From an uncultured Chloroflexia bacterium (lineage in GTDB: Bacteria > Chloroflexota > Limnocylindria > Limnocylindrales > CSP1-4): 64,000 nt of DNA. Location of the stretch: NCBI GenBank assembly GCA_963850555.1, contig CAWKLT010000002.1:19725-83724 (forward strand). Direction: 5' to 3'. The notes under the pieces were generated by a model that saw only the letters and a program-made list of their open reading frames with translations, was not told where the DNA came from and did no database searches. Both the position numbers and the translations under genes were made by a program. Shown one piece after another: positions 1 to 64,000 of this stretch; the stretch's first letter is position 1, and every line of letters starts with the position of its first letter.

Positions 1-252
1 CACCTCTACCTGACGGTCGAGGTGGTGGACGACAGCGAGATCGACGCGGCGTTCGCCGAGGCGAGGGCGACGGGCCTGCCGGCCGTGCACGGCGAGGTCA
101 TCGAGGGTGACACCGCCGGCTACCACTACTACCCGCGACCCGAGCAGGTTGCCGCGTGGCTGGACGCCGAGGAGCTGGACGTCGTCAGCGAGGGCTACGA
201 CCAGGAGGACGGCTGGGGGTATCGCCACCTGCTGCTGCGCAGCCGCCGGTAG
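1..252 (+). CDS. 3' end of a hypothetical protein CDS (start lies upstream of the window)
   Basis: Frame 1 is open from base 1 (HLYLTVEVVDDSEIDAAF...GWGYRHLLLRSRR) to TAG 250-252. Third codon positions are GC-rich. Family not recognised. Confidence 0.4.
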   Translation, partial: HLYLTVEVVDDSEIDAAFAEARATGLPAVHGEVIEGDTAGYHYYPRPEQVAAWLDAEELDVVSEGYDQEDGWGYRHLLLRSRR

Positions 253-268
253 CGCCGCCCCGTCCGGG

Positions 269-1328
269 TCATGCGCTGAAAGCCTCCAGCGCCTCGCGTT
301 CACGCTCCACGGCGCGTCGATCGCTCGCCGAGAGGTCCTCGAACGGGTCCAGGACGATCCGGCCGTCCTTCGCGGACCAGGCGCCCGCCACGGCGCCGTC
401 CACGAGGTAGGTCCCGACGGAGAACGGCTTGCGGATGCTGAACACGAGCGGTCGATACGGTTCGGGCAAGACCTGGGTCCGTCGCGCGTGGACCAGCAGG
501 TTCGCGTCCCAGTGTGGGAGGAACCGGACCGGCGCCGGCGTGTCCGCGTCGGGCAGCGGCGCATCGGGCAGGTCGACGAGTGCGCGACCCTCCTCGTCGC
601 GGTAGGAGGCCAGCGTCAAGCCCTCGCCGCCGCGCTTCGCGTCCGTGGCGGTGATGCCGGCCCACGAGCCGATGTCTCGCCACGATGCCGGGCCGAACGC
701 GCGCAGGTAGGCGCGGACCAGGTGCGTGAGGCCCTCGGCCTCGGTCGCGTCCGCGCGCGCCCACCCAGTCGTCCGCGAGGGCGAGACGATCGGCACGGCG
801 GCGCTCCCAGGTGCCCGATGGTGGGACGCGGACGAGGTCGACCCATAGTCCGAGGTTTCCCACGAACCCGGCCCCGAGCTCTCCCAGCTCCTTGACCGTT
901 CGTGGGCCGTCCGCGAGGGCTTCGCGGATCCGACCCGCGGCCTCCACCATCGCGGCCTCCCCTGTTCCGCCCGGGATTCGCAGGGCCCACTGCTGTCGCG
1001 CCCGGCGAACGCCGAGGGCATAGCGCCAGTACTCGCGCCTCGACACGATATGGATCGTCACCCGCATCAACGATGCCTGGATGACGCTCCGATCCTCGAG
1101 GGCCGTCGTGAGCGAGTCGCGCGGGAACTCGCGCAGCCTCGTCCATAACCCGACGTAGCCGGACGGCGCGTACTGCGTCTGGAGGCCGCCGACCTGCTCG
1201 ACCGCCTCGGGGATCGAGAGCGTCGAGCGTTCGAGAAGGAGCTGGCGCGCCAGGAGCGCGCGGTTCAACGCGCGCGGGCTGAGGGTCCGGACGGTCACCG
1301 CCTGATGATGGCAGCGGACGGCGGGCAA
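269..1328 (-). CDS. winged-helix DNA-binding protein of the YcaQ/DUF1006 type; reading frame broken once in this sequence
   Basis: N-terminal half is in ORF 300..1328 (LSPRALNRALLARQLLLERS, GGLQTQYAPSGYVGLWTRL). C-terminal half is in ORF 269..1021 (HLVRAYLRAFGPASWRDIGSWAG, FLPHWDANLL, GTYLVDGAVAGAW). The frames meet in the (GC)n run at ~752-765, and the span length is 3n+1. Alternative GTG start at 1298. Confidence 0.65.
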
Positions 1329-1376
1329 GGCATCGCCCGGCCGAGATGACCGGGCGATGGATCTGCCGGGGGCGGG

Positions 1377-1985
1377 TCAGCCGGCGCTGGCGGCGGCCTC
1401 CTCGAAGGTCACCTTGACGTCGTCGGCGTTGACGTCGGTGTCGAAGCGCAGGACGAGGATGCGGTCGTAGCCGACGGCATCGGAGTTCGCCGGTGGCGCT
1501 GCCTGGACGAAACCGAGGTGGTACTTGCCATCGTCCTCGGAGATCGACAGTTCGACCTGCTCGTCACGCGGCAGGCCGACCCAGACGACGCGGAGCGTCG
1601 CCGAGTCGAGGTTCTCGACCTTGACGTCGAACCAGCGGACCGACATGCCGTCGCCGGGCTTGCCGGAGACCGCTCCGTCGAGGATGCCGGTCTCGTCGTC
1701 GATGACGACGGAGACGTCGTGGTCGGTGAGGTTGTCGAGATCGACCGTGATCGGGCCGTCTGCCGGATCATCGGTCGGCTGGGCGGTAGGCTGGGCCGTC
1801 GGCTGCGGAGACGATGGCGCGCCCGTGGCGGCGCTTGGCGGTGTCGACGGGCGATCGCTCGGGGTCGAGGATGGACCGGCGGACCGTCCGAGGGCGCCGC
1901 CGGCGACCACGACGAGCACGGCGAGAACGGCGAAGAGCGCGGCCACGGGAAGGGCCACGCGGGAGATGTTGGAGGAGCGGTTCAT
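1377..1985 (-). CDS. membrane-anchored or secreted hypothetical protein with Pro/Ser/Thr/Ala-rich linker
   Basis: ATG 1985 is preceded by AAGGAA. N-terminal hydrophobic helix VALPVAALFAVLAVLVVVAGGAL, then linker ...PSSPQPTAQPTAQPTDDP, then a ~120-aa acidic domain. No family recognised. Confidence 0.6.
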   Translation of the reverse strand: MNRSSNISRVALPVAALFAVLAVLVVVAGGALGRSAGPSSTPSDRPSTPPSAATGAPSSPQPTAQPTAQPTDDPADGPITVDLDNLTDHDVSVVIDDETGILDGAVSGKPGDGMSVRWFDVKVENLDSATLRVVWVGLPRDEQVELSISEDDGKYHLGFVQAAPPANSDAVGYDRILVLRFDTDVNADDVKVTFEEAAASAG

Positions 1986-2154
1986 CTGGGTTCCTTCTGA
2001 TACCTGGTGAGCCCCGGAACGTCGGGACTGACTTCCGGCATCAGATCACCATGGCGCGCGAGCCGAGCATCCGCGCTGGTCGCATCCTGGGAGCGGACCT
2101 TCGTCCATCCCGCACCCGGCGAGCGTCGATGCGTGTCCGCCGGGGGGCGTGCGG

Positions 2155-2988
2155 CTACTCGCCGCTCGGCTTCCAGCCGACGTCGAGGGGGATCGCGACC
2201 ACGGCTCCATCGCCTGCGGCCCCCGCGAGCACGGTCTCGTCGATCGAGAGCGGCTGGATCCGGTCATACGCGGCGGCAAGCGCGAGCTCCGATCGATAGG
2301 CCGGCTCGATCAGCGTGAGGAGCGGCGTGTAGCGCTCGATGGCGGCATGGATGTCGGCACGCCGCCACAGGAAGATCCCGGCGCTCCAGTACGTCGTCCC
2401 CGAGTCGAACAACTCGCGGGCGCGCGGCGCCGTCGGTTGCGCCTCGTAGCCATCCACCGGAAAGCCACGCAGCGCGCCGGCCCGAAAGGCCTCGCCGAAA
2501 CGCGGCCGGATGTAGCTCCAGCCGGGGTCCCCGTCGGTCGGGGTCACGCCGAATGCCACCAGGGGCGCCGCCAGCCCACTCGGGGTCTCGGTCGCGGTCA
2601 GCGACTCCGCCATCGTGCTCACGGCGCCACGGAACGCGTCGTCGTCCTCGATCTCGTGATCGGCGATGACCACGAGCATCGCCTCGTCCTCGGGTCGCTC
2701 GACGGCCACGGTCGCCAACGTGACCGAGGCAGCGGTGTTGCGATGGATCGGCTCGGCAAGCACGAGGGCATTCGGGACCAGGCTTCGGACCGTCTGCCCA
2801 TGCCGGCGGTCGGTCACGACGACCACGTCGAGCGAGTCGATCAGGGGCGCGAGCCGCTCGACCGTCCGTTCCAGGCCGGTCCGCCCATCCGCGGTCTGCT
2901 GGAAAGCGACCGGTAGCTCACCGCCGGTCGGCGGTCGTTGCCGGGTCCGGCCGTCCGCAAGGATCACCAGGTACATCGGTTGAATCAT
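2155..2988 (-). CDS. sugar-phosphate nucleotidyltransferase (mannose-1-phosphate guanylyltransferase-like)
   Basis: Last 277 codons of ORF 2155..3576, starting at ATG 2988 (MIQPMYLVILADGRTRQ). ATGA overlap with the stop of the upstream MFS gene. The N-terminal LVILADG nucleotide-binding motif and ...TTYWSAGIFLW... resemble ManC-type enzymes. Confidence 0.55.
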   Translation of the reverse strand: MIQPMYLVILADGRTRQRPPTGGELPVAFQQTADGRTGLERTVERLAPLIDSLDVVVVTDRRHGQTVRSLVPNALVLAEPIHRNTAASVTLATVAVERPEDEAMLVVIADHEIEDDDAFRGAVSTMAESLTATETPSGLAAPLVAFGVTPTDGDPGWSYIRPRFGEAFRAGALRGFPVDGYEAQPTAPRARELFDSGTTYWSAGIFLWRRADIHAAIERYTPLLTLIEPAYRSELALAAAYDRIQPLSIDETVLAGAAGDGAVVAIPLDVGWKPSGE

Positions 2989-4190
2989 GCCCCATGCAGG
3001 ATGGGTCGGCGGATGCCACGGCGCAGTCGCTCGGGCGAGAGCAACGTGCAGCACCCGACCAGCACGACGCCGATCACGACGAGCAACCAGAGGCTCGTCT
3101 CGAAATCGCCGGTCAGGTCTCGCGCCGCACCGAGGATGAACGGGCCCAGGGACGACAGGATGTAGCCCCCGAACAGCATCAAGGCGGCGACCGAGCCCAC
3201 CTGGCCGGGATCGTCGGTCACGTCCAGTGGCAGCGTCAGGACGAGGGGAAAGACCGCGCCGAGGGCGAGGCCAAGGACGGCGATCCAGCCGTAGGCCAGC
3301 GTCGGCGCGACGATGATGCCGGCGAGTGCCGCGGTTGCGACGACGGATGAGGCGAGCAGCTGCGGTCGCCGGGCTCCGAGCCGGTCGGCCACGAGGGGCA
3401 CGCCGATCGTCGTCACGAGGCCCACGCCGTTGAACACGGCGATGAGCGAGCCCGCGTCCGCCGTCGACCAGCCCCGTTCCACGAACGCATTGGGCAACCA
3501 CGCGACGATCCCGTAGTACATGAGGGACTGGAGCCCGAACAGGAGCACGAGCAGCCAGCCCGTGCCGCTGCGCCACGGGAGCCGCCTCGCCGTGGGATCC
3601 AGCCTCGGGACCCTGCCCTCTCCGCGGACGAGCAGGAGCCAGGCCGCGATCGAAAGGATCGACACGGCCGACAGCAGCAGGAGGGAGAGCCGCCAGTCAC
3701 CGCCCAGCGCCAGTGGCACGGCCACCGCGGCGGCGATCGTCGAGCCCGTCACGATGCCACCGGCGTAGGCACCAGTACCCAGCGCCGGCCGTTCCGGCAT
3801 CCGCTGCGAGACGATCATCGACGGGATGGCGCCGGCGATCCCGACGCCGACCCCGAGCCCGAGCGTGGCCAGGAGGATGAGCGGGAAGTTCGGTGCCACG
3901 GCGCGCAGCAAGCCGAACGCGACGATGAGCCCGAGGCACACCGCGAAGGCCGTCCGCGGGCCGAGTCGCGCCGCGAAGCGCGGGCCGATCGGGGCGAAGA
4001 TCCCCATGCACAGCACCGGGATCGTCGTCAGGAGGCCGCCCAGGCTCGCCGGCAGGTCGAGATCCTCGCGGATCAGGGGCAGCAGCGGCCCGATCGCGAG
4101 CAGCTGCGGGCGCAGGGCCACCGATGCCAGGAACAGCCCGACGACGACGCCGAGCGGGATGCGCACGTCCGGGGCGGGTCGTTCGGGCAT
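2985..4190 (-). CDS. MFS transporter (CynX/NimT-like permease)
   Basis: Intact 401-aa ORF with about 12 hydrophobic helices (GVVVGLFLASVALRP, LLVLLFGLQSLMYYGIVAWLP, VFPLVLTLPLD). Its stop overlaps the ATG of the downstream gene. Confidence 0.75.
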   Translation of the reverse strand: MPERPAPDVRIPLGVVVGLFLASVALRPQLLAIGPLLPLIREDLDLPASLGGLLTTIPVLCMGIFAPIGPRFAARLGPRTAFAVCLGLIVAFGLLRAVAPNFPLILLATLGLGVGVGIAGAIPSMIVSQRMPERPALGTGAYAGGIVTGSTIAAAVAVPLALGGDWRLSLLLLSAVSILSIAAWLLLVRGEGRVPRLDPTARRLPWRSGTGWLLVLLFGLQSLMYYGIVAWLPNAFVERGWSTADAGSLIAVFNGVGLVTTIGVPLVADRLGARRPQLLASSVVATAALAGIIVAPTLAYGWIAVLGLALGAVFPLVLTLPLDVTDDPGQVGSVAALMLFGGYILSSLGPFILGAARDLTGDFETSLWLLVVIGVVLVGCCTLLSPERLRRGIRRPILHGA

Positions 4191-4277
4191 CCGTGCACGC
4201 TACCGCAGCCCGACTCGTCCGCGCTTGGGGCAAGATGAGCCGTCACGAGCGGGACGCAGGAAACGGAGGGGTGGGCA

Positions 4278-5707
4278 ATGACGGACGGGTTGACGCGCTC
4301 GACGCGGCGATCAACGGATCGAGCGCTCCTGCAGCGGACGGCCGAGCTGGCCGCCGATTTCCTGGAGTCGCTGGACGAGCGGCCGGTCGCCCCGCGAGCC
4401 GGACGCGACGAGCTCCTGGCCTCGCTCGGCGGTCCCCTGCCCGGGGCCGGGATACCGGCGACGGACGTGATCGAGGACCTGGCTCGAGATGGCGAGCCCG
4501 GCGTCGTGGGGATGGCCGGGCCGCGCTACTTCGGATTCGTGATCGGCGGGTCCTTGCCGGCGGCGCTGGCCGCCGATTGGCTGACGTCGACCTGGGACCA
4601 GAATGCGGGGCTCTTTGCCGCGGGTCCGTCCGCATCCGTCGTCGAGGAGGTGATCGGATCCTGGCTGGTGGACCTGCTGGGCCTCCCCGAAGGCACGAGC
4701 ATCGGCCTCACGACGGGCTGCCAGATGGCGCATGTCACGTGCCTGGCCGCGGCGCGGCACCGGGTCCTCGAGCGGGCCGGCTGGGACGTCGAGGACCGCG
4801 GGCTGTTCGGTGCCCCCGAGATCGCGGTCGTCATCGGTTCGGAGGCGCACGCCACGATCCCGACGGCGTTGCAGTACCTGGGGATGGGCCGCTCCCGGGT
4901 GATCTCCGTGGAATCCGACGAGCAGGGCCGCATGCGGCTGGATTCGCTCGCCGAGGCGCTCCCGGCCGGAAACGGGCCGCTGATCGTGTCGCTCCAGGCG
5001 GGCAACGTGAACACGGGCTCGTTCGACCCGATCGGGCCGGCCATCGAGCTCATCCGCGACCGGCACCCCGAGGCGTGGATCCACATCGACGGGGCGTTCG
5101 GCCTGTGGGCGGCGGCGAGCCCCGCCTACCGCCACCTCCTCGACGGGCATGCGGGAGCCGACTCGTGGGCCACCGACGGCCACAAGTGGCTCAACGTGCC
5201 GTACGACTGCGGCTACGCGTTCGTGCGCGACCCGAGCGCCCACGCCGATGCCCTGTCGCCGCAGGGTGCGGCCTACATCGTCTACGGGTCGGCGGAACGC
5301 GACGAGTTCCGCTGGGTGCCGGAGTATTCGCGCCGGGCGCGTGGCTTCCCGACGTACGCGGCGCTTCGGTCACTCGGCCGGGACGGCGTGCGCGAGATGG
5401 TCGAGCGCGGCTGCCGGTTGGCGACGTCGCATGGCCGATGGGCTGCGCGCCAGCGGGGTCGAGATCCTCAACGACGTCGTCCTCGACCAGATCCTCGCGC
5501 GGTTCCACCCTGCGGACGGCGGGGACGCCGATGCGTGGACTCGGCGAGGTCATCTCGCGCGTCCAGGCTGACGGCACGTGCTGGCTGTCGGGCACGACGT
5601 GGCACGGCATGGCGGCGATGCGGATCTCGATCGTGAACTGGTCGACGACCGAGGACGACATCGACCGCTCCCTGGCCGCGATCCTCGAGGCGGCCCGCGT
5701 CGGTTGA
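4278..5707 (+). CDS. PLP-dependent group II decarboxylase family protein; frame broken twice in this sequence
   Basis: ORF 4278..5636 carries the PLP-lysine motif SWATDGHKWLNVPYDCG. The continuation RRMADGLRASGVEILNDVVLDQILARF is in ORF 5149..5571, and the C-terminus EVISRVQADGTCWLSGTTWHGMAAMRISIVNWSTTEDDI is in ORF 4124..5707. Extra bases lie at ~5424 and ~5545, and the span length is 3n+2. Confidence 0.75.
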
Positions 5708-5722
5708 GCCCGGGCCGATCGC

Positions 5723-6836
5723 TCAGAAGGTCGTGTCGATCTCGTGCGAGCGGCCGTCATCGATCGAGGCGTACGCCGCGAGCGTGACCTCGAGGACGTG
5801 GCGGGCGTGCTCGGCCGTCAGGACCGGCTCGACACCCGTCGCGCAGGCAGGCGACGAAATGGCGTGCCCCGGCCTCGACGATGCCGAAGCCGTCCTTCGG
5901 GATCTCGATGCCGTGCTGCCAGCCCTCTCGTGCCGCGGGGCTGTCGTCATCGACGTACAGGCTGACCGGATCGTCTTCGTCGTAGCCCGGACCGCTGAAG
6001 CTCAGCGTGGCCATCGGGAAATGCAGCTCCAGCCAAGGGGCGAGCGAGCTGGGCGTGCCGAAGCTCGCCAGCAGCTGGCCGAGGGCCCCGTTCGCGAACT
6101 GCAGGTTGATCAGGACGTGGTCGGGCGTCGTGACCTCGATCGTGCGGCCGGTCAGCGGGCCGCCGCGGACCACCCGGGTCGGTGACGCGATCGTGCCCAT
6201 CGCCTGGACCCGCGCGACCGGCCCGAGCAGCATCGTCAGCGCGTGCAGGCGATACACGCCATGGTCGAAGACCGGGCCCACGCCTTCGCCGTAGAACGGT
6301 GTCGGGTCGCCGGTGTACTCGCGCCACGCCGCCGGGCCGGGATCCGCGTGGTGCGTCACGGCCAGCGTGGGCGCGCCGTAGCGTCCCGAAGCGATGAGCT
6401 CGGCCAGCCAGCGGAAGCGGCTCGTGACGGCCACGCCGGGGGCGCACAGGAACCGGACACCACGCTCCCGGGCCGTGGCGATCAGCCGGTCCGCCTCCGC
6501 AACGCTGGCCGCCGGCGGCTTCTCCGAGTACAGGTGGAGGCCCGCCTCGAGGATCGACAGGTTGACCGCGCCGTGCCGGGGCGCCGGGACCAGGTCGATG
6601 GCCGCCTCCGCAACGCCGTCGGCCAGCATCGCGTCGAGATCCGTGTACGGCGCTGCCCCGGGCGACCAGGCGTCGACGCTCGCTGCAGCGCGCTCGGCGG
6701 CACCAGGCCGCGGATCCACGAACGCCGTGATGGCGACCTGCGCGGCCAGGGGCTCGAGCGCAGGCAGGTAGTGGCGGTACGCGACGTCGCCCGTGCCGAC
6801 GATCGCGAGCCTGAGCTTGGGTTCGGCGGCGGGCAT
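5723..6836 (-). CDS. Gfo/Idh/MocA family oxidoreductase; frame broken once
   Basis: ORF 5757..6836 has a Rossmann N-terminus LRLAIVGTGDVAYRHYLPAL and HLYSEKPPA (EKP motif). The C-terminus GVEPVLTAEHARHVLEVTLAAYASIDDGRSHEIDTTF is in ORF 5723..5950. The junction is at ~5833, and the span length is 3n+1. Confidence 0.75.
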
Positions 6837-6904
6837 GGACGGAGCCTACCCGCCGCCGACCTCGGTTGCCGGGCGACCCGGCGTGGCGTGTCTAAAGCCG
6901 ACGG

Positions 6905-8243
6905 TTACGCCGCGTCCACCTCGACGGGTTCGCCGATCTCGATCGGGTTGTTGATCGGGTCCTGGCTCCACTCGAACCAGCCGCCGTCGTAGACCGCGAC
7001 GCGCGGCCAGTCCTGGAGGTACGCGTAGAACCAGGTCTCGCTGGCCCGCCAGCCGGTGCCGCAGTAGAACGCGACCCACTTGTCGGCGGTGATCCCGGCC
7101 TCGGCCCAGTTGGCGGCGATCTCCGGGTACGCCCGCATCGTGTTGTCGACGTTGCGGTAGTGCTGCATGTGGTACGCGTCGGTCCCGCAGTTGCCCCAGA
7201 CGTCGCCCTTGATCCGGCCCGCCGGGCCGATGTAGTTGTAGCCGCTGACGTTGCCGATGTGCTCGCGCCAGGTCCGGATGCTGACGAGCGCGGCCCCCTC
7301 GGGGTCCGCGATGATCTGCTTGGCCTCGTCGATGTCGACGATGACCTCCGGCCGAAGCGGGATCTGCACGCCGAACTCAGCCACGGGAGTCGGCTCGACC
7401 GGCTCGATCTGGAGCGGGATTGCCGGTCCGGACCCACCAGTCGTAGCCGCCATCGAGCAGGCGGACGTCGTCGACGCCGGCGTAGCGCAGGATCATCAGT
7501 GCCCGCGTCGCCGCGATCTGGCCGGCCCGACGTCCGGGCCACTTCTCGTTGGCGTGGCCCTCCGTGTCACGGCCATAGACCACGACCGTGGTGTCGTGGG
7601 TGATGCCGAGGGCGCGTAGCGCGGTCTCGATCGCCTCCGGGGACCGGCGGTTCCAGTCAGCGGGATCCTCGAGCCAGTTCGTATCGAGGTAGTGGGCACC
7701 CGGGATGTGGCCCTCGGCGTATTCCTCGGGCACCCCGAAGTTCACGTGGAAGAGCAGGAACTTGCCCTCAGGCGCAGCTTCCGGGCGCTCGCCCGCGAGT
7801 ACCTGACGAAGCCAGTCGATGTGCACGAGCTTGTCGTACTTCGGCAGGCGCTCGACCGGCAGGTCCGGATCGGCCGCCCAGGCCGAGAAGCCGTCGGCGT
7901 AGATGCGGACGTTCTCGATGCCGAGCTCAGCCAGGCCCGTTGCGACGGCCTGGGCATCTTCGGACCGGGCGCCGTAGACGACGACGTCCCGCCCCGCGAC
8001 GACGCCCTTCTCGTCGAGGATGCGGCGGATCTCGGGTTGATCGACGCTGGTGAGCCAGGCGCTCGGGAACGCGACGGCGCCCGGGAGATGGCCGCCACGG
8101 GCCTCCCCTTCCAGGCGCCAACCGTTGTAGCCGGTCAGCGGACGGGCATCGATCACGGTCAGTTGCGGATCGCCGAGGCGATCACGGAGCTCGGTGGTCG
8201 AGATCGTGGGAGTCGTGCTCGCGATCTCGTGGAGGATGGTCAT
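6905..8243 (-). CDS. multi-domain (three rhodanese modules) thiosulfate/3-mercaptopyruvate-type sulfurtransferase; frame broken once
   Basis: ORF 7377..8243 holds two rhodanese modules (LTVIDARPLTGYNGW..., EGHIPGAHYLD). ORF 6905..7453 holds a third with the active-site loop FYCGTGWRASE. The frames meet at ~7412-7432, and the span length is 3n+1. Confidence 0.75.
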
Positions 8244-8465
8244 GTAGTGTGTCCCTCAGTAGTGCTCGTGGCGTTTGCGCCGGACAAGACAAAACCCCTG
8301 CCGTGCAGGGGTCCGGTGGGTGAGCGGCGTGCGGTTTACGCGGTTCGCACGCCTAGATACACCACCTGCCCTGCTCGGCATGGGTGGGACACAGACAGCG
8401 GCGCTTGGCGATCGCGTGACGGTGCATCGTCCGCGGAGTGTGCCATCCGCGCCGACTCCTGACAA
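8244..8465 (-). promoter_or_regulatory. candidate promoter plus ~185-nt structured leader (riboswitch- or attenuator-like, class unknown) upstream of the sulfurtransferase gene
   Basis: On the minus strand: TTGTCA (8465-8460), 17 nt, CACACT (8442-8437) followed by CCGC. The leader has nested GC hairpins and a GGTGG segment that can pair with either of two CCACC segments. It ends in a hairpin plus U-tract (8311-8291) about 45 nt before SD GAGGGA and ATG 8243. Confidence 0.35.
8291..8311 (-). terminator. intrinsic-terminator-like hairpin inside the sulfurtransferase leader
   Basis: Minus-strand RNA reads CCCCUGC-ACG-GCAGGGG followed by UUUU (plus strand aaaa cccctgc cgt gcagggg). It lies 230 nt downstream of the GNAT stop and 48 nt upstream of ATG 8243. 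Confidence 0.45.
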
Positions 8466-8539
8466 GCCTCGTTCTCGGAGGGTGGCTGCCGGCGCTCTCT
8501 CAGGGTGACCGGGACCGGCGATAGATCGCGCCTCGGCCG

Positions 8540-9067
8540 TCAGCCGGCCCCATACGCGTCGGCGTCGAGCACCCAGTGATTGCAGGCCAGTCGCCGGCCC
8601 GCGTACAGCACGGTCTCCTCCCCGACATTCTCGAAGCCGGCTTTCCGGCAGACCGCGTTGGATGGGCCGTTCGAGGCGCCCGGGAATGCGTGGATGTCAC
8701 CCCACCGTCCATCCTCGCGCGCTCGCGCGATGAGCAGCCGCAGGGCCTCCGTCGCCAGGCCGCGACCCTGGTATTCATGGAGGATCGCCCAACCGGCTTC
8801 GCTGCGCAGCTCCCCGGCCACGGCGTCCGACCAGAGGCAGATCGTGCCGACCGCCGTGCCCTCGGGCTCGAGCTCCACGGTGAAGTACCACAGCCGATCC
8901 GCGGCCATCCCTTCCAGCCGGCGAGCGTGGATCCCCGGGATGTCGGCCTCGGGGAGTGGGCCGCCGAGGTCGGCCATCATGACCGGGCTCGTCTCGATCG
9001 TTTCGGTCAGCCAGCGATCCTCGTCCGTGTAGGGGCGGAGCCGGAGCTGGGCGGTCGGCGTGGGCAT
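8540..9067 (-). CDS. GNAT family N-acetyltransferase
   Basis: Intact 175-aa ORF. The acetyl-CoA-binding segment is HEYQGRGLATEALRLLI (Q/R-x-x-G-x-G/A), and ...NAVCRKAGFENVGE is typical of RimJ/RimL-like GNATs. Confidence 0.8.
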   Translation of the reverse strand: MPTPTAQLRLRPYTDEDRWLTETIETSPVMMADLGGPLPEADIPGIHARRLEGMAADRLWYFTVELEPEGTAVGTICLWSDAVAGELRSEAGWAILHEYQGRGLATEALRLLIARAREDGRWGDIHAFPGASNGPSNAVCRKAGFENVGEETVLYAGRRLACNHWVLDADAYGAG

Positions 9068-9161
9068 GGCACCACGATACCGAACACGCTCCGAGCGGTC
9101 TGCCTGCCGGCCGCAGGTGCCCGCGTTGGACGGTCCGATCCTGGCCCGCTAGCCTGCCGGG

Positions 9162-9579
9162 GTGCCAACCGTGCGGTTCCCGATCCGCCTCGGACGACGA
9201 TCGCGGCCGCTGCTCCGCCTGTTCGGGGTCGGCGGCCCGGGGGATGCCTGGGTCGAGCTCCGCGATGAGCGATCTGGAGGCGCGGTTCGGGCAGGCTGGC
9301 TGCGTGACGCCCCTGGCGAACATCGCCGGCTGGCGCATCGAGGGCCCGTGGCTATGGATCACGGCGATCGGCGTTCGGATGAGCCTGCGCCACCGGGACA
9401 TCACGTTCGGAGGATCGCCTCACGGCGGCGTCCGGCTGGACTTCGTGGAGCGTGTCCGGGTCGGGCCGCTCCGGGTCCCGGCGCTGTACGTCACCGTCGA
9501 CGATCTCGAGGGATTCGCGGCGGCCCTCGCCGAGCGTGGGATCGGGGGCGTCGATGCGCGGAAACGGATCGTGCCCTGA
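9162..9579 (+). CDS. hypothetical protein; frame broken once
   Basis: The start of ORF 9162.. (VPTVRFPIRLGRRSRPLLRLFGVGGPGDAWVEL) continues in ORF 9244..9579 (DLEARFGQAGCVTPLANIAGWRIEGPWLWITAIGVRMSLRH...). The junction is at ~9261-9270, and the span length is 3n+1. No family recognised. Confidence 0.45.
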
Positions 9580-9685
9580 CGCTCGGACGTCGCCGTCCGG
9601 CCCGGGCACCTGGTTCGCGCGTGCAAGGGTACGGTATGGCCATGGACCATCGATGTGAGCCGACCCGACGCAGGCTACCCGGACC

Positions 9686-10327
9686 GTGAATCTGATCCCC
9701 GAGCGCCGATCCACGACGCGCAACGAGCGCGTCCTCGACGCCGTGACCCTGGCGGCCAAGGTCGCCACGATCGGCTTCGGGGTCGATGCCCTGCTCCATC
9801 ACGCGTCGCCCCGCCTGCGCGGCAAGGCGATCCGGACGCGGGCCATCGGCTACAGCGCGGCCTTGCTGCTCGTCCCGATCGCCTGGCGCGTGCTGCCGGG
9901 CCCGCGCGATCCATACCCGCGGGCCCTCGATCTCGCGGTGACGCTGCCTCTGCTCGCGGACGCCGCCGGCAACGCGTTCGGCGTCTACGAGCGCGTGCGG
10001 GTCGATGATGCCGTCCACACGGCGAACGCCGCGCTCCTCGCGGGTGTCAGCGGATCGCTGATCGCGCCCCACGTGGACGAGCGCTGGCAGGCGGCACTTG
10101 CCGGGGGCGCGATCGCCATCGCGGGAGAGACGCTCTGGGAGACGATGGAGTACCTGGCGTGGCGGCTTGGCCAGGGAGGCATGGACCTCACGTACGAGGA
10201 CACGATGGACGACATCATCGGCACCTGGATCGGTGCCGTGGTCGGCGCGCTGTACATCCTTACCCGGGCGCCTCGGCAGAAGTCGACCCGCGAACGGCGC
10301 GGTTGGCGCGCCATCCTGGGTGCCTGA
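9686..10327 (+). CDS. hypothetical integral membrane protein
   Basis: Intact 213-aa ORF with 4-5 hydrophobic segments (VTLAAKVATIGFGVDALL, IGYSAALLLVPIAW, AALLAGVSGSLIA, IIGTWIGAVVGALYIL). Its stop overlaps the GTG of the next gene. Confidence 0.6.
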   Translation: MNLIPERRSTTRNERVLDAVTLAAKVATIGFGVDALLHHASPRLRGKAIRTRAIGYSAALLLVPIAWRVLPGPRDPYPRALDLAVTLPLLADAAGNAFGVYERVRVDDAVHTANAALLAGVSGSLIAPHVDERWQAALAGGAIAIAGETLWETMEYLAWRLGQGGMDLTYEDTMDDIIGTWIGAVVGALYILTRAPRQKSTRERRGWRAILGA

Positions 10328-11078
10328 ACCCCTGCGCCTGACCTGGATCGGCCACTCGACGGTGCTCCTCGAGGTCGGGGGGCTCCGCTTGCTGACCGAT
10401 CCGTTCCTGCGTGATCGGTTGGGGCCGCTGCGTCGCAGCGGTCGGTCCGTCGATCCGACGTTGATCGGGAGGATCGATGCCGTCCTGCTCTCGCACGCGC
10501 ATCCCGATCACTTCGACCGGTCGTCATTGGCCGGATTGGAAGGCGATCCGTTGATCATCGTTCCCGCGGGTCTCGGCAAGGTCGCGAAACGCATGGGATT
10601 TCGCGCCCGGGAGCTCGCGGAGCACGAATCGGCCGACATCGGAGGGGTGGGCGTTACCGCCGTACCGGCCCATCACGGCCGGTGGCCGCGCTATCCATCG
10701 GCGGGCGCGCTCGGCTACCTCGTGGAGGGCACGCCCAGCGTCTACTTCGCCGGCGACACGTCCGCCTTCGCGGGCCTGCGGGCGCTGACAGGGCGCGTGG
10801 ACGTGGCGCTCCTCCCGATCGGCAGCTGGGGACCGCATTCGGCGCCATGGCACCTGGGGCCGCGTGGGGCCGCCAGGCTGGCGGACATGATCGGCGCGCG
10901 GTTGGTCGTCCCGATCCATTGGGGGACGCTCTACCCAGCCGGACTGGCGCGCGTGTGGGGAGGACCGCAGGAACGGCCCGCGATCCGTTTCAGGGCGGCG
11001 TGCGCCAGCCTGGCGCCGGCAACGGAGCTCCGGATCCTGGGCCCGGGCGAGACGACCGTCGTCGACGCGTTCGACTGA
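10320..11078 (+). CDS. MBL-fold metallo-hydrolase
   Basis: GTG 10320 lies within ORF 10098..11078. LTWIGHSTVLLE and the zinc motif LLSHAHPDHFD are present. The 8-nt overlap with the upstream membrane-protein gene suggests co-translation. Confidence 0.8.
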   Translation: MPEPLRLTWIGHSTVLLEVGGLRLLTDPFLRDRLGPLRRSGRSVDPTLIGRIDAVLLSHAHPDHFDRSSLAGLEGDPLIIVPAGLGKVAKRMGFRARELAEHESADIGGVGVTAVPAHHGRWPRYPSAGALGYLVEGTPSVYFAGDTSAFAGLRALTGRVDVALLPIGSWGPHSAPWHLGPRGAARLADMIGARLVVPIHWGTLYPAGLARVWGGPQERPAIRFRAACASLAPATELRILGPGETTVVDAFD

Positions 11079-11090
11079 GCGGCCGACCGG

Positions 11091-12101
11091 TCAGCCGGGG
11101 TCGCTCGCGGCAGCGGGCTCGGTCTGGATGAGCGTCGACGGCGTGTTGTGCACGGCCGGGATGCTGCCGAGGCGACCGGCCTGGTAGTCCGCCACGGCCT
11201 GGAGCACTTCCTCGCGCGTGTTCATCACGAACGGGCCCATCCAGGCGACGGGCTCGCGGATCGGTCGGCCGCCCAGGATCAGCACGTCGAGCGTTGGGCT
11301 CCGCTGCTCCTGCTGCGTCGAGGCGGACACAGTCAGCGCATCGCCCGCGCCGAGCACGGCGAGCTGGCCCGTCGCGATCGGACGACCGTCCGTGCCGATG
11401 CTCCCCTGCCCCGCCATGACGTAGACGAGGGCGTTGTAGTCGGGTCGCCATGGCAGCGACAGACGAGCGCCGGGACTCAGCGTGGCGTGGACGAGGGTCA
11501 TCGGGCTGTAGGTCGAGCCCGGGCCGGTATGGCCCGCCACCTCGCCGGCGATGACTCGGACCAGGGCCCCACCGTCCGGCGACGACAGGAGCGCCACCTC
11601 CTGCGCCCGGATGTCCTGGTACCGGGGCGCCGACCACTTCTGATCGGCCGGGAGATTGACCCAGAGCTGGAAGCCATGGAACAAGCCACCGCTCAGCACG
11701 AGCGCCTCCGGCGGCTTCTCGATGTGGAGGATCCCCGAGCCAGCGGTCATCCACTGCGTGTCGCCGTTCGTGATGAGCCCGCCGCCACCGTTCGAATCCT
11801 GGTGCTCGAATGTGCCATCGATCATGTACGTGACCGTCTCGAAGCCTCGATGCGGGTGCCACGGCGTGCCCTTGGGTTCGCCGGGGGCGTATTCGACCTC
11901 GCCCATCTGGTCGAGGTGAACGAACGGATCGAGATCCTCGAGCGCGACGCCGGCGAAGGCGCGGCGGACCGGGAACCCCTCCCCTTCGAAGCCGTGCGGG
12001 GCGTTCGTGATGCTGCGGACGGCTCGCTCATGCGAGACCGCAGGGTCTGGTGCGGGGATCCTTGGCAGGACGGTGATGTCTTCGACGACGACGGCGGGCA
12101 T
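11091..12101 (-). CDS. pirin family protein
   Basis: Intact 336-aa ORF with the cupin metal motif PWHPHRGFETVTYMIDG...H and the pirin C-terminal domain (VAWMGPFVMNTREEVLQAVADYQAG). SD AAGGAG lies upstream of ATG 12101. Confidence 0.9.
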   Translation of the reverse strand: MPAVVVEDITVLPRIPAPDPAVSHERAVRSITNAPHGFEGEGFPVRRAFAGVALEDLDPFVHLDQMGEVEYAPGEPKGTPWHPHRGFETVTYMIDGTFEHQDSNGGGGLITNGDTQWMTAGSGILHIEKPPEALVLSGGLFHGFQLWVNLPADQKWSAPRYQDIRAQEVALLSSPDGGALVRVIAGEVAGHTGPGSTYSPMTLVHATLSPGARLSLPWRPDYNALVYVMAGQGSIGTDGRPIATGQLAVLGAGDALTVSASTQQEQRSPTLDVLILGGRPIREPVAWMGPFVMNTREEVLQAVADYQAGRLGSIPAVHNTPSTLIQTEPAAASDPG

Positions 12102-12131
12102 GGGTTTCGAGCTCCTTGGGTGATTGCGATG

Positions 12132-12169
12132 ATGCTACTGCCTAGGTAGTTGTGGTGTCAACTACCTAG
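12132..12169 (-). promoter_or_regulatory. candidate sigma-70-type promoter of the pirin gene overlapped by a perfect 10-bp inverted repeat (operator-like)
   Basis: Minus strand: TTGACA (12161-12156), 18 nt, TAGCAT (12137-12132). Plus strand: ctaggtagtt (12142-12151), 8 nt, aactacctag (12160-12169). The repeat spans the -35 element and spacer and ends 8 nt before ATG 12178 of the divergent methyltransferase. Confidence 0.45.
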
Positions 12170-12177
12170 CGCGGCGA

Positions 12178-13059
12178 ATGACGGGCTCTAGACTCGTCCG
12201 CATGCGACCCGAGGATTCGAACCCGCACGTCCGCCCCGCGACGCCCGCCGAGCGGTCGAACACGCGAGGAATGCACGCCGCCAACCGCCGGGCCTGGGAC
12301 GAGGCCGCCGAGCGCTATGAGGGCTGGTTCGCCGAAGCGGTAGAGCTCATCTCGTCGGGCGGCACGAACCTCCTCCCCCCGGAGCTCGAGCTCATCGGCG
12401 ACCTGCACGGACGATGCCGGCGCGCGATCCACCTGCAGTGCGCCGGCGGTCGCGACACGCTGTCGCTCTGGAACCTGGGCGCCGACGAGGTCATCGGCGT
12501 CGACTTCAGCCCTCGCATGCTCGCGCTGGCAGAGCGCCTCTCGGCAACCGTGGGAGCGCCAGCACGCTGGATCGAAGCCGACGTGCTTGACACGCCGCAC
12601 GAGCTCGATGGGACGGCCGACCTCGTCTACACGGGTCGCGGCTCGCTGATGTGGCTGCAGGACCTCGAAGCGTGGGCCGTCGTGCTCTACCGCTTGCTGG
12701 CTCCGGGCGGCCGTCTAGTGCTGTTCGAGGGCCATCCCGCCGAGTGGCTGTTCGACGTGGATGCGGACGGGGCCTGGATCGCGACCGACTACGACTACTT
12801 CGCGGGCCCGGAAGCATCGAAGGGTTGGGCGCCGGAGTACATCGACCGGCTCTCGATCGAGGACGACGATCAGGCCTGGAAGTTCGCCAGAGCCTGGACG
12901 CTCGGCGAGATCGTCACGGCCATCCTGGGCTCCGGACTCCGCGTGGAGCGGCTCGCCGAGCACCCGACCGACTGGTGGGGCGGCCACGCCGACGTCCGCA
13001 ACGACGAGCGCGGTCGGATCCCCCTGTCGTTCTCGGTGCTGGCGCGGCGCGACGGTTAG
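12178..13059 (+). CDS. class I SAM-dependent methyltransferase
   Basis: Intact 293-aa ORF. AIHLQCAGGRDTLSLWNLGADEVIGVDFSPRML (motif I/II-like) and LLAPGGRLVLFEGHP are present. Later in-frame ATGs at 12202 and 12271 are possible starts. Confidence 0.8.
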   Translation: MTGSRLVRMRPEDSNPHVRPATPAERSNTRGMHAANRRAWDEAAERYEGWFAEAVELISSGGTNLLPPELELIGDLHGRCRRAIHLQCAGGRDTLSLWNLGADEVIGVDFSPRMLALAERLSATVGAPARWIEADVLDTPHELDGTADLVYTGRGSLMWLQDLEAWAVVLYRLLAPGGRLVLFEGHPAEWLFDVDADGAWIATDYDYFAGPEASKGWAPEYIDRLSIEDDDQAWKFARAWTLGEIVTAILGSGLRVERLAEHPTDWWGGHADVRNDERGRIPLSFSVLARRDG

Positions 13060-15117
13060 CCGGTCGGGCTTGCGGGCTGGTCCACCGACACCCAGGCACG
13101 ATCCAGGGAGAGGTGAACGACGGTCGAGCGCTCCTCGACGAGCGCCTGGCGAAGGGCGGGCTCGAAGTCGGCATCGCGCTCCACGTGCACGCCACGAGCC
13201 CCGAGCGCCCGGCCGATGCCCGCGAAGTCGACCGGTCCGAGCTCTGTCGCCACGCCTTCCCCGGTCCCACGGGTCTCCTGCCACATCCGGATCGTCCCGA
13301 ACCGCTCGTTGTCGAAGACGAGCACGATGATCCGGGCTCCCTCGCGGACCGCGGTCTCGAGCTCGGCCATGGTCATCGCCATGCCGCCGTCGCCGACGAG
13401 TGCGACGACCGGGCGGTCGCGATGGACCAGCGACGCCGCGATCGCGGCCGGCACGCCGTAACCCATCGCCCCGGACGTCGGCCCGAGGAAGGTGCCGGGC
13501 TTGCGGAACCGGAATCCACGACCGGCCCAGCCGGCGAAGTTGCCCGCGTCCGTGGTGACGATCGCGTCGTCGGGCAGGACGTGGCGCATGGTCGCGATGA
13601 CGCGCCCGGGGTGGACGCCTGGCCCAGCCCAGGCATCCGCGCCAGCGTCCACGATCGTCGCGGCCTCCCAGGCGGCGCGGTCGGCGGTGTTGTGTTCCTG
13701 GCGCCGCGCGACGAGTGCGGCATCCAGCACGGCCTTGCCGAGCAACCGCTCGTTGGCTGCACGTAGGAAGGCACGCGCGTCGGCGGCTACGGTCAGGGTG
13801 GCCTCGCGCAGGCCGTCGGCTCGTGCAGGCTCGAGGTCGACATGAGCCCAGCGGGTGGTTTCCGCCGGTATCGCGTCGTCGTACGAGGTCGGCTCGTTCA
13901 GGCGGCAGCCGATCACGAGCATCGCATCGGCGGCAGCGAGCCGTTCGCGCACCGACGCGGCTGCACCGAAACCGGCCATCCCGAGGTAGAGCGCATGCTC
14001 GTTCGAGATGACATCGGCCCGTCGCCAGGCGGCCACGACCGGGACCTGCAGCAATTCCGCGAACTTCAGCAGCTCGGTCGACGTGCGGGCACGCAGGATG
14101 CCGCCACCGGCGAGGATGACCGGGCGCTCGGCCGACGCGAGCAGCTCGATGACCGCACGCAGGTCCTCGTCGGTTGGTCGTGCCGGGCCCGGTCGCCCAG
14201 CGTCCACGCGCGCATCGTCTGGCGCCGGTTGATCGAGCAGGTCCTCCGCGAACGACAGCAGGACCGGCCCGGGACGCCCGCCGAGGGCCTGACGGATGGC
14301 CTCGGACATGGCCAGGGCGACGTCCGCCGGCTGGCTGGGCTCGGCGGCCCATTTCGCCAGCCCGCCGATGGTGGCGACGGGCTCGATCTCCTGGAACGCC
14401 TCGTGCCCGCGGTGCGCGTTCTCGACCTGGCCGATGATCGCGAACATCGGGGTCGAGTCCTGGCGCGCCGTGTGGATCCCGATGGCGAGATTGGCGGCCC
14501 CGACGCCGCGCGTGCCGAGGCAGACGGCGGGCCGACCCGTGAGCTGGCCGTGGGCCTCGGCCATGAACGCGGCGCCACCCTCGTGGCGAGTGGCGACGAC
14601 GCGGATGCCGGCATCGCCGAGCGCGTCGAGGAGGCCCAGGAACGATTCGCCGGGCACGGTGAATGCGTAGCGGACGCCGGCGCTGCGCAGTGCGTCGGCG
14701 ACGAGGCGGCCGACAGTCCGTGGGCCCTGGGCGGCAGGCGCGTCTTCGGCAGGCGCATCTGAAGCGGGCGCCACTTCGGCCGGCCCCACGGTGGCCTCGA
14801 TGGCCGGGGGCTGGCCTGGCGCACCGGGTGCCTCCATCGGCGGCGGTTGCTGCTTCGTCAGGCGGCGTCGGCTCCCCCGGCTCGCCCGGCGGTTCGGACG
14901 GGGGCCATTCAGGCGAGCTCGGTGGCTCGGACGGTGGCAGGTCCACTGGCGGCCCATCGCCCGGTGCCTCCTGTGGCGACGTCGGCGGATCCGACTCACC
15001 GGGCTCCCCGGGGGCCTCGAGCGGCGTGACCTCGGGCGCGTCGATCGTCGGATCGTCCGTCGCCGCCACGGGATCCTCGGTCACCTCGGTCTCGGACTCG
15101 GTCATCAGGCGTTCCAC
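13056..15117 (-). CDS. thiamine-pyrophosphate-binding enzyme (acetolactate synthase large-subunit-like) with possible Pro/Glu-rich N-terminal extension; frame broken once if the extension is real
   Basis: ORF 13056..14999 has a TPP enzyme N-domain (VRYAFTVPGESFLGLLDAL, ATRHEGGAAFMAEAHG) and the TPP motif GDGGMAMTMAELETAV...VFDNERFG. Upstream, ORF 12715..15117 opens with 90 GC3-rich codons (ERLMTESETEVTEDP...PPGEPGEPTPPDE). These join the main frame at ~14840-14862, and the span length is 3n+1. Alternative starts are ATG 15105 and ATG 14837. Confidence 0.8.
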
Positions 15118-15130
15118 GGTGCGAACGGGC

Positions 15131-15235
15131 TCAGACCGCGACCGGATAGGTCACCGCCGAGGCGATCAGGCCGAGGACGATGACGACGGTCACGATGACC
15201 ATCACGATGCGGGCGAAGCGAGATCCAGGCAGCAC
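15131..15235 (-). CDS. possible 34-codon single-helix membrane peptide (speculative)
   Basis: Hand translation from GTG 15235: VLPGSRFARIVMVIVTVVIVLGLIASAVTYPVAV, ending at TGA 15131-15133. It sits between the yajQ stop and the TPP-enzyme start. It is too short for the ORF track and has no clear SD. Confidence 0.25.
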   Translation of the reverse strand: MLPGSRFARIVMVIVTVVIVLGLIASAVTYPVAV

Positions 15236-15243
15236 CCATCACC

Positions 15244-15735
15244 TCAGCGGTAGTTCTGGAACTGCAACGGAACGGCCTCATCGAGCTCGCGCAGGCGGGT
15301 GATGACCTTCTGGAGCTCGTCCTTGCTCTTGCTCGTTACGCGGACCGCGTCGCCCTGGATCTGCGACTTGGCCTTCGGGAATTCGTCGCGGATCAGCTTC
15401 GTGATGCGCTTGGCGAGGTCCTCGGGCAGCCCGCGCCGCAGCTTGATCTCCTGGCGCACTTTGTTGCCGCCGGCCGGCTCGACCTTGCCCCAGTCGAAGA
15501 TCTTGAGCGACAGGTTCCGCTTGATCGCCTTCGATTCGATGAGGTCCTTGACCGCGCTGGCGCGATGCTCGTCGTCGGTGACGAGCACGATCTCCTCCTT
15601 GGCCTGCGTCAGGTCGACCGTGACGCCCTTGAAGTCGTAGCGCTGGCCGACCTCGCGCCGAACCTGATCGAGCGCGTTGCGCAGTTCCTGTTCGTCGAAG
15701 TCGCTCACGACGTCGAATGAGGCATCGCCTGCCAT
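15244..15735 (-). CDS. yajQ: YajQ family (UPF0234) nucleotide/cyclic-di-GMP-binding protein
   Basis: ATG 15735 within ORF 15244..15906, preceded by GAGGAGGA. The 163-aa product begins MAGDASFDVVSDFDEQELRNALDQVRREVGQRYDFKG and ends ...LQFQNYR, matching the YajQ pattern. Confidence 0.9.
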   Translation of the reverse strand: MAGDASFDVVSDFDEQELRNALDQVRREVGQRYDFKGVTVDLTQAKEEIVLVTDDEHRASAVKDLIESKAIKRNLSLKIFDWGKVEPAGGNKVRQEIKLRRGLPEDLAKRITKLIRDEFPKAKSQIQGDAVRVTSKSKDELQKVITRLRELDEAVPLQFQNYR

Positions 15736-15742
15736 GGTCCTC

Positions 15743-15772
15743 CTCTTCCCTATCCGGCTCTTCCCTATCCGG
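15743..15772. repeat. perfect tandem duplication of a 15-bp unit (ctcttccctatccgg x2)
   Basis: Read directly from the sequence. It spans the stop codon (15765-15767) of the SnoaL-like gene and abuts the yajQ Shine-Dalgarno region. Confidence 0.85.
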
Positions 15773-16154
15773 TCGCCGGTGTCTCGCGTCGATGCCACCA
15801 CTCGCGGAAGCGACGGATGCGGCCGTCGCCCGCGAGCTCCAGCGTCATGAAGCCGGCAAGGCGGACGCGGGCGCGGTTCGTGCGCTGCACATAGCTGGCG
15901 TGCCACGCGGCAAGTGCCGTGTCACCCACGACCCAATGCCGCTCCACGGTCATCTCGACCTGGTCCTGGGCCTCGGCCGCTTCGAGCAAGTATGCCCGGA
16001 GCGCGTTGGACCCGACCAGTGGCGGTTCGAACGGATCCTCGTGATACTCGGCATCCTCGGTGAAAAGATCGGTCCAGCCGTCGCCGTCAAAGGTCTCCCA
16101 GGCGCGCTTGTAGCGATCCAGGAGGTCGGCGGCGGAAGCGTGGTCCACGGTCAT
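15765..16154 (-). CDS. nuclear transport factor 2 / SnoaL-like family protein
   Basis: Last 129 codons of ORF 15765..17249, from ATG 16154 (MTVDHASAADLLDRYKRAWETFDGDGWTDLFTEDAEYHEDPF...RIRRFREWW). ATGA overlap with the stop of the upstream Mur ligase gene. Confidence 0.7.
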   Translation of the reverse strand: MTVDHASAADLLDRYKRAWETFDGDGWTDLFTEDAEYHEDPFEPPLVGSNALRAYLLEAAEAQDQVEMTVERHWVVGDTALAAWHASYVQRTNRARVRLAGFMTLELAGDGRIRRFREWWHRRETPATG

Positions 16155-17712
16155 TCCTCCGATCCGAGTCGCCGTAGCAGGCCCTCGGCGATCCGGTAGC
16201 TGTTGCCCCCGCCCATCACGAGGACGGCATCCCCCGGCCGGACCTGGTGTGCGAGCCATTCCGCGGTCTCGTCGACCGAGCCTGGGGCCTCGACCAGGAT
16301 CCCCGGCCGGACCCGGGCCACGGCCTGCGCGAGGCCGGCGGCGGAGGCGACCGTGGTGTCCGGGTCTCGACCGGCCCAGATGTCCGCCACGACCACCGCG
16401 TCCGCTGTCGCGAGCGCGTCGGCGAAGGCGGGCAGGAGGGCGGCCGTCCGATGGTACGTCAACGGCTCGTACACCGCCCACACGCGCCGACCCGGTTCGC
16501 GCTGCCGGATCGCCGTGAGCGTCTCGCGGATGGCGGTGGGGTGGTGGCCGTAGTCGTCGTAGACCACGACACCGCCCGCCTCGCCCTTGTGCTCCAGGCG
16601 ACGCCCGACGCCCTCGAAGGATCCGAGCGCCGAGACGATCTCGGCGGCCGGCACGCCCAACGACATGGCCGCGCCGGCCACGGCGAGCGCGTTGGCCGCG
16701 TTGTGCCGTCCAGCCGTGCTCAGCCGGGCGACGACGGGCCCGGTCGGGGAGTCCAGGCCGTGGATCTCGAGCGTCGTGCCCTCGCGGTCGGCGCTCGTGA
16801 TGCGACCCATGAGCGGTGTCGCCGGCCGACCATCGACGCCGAACCGGTCGGCGAGGCCGCGCGAGGTACCCGCCTCGCGCTGGGTCGACCTCGGTGAGCG
16901 CGTAGGCCACGACCGTCGAGCGGCCGATCCCGGATGACCTGGTCCAGCACGGCTTCGACGCCCGGGTCGCCGGCATTGGCGACGATCGTGCCGCCGTCCG
17001 GCATCCGCCCCAGCCAGGTCGCGAAGGCATCGATGACCGCGGCCGAATCGGCGAAGACGTCCGGGTGGTCCCATTCGGCGCTCGTGAGCACGGCAAGATC
17101 CGGCCGGTAGGGGTCGAAGTTGCCGGCGTACTCGTCGGCCTCGACGACGAACGGGGCGCCTCGTCCCGTCCGGGCCGTGGACGGCAGGCCGCCGGTGATC
17201 GGACTGGGCAGCAACGCCCCGACGAACGCCGCCGGGTCCAGGCCCGCATTCACGAGCACATGGACGAGCCAGCCGGCGGTCGTGCTCTTGCCGTGGGTCC
17301 CCGCGACGCCCACGAGCGTGCGCCCGACGGCGGCGTCCGCGACGGCCTGTTGCCAGGACTCCAGGGGGATGCCGGCCTCGATCGCCGCGCGAAGCTCGGG
17401 ATGATCGGCGTGGACCGCGGTCAGGGCCTTGGTGACCGCCACCCGATCCGGGACGGGTTCGCTCGTGATGTGATCGGCGCTGTGCTGCCAGTCCAGCGTG
17501 ACCCCGGCCTCCTCGAGCGGCGGCGTGTACGGCGACGCCCCACCGGCGTCACACCCGGTCACGAGCGCGCCCGCGTGGTGGGCGAGGAGGGCCGCGGCGC
17601 TGGCACCGGCACCCGCGACGCCGATGACGTGCAGCCGCTGGCCGGCGGGGATCGGCCGTGCGGGACGGGCCGGCGCGAGGCCCGCACCGATGGCGGCCGC
17701 GTCGCGCGTCAC
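16151..17712 (-). CDS. Mur ligase family protein, UDP-N-acetylmuramate--L-alanine ligase-like (MurC/Mpl type); frame broken twice
   Basis: ORF 16720..17799 has HVIGVAGAGASAAALL, the P-loop GVAGTHGKSTT and EADEYAGNF. The short middle piece RSTVVAYALTEVDP is in the ORF 15765..17249 frame. ORF 16151..17074 has DDYGHHPTAIRETL...LVMGGGNSY. Junctions lie at ~16925-16932 and ~16878-16885, and the span length is 3n+2. GTG 17712 overlaps the cinA stop (GTGA). Confidence 0.7.
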
Positions 17713-18212
17713 GTGTCGCTGGCGGCGAGGCGCTCGAGCACGAGCGACAGCGCGGCCGCCGCGCTCGCCCGCTTGTTGCCACTCCGGTCTTCCGACCACA
17801 GGTGCCGGCGAACGTCATCGCCGCCGGCGTCGGCGATGCCGACGTACGTCAGGCCGACCGGTTTCGTGTCGCTGCCGCCATCCGGTCCGGCGACCCCGGT
17901 GACGGAGACCGCGACGTCCACGCCGAGCCGGCGCCGGGTGCCCTCGGCCATCGCGACAGCCACCTGGGCGGACACGGCACCGTGGGCGTCAAGGACGCTC
18001 GCGGGGACGTCGGCCAGCGCCGTCTTCACGTCGTCGTCGTAGGTGACCAGGCCGCCCACGAAATAGGCGCTCGAGCCCGGGATCTCGGTGATGAGGTGGG
18101 CGACCAGCCCCCCGGTACACGACTCAGCCGTGGCGAGGGTGCGGTTGCCGGCACGGCACGATGCCCCGACGCGCTCGGCGAGGTCCAGGAGCTCCTCGTC
18201 GGTCGGTGGCAC
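17709..18212 (-). CDS. pncC: CinA C-terminal domain protein (nicotinamide-nucleotide amidohydrolase PncC-like)
   Basis: The C-terminal ~167 codons of ORF 17709..18461 carry LATAESCTGGLVAHLITEIPGSSAYFVGGLVTYDDDVK...GLTYVG. The start is uncertain (GTG 18212 chosen; CTG 18221 is possible). Confidence 0.75.
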   Translation of the reverse strand: MPPTDEELLDLAERVGASCRAGNRTLATAESCTGGLVAHLITEIPGSSAYFVGGLVTYDDDVKTALADVPASVLDAHGAVSAQVAVAMAEGTRRRLGVDVAVSVTGVAGPDGGSDTKPVGLTYVGIADAGGDDVRRHLWSEDRSGNKRASAAAALSLVLERLAASDT

Positions 18213-18217
18213 GTCCG

Positions 18218-19581
18218 TCAGCGACGCTGGGTCAGCTCGGGCTTGGCGGGTGGCTCGAACAGCCAGGTCTCGGGCGTGCCGCTGCGACCCAGCGCCCCGA
18301 GCGACGTCCCGTTGAGCGCGAACTTCGTCACGCCCGACGAGCCCGTGCGAACCTCGATCGACTTCTTGCCGTTGAAGGTCAGGGTCTTGCCATCGTTGTA
18401 GACCCGGCCGGCCGCGCCGATGTCGGGATGGATCTTGCCGTCGACCCAGACCTTGATCCACGCACGACCGCCGTCGATCGATACGACGAGGTTGACGCCC
18501 TTGAAGGCGACCGTCACCGCGCGGCTGAGGGATGAGGTCTTGCCCTCGGGACTCGAGGCGGTCACGGTGATCGCCCAGTTGCCGGCCGTCAGCTCGAATG
18601 GCGTGGTGAACGTGCCGTCCTCGGCGACCGGGACCGTGACGGGCGCCGGCACGGCCGGTGGTGCGGGTGTCGCGGCACCGGCCTTCACGGGCTCCGCAGG
18701 ACCCGAGTACGCGGCGCTCACCACGACCGAGTCCGCATTCGTCGTGCGGCCCTGGACGGGGATCGCCCCGTTCTCGAAGGTCGCGCCCTCTGCCGGCTGG
18801 TCGATGCTGAGGGTCGGCGAGACGAAGACCAGGTACGGCACTTCGATGAACAGGCTGACCGCAGCCTCCGATTGCTTGCCCGTATCCGGGTCGACCGCCG
18901 AGACCTCGAACTGGTTGCGCCCGCGGCGCAACTCCACGCTCGCGCTCCAGTCGCCGTCGGCGTCGGCGCTGACGCTGTACGGGTCGCGCCCCGGTGTGGC
19001 GATGTTGATGGTGGCGCCCGCTGCCGACGTGCCTTTCAGCAGGTACTCGGTGGCCGATTCATCGACCTCGGTCACCGCGGCCGCCGGGCGCCGTGACCGC
19101 GATCGTGGGCGGCTTGGCGAAGCGCAGCAGCTGGACGCCGAGATACGCGGCGAACGCGAGGACCGCCACGGACAGCAGGGCGAAGACGACGAGGCTCGGT
19201 GAGAAGGTCAGGCCCTTGCGCGGCGTGGCGATCGGTCGCGGGACGGTGATGACGGCCTGTGGCTCGCGCGGATCGCCGCGCTCGCGTCGCCACTGCAGGA
19301 GCACGTCATCGGGGTCCAGCCCGAGATACAGCGCGTAGTTGCGCAGGAATCCCTTCGTGTAGACGTTCCCCGGCAGCTCGCGATAGTCGCCGCGCTCGAG
19401 GGCGGCCAGGTAGCGGACCCGGATCTTCGTGTCGCGCTCGGCGCGGTACAGGTCGACGCCCTTGCGCTCGCGGGCCGCCAGCAAGCCGTTCGGGCAGCCC
19501 CGGAGCGGGTTCCGCGGTGATCGGGCGTGCCTCGCCGCGCTCGGCTCTGACGGCTCGCCGGACCTGGTCCCGTGTCGTCAT
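18218..19581 (-). CDS. rodZ: RodZ-like cytoskeleton protein (HTH domain + TM helix + DUF4115-like C-terminal domain); frame broken twice
   Basis: ATG 19581 (MTTRDQVRRAVRAERGEARPITAEPAPGLPERL) joins ORF 19059..19484 at ~19480-19490 (LAARERKGVDLYRAERDTKIRVRYLAALERGDY, TM FSPSLVVFALLSVAVLAFAAYLGV). That ORF joins ORF 18218..19075 at ~19076-19095 (...VNLVVSIDGGRAWIKVWVDGK). The span length is 3n+2. Confidence 0.65.
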
Positions 19582-19717
19582 CGAGCAGTTCCGTCCTTAT
19601 CGCGCGCGGTCGTGTCCCGGTCGTCCTGGTCCCGTGCCACCCCGACGACCACCGTGGCGAAAGGATACCCCAGCGACGTTCGGAATCCGTATCGATGCCC
19701 GAATGGGCGCCGTGATC

Positions 19718-22165
19718 TCAGTCGCCCGGGTCATCCACGTCGTCCTGCGTGATGAACCAGTTCTCGCGGCCGTAGATCTGGCGTGGGACGGCCGGATTCC
19801 GGGGATCCTGCGGCCCGATGATGCCGTTCCGCTCGAGCTCGTCCATGACCCGGCTCGCTCGCGAGAACCCGAGCTTGAGCTTCGTCTGGAGCATCGAGGT
19901 CGAGGCCTTCTGCATGGTCGTGACGAGCTCGGCCGCCGGGATGGTCATCTCATCGACGTCCCGCTTGCGCAGCCAGGCGAACTGGCCGTTGTCGCCACCG
20001 ACACCGTCCTCCGGATCGGCGAACGCGAGGATGTCCTCGTCGTAGAAGGTCTTGCCGCCGGTCTGGTCCATCCAGTGCTTCGTGACGGCGCCGACGTCGT
20101 GATCGCTCACGAACACGCCCTGCATGCGGACGGGTCGTGGCAGGTCGACCGGCTGGTACAGCATGTCGCCCCGGCCGATGAGGTCCTCCGCGCCCGGCGA
20201 ATCGAGCACGGTCCGCGAATCGACGTTGGAGGCCATCGCGAACGCGATCCGCGACGGGACATTGGCCTTGATCAGGCCCGTCACGACGTTCACCGACGGA
20301 CGCTGGGTCGCAAGGACCAGGTGGATCCCGACGGCGCGCGCCTTTTGGGCGATCTTGACGACCGGGTCCTCGACCTTGCGACCCTCGCGCATGATCAGGT
20401 CGGCGAGCTCGTCGATGATCAGCACGATGTAGGGCATGCGCTCGGCGGCGCTCTCCGTGTCGACCGCGACCGAGCCCGAGCCCGCGCCCACGCCATCCGC
20501 CGTCGCGCCAGCGGCCGCATTGGCCTCCGGCCGGGCGTTGAAGGCCGCGATGTTGCGGACGCTGTGCGCCGCGAGCAGCTTGTAGCGATCCTCCATCTCG
20601 CGGACGGCCCAGTTCAGCACGGCCTTCGCCTCGCCCGGCTCGACGATGACGTGCTGGAGCAGGTGCGGCAGGCCGTTGTAGGGAGCGAGCTCCACCCGCT
20701 TGAGATCGACCAGGATCATGCGGACCTCGTCCGGGCGGGCGCGCATCAGCAGGCTCGTGATGAGCGCGTTCACGCACACGCTCTTGCCGGAACCCGTGGC
20801 CCCGGCGACGAGCAGGTGGGGCATCTTGGCGAGGTCGACGGCGTAGGCCTTGCCCGACACGTCGCGGCCCAGGGCGAACGTCAACGGGCTCGTGGAGTCG
20901 AGCATCTGGCTCTCATCGACCAGCGGCTTGAAGCCGACGACCTCGCTGACCGAGTTCGGGATCTCGATGCCGACGACGTCCTTGCCCGGGATCGGCGCCT
21001 CGATCCGGATCGAGCGGGCCGCGAGGGCCATCGCCAGGTCGTCGGCCAGGGCCTCGATGCGCGAGACCTTGATGTGGTGCTCCGGGCGGACCTCGTACTG
21101 GGTCACGACCGGCCCGGAATTGACCTTCACGACCTTGGCCGGGATCGCGAAGCTCAGCAGCTTCTCCTCGATCCGCCTCGAGTTCGACTCATGGTCGAGC
21201 GTGCCGCCGACGAGCGCCACCGGTCGCGGCTCGAGCAGGTCGATGGCCGGCAGGGTCCAGTCGATCGCGTTCAGGGACTCCAGGGCCGTCGGGGCGTCGC
21301 CCGCGAGGGCGGTCGCGGCGCGAGCGGGTCGCGCCGACAGCGAGCCGCTGCCGCCGTCGGAAGGACCCGTCCAGACCGTCTGGCTCATCGGCGACTGGCC
21401 GGATCGTGGTGCCGGTTCGTCCAGGATGCTGCGTGCCGGGTCGTCGAGGACCGCGGCCGCGATAGGGATGGCGACCGGCTCCTTGGTCGGCGCCTTCGCC
21501 TTGGCCGTGCCGTTCGTCGGAGCGGCCTTGGCGTCCGTCGGGCGGGCCTCCTGGGCGCGCCGCAGGGAGTCCGCCGTGGTCGAGCCGACCCAGCGGGCCG
21601 TGCCGGTGAACGGTGAGACCAGCTGGCGGAGCTGCAGGTTGAACGCGAGCATGAGCCCGAGCAGTCCGATCGCCGTCAGCAGCACGATCGCCCCGGGCGC
21701 GGTGAGCAGGGGCTCCAGCGTTCCCCCGAGGAACCGCCCGATCCGGCCGCCGCCCCGCTCCTCGCCGAGGATGTCGAGGGCGAGGATCTCGAAGACGCCG
21801 AGCGCGGCGATGTACGCGATGGCGAGCCCACCCAGGGTCATCCCCCACCCGGAGCCCGCCTTCTTGCCCGGTCCAGCCGCGATCCACCAACCACCGGCGA
21901 GGAGCAGGAACGGCAGCAGCCAGCGGCCGGCCTCGAACCACGGCGCGATGGAGTCGCGCCACCAGTCGGTCAGGGCGCCCTCACCGGGGAGGACCAGGGC
22001 GATGAGCGTGATCGCTCCGAGGGCCATCATCACGGTCCCCAGGATCGAGCGCACGACCTCCGGGTTGACGCGGCCGAAGAAGTTGTTCGTCTTGCGTCGC
22101 CGCGGCGCCCGCGTCGCGCCCGTCTTCGCCGATCGCGTGGTGCTGGACCGTCGTCGTGTCGCCAA
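19718..22165 (-). CDS. ftsK: DNA translocase FtsK/SpoIIIE
   Basis: Intact 815-aa ORF (TTG start 2 nt after the rnj stop). It has N-terminal TM helices, Walker A LLVAGATGSGKSV, Walker B ...PYIVLIIDELADL and a C-terminal gamma winged helix (TSMLQTKLKLGFSRASRVMDELERNGIIGP). Confidence 0.95.
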   Translation of the reverse strand: MATRRRSSTTRSAKTGATRAPRRRKTNNFFGRVNPEVVRSILGTVMMALGAITLIALVLPGEGALTDWWRDSIAPWFEAGRWLLPFLLLAGGWWIAAGPGKKAGSGWGMTLGGLAIAYIAALGVFEILALDILGEERGGGRIGRFLGGTLEPLLTAPGAIVLLTAIGLLGLMLAFNLQLRQLVSPFTGTARWVGSTTADSLRRAQEARPTDAKAAPTNGTAKAKAPTKEPVAIPIAAAVLDDPARSILDEPAPRSGQSPMSQTVWTGPSDGGSGSLSARPARAATALAGDAPTALESLNAIDWTLPAIDLLEPRPVALVGGTLDHESNSRRIEEKLLSFAIPAKVVKVNSGPVVTQYEVRPEHHIKVSRIEALADDLAMALAARSIRIEAPIPGKDVVGIEIPNSVSEVVGFKPLVDESQMLDSTSPLTFALGRDVSGKAYAVDLAKMPHLLVAGATGSGKSVCVNALITSLLMRARPDEVRMILVDLKRVELAPYNGLPHLLQHVIVEPGEAKAVLNWAVREMEDRYKLLAAHSVRNIAAFNARPEANAAAGATADGVGAGSGSVAVDTESAAERMPYIVLIIDELADLIMREGRKVEDPVVKIAQKARAVGIHLVLATQRPSVNVVTGLIKANVPSRIAFAMASNVDSRTVLDSPGAEDLIGRGDMLYQPVDLPRPVRMQGVFVSDHDVGAVTKHWMDQTGGKTFYDEDILAFADPEDGVGGDNGQFAWLRKRDVDEMTIPAAELVTTMQKASTSMLQTKLKLGFSRASRVMDELERNGIIGPQDPRNPAVPRQIYGRENWFITQDDVDDPGD

Positions 22166-22167
22166 GG

Positions 22168-23850
22168 CTAGACCTCGACCACGACGGGAAAGACCATGGG
22201 CCGGCGCTTCGTCTGCTCGTAGAGGTAGCGCGAGACGCCCTCCTTGATCTGCGACTTCAGGAGTGCATGCTCGGCGATGTGGTCGCCTGGCGTATCGATC
22301 GCCTTGATCACGCGCTCGACGGCTCCTTCCATGAGCGGATCCTGCTCGTTGAGCTTGACGAAGCCGCGCGTCACGATCTCGGGTCGGCCGACGACCGAGC
22401 CCGTCTGCTTGTCGACGGTCACGACGATCATGAACATGCCGTCGTTGGCCAGGGATCGGCGGTCGCGCAGGACGATGTCGCCCACGTCGCCGACCGACAG
22501 CCCATCGACGAACACGTAGCCAGCGGTGACCGGGGCGCCGCGCCGGGCGGACCCGTCGGCATACAACTCGATGGGCATGCCGTTCTCGATGATGAACACG
22601 TTCTCGGGCTCGACGCCCGTCTCGGTGGCCAAGCGGCCGTGCTGGACCTGCATCCGGAACTCGCCGTGGATCGGGATGAAGTACTTCGGCTTGGTCAGCC
22701 CGAGCATCAGCTTGAGCTCCTCCTGGCTGGCGTGCCCCGAGACGTGCGCCCGCTTGATGGTGTGGTAGTACACGTTCGCGCCGGCCTTGAACAGATTGTC
22801 GATAGTCCGGGAGACGTACTCCTCGTTCCCGGGGATCGGGCTCGCGCTGACGATGACGGTGTCGCCGGGCTGGATCTCGACGAATCGGTGGTCGCGGTTG
22901 GCCATGCGCGCAAGGCCGGCCATGGGCTCGCCCTGGGCGCCGGTCGTCGCGATGACTAGGTTGCTGTCCGGATGGTCCTTGATCTTGTCCTTCGACACGA
23001 TCTGCGAGGCCTCGTACTTCAGGTAGCCGAGGTCCGTGGCGATCCGGAAGTTCTGCTCCATCGAGCGGCCGATGACCGCGACCTTGCGACCCATGGACGC
23101 GGCGGCGTCGAGCACCTGCTGGACGCGGGCGATGTTGCTGGCGAAGGTCGCGACGATCACGCGCCCGTCGAGCGGCTCCATGATCTCGCGGAATGCCTCG
23201 CCGACGGTCCGTTCCGACGGGGTGTAGCCGGGGTTCTCGGCTCGCGTGGAGTCGGACAGGAGGCAGATGACGCCTTCGGCGCCGAGCTTGGCCAGGATCG
23301 CGAAGTCGGACAGCTTGCCGTCGACCGGGGTGTGGTCGAACTTGAAGTCGCCGGTGTGGACGATCGTGCCGACCGGGGTCTTGAGGGCGATGCCCATCGC
23401 GTCCGGGATCGAGTGGCCGACCCGGAATGGCACGACGCGGAACGGCCCGATGTCCGTCTCGTCACCCGGCTCGAGCGCGATGAGCGGGTTGTTGTGGAGC
23501 TTGTGCTCCTTGATCTTGTTGCCGAGCAGGCCGCGCGCGAGGGTGCTCGCGTAGACCGGCACGCCCGGGAACTCGGGGAGGACGTAGGGCAATGCGCCGA
23601 CGTGGTCCTCGTGGGCGTGGGTGATGAGGAACGCCCGCACCTTGGCGCGGTTCTCCTTGAGGTAGCTGATGTCGGGGATGACGAGGTCGATGCCGAACAT
23701 CTCCTCGTCCGGGAACATGAGGCCGCAGTCGATGACGACGATATCGTCGCCGTACTCGAACACGTACATGTTCTTGCCGATCTCCCCCACCCCGCCGAGC
23801 GGGATGATGCGGAGCGGCTGGTCGGTATTGGTTGTTTGGTTGAAGGTCAT
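22168..23850 (-). CDS. rnj: ribonuclease J
   Basis: ATG 23850 within ORF 22168..24081 gives 560 aa. Motifs: LRIIPLGGVGEIGKNMYVFEY, metallo-beta-lactamase motif ITHAHEDHVGALPY, beta-CASP and C-terminal domains. Confidence 0.95.
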   Translation of the reverse strand: MTFNQTTNTDQPLRIIPLGGVGEIGKNMYVFEYGDDIVVIDCGLMFPDEEMFGIDLVIPDISYLKENRAKVRAFLITHAHEDHVGALPYVLPEFPGVPVYASTLARGLLGNKIKEHKLHNNPLIALEPGDETDIGPFRVVPFRVGHSIPDAMGIALKTPVGTIVHTGDFKFDHTPVDGKLSDFAILAKLGAEGVICLLSDSTRAENPGYTPSERTVGEAFREIMEPLDGRVIVATFASNIARVQQVLDAAASMGRKVAVIGRSMEQNFRIATDLGYLKYEASQIVSKDKIKDHPDSNLVIATTGAQGEPMAGLARMANRDHRFVEIQPGDTVIVSASPIPGNEEYVSRTIDNLFKAGANVYYHTIKRAHVSGHASQEELKLMLGLTKPKYFIPIHGEFRMQVQHGRLATETGVEPENVFIIENGMPIELYADGSARRGAPVTAGYVFVDGLSVGDVGDIVLRDRRSLANDGMFMIVVTVDKQTGSVVGRPEIVTRGFVKLNEQDPLMEGAVERVIKAIDTPGDHIAEHALLKSQIKEGVSRYLYEQTKRRPMVFPVVVEV

Positions 23851-23869
23851 TGGGTTCCTGTGTGAGGGG

Positions 23870-24688
23870 TCAGAAGAGACTGAGCTGGTCGGCGGCGGGC
23901 TCGGTGTCCGGGAGCGTAGCGGCCGACGTGGGTGGCGTCGTGGGGACGGTGGGGCCCGTGTCGAGCGGGTCCGCCTGCGGCTCGGGGTCGACCGGTGATG
24001 GCGCCTTGTCGGGGGTTCCAGCGCTCGGGGCGGCCGCTGCTCCGTCGGCGATCGGCGTCGCCTGGGCGTTTCGCGCCGCACGGCGGGCCTCGGCGCGACG
24101 GGCGCGGGCTTCGGTCAGAACGGTGGGGATGAGCGCCACGTCCTCGTAGCTCTCTCGCTCGATGCCGGGCGTCCGCAGGGCAGCCGCCGGGTGATACATG
24201 GCGAATACCGTGGCGTCCCGGGCACCGGTCGCCGGGTCGGCGACGCGTGTCGTGCCGTGCGCCTGTGAGATCCGGGTGCCCGGCATGAACCGGCCCATCG
24301 AGTGCCGGCCCAAGGTGACGACCACGGACGGGTCGAGCGTCGCGAGCTGCCGTTCCAGGTACGGGGCGCAGGCCGCGACCTCGTCCGGTTCGGGATCGCG
24401 GTTGCCGGGCGGACGGCACTTCACGATGTTCGTGATGAACACGTCCTCGCGGCTCCAGCCGATGTGGCCGAGCAGGTTCACGAGCAGGCCGCCGGCGCGG
24501 CCGACGAACGGCCGGCCTTCGCGGTCCTCGTTCATGCCCGGGCCCTCGCCCACGAAGACGACCTCCGTGGAGGCATCGCCTTCACCGGGCACGGCCTTCG
24601 TGCGGGTCTCGTGGAGGCGGCACCGCGTGCAGACGCGAACCTCCCCGGCGATCTCCTCGAGCGCCGCGCGGCGCTCGGCGTCGGTCAC
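23870..24688 (-). CDS. udg: uracil-DNA glycosylase, family 4, with Pro/Ala/Thr-rich C-terminal tail
   Basis: GTG 24688 overlaps the asd stop (GTGA). Motifs: CTRCRLH, FVGEGPGMNEDREGRPFVGRAG, NIVKCRPPGNR, MYHPAAALR. The last ~70 aa are low-complexity. Confidence 0.85.
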   Translation of the reverse strand: MTDAERRAALEEIAGEVRVCTRCRLHETRTKAVPGEGDASTEVVFVGEGPGMNEDREGRPFVGRAGGLLVNLLGHIGWSREDVFITNIVKCRPPGNRDPEPDEVAACAPYLERQLATLDPSVVVTLGRHSMGRFMPGTRISQAHGTTRVADPATGARDATVFAMYHPAAALRTPGIERESYEDVALIPTVLTEARARRAEARRAARNAQATPIADGAAAAPSAGTPDKAPSPVDPEPQADPLDTGPTVPTTPPTSAATLPDTEPAADQLSLF

Positions 24689-25758
24689 GCCGGGGTTCCG
24701 GCCGCGTTTCGTGCCGCGGCGGCCTTGACCCAGCCCCGCTCGACCAGGATCTCGGCAAGTTGCACGGCGTTGGTGGCCGCGCCCTTGCGCAGGTTGTCGC
24801 TCACGACCCAGAAGGCGAGTCCGCGACCATCCGCGATGGACGGGTCCTGCCGAACTCGACCGACGTAGACCTCGTCCGATCCGGCCGCCTCGGTCGCGAG
24901 CGGATACGTCGAGGTGGATGGGTCGTCCTGGACGACGACCCCGGGCACGGCGGCGAACAGGGTCCGGGCTCGGTCGGGCGTGATGGGCTCGCGGGTCTCG
25001 ACGTGGACCGCCTCGCTGTGCGCCACGAAGACCGGCACGCGGACTGCCGTGCACGAGACGCGCAGGTCCGGCAGATGCAGGATCTTGCGGCTCTCGGTCA
25101 CGACCTTCCACTCTTCCTTGGTGTAGCCGTTGTCGAGGAAGACATCGACCTGCGGGAGGGCATTGAGCGCGATCTGGTGGGGGTAGACGCTGGCTTCGAG
25201 CGGATGCCCGCCGACGTACGCCTCGAGCTGGGCCTGCAGCTCCTTGATGGCCTTCCCGCCGGTGCCGCTGACGGCCTGATAGGTATCGACCACGACCCGT
25301 TCGATGCCGACGGCGTCGCGCAGCGCCATGAGCACGGGCACGAGCTGCATCGTCGAGCAATTGGGATTGGCGATGATGCCCTCGTGCCGCTCCAGGTCGT
25401 CCGGATTGACCTGCGAGACGACGAGCGGTACGTTCGGGTCCATGCGCCAGGCCGACGAATTGTCGATGACGGTCGCGCCGCGCTCGGCCGCGAGGGGCGC
25501 CAACGCCTTCGAGGTATCGCCGCCGGCGCTGAAGAGCGCGATATCGACGCCTTCGAAGGACTCGGCCGTCGCCTCGCTGACCGGATGCTCCGTCCCATCG
25601 ATATCGACCGTCCGGCCAGCCGAGCGCGCAGAGGCGAGGAGTCGCAGCTCCCCGATCGGGAAACGGCGCTCACGAAGCATCCGGATCATCGTTCCGCCGA
25701 CGGCGCCGGTGGCGCCGACGACCGCGATATTGAGGGGTTTCGAGTTCATCGTGGGCAT
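24685..25758 (-). CDS. asd: aspartate-semialdehyde dehydrogenase
   Basis: Intact 357-aa ORF with NIAVVGATGAVG (NADP-binding), the active-site motif IIANPNCSTMQL and ...SDNLRKGAATNAVQLAE. Confidence 0.95.
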   Translation of the reverse strand: MPTMNSKPLNIAVVGATGAVGGTMIRMLRERRFPIGELRLLASARSAGRTVDIDGTEHPVSEATAESFEGVDIALFSAGGDTSKALAPLAAERGATVIDNSSAWRMDPNVPLVVSQVNPDDLERHEGIIANPNCSTMQLVPVLMALRDAVGIERVVVDTYQAVSGTGGKAIKELQAQLEAYVGGHPLEASVYPHQIALNALPQVDVFLDNGYTKEEWKVVTESRKILHLPDLRVSCTAVRVPVFVAHSEAVHVETREPITPDRARTLFAAVPGVVVQDDPSTSTYPLATEAAGSDEVYVGRVRQDPSIADGRGLAFWVVSDNLRKGAATNAVQLAEILVERGWVKAAAARNAAGTPA

Positions 25759-25796
25759 GGCTCGGCTATGGACTGGGTCTGGTCGGGCACGGCGGG

Positions 25797-25802
25797 AGTA
25801 TA
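25797..25802 (-). promoter_or_regulatory. candidate -10 element TATACT(CCCGC) upstream of asd
   Basis: Minus strand reads gctggTATACTcccgcc, 39 nt upstream of ATG 25758. It belongs to the recurring TAYACT-CC(C)GC motif set in this window. Confidence 0.35.
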
Positions 25803-25923
25803 CCAGCGAGGCTCGGCCGCTCCAGCACAGGCCCGGTTCGAATGCCCGTAGCGCCCGTGTGCCGGAACGTGACGACCGGCCGGCTCCCGAGGGAACCGAC
25901 CGGTCGTCTTGGGCAGCTGAGGG

Positions 25924-25943
25924 GCCGGGCGCGATCGCCCGGC
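25924..25943 (-). terminator. GC-rich hairpin immediately downstream of pnp (terminator-like, no U-tract)
   Basis: gccgggcg-cgat-cgcccggc forms an 8-bp perfect stem starting 10 nt after the pnp stop. A second long imperfect hairpin lies at 25871-25908. Confidence 0.4.
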
Positions 25944-25952
25944 GGTTTCGGC

Positions 25953-28536
25953 CTAGACGGTCTCCTTGGCCAGGTGGCGCTGCATCGCGGCCTTGCGCGA
26001 GAGGTTGACGCGGCCCTGCCGGTCCACCTCGAGCACGACGACCATGATCTCGTCACCGACGGACACGACGTCCTCGACGGTCGGCACGTGGTAGTCGGCG
26101 AGCTCGCCGATGCGCACGAGGCCTTCCTTGCCGGGAAGGATCTCGACGAACGCGCCGAAGCCCATGATCCGGGTGACCTTGCCCATGTATAGGGCACCGA
26201 CCTCGACGTCGCGGGTCAGCGACTCGATCCACTGGATCGCCTTGCGCGAGTTCTCGCCGGAGACGGCCGCGATCTCCACGGTGCCGTCGTCCTCGACGTT
26301 GATCTCGGTCTGGGTCTCTTCCTGGATCTTGCGGATCATCGACCCACCCTTGCCGATGATCTCGCGGATCTTCTCGGGGTTGATCTTGATCGTGATGATG
26401 CGAGGAGCGAAGTCGCTCATGTCGGCGCGGGCCTCGGGGAGGACCTCGGCCATCTTGTCGAGGATCGTCAGTCGCGCGTTCAGGGCCTGCGCCAGGCCGT
26501 CGCGGATGATCGCCTCGCTGATGCCCTGGACCTTGATGTCCATCTGCAGGGCGGTCACACCGTCCCGCGTACCGGTCACCTTGAAGTCCATGTCGCCGAT
26601 CGAGTCTTCCTTGCCGAGGATGTCGGTCAGGACGACGAACCGGCCATCAGGCTCGCTGATCAGGCCCATCGCCGCTCCGGCGACGGGTGCCTTGATCGGC
26701 ACGCCGGCGTCCATGAGCGCAAGCGTCGAGCCGCAGGTCGAGGCCATCGAGGTGGACCCGTTCGACGTCACGCACTCGCTGACGAGGCGGATGACATACG
26801 GGAACTCGTCGTGGCTCGGCAGGACCGGGACGAGCGCGCGCTCGGCGAGGTGGCCGTGGCCGATGTCACGCCGGCTGGGCCCGCGCATCATCTTGTTCTC
26901 GCCGGTGCTGTAGGGCGGGAAGTTGTAGTGGTGGAGGTAGCGCTTCTCGGTCTCCGGGCTGATCGTGTCGATCCGCTGGACGTCCGAGGACGAGCCGAGC
27001 GTGGCGACGGTCAGCGCCTGGGTCTCGCCGCGCGTGAACAGGCCGGAGCCGTGCGCTCGCGGGACCAGGCCCACCTCGACCGAGATCGGACGGATGTCCG
27101 TCAGGCCGCGGCCGTCGATCCGGATGCCCTCGTCGAGGACGATCTGGCGGACGGTCTTCTTCTGGACCAGGCTGAACAGGTTCTTGCTGACGCGGGCCTC
27201 GCGCCGGGCCGCCTCGAGCAGCGCGGGCGTGTCGCCACCGCTGCGCTGAGCGCGGACGGCGTTGCCGATCGACTCGCGAAGGGCCGTGATCCGACCGGGC
27301 AGGTCGTTGGCGAACCAGAGCAGCAGCTCCGCGGTCGCCTCGGCGTCCGGAAGGGCGCGATGGCTCTGCGAGAGCTCGACGCCGAAGAAGCGCGCCAGGT
27401 CACCGAGCTTGTACGACTCGGCGCCGGGATAGCCCTCGCGGGCGATGACCAGCGTGTCGAGGTAGCTGCCCGGTCTGGAACCGGAACCCCTCGCCCCTGG
27501 CCTCTTCGATGAAGCCGAGGTCGAAGCCGACGTTGTGGCCGACGATCAACGCGTCCCCGACGAAGGCCAGCAGCTTGTCGGCCGCCTCCTTGGGGCTGGG
27601 CGCGCCCTGGACGTCCTTGTCGGTGATGCCGTGCATCTGGTTCCCGACGATGGATCGGCCCGGGTTCACGAACGTCGACCAGCGGTCGACGATCTTCGTG
27701 CCCTTGATCTTGACCGCGGCGACCTCGACGAGGTCCGACATCTTGGGATCGGTGCCGGTCGTCTCGACGTCGATGACGACGAGCTCGCGCTTGGCGTCCG
27801 TCGCGGACGCGAAGTCCAGCACGGAGTCGGTCAGCGGCTCGATGTACGGGATCCGCTTGGCCTTGCCGACGGCCTTCTGGAGCTGCTCCTGAAGGTCGAC
27901 GATGGGCTGGAGGGCCCGATGGCCGAACAGGATCGCCTCGGCCATGACGGCCTCGGGCAGCAGGTTCGCACCGGCCTCGACCATCATGATCGCGTCGCGG
28001 GTGCCGGCGACGATCAGGTCGAGCTCGGAGTCCTTCATCTGGCTGAAGGTCGGGTTGACGACGAACTCGCCGTCGATCCGGCCGACGCGGACCGATGCGA
28101 TCGGGCCGTTGAACGGGATCTCGCTGATCGTGAGCGCCGCGGATGCGGCGATCGTGCCGACGACGTCCGGCAGGTTCTCCTGATCGGTCGAGAGGACCGT
28201 GATCACGAGCTGGACATCGTCCTTGTAGCCCTTCGGGAAGAGCGGGCGGATCGGCCGGTCCGTCTGGCGGGCGGCCAGGATCGCGTTCTCGGACGGGCGC
28301 GCCTCGCGCTTGATGAAGCCGCCCGGGATCTTGCCCGCGGCGTACATGCGCTCCTCGAAGTCGACCGTGAGCGGGAAGAAGTCGAGGCCGGGGCGCGGCT
28401 CGGAGCGGTTGGCCGTCCCGAGCACCATGGTGTCACCGTATCGGACGGTGACGGAACCGCCGGCGAGCGTTGCGAGCTTGCCGGTCTCGATGGTCAGCGT
28501 GCGACCACCGATCTGTGTCTCGAATGTTTGAGACAA
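25953..28536 (-). CDS. pnp: polyribonucleotide nucleotidyltransferase (PNPase) with an inserted DEDDh 3'-5' exonuclease domain; frame broken once
   Basis: ORF 27400..28536 (TTG start, SD AAGGAGGA) has RNase PH domain 1 ([28 protein letters not shown]), then VVIDVETTG and [13 protein letters not shown]. The hand-translated open frame 27479-27075 continues [13 protein letters not shown]...[15 protein letters not shown]...[17 protein letters not shown] into ORF 25953..27074 (PH2, [14 protein letters not shown]1 [23 protein letters not shown]). The junction is at ~27470-27478, and the span length is 3n+1. Confidence 0.9.
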
Positions 28537-28545
28537 GGGAAACGA

Positions 28546-28644
28546 TCCTCCTTGTCGTGGAGGAGGGAGACGACCCGCGGGCGGGTCGGCCTGCTGCGCT
28601 GCTGGCCCCTAGGTAGACGCGAACCTCGGGGTAACGCCCGAGGT
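28546..28644 (-). promoter_or_regulatory. structured rpsO-pnp intergenic leader (candidate pnp autoregulatory / RNase III target hairpins)
   Basis: Minus-strand RNA: hairpin ACCUCGGG-CGUUAC-CCCGAGGU (28644-28623) lies 16 nt after the rpsO stop. A GC hairpin lies at 28588-28571. UCCUCC (28564-28559) can pair with the pnp SD GGAGGA (28551-28546). Confidence 0.4.
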
Positions 28645-28659
28645 CCGGAACGGCGGGTG

Positions 28660-28929
28660 CTAGCGGCGGAGTCCGAGCCGTCCGATGACGGTCCGGTAAC
28701 GCGCGCTGTCCTTCTTCATCAGGTAGGCGAGAAGGCGACGGCGCTGGCCGACGAGCTTGAGGAGGCCGCGGCGCGAATGGTTGTCCTTGGGGAAGCTGCG
28801 AAGATGCCCGGTCAGTTCCGCGATCCGCTCGGTAAGGAGCGCGACCTGGACTTCGGGCGAACCGGTGTCACCTTCCTTGGTGGCATACCCGGTGATGATC
28901 TCCTGCTTCTGTTCCCGCGCGAGCGGCAC
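28660..28929 (-). CDS. rpsO: 30S ribosomal protein S15
   Basis: GTG 28929 (SD GGAGGA 4 nt upstream) within ORF 28660..28968 gives 89 aa: ...[49 protein letters not shown]...GLRR. Confidence 0.95.
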
Positions 28930-28981
28930 TCGGTCCTCCGACACGATCTGTGCTTGATGTTCTTCCATCTATGACCGGCGG

Positions 28982-28987
28982 ATGTTA
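28982..28987 (-). promoter_or_regulatory. candidate -10 element TAACAT(CCGCC) upstream of rpsO
   Basis: Minus strand reads cctgcTAACATccgccgg, ~50 nt upstream of GTG 28929. Same motif family as the asd, nusA, rpsB, rplS and ffh upstream regions. Confidence 0.3.
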
Positions 28988-29071
28988 GCAGGCCGCCGGG
29001 AATGCGGCAAACGTTCGCGGTCCGTGGCTGGCGTCCGGCCGACCCCGCATCGGTCGGGTACGATCGAGCAC

Positions 29072-29635
29072 ATGCCGCGACTGACGAGGATCTACACGAA
29101 GACCGGCGACGAAGGCATGACCGGCCTCGGTGGCGGACGCCGGGTGTCCAAGGACTCGGCGCGGGTGCGTGCCTACGGCACGGTCGACGAGCTCAACTCC
29201 ACGATCGGCGTCGCGCTCGCGCTGGGGCTGACCGACCGCCTGACGACCGAGCTCAAGCGCATCCAGAACGAGCTGTTCGACCTCGGGTCCGACCTGTGCT
29301 GGCCCGAGGACGACGAGCGGCGCGGCGCGATCCCGACCGTCCAGCCACACCACGTCGAGAGCCTCGAGCGCCTGATCGACGAGCTGAACGCCGTGGTCGG
29401 ACCGCTGACGAACTTCGTGCTGCCCGGGGGATCGGCCGGTGCCGCGCAGCTCCATGTCGCCCGGACCGTGTGCCGCCGGGCCGAGCGGGAGACCATCACG
29501 CTGGCCCGCGACGAGCCCATCGGCGAGTACGTGCTCCCCTACCTGAACCGCCTGTCGGACGCGCTGTTCGTGATGGCCCGTTTCGAGAACCACGAGCGCG
29601 GCGTCGACGAGCCGCTCTGGCAGCCGGGACTCTAG
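29072..29635 (+). CDS. PduO-type ATP:cob(I)alamin adenosyltransferase
   Basis: ATG 29072 within ORF 28982..29635 gives 187 aa: [19 protein letters not shown]...[13 protein letters not shown]...[23 protein letters not shown]...[11 protein letters not shown]. Confidence 0.9.
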
Positions 29636-30379
29636 GCGAGCAGTCGAACCAACACGGTCCCGGCATCGACGCCGAGTGCGTTCGCCAGTCGCGCCTGACC
29701 GCCGCTGATCGTCAGTTGCCCCTGGGCGCCTTCGACGAGGCACGGGTACTCGCCGTCGGGCGGCAGCGCCATCGGCCACCCGAGATCGATCGTCCCGTCA
29801 CGCAGCGATGCCGCGGAGCGTCACCGGTCGTCCCAGCAGCTCCTCGGCGCCGGCCAGGTCTCCCGACGCGATCGCGCTCCGGATGTCCGAGCTTCGAACC
29901 GCGCGGCCCTCGAGGCTGAACGGAGGCACGACGACGACGTCGAAGCCACGCTCGCGACCCAGCGCGGCGAGTGCATCCGGAGTCCCGCGCCGCTCGAACC
30001 CGAACGCCGCGTCCGGGGTCATGAGCAGGCCGGCGAGCGACGTCGCGGCCTCGATCCGCCCGACGAACACGTCGTAGGGCGTCCGTCGGACGGCCTCGTC
30101 GAAATGCTGGACGACGGTGACCCTCACGCCGGCCGCCGCCAGGCGCTCGAGTCGTTCGTCCGGATGGATCAGCAGCGGTGGCGCGGAGCCGGTCAGGACC
30201 TCGTCCGGATGGGCGTCGAACGTGATGACGGTCGGTTGCGCCGAGCGGCGCTCGGCTTCGCTGACGAGGTGCTCGAGCAGGTAGGCGTGACCGCGATGCA
30301 GGCCGTCGAAGACGCCGACGACCGCGAAGATCGGACCGTGCTCGGGCCGCAGCCCGTCGACCCCGGCGACGACGTCCAT
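29632..30379 (-). CDS. ribF: FAD synthetase (RibF-like) with shortened riboflavin-kinase-like C-terminal region; frame broken once
   Basis: ATG 30379 (ATGA overlap with the truB stop). FMN adenylyltransferase domain [18 protein letters not shown]...VITFDAHP. After ...[13 protein letters not shown] the frame shifts at ~29797-29803 into [34 protein letters not shown]...LVRLLA, ending at TAG 29632-29634. The total is ~249 aa, and the span length is 3n+1. Confidence 0.7.
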
Positions 30380-31333
30380 CAGGCGGGGACGACCGATCCG
30401 GCCGGGGTCACGAGGACCTTGTCGGGCGCCAGCCGGCCGTGCGGGGCTTCGATGGCCACGGCTGCAAGGGAGCCGTCTGGCGCACGCAGCCGGTAGCGCT
30501 CCGCGCCGGGTTCGAAACCCGCCGAGGGGCGGATGAACTGGCCGCGAGCGACGGCGTCGAGCTCCGGGGACGTCAGCGCCACGTCGGGAAAGCGGTCCAG
30601 GCCCGTATCGATCGGCAGCAGCAGGCGTGCGATCGCGGCCGGATCGTCGGCAGCCGCCGCACGGACCGTTTCGAGCGGGATGGCCTCGGCCTCCGGGAAC
30701 GGGCCGGCCGCCGTTCGTCGCAGCGCACCCAGGTAGGCGGCGCTCGCCGAGCCGCTCCCCGAGGTCTCGAGCGAGCGCACGGATGTACGTGCCCGCCGAG
30801 CAGGCGACATCCAGTACGGCGATCGGGCGGTCCGGGTCCGTGCCGTCCCACGACACGAGTGACAGCTCGTGGATGGTGACCTGCCGCTCCGCCAGCGTTA
30901 CCGTCTCGCCCGCCCGCGCCATGGCGTAGGCGCGCCGGCCACCGACCTTGATGGCCGAGTACGCCGGCGGGCGCTGCGAGATCGGACCGGTCATCCCGGC
31001 CAGGGCCGTCTCGGTCGCCTCGCGCGTCGGTGCCGGCGTGGAAGCGGGTGTCAGCTCGCCCTCGAGGTCGTCGGTCGACGATGAGGCGCCGAAGCAGACC
31101 GTGGCCCGGTACCGCTTGCGATCGGCCAGATGGAACTCGACGACGCGGGTGCCGCGGCCCAGGAACAGCGGCAGCACCCCGGAGGCGAACGGATCCAGCG
31201 TGCCCCCGTGGCCGACGCGTCTGGTCGCCGCGAGCCTGCGCACGAGGCCGACGACGTCGTGCGAGGTCGGGCCGATCGGCTTGTCGACCACGAGGATGCC
31301 GTCGAGGCCTGGTCCCAGGGACTTGTGTGCCAC
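30379..31333 (-). CDS. truB: tRNA pseudouridine(55) synthase TruB; frame broken once
   Basis: GTG 31333. Motifs: GILVVDKPIGPTSHDVV and GHGGTLDPFASGVLPLFLG (catalytic Asp) ...CSAGTYIRALARDLGERLG. The frames join at ~30745 into ORF 30379..30810 (SAAYLGALRRTAAGPF...). The span length is 3n+1. Confidence 0.9.
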
Positions 31334-31335
31334 GG

Positions 31336-32355
31336 TCAGCGAGCGACCTCGGCGGCGAGGCGATCCGCCTCGGCCAGGACTGCCGGCCGTGCCTGGTCCA
31401 CGGGGAGCTCCACGGTCGCCCCGGCCGCCCGGGCGTGCCCGCCGCCACCGAACTTCCCGGTCAGCACCGTGGCATCCACCCCACCGGGCTTCGTTCGAAC
31501 GCTGATCCGTGTCGCTTCGCCGGCCTCCTTGAACAGGATCGCCACCTCGGCCTCGTCGGCCTGGGCCAGGAGATCGATGATCCCTTCGGACTGGGGCGCG
31601 AGCGTGCCGGTCGCGGCCAGGTCCGCGTCGAGCAAGGTCGAGAAGATGACGCGGCCGCCGTCGACGGAGTCGAGCCGATCGAGCACCCGCCCGAACAGCC
31701 GGAGCTGTGCCGCCGGCTTGGAGCGATACAGCCGGCGTGAGATGTCGGACAGCGGCGCACCGGCCTCGACCAGGGCCGCGGACACGGCCAGGGTTCGGGG
31801 CGTCGCGTTCGGGTGCGCGAACGTGGCGGTGTCCATGACGATCCCGGCCATCAGGGCCGCCGCCATTGCCCCATCTCCGATATCCAGCGGCACGCCCATG
31901 CGGGTCGCCAGGAGGGCGACCATCTCGCAGGTCGCGGCGGCGTGCGGCTCGATCCAGTCGGTCTCGCCCGCGGCATCGTTCGAGGCGTGGTGGTCGATGA
32001 CGACGCGTGGCAGGCGTTCGAACAGCTCCGCATGACGCCCACGGACATCGCCGATCCGATCGAGCGAGCCGCAATCGGACACGACGAGCAGGTCGTACGG
32101 CGCCGCAGGATCCGGGTCGGTGCGGACGCGCTCCACACCTGCCAGGAAGTCGTAGAGCGGCGGGACCGGGTCCGTGCAGACCGGGTCGGCCGAACCCCCG
32201 AGCGTCTCGACGATCCGGACGATGCCGAGCGTCGCCCCGAGCGTGTCAGCATCGGGGTTCTCGTGACCCACGGCCAGGACGCGGCGGGCGCTGCGCAGCC
32301 GCTCGACGACGGCGTCGGGCACCGCGTCGAGGTACGGGCCCAGGTCGATGCTCAT
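31336..32355 (-). CDS. nrnA: DHH-family phosphoesterase (NrnA-like bifunctional oligoribonuclease / pAp phosphatase)
   Basis: ATG 32355 (ATGA overlap with the rbfA stop) gives 339 aa. Motifs: LAVGHENPDADTLG, VVSDCGS, VIDHHASN (DHH), DHHA1 motif GKFGGGGHARAAG. Confidence 0.85.
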   Translation of the reverse strand: MSIDLGPYLDAVPDAVVERLRSARRVLAVGHENPDADTLGATLGIVRIVETLGGSADPVCTDPVPPLYDFLAGVERVRTDPDPAAPYDLLVVSDCGSLDRIGDVRGRHAELFERLPRVVIDHHASNDAAGETDWIEPHAAATCEMVALLATRMGVPLDIGDGAMAAALMAGIVMDTATFAHPNATPRTLAVSAALVEAGAPLSDISRRLYRSKPAAQLRLFGRVLDRLDSVDGGRVIFSTLLDADLAATGTLAPQSEGIIDLLAQADEAEVAILFKEAGEATRISVRTKPGGVDATVLTGKFGGGGHARAAGATVELPVDQARPAVLAEADRLAAEVAR

Positions 32356-32894
32356 CGGCGCCTTCCCGGTCGGGCTTTCGAGCCCGCCTTGGAGCCGGGC
32401 ATGCCGCCGGGCTTGGGACCCGTCCGTCGGCGGGCGCGTGGCTTGGGCGGGATCACCGCGGACGGCGGCTCGTCGGGCTCGTCGCCCTCGTGGTGGACGC
32501 GCTGGACCGGGGTCGGGAGCGTCTCGCCAAGCGGCAGGTCGCCCTCGGGTGCCGCGCCGGCCCCCAGCTCGTTGAGCAGCTGGAGGACGCGCGTGCCGCG
32601 TTCGGCCGTGTCGTCGAGATGGACGTGCAGGTCCGGGATGCGCTTGATCCGCAGGGAGCGGCCCAGCTCGTGACGGACGAACGGCATCGCCCGCTGCAGG
32701 GCCGTGACGGTCCCCTGGCGCTCCTTCGGCTGGCCGATGACGCTGATCCAGACCTTGGCGTGGCGCAGGTCCGGCGTCGTCTCGACCTTCGTGATCGTCA
32801 CGAAGCCGATGCGTGGATCGGCGACATCGCGCGTGACGATGGCGCCGATCTCCTGCCGCAGCAGTTCGTCGACTCGGTCCGTTCGCTGGGTCAC
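32352..32894 (-). CDS. rbfA: ribosome-binding factor A with Pro/Gly/Lys/Arg-rich C-terminal extension
   Basis: GTG 32894 within ORF 32352..33002. Sequence: RTDRVDELLRQEIGAIVTRDVADPRIGFVTITKVETTPDLRHAKVWISV...LRIKRIPDLHVHLD, followed by a ~70-aa low-complexity tail. Confidence 0.85.
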   Translation of the reverse strand: MTQRTDRVDELLRQEIGAIVTRDVADPRIGFVTITKVETTPDLRHAKVWISVIGQPKERQGTVTALQRAMPFVRHELGRSLRIKRIPDLHVHLDDTAERGTRVLQLLNELGAGAAPEGDLPLGETLPTPVQRVHHEGDEPDEPPSAVIPPKPRARRRTGPKPGGMPGSKAGSKARPGRRR

Positions 32895-33035
32895 GGCCCG
32901 CCGAACTGCCTCGACGCCCGCAGGGGCGTTCCGGCGAAGGCGCGACCGAGTACCGGAGCGAGCGCACTCTGATGTGCGTGAGCGACGGCACGGAGGGCGC
33001 AACGCGCGCCGGGGCGTCCATGTGGGCGTCCGTTG

Positions 33036-34943
33036 TCAGCCGGCAGGGGCGCGAGTGACGGTCTGCGAGGTGAAGCACTCGATGATGTCGCCCTCCTCCA
33101 GGTCGTGGAAGCTGGCGAGCCCGATGCCGCACTCGTAGTTCGCCTGGACCTCGCGGACGTCGTCGCGGAAGCGCCGCAGCGACTCGATCCGGTCGGTCGC
33201 GACGACCTTGCCGTTGCGCCAGATCCGGGCGCCACCGCGAACGATGCGACCGTCCGTGACGTACGACCCGGCGATCTGGGTGTTCTTGCCGACCCGGATG
33301 ACCTGTCGGACTTCCGCGCGGCCTTCGACGACCTCCACGACGACCGGCTCGAGCAGGCCCTTGAGCGCCGCATCGATGTCGTCGGTGAGCTTGTAGATGA
33401 TGTCGTACATGCGGACGTCGACACCTTCGGCCTCGGCGGCCCGGCGGGCCGTCTCGGTGATGTTCGTGCTGAACCCGACGATGATCGCGTCGGACGCCGT
33501 GGCCAGCATGATGTCGTTGTCGGTGATGTCGCCGGCCGCCTCGTGGAGCACGTTGATCCGGACCTCGTCCTGGTCGAGCTGCTCGAGCGCATGCGTGATG
33601 GCGCCCAGCGAGCCTGAGACGTCGGCCTTGAGGATGATGCGCAGCTCCTTGGCCTGGCCGGCCTGGATCTGGCGGTAGAGGTCTTCGAGGGTGGCGCGAC
33701 CGCTCCCCTCCCCGCCCTTCGCGGCGACGGTCGCCTTGCGCTGCTCGACCATCGTGCGGGCTTCCTTGTCGTCCGCGGCGACGCGCAGGATGTCGCCGGC
33801 CTCCGGGACCTCCGAAAGACCGAGGATCACGACGGCGCTGGCGGGACCCGCCTGCTTGACGCGCTTGCCACGGTCGTTCTCGAGCGCGCGCACGCGACCG
33901 AAGGTCTCGCCGACGACGATGATGTCGCCGACCTTGAGGGTGCCGGTCTGGACCAGGGCCGTGGCGACGGCGCCGCGGCTCTTGTCCATCTGCGCCTCGA
34001 CGATCGTGCCGATGGCGGGGCGATCGGGGTTGGCCTTGAGCTCCTGGAGGTCCGACACGAGCAGGACCATCTCGATGAGCTCATCGAGGCCCTGGCGGCT
34101 CTTGGCCGAGACCGCCACGAGCGGCACGTCGCCGCCGTACTCCTCGATCACGACGCCGGCCTCGGTCAGCTCGGTCTTCACGCGGACGGGGTCCGCGTCG
34201 GGCTTGTCGATCTTGTTGAGCGCGATGATGATCGGGACCTTGGCCGCCTTCGCGTGGGCGATCGCCTCGAGCGTCTGGGGCATGACGCCGTCGTCCGCCG
34301 CGACCACGATGATCGCGATGTCGGTGACGCGGGCGCCTCGGGCGCGCATCGCGGTAAAGGCCTCGTGACCCGGAGTATCGAGGAAGACGACGCGCTTGCC
34401 GTCGTGGTCGATCTCACTCGCGCCGATGTGCTGCGTGATGCCGCCACGTTCGCCGGCCGCGACCTCGGTGGAGCGCAGGGCGTCGAGCAGGCTCGTCTTG
34501 CCGTGGTCGACGTGGCCCATCACGGTGACGATCGGGGCGCGCGGCTGGAGGTCCGCCGCATCGTCCTCGTCGAAGAGGGACTCCTTGGTGGCCTCGGGCG
34601 CGGGGCCTTCGGCCTCGCCGTCCGGTCCGGTGCCGTTCGTCGATGCGGCGATCGTCTCGGCCACCTCGTAGCCGAGCTCGGACGCGACGAGGGACGCCGT
34701 GTCGCGGTCGATCAGCTGGTTGATCGTGGCGAAGATCCCGCTCTTGATCAGCTCGCGGATGATGTCCGCGACGTTGACCGTCAGCAGCTCAGCGAGCTCC
34801 TTGACGGTGATGGTTCCGGGCAGCTCGATCGCGCCACGCTCGCTCGGATCGATCGTCTGGACCTGCGACGCGAGTCCTCCGTCGCGACGCGGCGGCTTGC
34901 GGGGGCCGCGTCGGCCGCGGGTGCCGCTCCTACTCCTGGCCAC
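33036..34943 (-). CDS. infB: translation initiation factor IF-2 (short N-terminal region)
   Basis: Intact 635-aa ORF (GTG start) with G-domain motifs [27 protein letters not shown] and the C-terminal domains (...[19 protein letters not shown]). Confidence 0.95.
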
Positions 34944-35202
34944 GGGCTCCTCCTTGTGTGGTGTTCGTGGTGATGGCTCCCGATGTCACGGCCTCGAGGA
35001 ACGCGGCCGGGAGCGGGGTCTCGAGCGCCCGTGCGAGGGCGCCCTTCTTGATGGCGGTTTCGAGGCAGGCCGGGTCCTGGCACACGTAGGCGCCACGGCC
35101 GGCCAGCCGTCCGGTTGGATCGAAGACGACGTCACGTGCCGGCGTGCGGACGATGCGCTGCAGCTCGCGCTTGGGGCGCGACGTCCGACAAGCCACGCAC
35201 AT
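34930..35202 (-). CDS. ylxR: YlxR/DUF448 family RNA-binding protein
   Basis: ATG 35202 within ORF 34930..35886 gives 90 aa: MCVACRTSRPKRELQRIVRTP...GRGAYVC. It overlaps the infB start by 14 nt. Position between nusA and infB is conserved. Confidence 0.8.
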   Translation of the reverse strand: MCVACRTSRPKRELQRIVRTPARDVVFDPTGRLAGRGAYVCQDPACLETAIKKGALARALETPLPAAFLEAVTSGAITTNTTQGGARGQE

Positions 35203-35261
35203 CCGGGCCGGCGTCCGGCGCGGCGTGCTCGCCGACCTCGCCGCCGGTCGCGCGGCGGGGG

Positions 35262-36710
35262 CTACGACGCCACCTCCTCGGCGGCGGGCGCTTCGGCCTC
35301 GGCCTCGGCGGTCTTCTTGGTCGTCCGCTTGGGCTTGGCGGCGGCTTCGGAGGCGGTTGCGGCGGCCTCCGCCTTGGGCTTCGCGGCCGTCGTCTTGGCC
35401 GCGGCGGTCTTGGCTGCCGCGGTGGTCTTGGCCGTAGCCGTGGTCTTCGTGGCGGCGGTCTTGGGCTTCGCGGCGGCCTTCTTGGGCTTGGCTTCGGTCA
35501 TGGCCTCGGCCGGAGCTGCTTCGCCTTCGGTGTCTGCAGCGGCGGCGGCCTTCGCCTTCGTCGCGCGCTTCGGCTTGACCGCGGCGACGGCATCCTCGGC
35601 CGGCGTGTCGGCCTCGACGCCCTCGACGGCAGCCGGCTCTGCTACGGCGGGCGCATCGGCTGCGGCCTTGGCTTCGGCCACCGACACGTCGCTCCGGATG
35701 TCGATCCGCCAACCGGTCAGTCGTGCAGCAAGCCGGGCGTTCTGCCCCTCGCGGCCGATCGCCAGCGAGAGCATGCGCTCGGGCACGGTCACCGATGCGA
35801 TGCGGTGTTCCTCGTCGATGTCGACCGAGAGGACCTGTGCCGGGCTCAGCGCATTGGCCACGAACACGCCGGCGTCGTCGCTCCACGGGATGACGTCGAT
35901 CTTCTCGCCGGCGAGCTCCGCGACCACGGCCTGGACGCGCGCGCCACGCTGGCCGACGGTGGCACCCACGGGATCGAGGCCGTCCTGGCGCGACGATACC
36001 GCGACCTTCGAACGGCTCCCCGCCTCCCGGGCGATGGCCTTGATCTCGACCGTGCCGCTATGGATCTCGGGAACCTCGAGCTCGAACAGCCGTCGCAGGA
36101 AGCCCTTGTGCGTGCGGCTCACGAAGATCTGCGGGCCGCGCACGGACCGCCGCACCTCGAGCACGAACGCCTTCACGTTCTGCCCGATGCGGTAGTGCTC
36201 CAGGGCGCTCTGCTCGGTCGTGGCGAGGATCGCCTCGACCATCTTGCCGACGTCGAGGATGATCGCCCGCGGCTCGACGCGGTTGACCGTGCCCGTGATG
36301 AGCTCGCCCTCGCGGCTGGCGAACTGGTCGAAGACCTGGTCGCGCTCGACCTCGCGGATGCGCTGGAGGACGATCTGCTTGGCGGTCTGCGCGCCGATGC
36401 GCCCGAAGACGTCGCCATCGAGCTGCTCGGTCTCGACCATGTCGCCGACCTTGGCCTCGGCCAGGTGCTTGCGCGCCTCGTCGACCGTGATCTCGGTCAT
36501 CTCGTCCTCGATCTCGTCGACGACGCGGCGTGCGCGATAGACGCGGATGCGACCGGATTCGGCGTCGATCTGGACGTGGATGTCCTCGTCGCCGGCGACG
36601 CGGCGATACGCCGACTGGATGCCGTCTTCGACGGCCCCGATCAGCTGCTCACGGGAGACCTGCTTCTCCGCGTTGAGCTGGAGGAGGGCGCCCACGAAGT
36701 CTCGACTCAC
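35262..36710 (-). CDS. nusA: transcription termination/antitermination factor NusA with Ala/Lys/Thr-rich basic C-terminal tail
   Basis: Intact 482-aa ORF (GTG 36710, SD AGAGGAGG) with an N-terminal domain, S1 (GELITGTVNRVEPRAIILDVG) and two KH domains (GATVGQRGARVQAV, LAIGREGQNARLAARLTGWRIDI). The last ~110 aa are low-complexity. Confidence 0.95.
   Translation of the reverse strand: MSRDFVGALLQLNAEKQVSREQLIGAVEDGIQSAYRRVAGDEDIHVQIDAESGRIRVYRARRVVDEIEDEMTEITVDEARKHLAEAKVGDMVETEQLDGDVFGRIGAQTAKQIVLQRIREVERDQVFDQFASREGELITGTVNRVEPRAIILDVGKMVEAILATTEQSALEHYRIGQNVKAFVLEVRRSVRGPQIFVSRTHKGFLRRLFELEVPEIHSGTVEIKAIAREAGSRSKVAVSSRQDGLDPVGATVGQRGARVQAVVAELAGEKIDVIPWSDDAGVFVANALSPAQVLSVDIDEEHRIASVTVPERMLSLAIGREGQNARLAARLTGWRIDIRSDVSVAEAKAAADAPAVAEPAAVEGVEADTPAEDAVAAVKPKRATKAKAAAAADTEGEAAPAEAMTEAKPKKAAAKPKTAATKTTATAKTTAAAKTAAAKTTAAKPKAEAAATASEAAAKPKRTTKKTAEAEAEAPAAEEVAS
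35300..35495 (-). repeat. imperfect short tandem repeats encoding the (A/K/T/P)-rich NusA tail
   Basis: Reiterated ggtcttgg / ggcggc units on the plus strand translate on the minus strand as KPKKAAAKPKTAATKTTATAKTTAAAKTAAAKTTAAKPK. Confidence 0.6.
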
Positions 36711-36757
36711 GATCGCCTCCTCTTCTGCGCATGTAATGCCAAATCACGGCCGGTCCG

Positions 36758-36785
36758 AAAAAAAGACGCGGGGGTCACCCACGTC
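36758..36785 (-). terminator. intrinsic terminator between ispG and nusA (also a possible nusA leader attenuator)
   Basis: Minus-strand RNA GACGUGGG-UGACC-CCCGCGUC (8 bp including one G:U) followed by UUUUUUU (36764-36758). This is the only clear hairpin + U7 in the window. Confidence 0.6.
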
Positions 36786-36810
36786 ACGGAGCGGCCGTTC
36801 AGTTGCGGGG

Positions 36811-36840
36811 AGTATACACCCGGACGCGTGGACGGCTCAA
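36811..36840 (-). promoter_or_regulatory. candidate sigma-70-type promoter upstream of nusA
   Basis: Minus strand: TTGAGC (36840-36835), 18 nt, TATACT (36816-36811) followed by CCCCGC. It lies upstream of the terminator hairpin, so the terminator would fall within the nusA 5' leader. Confidence 0.5.
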
Positions 36841-36910
36841 CGGCCGGCCGCTCGGGCCCGCTCAGCCGATCGGCGTCACCGATGCCGCGTCCTTGTCGGT
36901 CCGTGGCGGT

Positions 36911-38151
<1,241 letters not shown>

Positions 38152-38155
<4 letters not shown>

Positions 38156-39273
38156 GGGGCGCCCAGCGTTCCCCCAGTGAGGCTGCGGATGATGTCGTAG
38201 CCCGTCACCCACAGGATGAAGGCGAACAGGAACACCATCCCGACGACGTAGGTCAGCTGCTCCGCGCGGAGGCTGATGCGACGCCCGAAGAGCCGCTTGA
38301 GCGTGATCATCAGCATCCGGCCACCATCGAGCGGCGGGAACGGCAGGATGTTGACGAGGGCCAGGTTGGCCGACAGGATCCCGGCGACGTACAGGGTCAG
38401 GATCCACCCGGCGTTCCAGAACACGTCACCGATCTGCGTCGCGATCCCGACTGGTCCAGCGACCGGTGGCGGCGCCGTCGGATCGGCCGCCACGGAGCTC
38501 ACGAGCGTTCCGAGGCCGCCCAGGATGAGTCCGAGGGCTCCGACCGTCTGTTCGGCGCCGATCGCGATGGCGTCGGGCAAGGGATTCGAGGTCGTGGCGC
38601 CATCGAAGTAGGCCTCCCACGGCTTTTCCTCCTGCGAGATCCCGAGGGCGCCCTGTCCCGCATCGATGGCCGCCTGGTCGCGCAGCGTGACCGTGACATC
38701 GCGCCGTGTGCCGTCGGCGCTGTCGACGGTCAGGACGACGGTCTCTCCGGGCCTCGCGCGCAGGCCGTCGAGGACCGTCAGGCCCGCGATGAACTGGTAT
38801 CGCTCCCCGTCGACGGCCACGATCGCCTCGCCCGGCTGGAGCCCCGCGGTCTCTGCCGGTGAACCTGGGACGACCTCGTGGAAGCGGATCCCCATGAGCG
38901 GCGACGCGAGCCAGGCGATCCCGGCGAAGATCACGAACGCGAGCAGCACGTTCATCGCCACGCCGGCCGCGAGGATGACCATCTTCGTGATCCAGCGCTG
39001 GGCCGCGAAGGAGCGGGGATCGTCGGCGTCGTTGCCGTCCTCGCCGGCGAGCTTCACGAAGCCACCGATCGGCAGCCAGTTGAGCGTGTAGAGCGTCTCG
39101 CCCTTCGCCCGGAGCACCTTGGCCCGTGGCGGGAACCCGATCCCGAACTCGAGCACGCGGACGTTCGCCATGCGGGCGGTCACGAAATGGCCGAGCTCGT
39201 GGATGACGACCAGGATCCCCAGGATCAACAGGAACAGGACGATCGTGATGATCGATTGGAAGAATCCGGTCAT
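38152..39273 (-). CDS. rseP: RIP (site-2) zinc metalloprotease RseP
   Basis: Intact 373-aa ORF with the zinc motif [13 protein letters not shown], a PDZ domain ([23 protein letters not shown]) and [15 protein letters not shown] overlap with the dxr stop. Confidence 0.9.
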
Positions 39274-40488
39274 GCAGCGCTCCCGATGGGTCCGCTGGAG
39301 AACGCGGCGCGGACCTCCGCATCGAGCGCGATGAGGTCCTCGACGTCAGGATCGTTGACACCGGCGCCGCCGAAGCGCTCCACGGCGGCCTCGAGCAGAC
39401 GCGGGATCCCGTTGAAGTCGAGCGAACCGTCGAGGAACCGGCTGACCGCCACGTCGTCCGCGGCGATCAAGGCGGCGGAGGCGCGCGGTCCCGCGATGCC
39501 GGCCTCGCGGGCGATGCGCAGCGCCGGGAACCGCGCTGTGTCCGGTGCGCGGAAGTCCAGTCGCGCGGTCGCGATCAGGTCGGGCGGTGCCGCCGGAGAG
39601 GGCCGTCGGTCGGGGTAGGTCATGGCGTACTGGATGGGGAGTCGCATATCCGGGGTGCCCAGCTGGGCCTTCAGGGAGCCGTCGACGAACCGGACGGCGG
39701 AGTGGACGACGCTCTGCGGGTGGATGACCACCTCGATCGCGTCGTAGTCCACATCGTACAGCCAGTGCGCCTCGATGACCTCCAGGCCCTTGTTGGCGAG
39801 GGTCGCGGAATCGATCGTGATCTTGGCTCCCATGGTCCAGGTCGGGTGCTGCAGGGCGCGCTCCGGGGTCACGGCCGTGAGCTCGTCGAGGGTGGCGTTC
39901 AGGAACGGCCCTCCGGACGCGGTGAGCACGAGCGCCGCGACCGTCGGTCATGGATTCGCCCACGAGGCACTGCCAGATCGCCGAATGCTCCGAGTCGATC
40001 GGCCGGAGCCAGGCGAGCGGGCTCGTCATGTGTTCGATGGATGTGCCAGCGGCAAGACGGCGCGCCTCGGGCATGACGATGTGGCCGCCGGCGACCAGCG
40101 TCTCCTTGTTGGCCGTGGCCACGACCTTGCCGGCACGAAGCGCGGCGAGGACCGGCCGAAGGCTGACTACGCCCCCCGTCGCGACGACGACGAGATCGAC
40201 ATCGTCGCGCGTGGCAAGCTCGACGAGCGCTGCGTCGCCCGCGGCCCGTTCCGTGCCCTCCGGGACGTCCAGCCCGGCGAAGGCGTCGCCTTCCGCCAGT
40301 GCCACGACCGCCGGCCGCAACTGCCTGGCCTGTTCCGCGAGCGTCGACCCATCCCGGCCGGCCGCCAATCCGACGACCCGGAAGAGCTCCGGATGCGCGG
40401 CGATGACCTCGACTGCCTGGGTGCCGATCGAGCCCGTGGAGCCGAGAAGCGCGACGCCGCGCCGCTCAGGTGAGGAAGGCGAGGACAT
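39270..40488 (-). CDS. dxr: 1-deoxy-D-xylulose-5-phosphate reductoisomerase; frame broken once
   Basis: ATG 40488 within ORF 39346..40545. Motifs: VALLGSTGSIGTQAV, ATANKETLV, IDSEHSAIWQCL. The frames join at ~39932-39947 into ORF 39270..39929 (LTASGGPF..., HPTWTMGAKITIDSATLANKGLEVIEAHWLY). The span length is 3n+1. Confidence 0.9.
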
Positions 40489-41294
40489 ACAGCGTCGCGA
40501 TCGGGGCGGCGAACAGGAAGGAGTCCACGCGGTCGAGCATCCCACCGTGACCCGGGATCAGCGTGCCCGAGTCCTTGGTGTTGGCGGCGCGCTTGAGCAT
40601 CGATTCCGCAAGGTCACCGGCCTGGGCGGTGAGCGCGATCAGCGGCCCGAGCACCAACGCGTGCAGCGGCATCTGGCCCAGCCCCCAGAGGATCGCCCCG
40701 ACGACGACAGTCGACGCGATCACGCCACCGACCAGTCCGGCATACGTCTTCGACGGGGAGATGTGGGTCAGGAACTTCTCGCGCCCGAGCTGGCTGCCGA
40801 CCAGGAAGGCGCCGGTGTCGTACGCCCACACGGAAAGGAGCAGCAACAGGATCCAGCCCCGCTCGGCGCCGAGCACGACCAGCGGAGCGTCGTCCGGCAC
40901 GGCGGGGGCGGCGTGGCCAAGGCGGACGACGAATGAGAGCAGGCCGACATAGAGCGCCCCGAAGACGGTCGCCATCCAGCTGACGAGTCCATCGCGCGGG
41001 TTCGGCAGGGCGAAGGCGGCAACGGCCACGAGCACGACCCCCACGGCCATCAACAGCAGACCGCTTCCCTCGAGCACGCCCGGGAACGCCGCGTCCGCGA
41101 CGACGGTGACGGCCAGGACCGATCCCAGCAGCGGTATGGTCGGAAAGCCCGCATCCGTGAGGAGCTTGAATGCCTCCCGGGCCGCGAAGACCGTCGCAAC
41201 GGCAATGGCCGACCGCCAGGACGATCCCGCCGAGGGCCAGAACGACCAGCAGGACCGGGACGAGGATCGCGGCGCCGATGGCTCGGTCGCGCAC
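40466..41294 (-). CDS. cdsA: phosphatidate cytidylyltransferase; frame broken once
   Basis: GTG 41294 (VRDRAIGAAILVPVLLVVLALGGIVLAV) joins the ORF 40466..41077 frame at ~41205-41213 (AIAVATVFAAREAFKLL..., signature SMLKRAANTKDSGTLIPGHGGMLDRVDS). The span length is 3n+1. Confidence 0.85.
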
Positions 41295-41305
41295 CCCTGC
41301 CCCGC

Positions 41306-42133
41306 CTACCGCCCGAACCGGCGCTGGCGCCGGGCGAACTCGAGGAGGGCTTCGTCGAAGGCGTCCGGGCCGAAGTCCGGCCAGAGCGCCTCACAGAAGT
41401 AGAACTCGGCGTAGGCCGATTGCCAGATCAGGAAATTGGAGAGGCGTTGCTCCCCGCCGGTCCGGATCACGAGGTCCGGATCGGGCAGACCGGCCGTGTA
41501 CAGGGCCTGCGTGACCGCGGCTTCGTCGATCGACTCCGGCGGGGCACCCGATGCCACGAGCTTGCGGACGGCGTCGACGAGCTCCGTCCGGCCCGCGTAG
41601 TTGAAGGCGATGTTGAGCAGCAGCTGCTGGCCTTCCGAGGTCGCGTCGAGGGCGTCGTCGATGGAGCCCCGCGTCTCGTCGGGGAGCTCGTCGACCCGGC
41701 CGAGCAGCCGAACGCGGACGCCCTGGCTGCGAAGCTCGTCGGTCTCGCTGCGGATGGCGCCCTCGAGCAGGCTGAAGAGGCCATGGACCTCGTCGTCCGA
41801 GCGGGCCCAGTTCTCGCGGCTGAAGGCGTACAGGGTCAGCACCGGGACACCGCGCCGGACGGCGTGGCGGAGGACCTCGCGGATGGCTTCCACGCCGGCG
41901 GCATGTCCGTCGAGCTCCGGCAGGCCCTGCTGGCGGGCCCAGCGACGGTTGCCGTCCATGATGATCGCGACGTGACGGGGCAGCTCGTCGGGCGGCAGGA
42001 ATGCCGTCTCAGCCGCGCCGTCGTCCGTCGCGGGCGGCGTTTCGATCGCGGGCGCGGGGGCCACCGGCGCCGCCGCCGGTTCGTGAGCGGACGGGGGCGC
42101 GTCGGTCGGCCGGGCCAGCGGTACGCGGCCCAC
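41306..42133 (-). CDS. uppS: isoprenyl transferase (undecaprenyl diphosphate synthase family)
   Basis: GTG 42133 (shares 1 nt with the frr TAG) within ORF 41306..42484 gives 275 aa. Motifs: HVAIIMDGNRRWA, LTLYAFSRENW, IRTGGEQRLSNFLIWQSAYAEFYF. Confidence 0.9.
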   Translation of the reverse strand: MGRVPLARPTDAPPSAHEPAAAPVAPAPAIETPPATDDGAAETAFLPPDELPRHVAIIMDGNRRWARQQGLPELDGHAAGVEAIREVLRHAVRRGVPVLTLYAFSRENWARSDDEVHGLFSLLEGAIRSETDELRSQGVRVRLLGRVDELPDETRGSIDDALDATSEGQQLLLNIAFNYAGRTELVDAVRKLVASGAPPESIDEAAVTQALYTAGLPDPDLVIRTGGEQRLSNFLIWQSAYAEFYFCEALWPDFGPDAFDEALLEFARRQRRFGR

Positions 42134-42690
42134 TAGACCTCGAGGACCTCCTGTTCCTTCGCGCCGCCGCGTCGATCGACCTCGGCGATATGGCGGTCCG
42201 TCGTCTTCTGGAGCACGTCGATCTGGCGATGCCCCTCGTCGGCTCCGACGGTGCCGTCGCGCTCTTCCTTCTTGAGGTGGTCGTTGGCATCGCGCCGGAT
42301 ATTGCGGATCTCGACGCGGGCCTCCTCCATGCGCTTGTGGACGATCTTCACCAGGTCCTTGCGACGTTCCTCGGTCAGCGGCGGGATGTTGAGCCGCACG
42401 ACCGTGCCATCGACGTTGGGCGTGATGCCGATGTCGGACTTCGTGATCGCCTTCTCGATGGCGCCGAGGACCCCGCGGTCCCACGGCTGGATGACGATCT
42501 GGTGCGGCTCCGGGACGCTGATCCCGGCCAGCTGGTTGAGCGGGGTCTGGGTGCCGTAGTAGTCGACCGTGATGCGCTCGACGAGCGCGGTCGAGGCGCG
42601 CCCCGTCCGGACGCCCTGGAAGTCACGCTCCATCGCTTCGACGGCGCGTGCCATCTTCTGGTCCGCTTCTGCGAGGATCTCGGTGCTCAT
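42133..42690 (-). CDS. frr: ribosome recycling factor
   Basis: Intact 185-aa ORF: ...[39 protein letters not shown]...[15 protein letters not shown] overlap with the pyrH stop. Confidence 0.95.
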
Positions 42691-43451
42691 GCGACCGCAC
42701 CTCCGCTCGAGATGAGGGTCCCGACCGGTTCTCCGGCCGCAACCTTCGTGATGTTGTCAGGTGAATTGAGGTCGAAGACGACGATGGGCAGGTCGTTCTC
42801 CATGCACAGGCTGACCGCTGCGGCGTCCATGACCTTGAGCTGGTCACGGAGCAGGTCAGCGTAGCCGAGCTGAGCGTACCGCCGGGCATCCGGATGCGTC
42901 ACCGGATCATGATCGTAGACACCATCGACCTTGGTCGCCTTGAGCAGGACCTCGGCGTTGATCTCGACCGCGCGAAGGGCAGCGGCCGTGTCGGTCGTGA
43001 AGTACGGGTTGCCGGTGCCGGCCACGAAGATCGCGACCCGGCCCTTCTCGAGGTGACGGATGGCGCGACGCCGGATGTAGGGCTCGGCGACCTCGTTCAT
43101 CGCGATCGCCGACATGACGCGGGTCGTGATGCCGGCCTTCTCGAGCGCGTCCTGGAGCGCGAGGCCGTTCATGACGGTCGCCAGCATGCCGATGTAGTCG
43201 CCGGTCGCACGGTCCATGCCCGATGCCGCCGCGGCCATGCCGCGGAAGATGTTCCCGCCGCCCACGACGATCCCGACCTGGACGCCGAGGCGATGGACCT
43301 CGGCGACCTGCTTCGCGATGAACATGCAGTACGCGGGGTCCACCCCGTACGAGCGATCGCCCAGGAGCGCCTCACCGGACAGCTTGAGCAGGATCCGGCG
43401 ATAGCGAACGGCCGAGTCCGAGGCTGCCGTGGTGGTCGCCGCCTGGGTCAC
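42687..43451 (-). CDS. pyrH: UMP kinase
   Basis: GTG 43451 (GTGA overlap with the tsf stop) gives 254 aa. Motifs: [49 protein letters not shown]. Confidence 0.95.
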
Positions 43452-44047
43452 AGCTCCTCCCCGAGCGCATATCGGACGAACCGGCGCACGCGGATGTGCT
43501 CGCCGATCGTGGCGATCTTCTCCGTGATCAGCTCGCCGACCGTGCGCTCCTCGTCGCGAAACGGCTGATCGACGAGGCAGACCTGCGAGTACCACTTCTT
43601 GAGCTGGCCCTCGACGATCTGTGCGCGGATGTTCTCCGGCTTCTTCTGGACCGACTCGTCCTTGAGCAGCTCGGCCTTCTTCGCCTCGAGGGCGTCCGGC
43701 GGGATGCTCGCCTCGTCGACATAGACCGGGGCGAGCCCGGCGACCTGGACCGCGAGGTCCCGAACGAGCTTCTGGAACTCGTCCGTCCGCGCGACGAAGT
43801 CGGTCTCGCAGTTGACCTCGATCAGGACGCCGACGCGGCCGCCCGTGTGGATGTAGCTCGAGACGAGGCCCTCGCGGGCGTCACGCCCCGACTTCTTGGC
43901 CGCGGCCGCGAGGCCTCGTTCGCGCAGCAGCGCGATGGCCTTGTCGAGGTCGCCATCGGCGTCGGTCAGGGCCTTCTTGCAGTCCATGAAGCCCGCGCCG
44001 GTGCGCTCTCGAAGTTCCTTGACCAGCGCTGCGGAGATGTCCGCCAT
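43448..44047 (-). CDS. tsf: translation elongation factor Ts (short ~200-aa form)
   Basis: Intact 199-aa ORF: [42 protein letters not shown]...[16 protein letters not shown]. Confidence 0.95.
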
Positions 44048-44175
44048 GTGCGTGTGTGCTCCTGTTCGTGGTGTCGTGCGGGCGCGTTTGGCGTCCGCGG
44101 GTGGTGCTGGATGCGTGCCTGATCAGGTGGCCGGATCGTCGTGGCTCGAGCCCGACGAACCGTGGTGCCGTCGGA

Positions 44176-45144
44176 TCAGGCCGGGTTGTCGCCCTCGGCC
44201 TTTTCGGCCGCCTCGCGCGCAAGCTCGGCGGCGATCTCCTCGGGCGTGGCTTCGGACGGCGCTTCCGCGACGGCCGCCTCGGCCCGGGCGACGCGGTCGC
44301 CGGGTAGGAGGTCGTCGTCGTCCGCGTCGGGCTCGAACGTCAGGGCGGCTCCACCGGCCAGCGCCGCGACGAGCTCGTCGGACGCGCCGGGCGCCTCCTC
44401 CTCGGTCTCGGGCATCGGCATGGACTCGCTCACGTCCGGTTCGGACGCGGCTCGGGCCGAGCGCTGCTGGGCGCCTTCGATGGCCGCGTCCGCGACGAGC
44501 GTGCAGAGGAGCCTGATCGCGCGGATGGCGTCGTCGTTGGCCGGGATGATGTAGTCGAGCTCGTCGGGATCGACGTTGGTGTCGCCGGTGCCGACGACCG
44601 GGATCTCGAGCTTGTTCGCCTCCGTCACCGCGATCCGCTCGCGATGCGGGTCGACGATGAAGACGGCACCGGGCAGTCGCTTCATCTTGCGCATGCCGCC
44701 GACCGTGCCCTGGAGCTTGATCATCTCCTCGGTCAGCTTGGCGGCTTCCTTCTTGGTCATGCGCTCGAAGTCGCCAGCCTGCTGGCGCGCCTCGAGCTGC
44801 TCGAGGAGGCCGATGCGCTTCTTGATCGTCGAGAAGTTCGTGAGCATGCCGCCGAGCCAGCGCTTCTGCACGTAGGGCATGTTGGCGCGCGTCGCCTCGG
44901 CGACGATCGGCTCCTGGGCCTGCTTCTTGGTCCCGACGAACAGGACCTGGTCGCCACGGGCGACCGTCTCGCGGACGGCCTCGAGGGCGACGTCCAGGCG
45001 CTGGACGGTCTGGGCGAGATCGATGATGTGGATCCCGTTGCGCTCGGCGAAGATGAACGGGCGCATCTTGGGGTTCCAGCGGCGGGTCTGGTGGCCGAAG
45101 TGGACTCCGGCTTCCAGCAGCTGCCGCATCGAGACGGACGGCAC
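44176..45144 (-). CDS. rpsB: 30S ribosomal protein S2 with acidic C-terminal extension
   Basis: GTG 45144 (SD AGGAGG 9 nt upstream) within ORF 44176..45588. Sequence: [32 protein letters not shown]..., with the last ~90 aa rich in Glu/Asp/Ala. Confidence 0.95.
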
Positions 45145-45313
45145 GGTGTGAGACCTCCTGTTCGGTTCGTTCCTCCGCGAGCCCCTGGTGTCGACGGGGA
45201 CCGGCCTCGTGAGGCCGGCACCACCCCGGTCGGGACGGCTCGCGTGTGAGCTCCGCTGGCGTTCGTGCCCGCGGGCGGTTCCTGTTGGGCGTGGCTCGGG
45301 GATCCGGGCCGCG

Positions 45314-45335
45314 GCGGAGTGTAGCACAGGGTCCG
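45314..45335 (-). promoter_or_regulatory. candidate rpsB promoter (extended -10 TGcTACACT + CCGC); 22-nt block nearly identical to one upstream of ffh
   Basis: Minus strand reads cggaccctgTGcTACACTccgc (-10 at 45323-45318), ~170 nt upstream of GTG 45144. It matches 54043-54022 at 21 of 22 positions. Confidence 0.4.
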
Positions 45336-45371
45336 TTTCGGGCCGGTTGGGGCGCAGGCCTGCGGCGTGCC

Positions 45372-45782
45372 TCAGAACGCCGCCCGGTGGTGGCGCACCC
45401 GCGGCTCCCCTCCCCGGTCGCCGGGCTCGATCACGACGAGGTCGAACCGGAGGGGCAGGCGCGGGAGCGCGGTCCCGTCTGGCAACGAACCGCGGTCGAT
45501 CAGCCCGTATGCCGCCTGCCGGATCCGGGCGCGCTTGCGGTGGTCGACGGTCTCCTCGGCGAGGCCGAACGCCCGCGAACGCCGCCACCTGACCTCGACG
45601 ATCACGAGGGCTGCCGGCGGACCCGGGTCGACCGCCACGAGATCGAGTTCGCGGCGGCCGACATGGACGTTCCGGGCCAGGACGGTCCAGCCCGCCTCGA
45701 CCAGCCGGGTCAGGACCAGCGTCTCGGCGGCGTCACCCGCCAGCTGGGCCGTGGTCCGGATCGATGCGGGTCGGTCGTCCAC
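45372..45782 (-). CDS. yraN: YraN family (UPF0102) endonuclease-like protein
   Basis: Intact 136-aa ORF: [37 protein letters not shown]...[10 protein letters not shown]...FDLVVIE. Conserved position after rnhB. Confidence 0.85.
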
Positions 45783-45873
45783 GCGTCGCAGGGTCGCAGA
45801 CGGCGCTCATCTGCGGACGTATCCGGGCATGCACCGGGGCTCTCCGCGGCCGCCTGAGGCGGCGGGAGCCGGG

Positions 45874-46647
45874 TCAGGCCGGCGCGGACTCCAGCGAGTC
45901 AGGTCCGACGAGGTCGAACGCGGCATCGTCGGCCATCACCGGCACGAGCTCGCGCTCGAGCAGATCGTGGGTATCCGGCGACGCGGACGGATCGCCCAGG
46001 AGGTCGAGATCCAGCTGGTCGCCCGCCAGCGTCCGCTGGAGCGCCAGGAAGGAGCGCCGGTGGAACGGCGTCAGGCCCATCGCGCGGATCGCGTCGCGGT
46101 GGTCGCGCGTGGCGTAGCCCTGGTTGTGCTCCCAGCCGTAGCCGGGATACCGGGCGGCCAGCTTGATCATCATCCGGTCGCGGACGACCTTGGCCACCAC
46201 CGATGCGCAGGCGATCGAGTAGACCTTCGCGTCGCCATCGACCACGTTGCTGTACGGACCGACCTGGGCCTCGAAGCCGACGATCCGATTGCCGTCCACG
46301 ATGACGTGCTCGTGACCGCCCAGTCGCGCGATGGCCCGGCGCATCGCCAGGTGGGTCGCGTGGTAGATGTTGAGCTGGTCGATCTCGCGGACGCTCGCGG
46401 CACCGACACCGACCGCGATGGCACGCCGGCGGATGATCGGCGCCAGACGCTCTCGCTGGGCCATCGACAGGGTCTTCGAGTCGCGCACGCCGGGGATCCG
46501 GTGGCAGCCGGGCTGCATGATCACGGCCGCCGCGACCACGGCGCCACAGGTCGGCGCCACCCCGACCTCATCGACGCCGGCGACCCGGGTGAGCCCGTCG
46601 TTCCAGAGGCGGCGCTCGTAACGGAGGGTCGGCACGATGACGGTCAT
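45874..46647 (-). CDS. rnhB: ribonuclease HII with C-terminal extension
   Basis: ATG 46647 within ORF 45874..46959 gives 257 aa. Motifs: VAGVDEVGVAPTCGAVVAAAV, VRDSKTLS, IVDGN, ASVVAKVVRDRMM, GYGWEHNQGYATRDH. Confidence 0.9.
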   Translation of the reverse strand: MTVIVPTLRYERRLWNDGLTRVAGVDEVGVAPTCGAVVAAAVIMQPGCHRIPGVRDSKTLSMAQRERLAPIIRRRAIAVGVGAASVREIDQLNIYHATHLAMRRAIARLGGHEHVIVDGNRIVGFEAQVGPYSNVVDGDAKVYSIACASVVAKVVRDRMMIKLAARYPGYGWEHNQGYATRDHRDAIRAMGLTPFHRRSFLALQRTLAGDQLDLDLLGDPSASPDTHDLLERELVPVMADDAAFDLVGPDSLESAPA

Positions 46648-46762
46648 CGGGCGCAAGGGTACCCCGCTTGGGGGTTCGGCTGCCGTCGATCGGCTCGCCG
46701 ACCCCGGAATCGAACGACCCCGCCGGTCGGGCGAGGTCGATGGGTCTGCGAGGGGTCGGGGG

Positions 46763-47107
46763 TCAGCTGCGGCGCTCGCGCAGGGTGGCCGCCTTGCCGA
46801 CGCGCTTGCGCAGGAAGTACAGCTGGGCTCGGCGGACCTGGCCGTGACGCAGGACTTCGATCTTCTCGATGCGCGGGCTGTTGATCTTGAACGTGCGCTC
46901 GACACCGACGCCCGAGGCGATCCGGCGAACGGTGATCGATCGGGTGATGCCGCCGCCACGCAGCCGCATGATGGTCCCCTCGAACACCTGGATGCGCTCG
47001 CGGTTGCCCTCGACGACCTTGGCCGAGACCTTCACGGTGTCACCCGTGGCGAGTTCCGGCAGGTCGGTGCGGAGCTGGTCCTGGACGATCTCGTCGAGCA
47101 CGTTCAC
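46763..47107 (-). CDS. rplS: 50S ribosomal protein L19
   Basis: GTG 47107 within ORF 46763..47356 gives 114 aa: [73 protein letters not shown]. Confidence 0.95.
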
Positions 47108-47188
47108 GCGGCGGTTCCTTGGTTGGTGGACAGCCGAAGCTGCGGGCTGGGCAAATGGAACGGCCGCGAAACTGGCGACCGGTGCGGG

Positions 47189-47194
47189 AGTATA
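47189..47194 (-). promoter_or_regulatory. candidate rplS promoter -10 (TGcTATACT + CCCGC)
   Basis: Minus strand reads ccgTGcTATACTcccgcacc, ~80 nt upstream of GTG 47107. It is preceded by an imperfect hairpin ccgttcccag-tcag-ctggaacgg. Confidence 0.4.
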
Positions 47195-47253
47195 GCACGG
47201 GCTCCCGTTCCAGCTGACTGGGAACGGCGGGCGGCTGCCCGCGGCGAGCCGTG

Positions 47254-47769
47254 TCAGCAGTCGAACGCGAACCAGCACAACTCGTTGCGCAGGCGCTGGT
47301 CGTCGAGCACGAGTTCCCGGATCTCGTCGGGGAGTCGGGCGCGCTGCCACCGGCATTCCGAGCGGCCAGCCGCCTCGCTCTCGTCTTCAGGCGCTGCCGC
47401 TCGCGCCGCCCTGACCGCGTAGGCCGCGGCTCCAAGCTCGTGGGCCGCCACATGACCCACCGCCGCGGCCTGGCCGGCGGCGTACGCGGCATGCCGTGCT
47501 GCCCCGCGCAGGTCTCTGGCCGCGGCGTTGGCGTGGCCGGCCGCCGTGCGCGCCTCCGCCCACGGGATCTCGCCTCGCGCCCACGCCCGCCCGAGGTCGA
47601 TCGCCCGACGTGGACGGTCGTCCTTCGGCCGCGCCTCCTCGAAGTGGTGCAGCACGTGCTCCGCGCAGTCCGCCGCCCACATCGCGAGGAGACGATGATC
47701 CTCGTCCTGGAGGGTCCCGCCGCGACGAACGGTGATGAACCGCGGATCCCGGATCTTGGGAAGGATCAC
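47254..47769 (-). CDS. all-alpha Imm5-like putative immunity protein family (family often mislabelled exonuclease SbcC in actinobacterial annotations)
   Basis: GTG 47769 within ORF 47254..48219 gives 171 aa: [60 protein letters not shown]...[19 protein letters not shown]...[20 protein letters not shown]. Family assignment is from memory of the sequence pattern. Confidence 0.55.
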
Positions 47770-47782
47770 CGGTGCTCGGCGC

Positions 47783-48800
47783 TCAGCGGCGAGGGCCGAG
47801 GGCCAGGAGGACGGCGTCGCTCGCACCCATCGACTGCCCCAGGCGCCGAGCCCGATCGAATGCGTCCGACCCCATGGCCACGGGCAGCTCCGCCAGCATG
47901 TGTTCGTAGTGCGGGCGTTCGTCCGGCGGCCAGGCCATGTGCTGGGCTTCCATGATCGCCTCGGCCGCGCCGACGAGCGTGGCCGCACGCTCGAATTCGC
48001 CGCGTTCCATGGCGATGGCGGCGAGCCCGGCGATGGCGAACGGCCTGCACGAACTGGTCGCCGATGCGCTCGGCGATCTGCAGCGCCTCGCGTTCCAGCG
48101 TCTCCGCCGTGTCGAGGTTCCCGAGCTGGCGCTCGACCATGCTGAGGTTGGCGGCTTCCGAAGCGATGAGGAACTCGTTGTCCCCTTCTCGAAGCAGCGC
48201 GAGCCGCTGGGTCATCCACTCGCGAGCCTCGGCCAGGTCACCGGCGATCTGGGCGCCGACGCCGAGGAGGTGCAGCGCGTTCGAGCGTCCGGGTTCGTCC
48301 GCTGCCGCGTCGCTGACCGCCAACGCCTCGGCGGCGAGACGGCGGCCTTCGGCCACGTCGGTGCGCAGTGCGACGCGTGAGAGACCACCCAGGGCGCCGG
48401 AGATCAACGGCGGATCGTCCAGCCGGCGGGCGATCTCCAGGGCCTGGGCGAACAGCTCGGCCGCTCGCTCGTCGTCTCCCATCCAGAAGGGCATGAACCC
48501 GGCGTTAAGGGACGCCTTCCCGCGAAGCCGGTCGTCGCCACCCGGCGACGCCAGGGCTCGATCGAACCAGACGGCGCCCTCGTCGAACCGCTGCTTGGTG
48601 ATCCAGAATCGATAGAGCGCGTTGGCCGTGCGAAGGGCCTCGTCCGTGCGCCCCGCGTCGACGAACCAGTCGATCGCCTCCTGCAGGTCGCCCGAGCGCT
48701 CGCTCGAGCTGCTCCAGCGAGTCCTTGGCATTCGGGCCGGTGGCCCGGCGCTGGCCCGTTCCGCGAGCTCAAGGAGCGCTGCGGCGGTCGTCGCATCCAT
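47783..48800 (-). CDS. stand-alone tetratricopeptide-repeat protein (resembles the TPR region of AfsR/SARP-LuxR type regulators); frame broken once, possibly three times
   Basis: ATG 48800 in ORF 47766..48800 (DLQEAIDWFVDAGRTDEALRTANALYRFWITKQRFDEGAVWFDRAL...). The C-terminus is in ORF 47783..48010 (ERGEFERAATLVGAAEAIMEA...), joined at ~48040-48052. A probable compensating pair lies at 48733-48752 and 48688-48697 (the alternative frame reads GPNAKDSLEQLERAL). Confidence 0.6.
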
Positions 48801-48802
48801 CG

Positions 48803-49487
48803 TCAGCCGCGGTCCTCGGGTGGCAGCAGATCGGGGCGGCGCTCGCGGGTCCGGGTGCCCGCCTGGTCGGCGCGCCAGCGGGCGACTGCGCCATGGTCAC
48901 CGGAGGTGAGGATCTCGGGCACGTCCATGCCGCGGAACGACGGCGGTCGCGTGTACTGCGGGTACTCCAGCAGCCCGGCGCTGAACGACTCCTCGGCCGT
49001 CGACAGGTCGTCGATGGCCCCGGGCAGCAGCCGGATGACCGCATCGATCACGACCAGGGCCGGCAACTCGCCACCCGTGACGACGTAGTCGCCGATCGAC
49101 AGCTCGAGGTCGACGAACGCCCGGATCCGCTCGTCGACGCCCTCGTAGCGCGGGCAGACGAACACGAGGTGCTCTCGCGAGGGCCAGGTCGGCCGCCCGG
49201 TCGTGGCGGAACACCTCGCCCACCGGGTCGAGCAGGATGACCGTCGACTCGGGACGTCGAACCGATTCGATGGCCGCGACGACCGGCTCCACGCGCATCA
49301 CCATCCCGGCCCCACCGCCGTACGGCGTGTCGTCCACCGACTTGTGGCGGCCAAGCCCGAAGTCGCGCAGGTCGTGGATGCGCACGGTCGCGAGACCCTG
49401 TTCCTGGATGCGTCCGGGGATGCTCTGCGACAGCGGCCCCTCGATCATGGCCGGGAAGAGCGTCAGGACGTCGATCTCGAGGGTCAT
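48803..49487 (-). CDS. trmD: tRNA (guanine37-N1)-methyltransferase TrmD; frame broken once
   Basis: ATG 49487 in ORF 48897..49487 ([25 protein letters not shown]...[13 protein letters not shown]). It joins ORF 48803..49165 at ~49172-49176 ([16 protein letters not shown]...[22 protein letters not shown]). The span length is 3n+1. Confidence 0.9.
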
Positions 49488-50176
49488 GGCGACGGCTCCG
49501 GCCGATCCGCGGCCTCGGACTCGGCGGCGATACCGCCATCCGACGACGCCTCGCTTGAGGCCTCGCTCGCTGCGGGGCGGCGCTTCCGGGATGTCCGCCT
49601 TGGGGCTCTCGGCCGATCAGGGTCGGCGCGACGCTCCTTCGGCAGCTGCAGGTCGAGCGCCTCCGCGTCCACGACGATCTCCCCGCGGCGCGGCGCGAAG
49701 ATCCGGATGAAGGCCCGGACCGCCGGCACGTCGAACGTCCCGTACGCCCCGCCACCGACGATGTAGACCTCGTTCTCGGCCACTCGGTAGATGTCCTTGA
49801 CGACGCCGAGCTCCGCGCCATCGACGCCGCGCACGGCCACGCCCAGGACCTCGTGCCAGTAGACCTCGCCGCGGGCGAGGTCCGCCTCGGGCCGGACGGT
49901 CGTTTCCAGGTACGCGCCGCGCAGCGTGTCGGCCGCCTCACGCGAGCCGATCTCGGCGAACCGGATGCGCCAGCCCGGGCCATCGGCCACGGCCTCGGCC
50001 GAGGCGATCGTCAGGGCCTCCTCGGATCCCTCCCGGAACAACACGGCCCCGGGCACGAAGCGTGCCTCCGGTCGGTCGGTCAGGACCTCGACGCGGACGG
50101 CACCGCGGAGCCCGTGGACGCCCCGGACGAGCGCGACCGCGAGCCGCTCGGTAGCGATGGCGGGAGCCTCGTTCAG
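49484..50176 (-). CDS. rimM: 16S rRNA processing protein RimM with low-complexity C-terminal tail; no canonical start codon upstream of the conserved N-terminus
   Basis: ORF 49484..50056 starts only at an internal GTG. The same frame is open upstream and encodes the conserved RimM N-terminus LAVALVRGVHGLRGAVRVEVLTDRPEARF. The only start-like codon is CTG 50176, which overlaps the KH-protein stop (CTGA). Confidence 0.75.
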   Translation of the reverse strand: MNEAPAIATERLAVALVRGVHGLRGAVRVEVLTDRPEARFVPGAVLFREGSEEALTIASAEAVADGPGWRIRFAEIGSREAADTLRGAYLETTVRPEADLARGEVYWHEVLGVAVRGVDGAELGVVKDIYRVAENEVYIVGGGAYGTFDVPAVRAFIRIFAPRRGEIVVDAEALDLQLPKERRADPDRPRAPRRTSRKRRPAASEASSEASSDGGIAAESEAADRPEPSP

Positions 50177-50406
50177 ACGATCTCGAGCTGGACCGGCTCG
50201 CCGTCGCGCGCCGCGGTCACCTTGAGCAGCGTCCGCAGCGCCTTCGCGACGCTGCCGTTGCGCCCGATCACCTTGCCCATGTCGTCCTCGGCGACGTGGA
50301 GCTCGATGACGGTCGCGCCGTCCTCCTCGACGACCTCGACCTTGACCGCATCGGGATCGTCGACCAGCGACTTCGCGACGTACTCGATCAGTTCCTTGGC
50401 TGCCAT
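50173..50406 (-). CDS. KH-domain RNA-binding protein (YlqC/UPF0109 type)
   Basis: Intact 77-aa ORF: ELIEYVAKSLVDDPDAVKVEVVEEDGATVIELHVAEDDMGKVIGRNGSVAKALRTLL. Conserved position between rpsP and rimM. Confidence 0.9.
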   Translation of the reverse strand: MAAKELIEYVAKSLVDDPDAVKVEVVEEDGATVIELHVAEDDMGKVIGRNGSVAKALRTLLKVTAARDGEPVQLEIV

Positions 50407-50416
50407 GTGGATGCTC

Positions 50417-50671
50417 CTACTTGCCGCTGGGCAGGATGCCGGCCTGCTTGAACAGGCGAACGACGGTGTCGGACGGCTGGGCGCCCTTCGCCAGCCACGC
50501 CTTGGCCTTGTCGGCGTCGACGTTGAACTCGATCGGCTCGGTCCGTGGGTTGTAGTGACCGAGCGTCTCGATCGCCCGGCTGTCGCGGGCGCTGCGGCCG
50601 TCGGCGACGACGACTCGATAGCTGGGCTGCTTCTTCGCGCCGACGCGCGTCAGCCGGATACGAACTGCCAT
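50417..50671 (-). CDS. rpsP: 30S ribosomal protein S16
   Basis: ATG 50671 (SD GAGGAGG) within ORF 50417..51115 gives 84 aa: [42 protein letters not shown]. Confidence 0.95.
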
Positions 50672-50720
50672 GGATGCTGTGGTGCCTCCTCTTGGGCTGG
50701 TCTGGCTCTGGTTGGTGTGC

Positions 50721-52569
50721 CTACTTGACGGTGATGACGGCGTGCTGCTCGTCGAGGCTGTTCTCGATGACCCCGGCCGCGATGAACGCATCAAAGGGGG
50801 TGAGGAATGGCTTGATCGACTCCTCGTATTCCGCACGCTCTTCGGGCGTCGCCTCCGAGAGCTGGCCCTCGACGAGGCCGCGCACGGCGGTGATGTCGAG
50901 GAAGCTGACTCCCGTGTGGGATGCACCGACACGCCCGACGAGGTCGGTATATCGGGCATCGTCGGCCAGGGATTGGCCCGCACCGGCATCGAGCACGTGC
51001 TTGACGAAATCGGGGCTGCCGCCGATGACGACGACGCCGTCGGTGGCGGCATACGAGATCTCGATGTTCCCTTCCGGGAGCTGCGTCGTGGCGTCATCCG
51101 GGATCGGGACGCCACCCAGGCCGGCGGCCAGGGCGGCCAGGTCCTCGGCGCTGCCGAGGTCGATGATCGTGATGACGGTCCCGGCGTACTGCTCCTCGCG
51201 GACGGTGATGCCGGCCTGCCCGCCGGCGAGGGTCGCGAAGGTCCGCAGCGTGGTCATGAACTGTGCGCCTGCGGCGGCATCCGCCGGGATCGACACGATC
51301 CCGCCTTCGACCGAGTCGCCGTCGCGCGCGATCACGATCCCGGTGTCGCCCATCCAGCCGACGCTGGCCTCCAGGCCGCCGAGCAGGCCTGCGGCCTGGT
51401 CGATGCCCTTGAATGCCTCGGCCATGGCCGGGTCGCTGCGGTAGAGGGCGATGGTCTCGTTGAGGGTCGCCCCGAGGTCGTTGCCGGCCGCGAGGGCCAG
51501 GGTCGACGGCGGCGCGTACGCGGCAACGCCGTTCGTGTCGTTGTCGCCCGGGCCCGGTGCTGCCTCGACGTGCGGCATGGCGCTGTCCATGACGAGGGCG
51601 TCTCCCTCGACGCGGAGGCGGAATGACGCCCATTCCGGCACGAGGGCCGTGAGCGTGTCACTCATCGGAGGCGCGGACGCCAGCGATTCCGTCATCTCGA
51701 GGGCGGCATCCATGATCGAGCGCAGGTCGACGAACACGAACCCGATGTCATCCCCGGGCATGGCGGACTGGGCCGCGGCGAACTCGTCGCTCGTCGACAT
51801 CGGGCTGGTCCCGCCGGTGTCGATCGCGGCCTTGACCGATGCGATGTCCCCGACGATCGCGACCTTGCCGTCGACGATGGCGAACGCCGCCCGGCCACTG
51901 GCCTCCTCGGGGTTCGTGAACGTGAGGAGCTCGACGCCGTCGTAGGTTTCCGGCACGGTCGTGACGCCCATCTCGGTCAGCGCGTTCGTGAACCACGTGC
52001 GGGCGAGCGCCTCGTCCTTGATCGACAGCATCACGACGGCTCGCGGCGTATCGGTCGCCGCATTGGCGGCGTCAGCGCCCTCCGGGAACGGTCCCATCGC
52101 GAAGGCGAGCTCGCCGTCGAACCACGGCTTGATGTCGGCGGCTATAGGTCTGCTTGCCGTCCGTGCTTTCGGAGAGCAGCCGATCGAGCACCTCGTCGAG
52201 CTTGGTCTCGAGCGCGGCTTGATCGGCGAAGCCCGGGAACTTGCTGAGGAACTCGCCGACTTCCTGGCGCTGGTCGCCCGGCAGGTCGAGGCGCAGCTCG
52301 CCGTAGGCCAGGCTGTCAGTCGGGACGTATCCGGCGACCGTGGACGTGGGTGAGGAGCCGGTCAGCGACAGCGTCGCGATCGCGGTCACGCCGACGATCA
52401 GGGCCACGATCCCGGCCGCCGCCAGCCAACGGACGCGACTGCGGCGCGGCTTGGCGCTCGCGGGGGTGCCGGGGGGCGTCAGCGGCGTCGTTGCGATCGG
52501 CGGAGCCGGTACCTCGGTCGAGGTCGTTTCGGTGTTCGGGTCGTAAGCGGGTCGTTCGTAGTCGGTCAT
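50721..52569 (-). CDS. membrane-anchored DUF3352-like protein; frame broken once
   Basis: ATG 52569 in ORF 52072..52635 ([22 protein letters not shown], ...[34 protein letters not shown]). It joins ORF 50721..52097 at ~52138-52143 ([18 protein letters not shown]...). The span length is 3n+1. The DUF3352 assignment is from memory of the family pattern. Confidence 0.55.
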
Positions 52570-52588
52570 CGCGTGGTCTCCCCGGCGC

Positions 52589-53923
52589 CTAGCGCCGATT
52601 CCCCATGAGGCCGCCGAGCGCGCCGCGCTTGCCACCCCCGGAAAGCTGCTTCATGAGCTTCTGCATCTCGCTGAACTGCTTGACGAGCTTGTTGACTTCT
52701 GGAAGGGCCGTGCCCGCACCGGCCGCGATGCGGCGTCGGCGGGAGGCGTTGAGCACGGTGGGGTCGCGGCGCTCGGCCGGGGTCATCGCCCGGATGATCG
52801 CCTCGGTCCGCTTGAGGTCGCCGCGGTCCACCGCGGCCTGGGCCTCGCCGGCCATGTTGCCCATGCCCGGGATCATGCCCATGATCTGGCCGATCGGCCC
52901 CATCTTCTGGACCGCCTGGAGCTGCTCGAGCATGTCCTCGAGCGTGAAGCTCGACTTGCGGATCTTCTCCTCGAGCTTCTCGGCCTGGTTGACGTCGAAG
53001 GTTTCCTGGGCTCGTTCGACCAGGGTCAGGATGTCGCCCATCCCGAGGATCCGGCCCGCAAGCCGGTCCGGATGGAAGACTTCGAGCGCGTCGGTCTTCT
53101 CGCCGGTGCCCAGGAACTTGACCGGGATCCCGGTCACGGCCGAGATGCTGAGCGCGGCGCCACCGCGGGCATCGCCATCGATCTTGGTCAGGATGAGCCC
53201 GGTCACGGGCACCGCCGCGACGAAGGCCTGCGCGACGCCGACGGCCTCCTGGCCGGTCATGGCGTCGACGACGAGGAGCGTCTCGATCGGCTTCACGGCC
53301 GCGTTCACGGCCGCGATCTCCTGCATGAGGGTCTCGTCGATGCTGAGCCGCCCGGCGGTGTCGAGGATCACGACATCGCGAACCTGGCGCTTGGCGGCCT
53401 CGACGCCCTGACGGGCGATGTCGGGGACGCTGGTGCCGATCGGGGCACGGTAGACCGGGATGTCGAGCTGCTTGCCGAGCGTCTCGAGCTGATCGGCAGC
53501 CGCAGGGCGGTACGGGTCCGCAGCCACGAGCAGCGGCCGGCGGCCCTGTTTGACGATGTGGCGGGCGAGCTTGGCCGTGCTCGTGGTCTTGCCCGAGCCC
53601 TGGAGGCCGACCATCGCGACGACCGCGGGGTTGCCGGACAGGTGGAAGACGCGGTCGCCTGCGCCGAGGAGGTCGACGAGCTCGTCGTGGACGATCTTGA
53701 CGACCTGCTGACCGGCGGTGAGGCTGTCGAGGACGTCGCCGCCGATGGCCTTCTCGCGGACGCGCGCCACGAAGTCCTTGACGACCTTGAAGTTGACGTC
53801 GGCTTCGAGCAGGGCGAGCCGGACCTCGCGCATGGCCGTTTCCACGTCGGCCTCGCTGATCCGGCCGCGGCCGGTCAGGTTGCCGAGCGTCGCTCGCAGT
53901 CGCTCGCTGAGGGTGTCGAACAC
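52589..53923 (-). CDS. ffh: signal recognition particle protein Ffh
   Basis: GTG 53923 within ORF 52589..54112 gives 444 aa. Motifs: VFDTLSERLRATLGNLTG, MVGLQGSGKTTSTAKLA, DTAGRL, TKIDGDARGGAALS and a Met-rich M domain (GQIMGMIPGMGNM). Confidence 0.95.
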   Translation of the reverse strand: MFDTLSERLRATLGNLTGRGRISEADVETAMREVRLALLEADVNFKVVKDFVARVREKAIGGDVLDSLTAGQQVVKIVHDELVDLLGAGDRVFHLSGNPAVVAMVGLQGSGKTTSTAKLARHIVKQGRRPLLVAADPYRPAAADQLETLGKQLDIPVYRAPIGTSVPDIARQGVEAAKRQVRDVVILDTAGRLSIDETLMQEIAAVNAAVKPIETLLVVDAMTGQEAVGVAQAFVAAVPVTGLILTKIDGDARGGAALSISAVTGIPVKFLGTGEKTDALEVFHPDRLAGRILGMGDILTLVERAQETFDVNQAEKLEEKIRKSSFTLEDMLEQLQAVQKMGPIGQIMGMIPGMGNMAGEAQAAVDRGDLKRTEAIIRAMTPAERRDPTVLNASRRRRIAAGAGTALPEVNKLVKQFSEMQKLMKQLSGGGKRGALGGLMGNRR

Positions 53924-54021
53924 GGTCCGATCAGGGCTCCCAGGTGTTGGTGAGGGCCGGGCGAGTCGTGGCGGGTGCCGTGACCGGTCCGGTGGTGCGC
54001 GAGTTCTGACGCACCGAGCGT

Positions 54022-54043
54022 GCGGAGTGTAGCGCAGGGTCCG
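54022..54043 (-). promoter_or_regulatory. candidate ffh promoter (-10 TACACT + CCGC); near-identical copy of the rpsB upstream block
   Basis: Minus strand reads cggaccctgcgcTACACTccgc (-10 at 54031-54026), ~100 nt upstream of GTG 53923, in the divergent region shared with the MFS gene. Confidence 0.4.
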
Positions 54044-54087
54044 CTGGAACGCGCCGGACGACGGACGTCGATGTAGGCTCCGCGTTC

Positions 54088-55398
54088 GTGCGCAATCCCT
54101 TCTCGTCCCCACTCTGGAGCAACAACGCCTTCGTCCGGGTGTGGACGGCTGCGAGCATCTCGATCTTCGGCTCGCTCATCACGCGCATCGCGCTGCCACT
54201 CGTCGCGATCCTGACCCTGGATGCCGGACCGATCGAGGTCGCCGTCCTGCGCGGCATGGATCTTGCCGTGGCGCTCATCGTCGGGCTCGTCGCCGGTGCC
54301 TGGGTGGATCGCCTGCGCCGGCGGCCGGTCCTGATCTGGGCGGACCTGGGCCGAGCGGCGCTGCTGCTGGTGATCCCCGTCTCGTTCATGCTCGGGACGC
54401 TGGCGCTGTGGCAGCTCCTCGTCGTCGCCGCGCTCACCGCCGTGCTGACGACGTTCTTCGACGCCGCGGACAACGCGTACCTGCCGACGATCGTCGAGCG
54501 GGAGCGCCTGCTCGAGGCGAACAGCGCGCTCGCGGCGAGCGGTTCCGTGGCCGAGTTCGCGGGCTTCGGCATCAGCGGCATCCTCGTCCAGCTCCTCACC
54601 GGGCCGATCACCATCGTCATCAACGCGGTCACGTACCTGGTCTCGGCGGTGCTGCTCTTGACCGTTCGGCACGTGGAGGCGCCGCCGCCGCCTCGCGAGG
54701 ATCGCGAGCCCGTGCTCGACGAGATCCGCCAGGGACTCCGGCTGGTCCGCCACAACCCGGTGCTTCGGGCATTCGCGGGCGCCCAGATGCTCATGTCGAT
54801 GCTGTGGGGAATCTTCGGGGCGACCTGGTTCCTGTTCGCGATCGACGAGCTCGGCGTCGGCCCGGCGCTCGTGGGCATCGTCGCCGGGGTCGGCGGCGCG
54901 TCGTCGTTCATCGGGGCCATCGTGGCGACGCGGTCGACACGTCGCTGGGGGATCGGGCCGGTGGCGATCGCCGCGATGCTGCTGGCCGCGCTGGGCAACC
55001 TGTTCATCCCGCTCGCGCCTGCCGGCCTGCCGCTTGTCGCCGTCGCGTGCCTGGTCGCCCAGCAGCTCATCGCCGACTCCGCGATCACGGTCTACGACGT
55101 GACGGAGACGTCCGTGCGCCAGGCACTCGTCGCGGACCGGGAGCTCGGCCGCGTCGCGTCGACCTTCCAGGTCCTGTCGGCGGGAGCCCAGCTCGTGGCG
55201 ACCATCGGCGCCGGCCTGCTGGCCGAGGTCATCGGGCTGCGGGCGACCTCGTTGCTCGCCCCCTTGGGCGGGCTTTTGGCCGGGGCGATCCTGTACTGGT
55301 CGCCGGTCCGCAATCTGATCGAGCTGCCCGTGACCGACCATCGATCGGCGGCCCAGATGGCCCTCGACGCGGAACGAGATCAGCCGGTCGGTGCCTGA
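54088..55398 (+). CDS. MFS transporter (EntS/DUF894-like)
   Basis: Intact 436-aa ORF (GTG start): [28 protein letters not shown]...[17 protein letters not shown]... with about 12 hydrophobic helices. Confidence 0.8.
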
Positions 55399-55547
55399 CC
55401 GGGCACGTTGGGCCCGGCTGGTGCAGGAGCGCGGCCGGTCCCCCAGACTGGGGGCGAACGGATGGATCGGCAGACGCGGCTCGTGCTCTGCAGCTGCTCG
55501 CCAGGGCACGCCCGACTGCGATGAGGTAGTTCGATGACGAAGGGGAA

Positions 55548-58255
55548 GTGAGCGCCGAGCGGCAGCGGCAGGATGAGGCGCGCGAACGCGGCGTCCCGTG
55601 GGCGAGATGGGGCCCGTACCTCTCGGAACGACAGTGGGGCACCGTCCGCGAGGACTACAGCGACAGCGGCGACGCGTGGAGCTACCTGCCGCACGATCAC
55701 GCGCGCTCGCGCGCCTACCGCTGGGGCGAGGACGGCCTGGCCGGCATCTCCGACGATCAGCAGCGGCTGTGCTTCGCGCTCGCGCTCTGGAACGGCCAGG
55801 ACCCGATCCTCAAGGAGCGTCTGTTCGGCCTGACGAACAGCGAGGGCAACCACGGCGAGGACGTCAAGGAGTACTACTTCTACCTCGACTCGACGCCCAC
55901 GCACTCGTACATGAAGTACCTCTACAAGTACCCGCAGGCGGCCTACCCGTACGGCGACCTCCTCGAGACGAACCGCGACCGTGGCCGTGGCGACGCGGAG
56001 TACGAGCTGCTCGATACCGGTGTGTTCGACGACGACCGCTATTTCGACGTCCTGGTCGAGTACGCGAAGGCGACTCCCGACGACCTCCTCGTCGAGATCA
56101 CCGTCACGAACCGCGGGCCCGAGGCCGCGACCCTCGACGTCCTGCCGACCATCTGGTTCCGGAACACCTGGTCGTGGGGCGGCGACGCGCCGCGGCCGCT
56201 GCTGCGCGACGCGAGCACGCCTTCGAGCACGGTCATCGCGGCGTCGCACCCGGACCTGGGCGACCGATACCTCGCCTGCGCGGACTCGCCCTCGCTGCTC
56301 TTCACGGAGAACGAGACCAACACCGACCGACTGTTCGGGACTCCCTCGCCGACCCCGTACGTCAAGGACGGCATCGACCGGTTCATCGTCCAGGGCGAAC
56401 CCGGCGCGGTGAACCCGGAGCGGAGCGGGACGAAGGCCGCGGCCCACTACGCGCTGACGGTTCCGGCGGGTGGATCGCAGACCGTTCGCCTGCGCCTGTC
56501 GGAGACGGCGCCCGACGTCCCGTGGCCCGGCCTCGGCCGGCACGGACCCCCGTCGGCACTCGGACCGACTTCGATACGCTCTTCGACCTTCGTCGCCAGG
56601 AGGCCGACGCGTTCTACGCGGAGGTCATCCCGGCGTCCCTGGACGCCGATTCGGCGCTCGTGATGCGGCAGGCCCTGGCCGGGATGCTGTGGTCCAAGCA
56701 GTACTACCACTACGACGTGGATCGGTGGCTCAAGGAGCACGGCGTCGAACCCTTCGGCGAGGCGTCGCTCGGGTCCACGCGCAACGACCGCTGGGACCAC
56801 ATGGCCAACGCGGACGTGATCTCGATGCCCGACAAGTGGGAGTACCCGTGGTACGCGGCCTGGGACCTGGCCTTTCACGTCGTGGCGTTGACCCTCGTCG
56901 ACGAGGACTTCGGGAAGGCCCAGCTCGAGCTCATGCTCCAGGGTCGATACCTGCACCCCAGCGGTCAACTGCCCGCCTACGAGTGGAACTTCGGCGACGT
57001 CAACCCGCCGGTCCACGCCTGGGCGACGATCTTCACGTACCGGCTCGAGAAGGCGCACCGCGGCCACGGTGATGTCGACTGGCTGGAGCGCGTCTTCCAC
57101 AAGCTCCTCCTGAACTTCACCTGGTGGGTGAATCGGAAGGACCGCAGCGGCAGCAACCTGTTCGAAGGCGGATTCCTCGGGCTCGACAACATCGGGGTCT
57201 TCGATCGGAGTGCGCCGCTGCCGACGGGGGGCTACCTCGAGCAGGCGGACGGGACCGCCTGGATGGCGCTGTACTGCCAGACGATGCTCGAGATCTCGGT
57301 CGAGCTCGCGCTCGAGCGACCCGCGTACGCGGATATGGCCGAGAAGTTCATCGAGCACTTCCTGTGGATCGCCACCTCGATGATGCACGCCGGCGCCGAC
57401 ACCGGAATGTGGGACGAGGAAGACGGCTTCTTCTACGACGTGCTCCGACGTCCGGATGGCACCGCCGAGCGCCTCAAGGTCCGCTCGATGGTCGGATTGC
57501 TACCGCTCTGTGCGGCCACCACGTTCGATGGCCGGCTGCTCGATCGGTACCCGGAGCTCGCGGGTCGGGCGCGCGACTTCCTCGACGGCCGGCCCGAAGT
57601 GCGCGCGTTCATCCACGACCCGATCCAGCAAGGTCATGGGGGCCGGCGACTCGCATCGATCCTCGATGAGCGAAAGCTCCGCCGGGTCCTCGCCACGATG
57701 CTCGACGAGGACGAGTTCCTGAGCCCGCACGGCATCCGTGCCTTGTCGAAGCACCACGCCGAGCATCCCTACGTGTTCGATGTCGGCGACCAGGAATTCC
57801 GCGTCGCCTATCTCCCCGCCGAGTCCGATAGCGGCATGTTCGGGGGCAATTCGAACTGGCGCGGACCGATCTGGATGCCGGTCAACGCGCTCATCATCCG
57901 GGCGCTGCTCCAGTACCACAGCTACTTCGGGGACGAGTTCCAGATCGAATGCCCCACGGGCTCCGGCAACCTGATGAACCTGTACGAGGTCGCCGCGGAG
58001 CTCAGTCGCCGACTGAGCAGCATCTTCCTGCGCGACGAGGATGGTCGGCGACCCGTCTTCGGCGACTCGCGCACGTTCCAGGACGACCCGAACTGGCGGG
58101 ACCTCATCCTGTTCTACGAGTACTTCCACGGCGATGACGGCAGCGGTCTCGGGGCCAGCCATCAGACCGGGTGGACCGGCGTCGTCGCCCGGGCGATGCA
58201 CCTGTTCGCGACGACGACCTCCGACGATGTCCTGGGGTCGAAACCCGTCGCGTAG
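55548..58255 (+). CDS. GH63-type (MGH1-like) glucosidase; frame broken once
   Basis: ORF 55548..56663 N-terminal part ([18 protein letters not shown]..., [37 protein letters not shown]). It joins ORF 55598..58255 within 56515-56560 (apparent missing base, C5 run at 56547-56551). The second ORF carries [64 protein letters not shown]. The span length is 3n+2. Confidence 0.8.
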
Positions 58256-58277
58256 CCAGCGGGATCCCGATCGAGGG

Positions 58278-59436
58278 TCAGGCGAATAGCGCGTCCACGA
58301 AGGCGTCCGGGTCGAACGGGAGCAGGTCACCGACCCCCTCCCCCACCCCGACGAAGCGAACCGGGACGCCGAGCGAGTGCTCGATGGCGAAGACGATGCC
58401 GCCCTTGGCCGTCGAATCGAGCTTGGTCAGGACGATCCCGGTCAGCCCGACGGCCTCATGGAAGGCGTTGGCCTGGGCGAGGCCGTTCTGGCCGGTGGTC
58501 GCATCGAGCACGAACAGGGTTTCGGGCGCCGCGCCGGGCAGGCGCTTGTCGATGATGCGACGCACCTTCGTGAGCTCGTCCATGAGGTTCGACTTCGTGT
58601 GCAGCCGACCGGCCGTGTCGGCGATGACGAGATCCGCGCCCCTGGCGACGGCCGCATCGAGCGCGTCGTACACGACCGCGCCGGGGTCGGCGCCGGGTGC
58701 GTGGGCGATCATCGGCACCTCGGCACGGTCGGCCCAGATCCGGAGCTGATCGATGGCGGCCGCGCGAAACGTGTCGGCTGCGGCCAGGATGACGCTCCGC
58801 CCTCCGGCGGCGTAGCGGGCGGCGAGCTTGCCGATCGTCGTCGTCTTGCCGGTGCCGTTGACGCCGACGACGAGCACGACCGCGGGCCCGCCCTCGACCG
58901 CGGAGCGGGGCTGCCAGTCGACGTCGCGATCGACCAGGAGGGCCGCCAGCTCGGCGCGGATCGCCGCCTCCGGCCCGCCTGGCTCGCGCCGCTTCCGGGC
59001 GCGCTCGACGAGATCGATCGACAGCGCGGCACCGACGTCGCCGGCGATGAGCGTCTCCTCGACCTCGTCCCATTGCGGGCCATCGGCGTTCCCGAGGTAG
59101 CCACGGAGCTGGGTCACTAGCCCTGTGCGGGTCTTCTCGAGGCCGGTCTCGAGCGAACCCTCCGGGACGACGGCGAGGAACGCGGTCGGGTCGAAGGGCG
59201 CGTACGCCGGCGTCGGAGCCGGCTCGGCGGGCGTGGCGATCGGCGGCTCGAGTGCCGCTCCGCCAAGCGCGTCGGCCGTCAGATCCTTCGATTTCGAAGC
59301 TTTCGGGTGGGAGCGGGGCGGGCGGCGACGGCGCGGGCGCCTCCGGTGCAGGCGGCTCCGAGGCGGGTGGATCCGGAGCGGCTGGTTCGGTCGTGACCTC
59401 TGGTTCTGCCTCCCGCCGGCGACGCCAGAAGGCCAT
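58278..59436 (-). CDS. ftsY: signal recognition particle receptor FtsY; frame broken once
   Basis: ATG 59436 (TGATG overlap with the smc stop): MAFWRRRREAEPEV... Pro/Ala/Glu-rich N-region. It joins the frame of ORF 58278..59117 at ~59283-59288 (open upstream of its listed GTG). Motifs: VVGVNGTGKTTTIGKLA, DTAGRLH, TKLDSTAKGG. The span length is 3n+1. Confidence 0.9.
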
Positions 59437-62400
59437 CAGCCCGCCACGCTGAGCTCGTGGCCGCGCTCGGCCGCGAGGGCCTGCGCCTCCTCGAGCCGCA
59501 GGCTGATCACCCGCGACACGGAGTCGTCCCCGACGGTCACCCCGTAGAGCGCGTCGGCGGCCTCGATCGTGCCGCGGTTGTGGGTGATCACGATGAACTG
59601 GGTCTGGTGCGCGAGGCTCCGGAGCGCGTCGGCGAACCGGTCGATGTTCGCCTCGTCCAGCGCCGCATCGACCTCGTCGAGCACGCAGAACGGCACCGGT
59701 CGGACCTCGAGCATCGCGAACAGCAGGGCGACCGCGGTGAGGGCGCGCTCCCCGCCCGACAGCATCGCCAGCGCCTGGGCCTTCTTGCCGGGCGGGCGCG
59801 CCACGATCTCGACGCCGGTCGATCCCAGGTCGGTCGGGTCCGTCAGCGAGAGGCGCGCGAAGCCGCCGCCGAAGAGCTGCTCGAAGCGTCGCTCGAACGC
59901 GGTCTCCAGTGCCTGGAACGTCGTCCGGAACTGGTCGGCGATCATCGTGTCGAGCTCGGCGATGAGCTCGCGGGTCTTGCCGATCGCCGACTGCAGGTCC
60001 GAATCCTGTGCCTCGAGGGTCTCGAGCCGCGTCTTGAGCTCCGCGTACTCATCGACGGCGTACGGATTGGCCGCCCCGAGCTCGTGGTAGCGACGGCGCA
60101 GCTGTGCGAGCCGCCCGGGCGACGGCGGCGCGACCGTCGGCGGCTCGTCGGCCCAGCGCCCCGCGACCGCGGCCAGGGCGCGCTCGAGCGCCGCCGTGTC
60201 CTCGGCGAACCCGTCGCCGTCCGCGCCCTCGTCCGATGCGTCGGCATCGTCGGGCGCGGCCCGGACGTCCTCGCTCCCCGTGCCGGCATCCGAGCTGACT
60301 GCCGTGCTCTTCACACCGAGACTCGCGAGCCCGAGCGCGCCCATCCCGGCGAGCTCCACGAGCACGCTTTCGCGCAGCGAGTCGAGCCCGAGCCGGGCCT
60401 CGAGCTCGGCGTGGTCCGCCGCTCGAAGGCGATCGTCCGCCGAGCGGAGATGCTCGCGGGCGCCCGACGCCGCCCGCTCCGCCTCGGACAAGCGGGTCCG
60501 ATCGGCGTCGTCGGCGGCGCGGAGCACGGTCAGGGCCTCGCGAGCGCTCGATTCGACCGCCGTGGCGGTGGCGACGTCGCCGCGAAGGGCGTCGCGCTCC
60601 GCGGTCAGCCGGGCTTCGTGCTCCGCGAGCGCGGCGATCTCGCGCTCTGCTCGAGCGATCCGCTCCTCGGTCATGGTCGCGGCCGCCTCGGCGCGGGCCC
60701 GACGATGCTCCGCCTCGAGACGCGCCGCGTCCTGGGTCGTGAGGCGCACCGCCAGCCGGTCGCGACGCTCGCGGAGATCGGCGGATCGGGTCTCCCAGGC
60801 GGCGAGACCTGCGCTGGGCGTCGTCCGTTGCCGGCCCGCCTCGACCTCCGTCAGGCGTCGCCGGGGGCGCGGTCGCTGTCATGCCCTCGACCGCCTCGCG
60901 GAGACGCGCGAGCTCGCCGTCCAGGCGCGTGCGCTGCGCCTCGTGCCAGGCGACTTCCCGGGCGATCGCCTCGGATTCACGGGCCACGGCCCGTTCCGCC
61001 TCTTCGGCTCGGCGGCGGTCCGCGGTCAGGCTCGCTTCGTGGGCGCGAGCGGCATCCAGCGAGCTGCGGGCCTGCGTCGCCGCCGCGACGCTGGTCGTGA
61101 CCGCGCGCTGCAGCTCGGCGAGCTCCACCTCGGCGCGTTCCAGGTCGGCGTTCAGGCGAGCGTGTTCTGCCCGCCGTTCCAGCACGGAATCCGCGGCCCC
61201 GAGCGTGACGCCGGTGTCATCGACGACGGCCGAACCGTCTCGGGCGACCGCCACCCAGCCCGCCGGCAACGATGCCTGGATGGCGAGGCATGCGGCGAGA
61301 TCGGGCATCCAGACGGCCCGCGCGAGCAGGCGCCGCACGCCACCGGTCGCATCCCGCCGGACCGCTTCGATCAACCGACCACCGCCGGCCTCGGCGACGG
61401 CGTCCAGGCAGCGGCGGGTCGCCGCGTCCGTGATCGGCACCTCGCCCGACAGCCGTTCCTCGACCAGCAAGCGACCGCGCTCGGCGGCGAGGTCCGTGAC
61501 CTTGTCCGTCGCGACGAGGTAGGCCCGCGCCCGGTCGGCCAGGACGGCCTCCACGGCCGCGCGCAGACCCGGATCCACGGCGAGATCCTCATCCAGCCGG
61601 CGGCCGCCGGCCTTGCGTGCCGCCCGCGCGATCGGGCGACGCTCCTCCTCCGCCAGATGATCCGCCAGGGCTTCCGCTCGACCGCGCAGCCCCGCGACCG
61701 CCGCGGAGGCCGTGGCCGCCCGATCGGCCGTCGCGGCGCGTTCCGCCTCGGCCGTCTCGAGCGCCGTCCGCGCGGCTTCGCGCGTCGCCAGGGCCGTCGA
61801 CTCTGCGGTCAGCGCTTGTTCCAGCGATGCCCTCGCCGTCTCGTGCCGCTCCGTGACCTCCGCGCGGCGGGCCTCCACGTCCGCCGCGGCCGCCGTCTCT
61901 TCGGCCGCCCGACGTTCGGCCTCCGCCAGCCGCCGCCGAGCGGTCTCGGACTCGGCCTGCCGTGCCCCTTCCGCCCGACGCAGGGCGGCGAGCTGCTCCC
62001 CTTGTGCCTGCGACGCGGTGCGGAGCGTGGCCAGTTCGGCCAGCGCCTCGGCCAACTCTCGATCGGCCTCGGTGACGGCCGCTTCGAGGTCGAGATCACG
62101 GGCCGGCACCGGCGTCGCCATCGCCCGGCGCTGGACGGCGGCTTCCGCCTCGGCGGCGGAACGCTCGTCCGAGAGCCGGGCGCGGTCCCGTTCGATCGCC
62201 TCGAGATCCGCGGCCAGTCGCCCGTCTCGTAGCTGCAACCCGGTCAACGTCGCCTGCGCCACCTCGTGGGCCTCGCGGCGCTCGCGCTCCACGGCCGTCC
62301 GGGCCGACAGTTCCGCGGCGAGCGCGGCGGCACCGGCCTCGGCGGCATCAAGGTCCGCCATGGCGCGATCGGCCTCGGCCTGCGCCCGTTCGTGTCGCCC

Positions 62401-63151
62401 GCCCGCCTGCGTGAGCCGAGTCGCAGCTTCATGCCATCGCGCGTGGGTCGCCGCCAGGAGCGCCGTCGCGAGCTCGTCCCCGATGCTCGATCGGGTCGCC
62501 TGCTGGTCGGCCTGTGCCGCCAGTCGTCGCGCCTGCGGGCGGAGCTCGGCCAGGATGTCCTCCACGCGCGCGAGGTTCGCCTCCGACTCGATCAGCTGCT
62601 CCTCGGCCTTCCGCCGCCGGCGCTCGTGCCGTCGGACGCCGGCCACCTCCTCGAACAGCGGACGCCGTTCCTCGGGCCGCAACGCCAGGGCCTGGTCGAC
62701 CATGCCCTGGCCGATGAACAGGAACGCGTTGTCGGCCAGGTGCGCGCCATCGAGGAGGTCGACGAGGTCGCGCAGGCGGATGCGCTGCTTGTTGAGGAGG
62801 TATTCGTTCTCGCCGCTGCGGAAGAGCCGGCGACCGAGCTCGAGGACCTGGAAATCGACCGGCAGGAGCCCATCGCTGTTGTCGAGGACCAGCGTGACGT
62901 CCGCCATGCCCTGGGCGGAGCGCTTCTCCGACCCGGCCCAGATGACGTCCTCGGCCTTGCGCGATCGCAGGGCGCGGCCTTGCTCCCCGAGTGCCCAGCG
63001 GAGTGCGTCGGCGAGATTGCTCTTGCCTGACCCATTCGGCCCGACGACCGCGCTGATCCCGCCACCGAACTCGACGTTGGTCCGCTCCGCGAACGACTTG
63101 AACCCCTGGAGACGGAGCGCGAGCAGGCGCGGTCCGGCAGGGCCGGGCCAT
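59436..63151 (-). CDS. smc: chromosome segregation protein SMC; frame broken at least twice
   Basis: ATG 63151 is out of frame with the conserved N-terminus (RLLALRLQGFKSFAERT...VVGPNGSGKSNLADALRWALGEQ), which is open upstream of ORF 60049..62907. The first junction is at 63105-63150, followed by the long coiled coil and hinge. The second junction is at ~60855, into the ORF 59436..60749 frame (signature LSGGERALTAVALLFA, Walker B FCVLDEVDAALD). The span length is 3n+2. Confidence 0.9.
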
Positions 63152-63204
63152 GACGCCGCGCGTCGGCGGGGCGCTGGCCGCCGGTCGCGTCTCGACGCCG
63201 TCCG

Positions 63205-63936
63205 TCACGCCTTCACCGGCTCGTCGCGCGCGCGATCGAGCTCGCGTTGCGTACGGATGTGCTCGATCGCCTCGGCGGCGGCCGCGGTCTCCGCGATCCG
63301 CCGGGACGCCCCTTCGCCGACGCCGAGCAGCTCGCCGTCCACCCAGACCTGGATCCGGAAGGACTTTTCGTGGTCAGGCCCCGTCGCGCCGAGGAGCCGG
63401 TACTCCGGTCGCGCGCCGCTGCGCCGTTGCGTGTATTCCTGCAACCGGCTCTTCGGGCTCTTGAGGCTCGTGATCGGTGCCTCCAGCTCCAGCTCGGGCG
63501 AGGCCAGGTCGATCAGCCAGTCCCGCACGAGGTCATATCCGAGGTCCAGGTACAGCGCCCCGATCAGGGCTTCGAACGAGGAGGCGAGCAGTGACGGTCG
63601 GCGCCGGGCGCTGCGCTGGGACTCTCCCTCGCCGAGCATGACGTCCGCACCGAGACCGATGCGACCCGCGAGTCGCGAGAGGCCGGTCGTGGAAACGATG
63701 GCCGCCCGCCGCGCGGACAGCGCGCCCTCGTCGTCGTCGGGATGGCGGGTGTAGAGCGCCTCGGAGATCGTGAGGTTCACCACGACGTCGCCGAGGAACT
63801 CGAGGCGTTCGTTGTGACCGCGGGCCGCATCCGGGTGTTCGTGCAGCCAACTCGAATGGACGAGGGCCTGTTCCAGCAGGTCGAGGTCCCTGACGGGGAG
63901 ACCCAGTCGATCCGCGAGCCCCCGTCCCGGTCGCAC
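63205..63936 (-). CDS. rnc: ribonuclease III
   Basis: Intact 243-aa ORF (GTG start, SD GGAGG) with the RNase III signature NERLEFLGDVVVNL and a dsRBD (KSRLQEYTQRRSGARPEYRLLGATGPDHEKSFRIQVWVDG). Confidence 0.9.
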   Translation of the reverse strand: MRPGRGLADRLGLPVRDLDLLEQALVHSSWLHEHPDAARGHNERLEFLGDVVVNLTISEALYTRHPDDDEGALSARRAAIVSTTGLSRLAGRIGLGADVMLGEGESQRSARRRPSLLASSFEALIGALYLDLGYDLVRDWLIDLASPELELEAPITSLKSPKSRLQEYTQRRSGARPEYRLLGATGPDHEKSFRIQVWVDGELLGVGEGASRRIAETAAAAEAIEHIRTQRELDRARDEPVKA

Positions 63937-63958
63937 CTCCGGCGTGGCCGAAGCCGGG

Positions 63959-64000
63959 CTAGGTGGACTTCTCGTCGATGTAGTCGACGGCGTCCTGGAC
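63959..64000 (-). CDS. acpP: 3' end of a probable acyl carrier protein gene (rest lies beyond the window)
   Basis: The minus frame reads ...VQDAVDYIDEKST then TAG (63961-63959), resembling the ACP C-terminus (E. coli ...TVQAAIDYINGHQA). acpP-rnc adjacency is conserved in Firmicutes-type synteny. Only 13 codons are visible. Confidence 0.45.
   Translation of the reverse strand, partial: VQDAVDYIDEKST

Follow-up and report, generated by a model that had tools for sequence, protein, structure and literature searches.

A predicted DEDDh 3'-5' exonuclease nested in the PNPase of Limnocylindria

The pnp gene of a soil Chloroflexota bacterium of the class Limnocylindria is predicted to encode a PNPase with a second nuclease, a DEDDh 3'-5' exonuclease domain nested within its helical domain. 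Few RNA-decay enzymes are as conserved or as well studied as PNPase, whose arrangement of domains is generally taken to be invariable. In the window analyzed here (a single stretch of 64,000 nucleotides), the gene lies directly 3' of rpsO and is best explained as the organism's ordinary rpsO-linked pnp, encoding a putative two-nuclease PNPase. We have good confidence in this architecture, in its conservation throughout the class and in an active DEDDh site.

Domains in the repaired protein follow the order RNase PH1, helical domain with nested exonuclease, RNase PH2, KH and S1 (Table 1). The first-pass annotation had recognized the long frame running from TTG 28536 to TAG 25953 and put it at ~861 codons; after removal of one base, the product has 860 residues. 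Pfam detects two RNase_PH domains (1.3e-52), RNase_PH_C, KH_1 (6.4e-11) and S1 (2.8e-18) in the order found in PNPase, and the NCBIfam PNPase model TIGR03591 scores 951.5 bits (cutoff 525), with two matched stretches that flank the insert. Alignments to PDB structures are likewise colinear, and the insert falls between two PNPase blocks. In PH2, the predicted phosphate ligands T595/S596 and metal ligands D644, D650 and K652, whose codons were verified, were matched by motif to S438/S439 (phosphate site) and D486, D492 and K494 (metal site) of E. coli PNPase (PMC2723993).

Table 1. Features of the pnp locus, in coordinates of the window
Feature	Position	Strand	Residues, details and basis
rpsO (ribosomal protein S15)	28660..28929	-	ORF immediately 5' of pnp; canonical rpsO-pnp pairing
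pnp coding sequence	25953..28536	-	TTG start 28536, TAG stop 25953-25955; 860 aa after one-base removal
RNase PH domain 1 + RNase_PH_C	27907..28536	-	Residues 1-210; channel loop GGFIKRE; Pfam and PDB alignments
N-terminal helices of PNPase helical domain	27787..27906	-	Residues 211-250; AF2; aligns with helical-domain start of 8zaw
Nested predicted DEDDh (DnaQ-like) 3'-5' exonuclease domain	27312..27786	-	Residues 251-408; Pfam RNase_T, PDB 2p1j
Predicted exonuclease catalytic codons	D256 27769-27771; E258 27763-27765; D339 27520-27522; H392 27360-27362; D397 27345-27347	-	Codons verified
C-terminal helices of helical domain, running into PH2	27102..27311	-	Residues 409-478; AF2, Pfam; aligns with 8zaw from residue 287
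RNase PH domain 2 + C-terminal subdomain, predicted phosphorolytic site	26436..27101	-	Residues 479-700; Pfam
KH + S1 RNA-binding domains	25956..26435	-	KH residues 701-775, S1 residues 776-860; Pfam
Homopolymer run with frame-breaking insertion	27469..27471	.	Plus CCC / minus GGG, versus CC in L001 and L002

Our structural model suggests that the exonuclease was inserted into a helical domain that is still in place, not replaced. AF2 predicts helices before the insert (residues 210-223 and 237-247) and after it (394-432, 436-447 and 451-469), with pLDDT of 80-96 per 10-residue block over residues 131-480, including 211-250. The model is of a monomer, and its PH core and S1 domain are of low confidence because the alignment was shallow. 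The Pfam helical-domain model, PF03726, falls just short of its cutoff (24.2 versus 24.6 bits), with only profile positions 52-80 of 81 aligned at residues 448-476. The insert had earlier been placed in the segment that should hold the all-alpha linker; this position stands, but the linker itself appears to be retained as helices on either side. Similarly, the interval first assigned to the insert, 27075-27790, does contain the exonuclease, at 27312-27786, whereas 27075-27311 codes for the C-terminal helices that belong to the helical domain and for the beginning of PH2 (residues 479-487).

The Pfam search of the repaired protein that returned the PNPase domains also identified RNase_T (PF00929) at residues 253-405, spanning profile positions 1-164 of 164 (E = 8.1e-30; 105 bits versus a gathering cutoff of 24), a match far beyond chance. 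The domain comprises 158 residues and contains all three exonuclease motifs: Exo I (D256/E258), Exo II (D339) and Exo III (H392/D397, H-x4-D). AF2 models it with pLDDT of 83-96 per 10-residue block over residues 251-410, its strands (E) and helices (H) running in the order E252-259, E269-278, E281-289, H315-326, E330-333, H336-347, E358-360, H361-368 and a helix from 394. Its alignment with 2p1j, an experimental structure of the PolC exonuclease, runs the full length of the domain, consistent with a DnaQ-type alpha/beta fold. Profile models from Pfam and NCBIfam, together with a 45-protein alignment described below, thereby bear out the earlier reading of an internal DEDDh 3'-5' exonuclease, with five catalytic residues, at the helical-linker position of a colinear PNPase.

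Comparison with characterized DEDDh families indicates that the insert is nearest to the proofreading-type exonucleases of PolC, DinG and Pol III epsilon, and not to RNase T or Orn. Against PDB, it matches PolC exonuclease (2p1j, 1.4e-24), 9qpc (1.1e-23), DinG (8zef, 1.2e-18) and epsilon (~4e-10), followed by a marginal, partial match to RNase T (2f96, E = 2.6e-4); this sequence search returned no Orn or REXO2 structure at E <= 0.001. RNase T and Orn are also absent among the best 25 of the 69 NCBIfam families matched by the protein. Equivalog cutoffs are not reached by dnaQ_proteo (TIGR01406; 85.6 versus 222.7), PolC (134.6 versus 873) or DinG (137 versus 789); among models of the PolC, DinG and epsilon type, the sole one above its cutoff is TIGR00573, a generic "dnaq" domain model (74.1 versus 71.5 bits). 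The nearest representatives outside the fusion carry VRR_NUC (FAN1-HTH/VRR_NUC-exonuclease proteins), GIY-YIG/UvrC or BRCT domains. RNase T and Orn have the DEDDh subclass in common with the insert, and PF00929 is named RNase_T, but the insert belongs to neither specific family. The original assignment to the DEDDh subclass of RNase T, Orn and Pol III epsilon is kept, with the qualification that the domain is nearest to the PolC, DinG and epsilon type.

As its main substrate we tentatively favor RNA, degraded in cooperation with phosphorolysis, a reading that we regard as close to balanced and, if anything, slightly doubtful. An unlikely but substantial alternative is that the nested domain works in the metabolism of DNA or R-loops instead of in RNA decay. 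The closest homologs listed above all come from a DNA context, as do the VRR_NUC, GIY-YIG/UvrC and BRCT partners of the nearest non-fusion representatives. The DEDD domain of DinG digests ssDNA and, in hybrids, the RNA strand; for the B. subtilis enzyme, ssDNA is the preferred substrate and ssRNA is degraded only if Mn2+ is present (PMC12525004). E. coli PNPase has itself been linked to DNA repair and homologous recombination (PMC5379764, abstract). Against a DNA role, the domain is tethered within an RNA-binding particle (KH, S1) and is encoded in the rpsO-pnp cluster for translation and RNA processing. Moreover, ancestry leaves the substrate unfixed, because activity on RNA and DNA alike is found in some DEDDh enzymes: the 3' ends of DNA are also trimmed by RNase T, and REXO2 does not discriminate between RNA and DNA dinucleotides (PMC3942315 / PMC6900737, abstracts).

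The genomic setting of pnp is that of a conventional PNPase gene. An 89-aa S15 gene lies 123 nt 5' of pnp in L001 and L002, two ~98% identical contigs; of 82 related loci, 76 have an S15 gene preceding pnp. The 64-kb window gave no matches in Rfam or tRNA scans. A DHH/DHHA1 (NrnA-type) gene sits between rbfA and truB within the pnp gene cluster. This gene bears on a further, rather improbable proposal, in which the domain would be a dedicated nanoRNase, removing the limit oligonucleotides of 2-5 nt that remain after digestion by the PNPase core, a task done in trans elsewhere by Orn or REXO2. Human mitochondria provide a precedent for pairing PNPase with a DEDDh enzyme in trans, PNPase being followed by REXO2 (PMC7261184, excerpt), and the helical domain adjoins the pore to the active site (PMC2723993). 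However, the insert has no PDB match to Orn or REXO2 at E <= 0.001 and only marginal similarity to RNase T, and a nanoRNase candidate is already present in the cluster in the form of the DHH/DHHA1 gene. Clearance of short end-products, an early suggestion for the fused domain, is somewhat weakened by that gene.

In the window, the pnp gene carries a frame break. On the minus strand, the frame that begins at TTG 28536 stays open as far as 27400, and the frame ending in TAG 25953 is open upstream beyond 27521; the two overlap around 27470, and the junction reads ...FRFQTG followed by SYLDTL.... The break had been flagged at ~27474; it lies at 27469-27471, as one extra base in a C run. Using L001 and L002 as references, we found one base fewer at this site in both, and deletion of one base from the window pnp yields a translation identical to the database protein P0001. 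Over 860 codons, the window differs from L001 and L002 by 32 and 46 synonymous substitutions, respectively, and by no non-synonymous ones, a pattern that holds on both sides of the break and within the exonuclease insert. Single frame breaks occur in 6 of 35 pnp loci from long-read "MFD" MAGs, at six different residues, compared with none in the remaining pnp loci. Two further genes in the window, truB and ribF, also appear broken.

Most probably, then, the pnp break is a one-base homopolymer insertion arising from long-read assembly error, and for that reason we take the real product to be 860 aa. We read it as such an error rather than a pseudogene because of the identity to P0001 after repair and the absence of non-synonymous differences. 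A genuine pseudogene, or programmed frameshifting at 27469-27471, would fit the extra base and the two overlapping open frames of the window as given; it is nonetheless very improbable, as near-identical contigs without the base encode an intact protein, no non-synonymous change has accumulated 3' of the break, the breaks in other long-read MAGs are scattered, and the site is a simple homopolymer whose neighbors truB and ribF look broken too. We rejected both as the main reading on these grounds. A very recent, real inactivating mutation in this one strain may also lie behind the extra base.

The two-nuclease layout extends well beyond this genome. At least 120 of the best database matches to the repaired protein all contain PF00929 together with PNPase domains, as do at least 120 of the best matches to P0122, its homolog from Ca. 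Limnocylindrus. With the insert and its flanks as query, relatives were found to be encoded in 312 GTDB species representatives, so that the insert, first noted in a single sequence, is indeed shared. We compiled 82 loci, consisting of the best 80 of the relatives' loci and two for P0001; as far as the contigs reach, all 82 have the order S15, PH1, exonuclease, PH2, KH/S1. By record name, the related loci come nearly all from Chloroflexota/Limnocylindria MAGs, freshwater Ca. Limnocylindrus included. On these sequences, the layout appears to be conserved across the whole class Limnocylindria.

Alignment of 45 proteins (69-100% identity) showed that D256, E258, D339, H392 and D397 of the exonuclease are invariant in every one, as are T595, S596, D644, D650 and K652 of PH2. 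The rest of the exonuclease domain has a mean pairwise identity of 68% across the same proteins. This pattern indicates that the second nuclease is retained under purifying selection, and the invariant catalytic residues make DEDDh activity likely, without proving it. Two further readings, for which the unusual architecture is the sole argument, are scarcely credible: an insert created by chimeric assembly, and a structural spacer without catalytic function. The colinear gene and its domain order recur in hundreds of assemblies made independently, by different projects and with different assemblers, which refutes a chimera, and a dead spacer does not accord with five invariant catalytic residues in a domain otherwise averaging 68% identity.

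Two groups of apparent outliers were discarded. Seven divergent representatives (P0123, P0126, P0128, P0145, P0150, P0168 and P0172; 41-60% identity) might have been taken for older or degenerate lineages; on alignment, they proved to be frameshifted gene calls with Arg/Pro-rich, out-of-frame tails, and the true identity span of the family is ~69-100%. Matches of ~700-740 aa with a C-terminal exonuclease were considered as PNPase variants, and the two examined (P0179 and P0195) are FAN1-HTH/VRR_NUC-exonuclease proteins.

A PNPase trimer would display three hydrolytic 3'-5' exonuclease sites, dependent on Mg2+, on the ring face that lies away from KH/S1. In PNPase, the helical domain lies on that face and forms part of the pore to the active site (PMC2723993). 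The side pore to the phosphorolytic site would be flanked there by the helical domain. Each DEDDh site might trim single-stranded 3' ends independently of phosphate and release NMPs, complementing the NDP-releasing phosphorolysis of the core. Their substrate would most likely be RNA on the same particle, possibly along with DNA or the RNA strand of hybrids. We also entertain, as a possible but doubtful extension, a single-chain machine for phosphorolysis and hydrolysis in which the two sites physically cooperate; the three DEDDh sites, arranged in a ring, could for instance receive limit oligonucleotides, or 3' ends that have backtracked, by way of the side pore or of the channel's distal mouth. 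If true, this would be a covalent bacterial analogue of exosome/Rrp6 or PNPase/REXO2, and would let the cell do without phosphate in completing RNA decay or in trimming tails made by PNPase.

Canonical PNPases (E. coli 3GCM/7OGK, S. aureus 5YJJ, S. antibioticus 1E3H) share with the Limnocylindria protein the order PH1, helical, PH2, KH and S1, the phosphate and metal ligands, and a gene 3' of rpsO. PDB sequence E-values descend to 1.6e-212, and the top Foldseek matches to the whole model are all PNPases. The difference lies in ~158 extra residues, a full DEDDh domain within the helical domain; the Pfam helical-domain model matches only with its last 29 positions. None of the PDB chains matched by sequence or Foldseek exceeds 784 residues or contains an exonuclease insert. 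PolC exonuclease, the N-terminal DEDD exonuclease of DinG and Pol III epsilon have the same Exo I/II/III motifs with H-x4-D, and in PolC the exonuclease is likewise nested in a larger polypeptide; the host here is an RNA phosphorylase in place of a polymerase or helicase.

The pairing of a PH-ring 3'-5' machine with a hydrolytic DEDD-superfamily 3'-5' exonuclease recurs elsewhere. The eukaryotic exosome is a PH-ring machine partnered with Rrp6, a DEDD hydrolase. PNPase occurs with RNase D in the Caulobacter degradosome (PMC4245959), and the mitochondrial succession of PNPase and REXO2 is comparable. In these systems, the partners are separate polypeptides of the DEDDy RNase D type or the Orn type, whereas in Limnocylindria a DEDDh domain of the PolC/epsilon type is covalently part of the PNPase polypeptide, nested inside it.

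A PNPase-exonuclease fusion came up neither in literature searches nor in a term search of a genomics paper on Limnocylindria from 2026. The first-pass annotation knew of no description of this architecture; we too found no paper characterizing it, but the architecture is widespread within a single bacterial class, and for years public databases have contained it under automatically assigned names, either "PNPase" or "DNA polymerase III epsilon family exonuclease". These conflicting names, and the frequent splitting of the gene by frameshifts in long-read MAGs, call for care in annotation.

Limnocylindria, known from soil, groundwater and freshwater metagenomes, thus appear to hold a second nuclease of different chemistry inside the PNPase domain plan. 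The helical domain of PNPase is poorly understood. If the DEDDh domain is active, these bacteria would offer a natural experiment on the roles of the helical domain and side pore, a covalent counterpart of the recurring partnership between PH-ring nucleases and DEDD hydrolases, and a testable case for combining phosphorolytic and hydrolytic 3' decay.

The pnp gene lies on the minus strand in two open frames that overlap at ~27470, the first starting a few bases downstream of a GGAGGA box. Joining them after the residues GFRFQTG gives an 860-residue protein (the repaired protein), which NCBIfam TIGR03591 recognizes as a whole as PNPase (951 bits versus 525), in two matched blocks that flank an insert. 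The first-pass annotation had read the gene as a PNPase with an internal DEDDh exonuclease domain, and the order of the Pfam domains, with a strong RNase_T match in the interior, bears this out; the three exonuclease motifs it quoted are found exactly so in the sequence. Score, domain order, catalytic residues and synteny all identify the predicted product as a member of the PNPase family.

Features of the PNPase-DEDDh gene, its surroundings and its predicted product (residue numbers refer to the repaired protein; L001 is a related contig)
Feature	Position	Method	Detail
pnp frame 1, minus strand	window 28536 to 27400-27402		TTG start to stop
pnp frame 2, minus strand	window, from beyond 27521 to 25953		open; ends in TAG
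rpsO-pnp intergenic region, minus strand	window 28537-28665		129 nt; rpsO stop and pnp leader
DHH/DHHA1 gene, minus strand	window ~31339-32355; L001 2178-3197		339 aa
RNase J gene	L001 10686-12368		three genes downstream of pnp
RNase_PH and RNase_PH_C		Pfam	first in order
Helices ahead of exonuclease	residues 210-223, 237-247	AlphaFold2
Alpha/beta domain	residues ~252-393	AlphaFold2
RNase_T (PF00929)	residues 253-405	Pfam	all 164 profile positions; E = 8.1e-30; 105 bits vs cutoff 24
Long helix	residues 394-432	AlphaFold2	opens with Exo III motif
Helices leading into PH2	residues 436-447, 451-469	AlphaFold2
PNPase helical-domain model, fragment	residues 448-476	Pfam	profile 52-80 of 81; 24.2 bits vs cutoff 24.6
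Second RNase_PH, then KH_1 and S1	C-terminal part	Pfam
DEDDh exonuclease domain			mean pairwise identity 0.68
Flanking helices			mean pairwise identity 0.59-0.71
PH cores (PH1, PH2)			mean pairwise identity 0.87-0.89

When the protein is aligned with solved PNPases, the added segment falls after PH1_C and before the final helices of the helical domain; the aligned query residues are 3-227 and 457-851 for S. aureus 5yjj, and 9-243 and 420-849 for 8zaw. An AlphaFold2 model built from 45 homologues (mean pLDDT 70.6; 10-residue block means 80-96 over residues 131-480) has helices on both sides of the alpha/beta domain, indicating that the exonuclease is inserted into a helical-domain loop and that the helical domain itself is kept, not replaced. 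A Foldseek search of the model against the PDB returned ordinary PNPases only, and neither it nor the sequence alignments revealed an insert in the matched chains, the longest of which has at most 784 residues. The DEDDh residues (D256, E258, D339, H392 and D397) are invariant in 45 full-length homologues of 69-100% identity, and the same holds for the PNPase residues that bind phosphate and metal (T595, S596, D644, D650 and K652), whose motif counterparts in E. coli are S438/S439, D486, D492 and K494 (PMC2723993).

At every residue the repaired protein matches a database protein (P0001). Two long ENA contigs, L001 and L002, encode P0001 without a break and share ~98% DNA identity with the window. 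A frame break had been flagged at ~27474; the window sequence does contain one, but base-level alignment to these contigs locates it in the plus-strand run at 27469-27471, which reads CCC in the window versus CC in both. With one base removed, the window's pnp differs from L001 by 32 substitutions and from L002 by 46, all of them synonymous; they fall before and after the break as well as within the insert. Two further minus-strand genes, truB (~30746) and ribF (~29808), change frame at points where both contigs are one base shorter than the window; by tblastn, TruB is split over two frames (1-197 and 180-317), as is RibF (1-190 and 191-248). With three breaks in less than 3.5 kb, the source assembly seems indel-prone. 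A single pnp break also occurs in 6 of 82 related loci, each at a different residue (237, 480, 485, 636, 672 or 772). All six are among the 35 loci of the 'MFD' MAG series, whose record names (contig_NNNN) and contig sizes in the megabase range suggest assembly from long reads; none was found in the remaining loci of the 82. As judged from these comparisons, the break in the window most probably reflects an indel error in a homopolymer. A pseudogene or a programmed frameshift is very unlikely, given an extra base with no counterpart in L001 or L002, exclusively synonymous substitutions, the scatter of the other breaks over six residues and the apparent breakage of truB and ribF. Gene calls on these contigs are also imperfect: asd is truncated on L001, and TruB-RibF and UDG-RNase J are fused on L002.

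The insertion is shared by relatives. The 120 best matches to the repaired protein (855-878 aa, at least 91% identity) all carry PF00929 together with PNPase domains; they are labeled Candidatus Limnocylindrales or Chloroflexota, and named either 'polyribonucleotide nucleotidyltransferase' or 'DNA polymerase III epsilon subunit family exonuclease'. Scanning one genome per GTDB species with the insert plus flanks (271 residues), we found a relative encoded in 312 species. The best 80 of these have 71-99% identity over the query; going by record titles, almost all are MAGs of Chloroflexota/Limnocylindria, CSP1-4 among them, and they stem from many projects. Two contigs assigned to Candidatus Eisenbacteria (DASQFM010000042.1) and Candidatus Dormiibacterota (DASQIK010000062.1) carry the fusion at ~83-84% identity; these are probably mis-binned Limnocylindria contigs rather than a sign that the fusion extends to other phyla. 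Among genuine members, the freshwater Ca. Limnocylindrus clade diverges most: its 864-aa protein P0122 shares 70% identity with the repaired protein overall, falling to 59% across the insert region. PF00929 is present in 120/120 of the best matches to P0122. As far as each contig extends, the order S15-PH1-EXO-PH2-KH/S1 (EXO, the DEDDh domain) holds in 82/82 loci, with rpsO upstream of pnp by a median of ~126 nt. This conserved order, the rpsO linkage and the wide occurrence of one PF00929-plus-PNPase layout argue that the fusion gene serves as the canonical pnp throughout class Limnocylindria; a chimera is rejected, and a paralogue seems unlikely. Clade-wide, a single chain combines a full PNPase with a full and conserved set of DEDDh catalytic residues, and this chain is under purifying selection.

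An exhaustive HMMER search of the insert-plus-flanks segment against 1.84 billion cluster representatives gave only 61 matches at E <= 1e-30, and each match that crosses the junctions is a partial or complete copy of this fusion. Representatives at 41-60% identity, considered as divergent family members, proved to be frameshifted gene calls; P0123, P0126, P0128, P0145, P0150, P0168 and P0172 have Arg/Pro-rich tails read out of frame, which high-GC DNA is expected to give. Such calls make up many of the family's 50%-identity cluster representatives and inflate its apparent diversity in clustered protein databases.

Among solved structures, the best relative of the insert is the T. maritima PolC exonuclease domain 2p1j (1.4e-24); other top relatives are full-length PolC 9qpc, DinG 8zef (1.2e-18), DnaQ 8h18 and Cas2-DEDDh, and E. 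coli epsilon matches at ~4e-10. The DEDDh subclass assigned in the first-pass annotation, which named RNase T, Orn and Pol III epsilon as its members, stands, with the five residues present and invariant. Of these three, RNase T and Orn are not close: in the PDB sequence search the RNase T match is weak (2.6e-4), and Orn and REXO2 are absent from the matches. The Pfam name RNase_T is a family label only. Compared with NCBIfam, the insert exceeds the cutoff of the generic 'dnaq' domain model alone; those of the epsilon, PolC and DinG equivalogs are not reached. In the nearest representatives outside the fusion family, the domain lies beside FAN1-HTH/VRR_NUC, GIY-YIG/UvrC or BRCT modules: FAN1-HTH, VRR_NUC and DEDDh in P0179 and P0195 (~740 aa), three tandem DEDDh domains with GIY-YIG and UVR in P0137 (1045 aa), and two with BRCT in P0160 (618 aa). 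The PolC, DinG and epsilon matches and these repair-type neighbors point to a proofreading/repair-exonuclease lineage, not RNase T or Orn, and by sequence we class the insert as a DEDDh superfamily member outside the RNase T, Orn, epsilon, PolC and DinG families proper.

The gene cluster reads infB-rbfA-truB-ribF-rpsO-pnp, with a DHH/DHHA1 protein of the NrnA-type nanoRNase/phosphoesterase family encoded between rbfA and truB. With this gene and RNase J near pnp, several RNA-decay genes are clustered. In the rpsO-pnp intergenic region, folding gives three strong hairpins rich in G+C (MFE -55.8 kcal/mol), the first directly after the rpsO stop. The region matches no Rfam family and may act as a terminator/attenuator or, like the E. 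coli rpsO-pnp leader, as a processing site. Scans of the whole 64-kb window found neither tRNA nor tmRNA, nor any Rfam family at the gathering threshold.

The PNPase helical domain lies on the torus face opposite KH/S1, forms part of a pore that leads to the active site as a second route beside the central channel, is dynamic and contributes to activity (PMC2723993). A trimer of the fusion would carry three hydrolytic 3'-5' exonuclease sites on this distal face. These would be active, metal-dependent and phosphate-independent, with single-stranded 3' ends delivered by the PNPase particle as substrates, and the enzyme is predicted to work like a PNPase plus a DnaQ-type exonuclease. We consider it likely that the fusion is real and its DEDDh site functional; we suggest, tentatively, that the main substrate is RNA and that the site cooperates with phosphorolysis. 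A role on DNA or R-loops would fit the ancestry of the domain and the preference of DinG for ssDNA and the RNA strand of hybrids (PMC12525004), and seems rather unlikely. A dedicated nanoRNase is improbable, given the lack of Orn-type similarity and the DHH/DHHA1 gene in the same cluster.

For an RNA-directed enzyme pairing phosphorolysis with hydrolysis, the exosome ring with Rrp6 is one comparable partnership in trans. PNPase is likewise partnered in trans with RNase D (Caulobacter degradosome; PMC4245959) and, in mitochondria, is followed by REXO2 (PMC7261184), whereas in Limnocylindria the link is covalent and nested. The first-pass remark that the architecture is not known to be described holds for the literature: full-text searches, of incomplete coverage, found no description of a PNPase-DEDDh fusion, and a term search of a 2026 Limnocylindria comparative-genomics paper returned no mention of it. 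It is less apt for the databases, where the sequences are already public under automatic names; both parts are well-known families. An RNA-decay specialist would find their fusion in a single chain surprising, and it can be tested directly.
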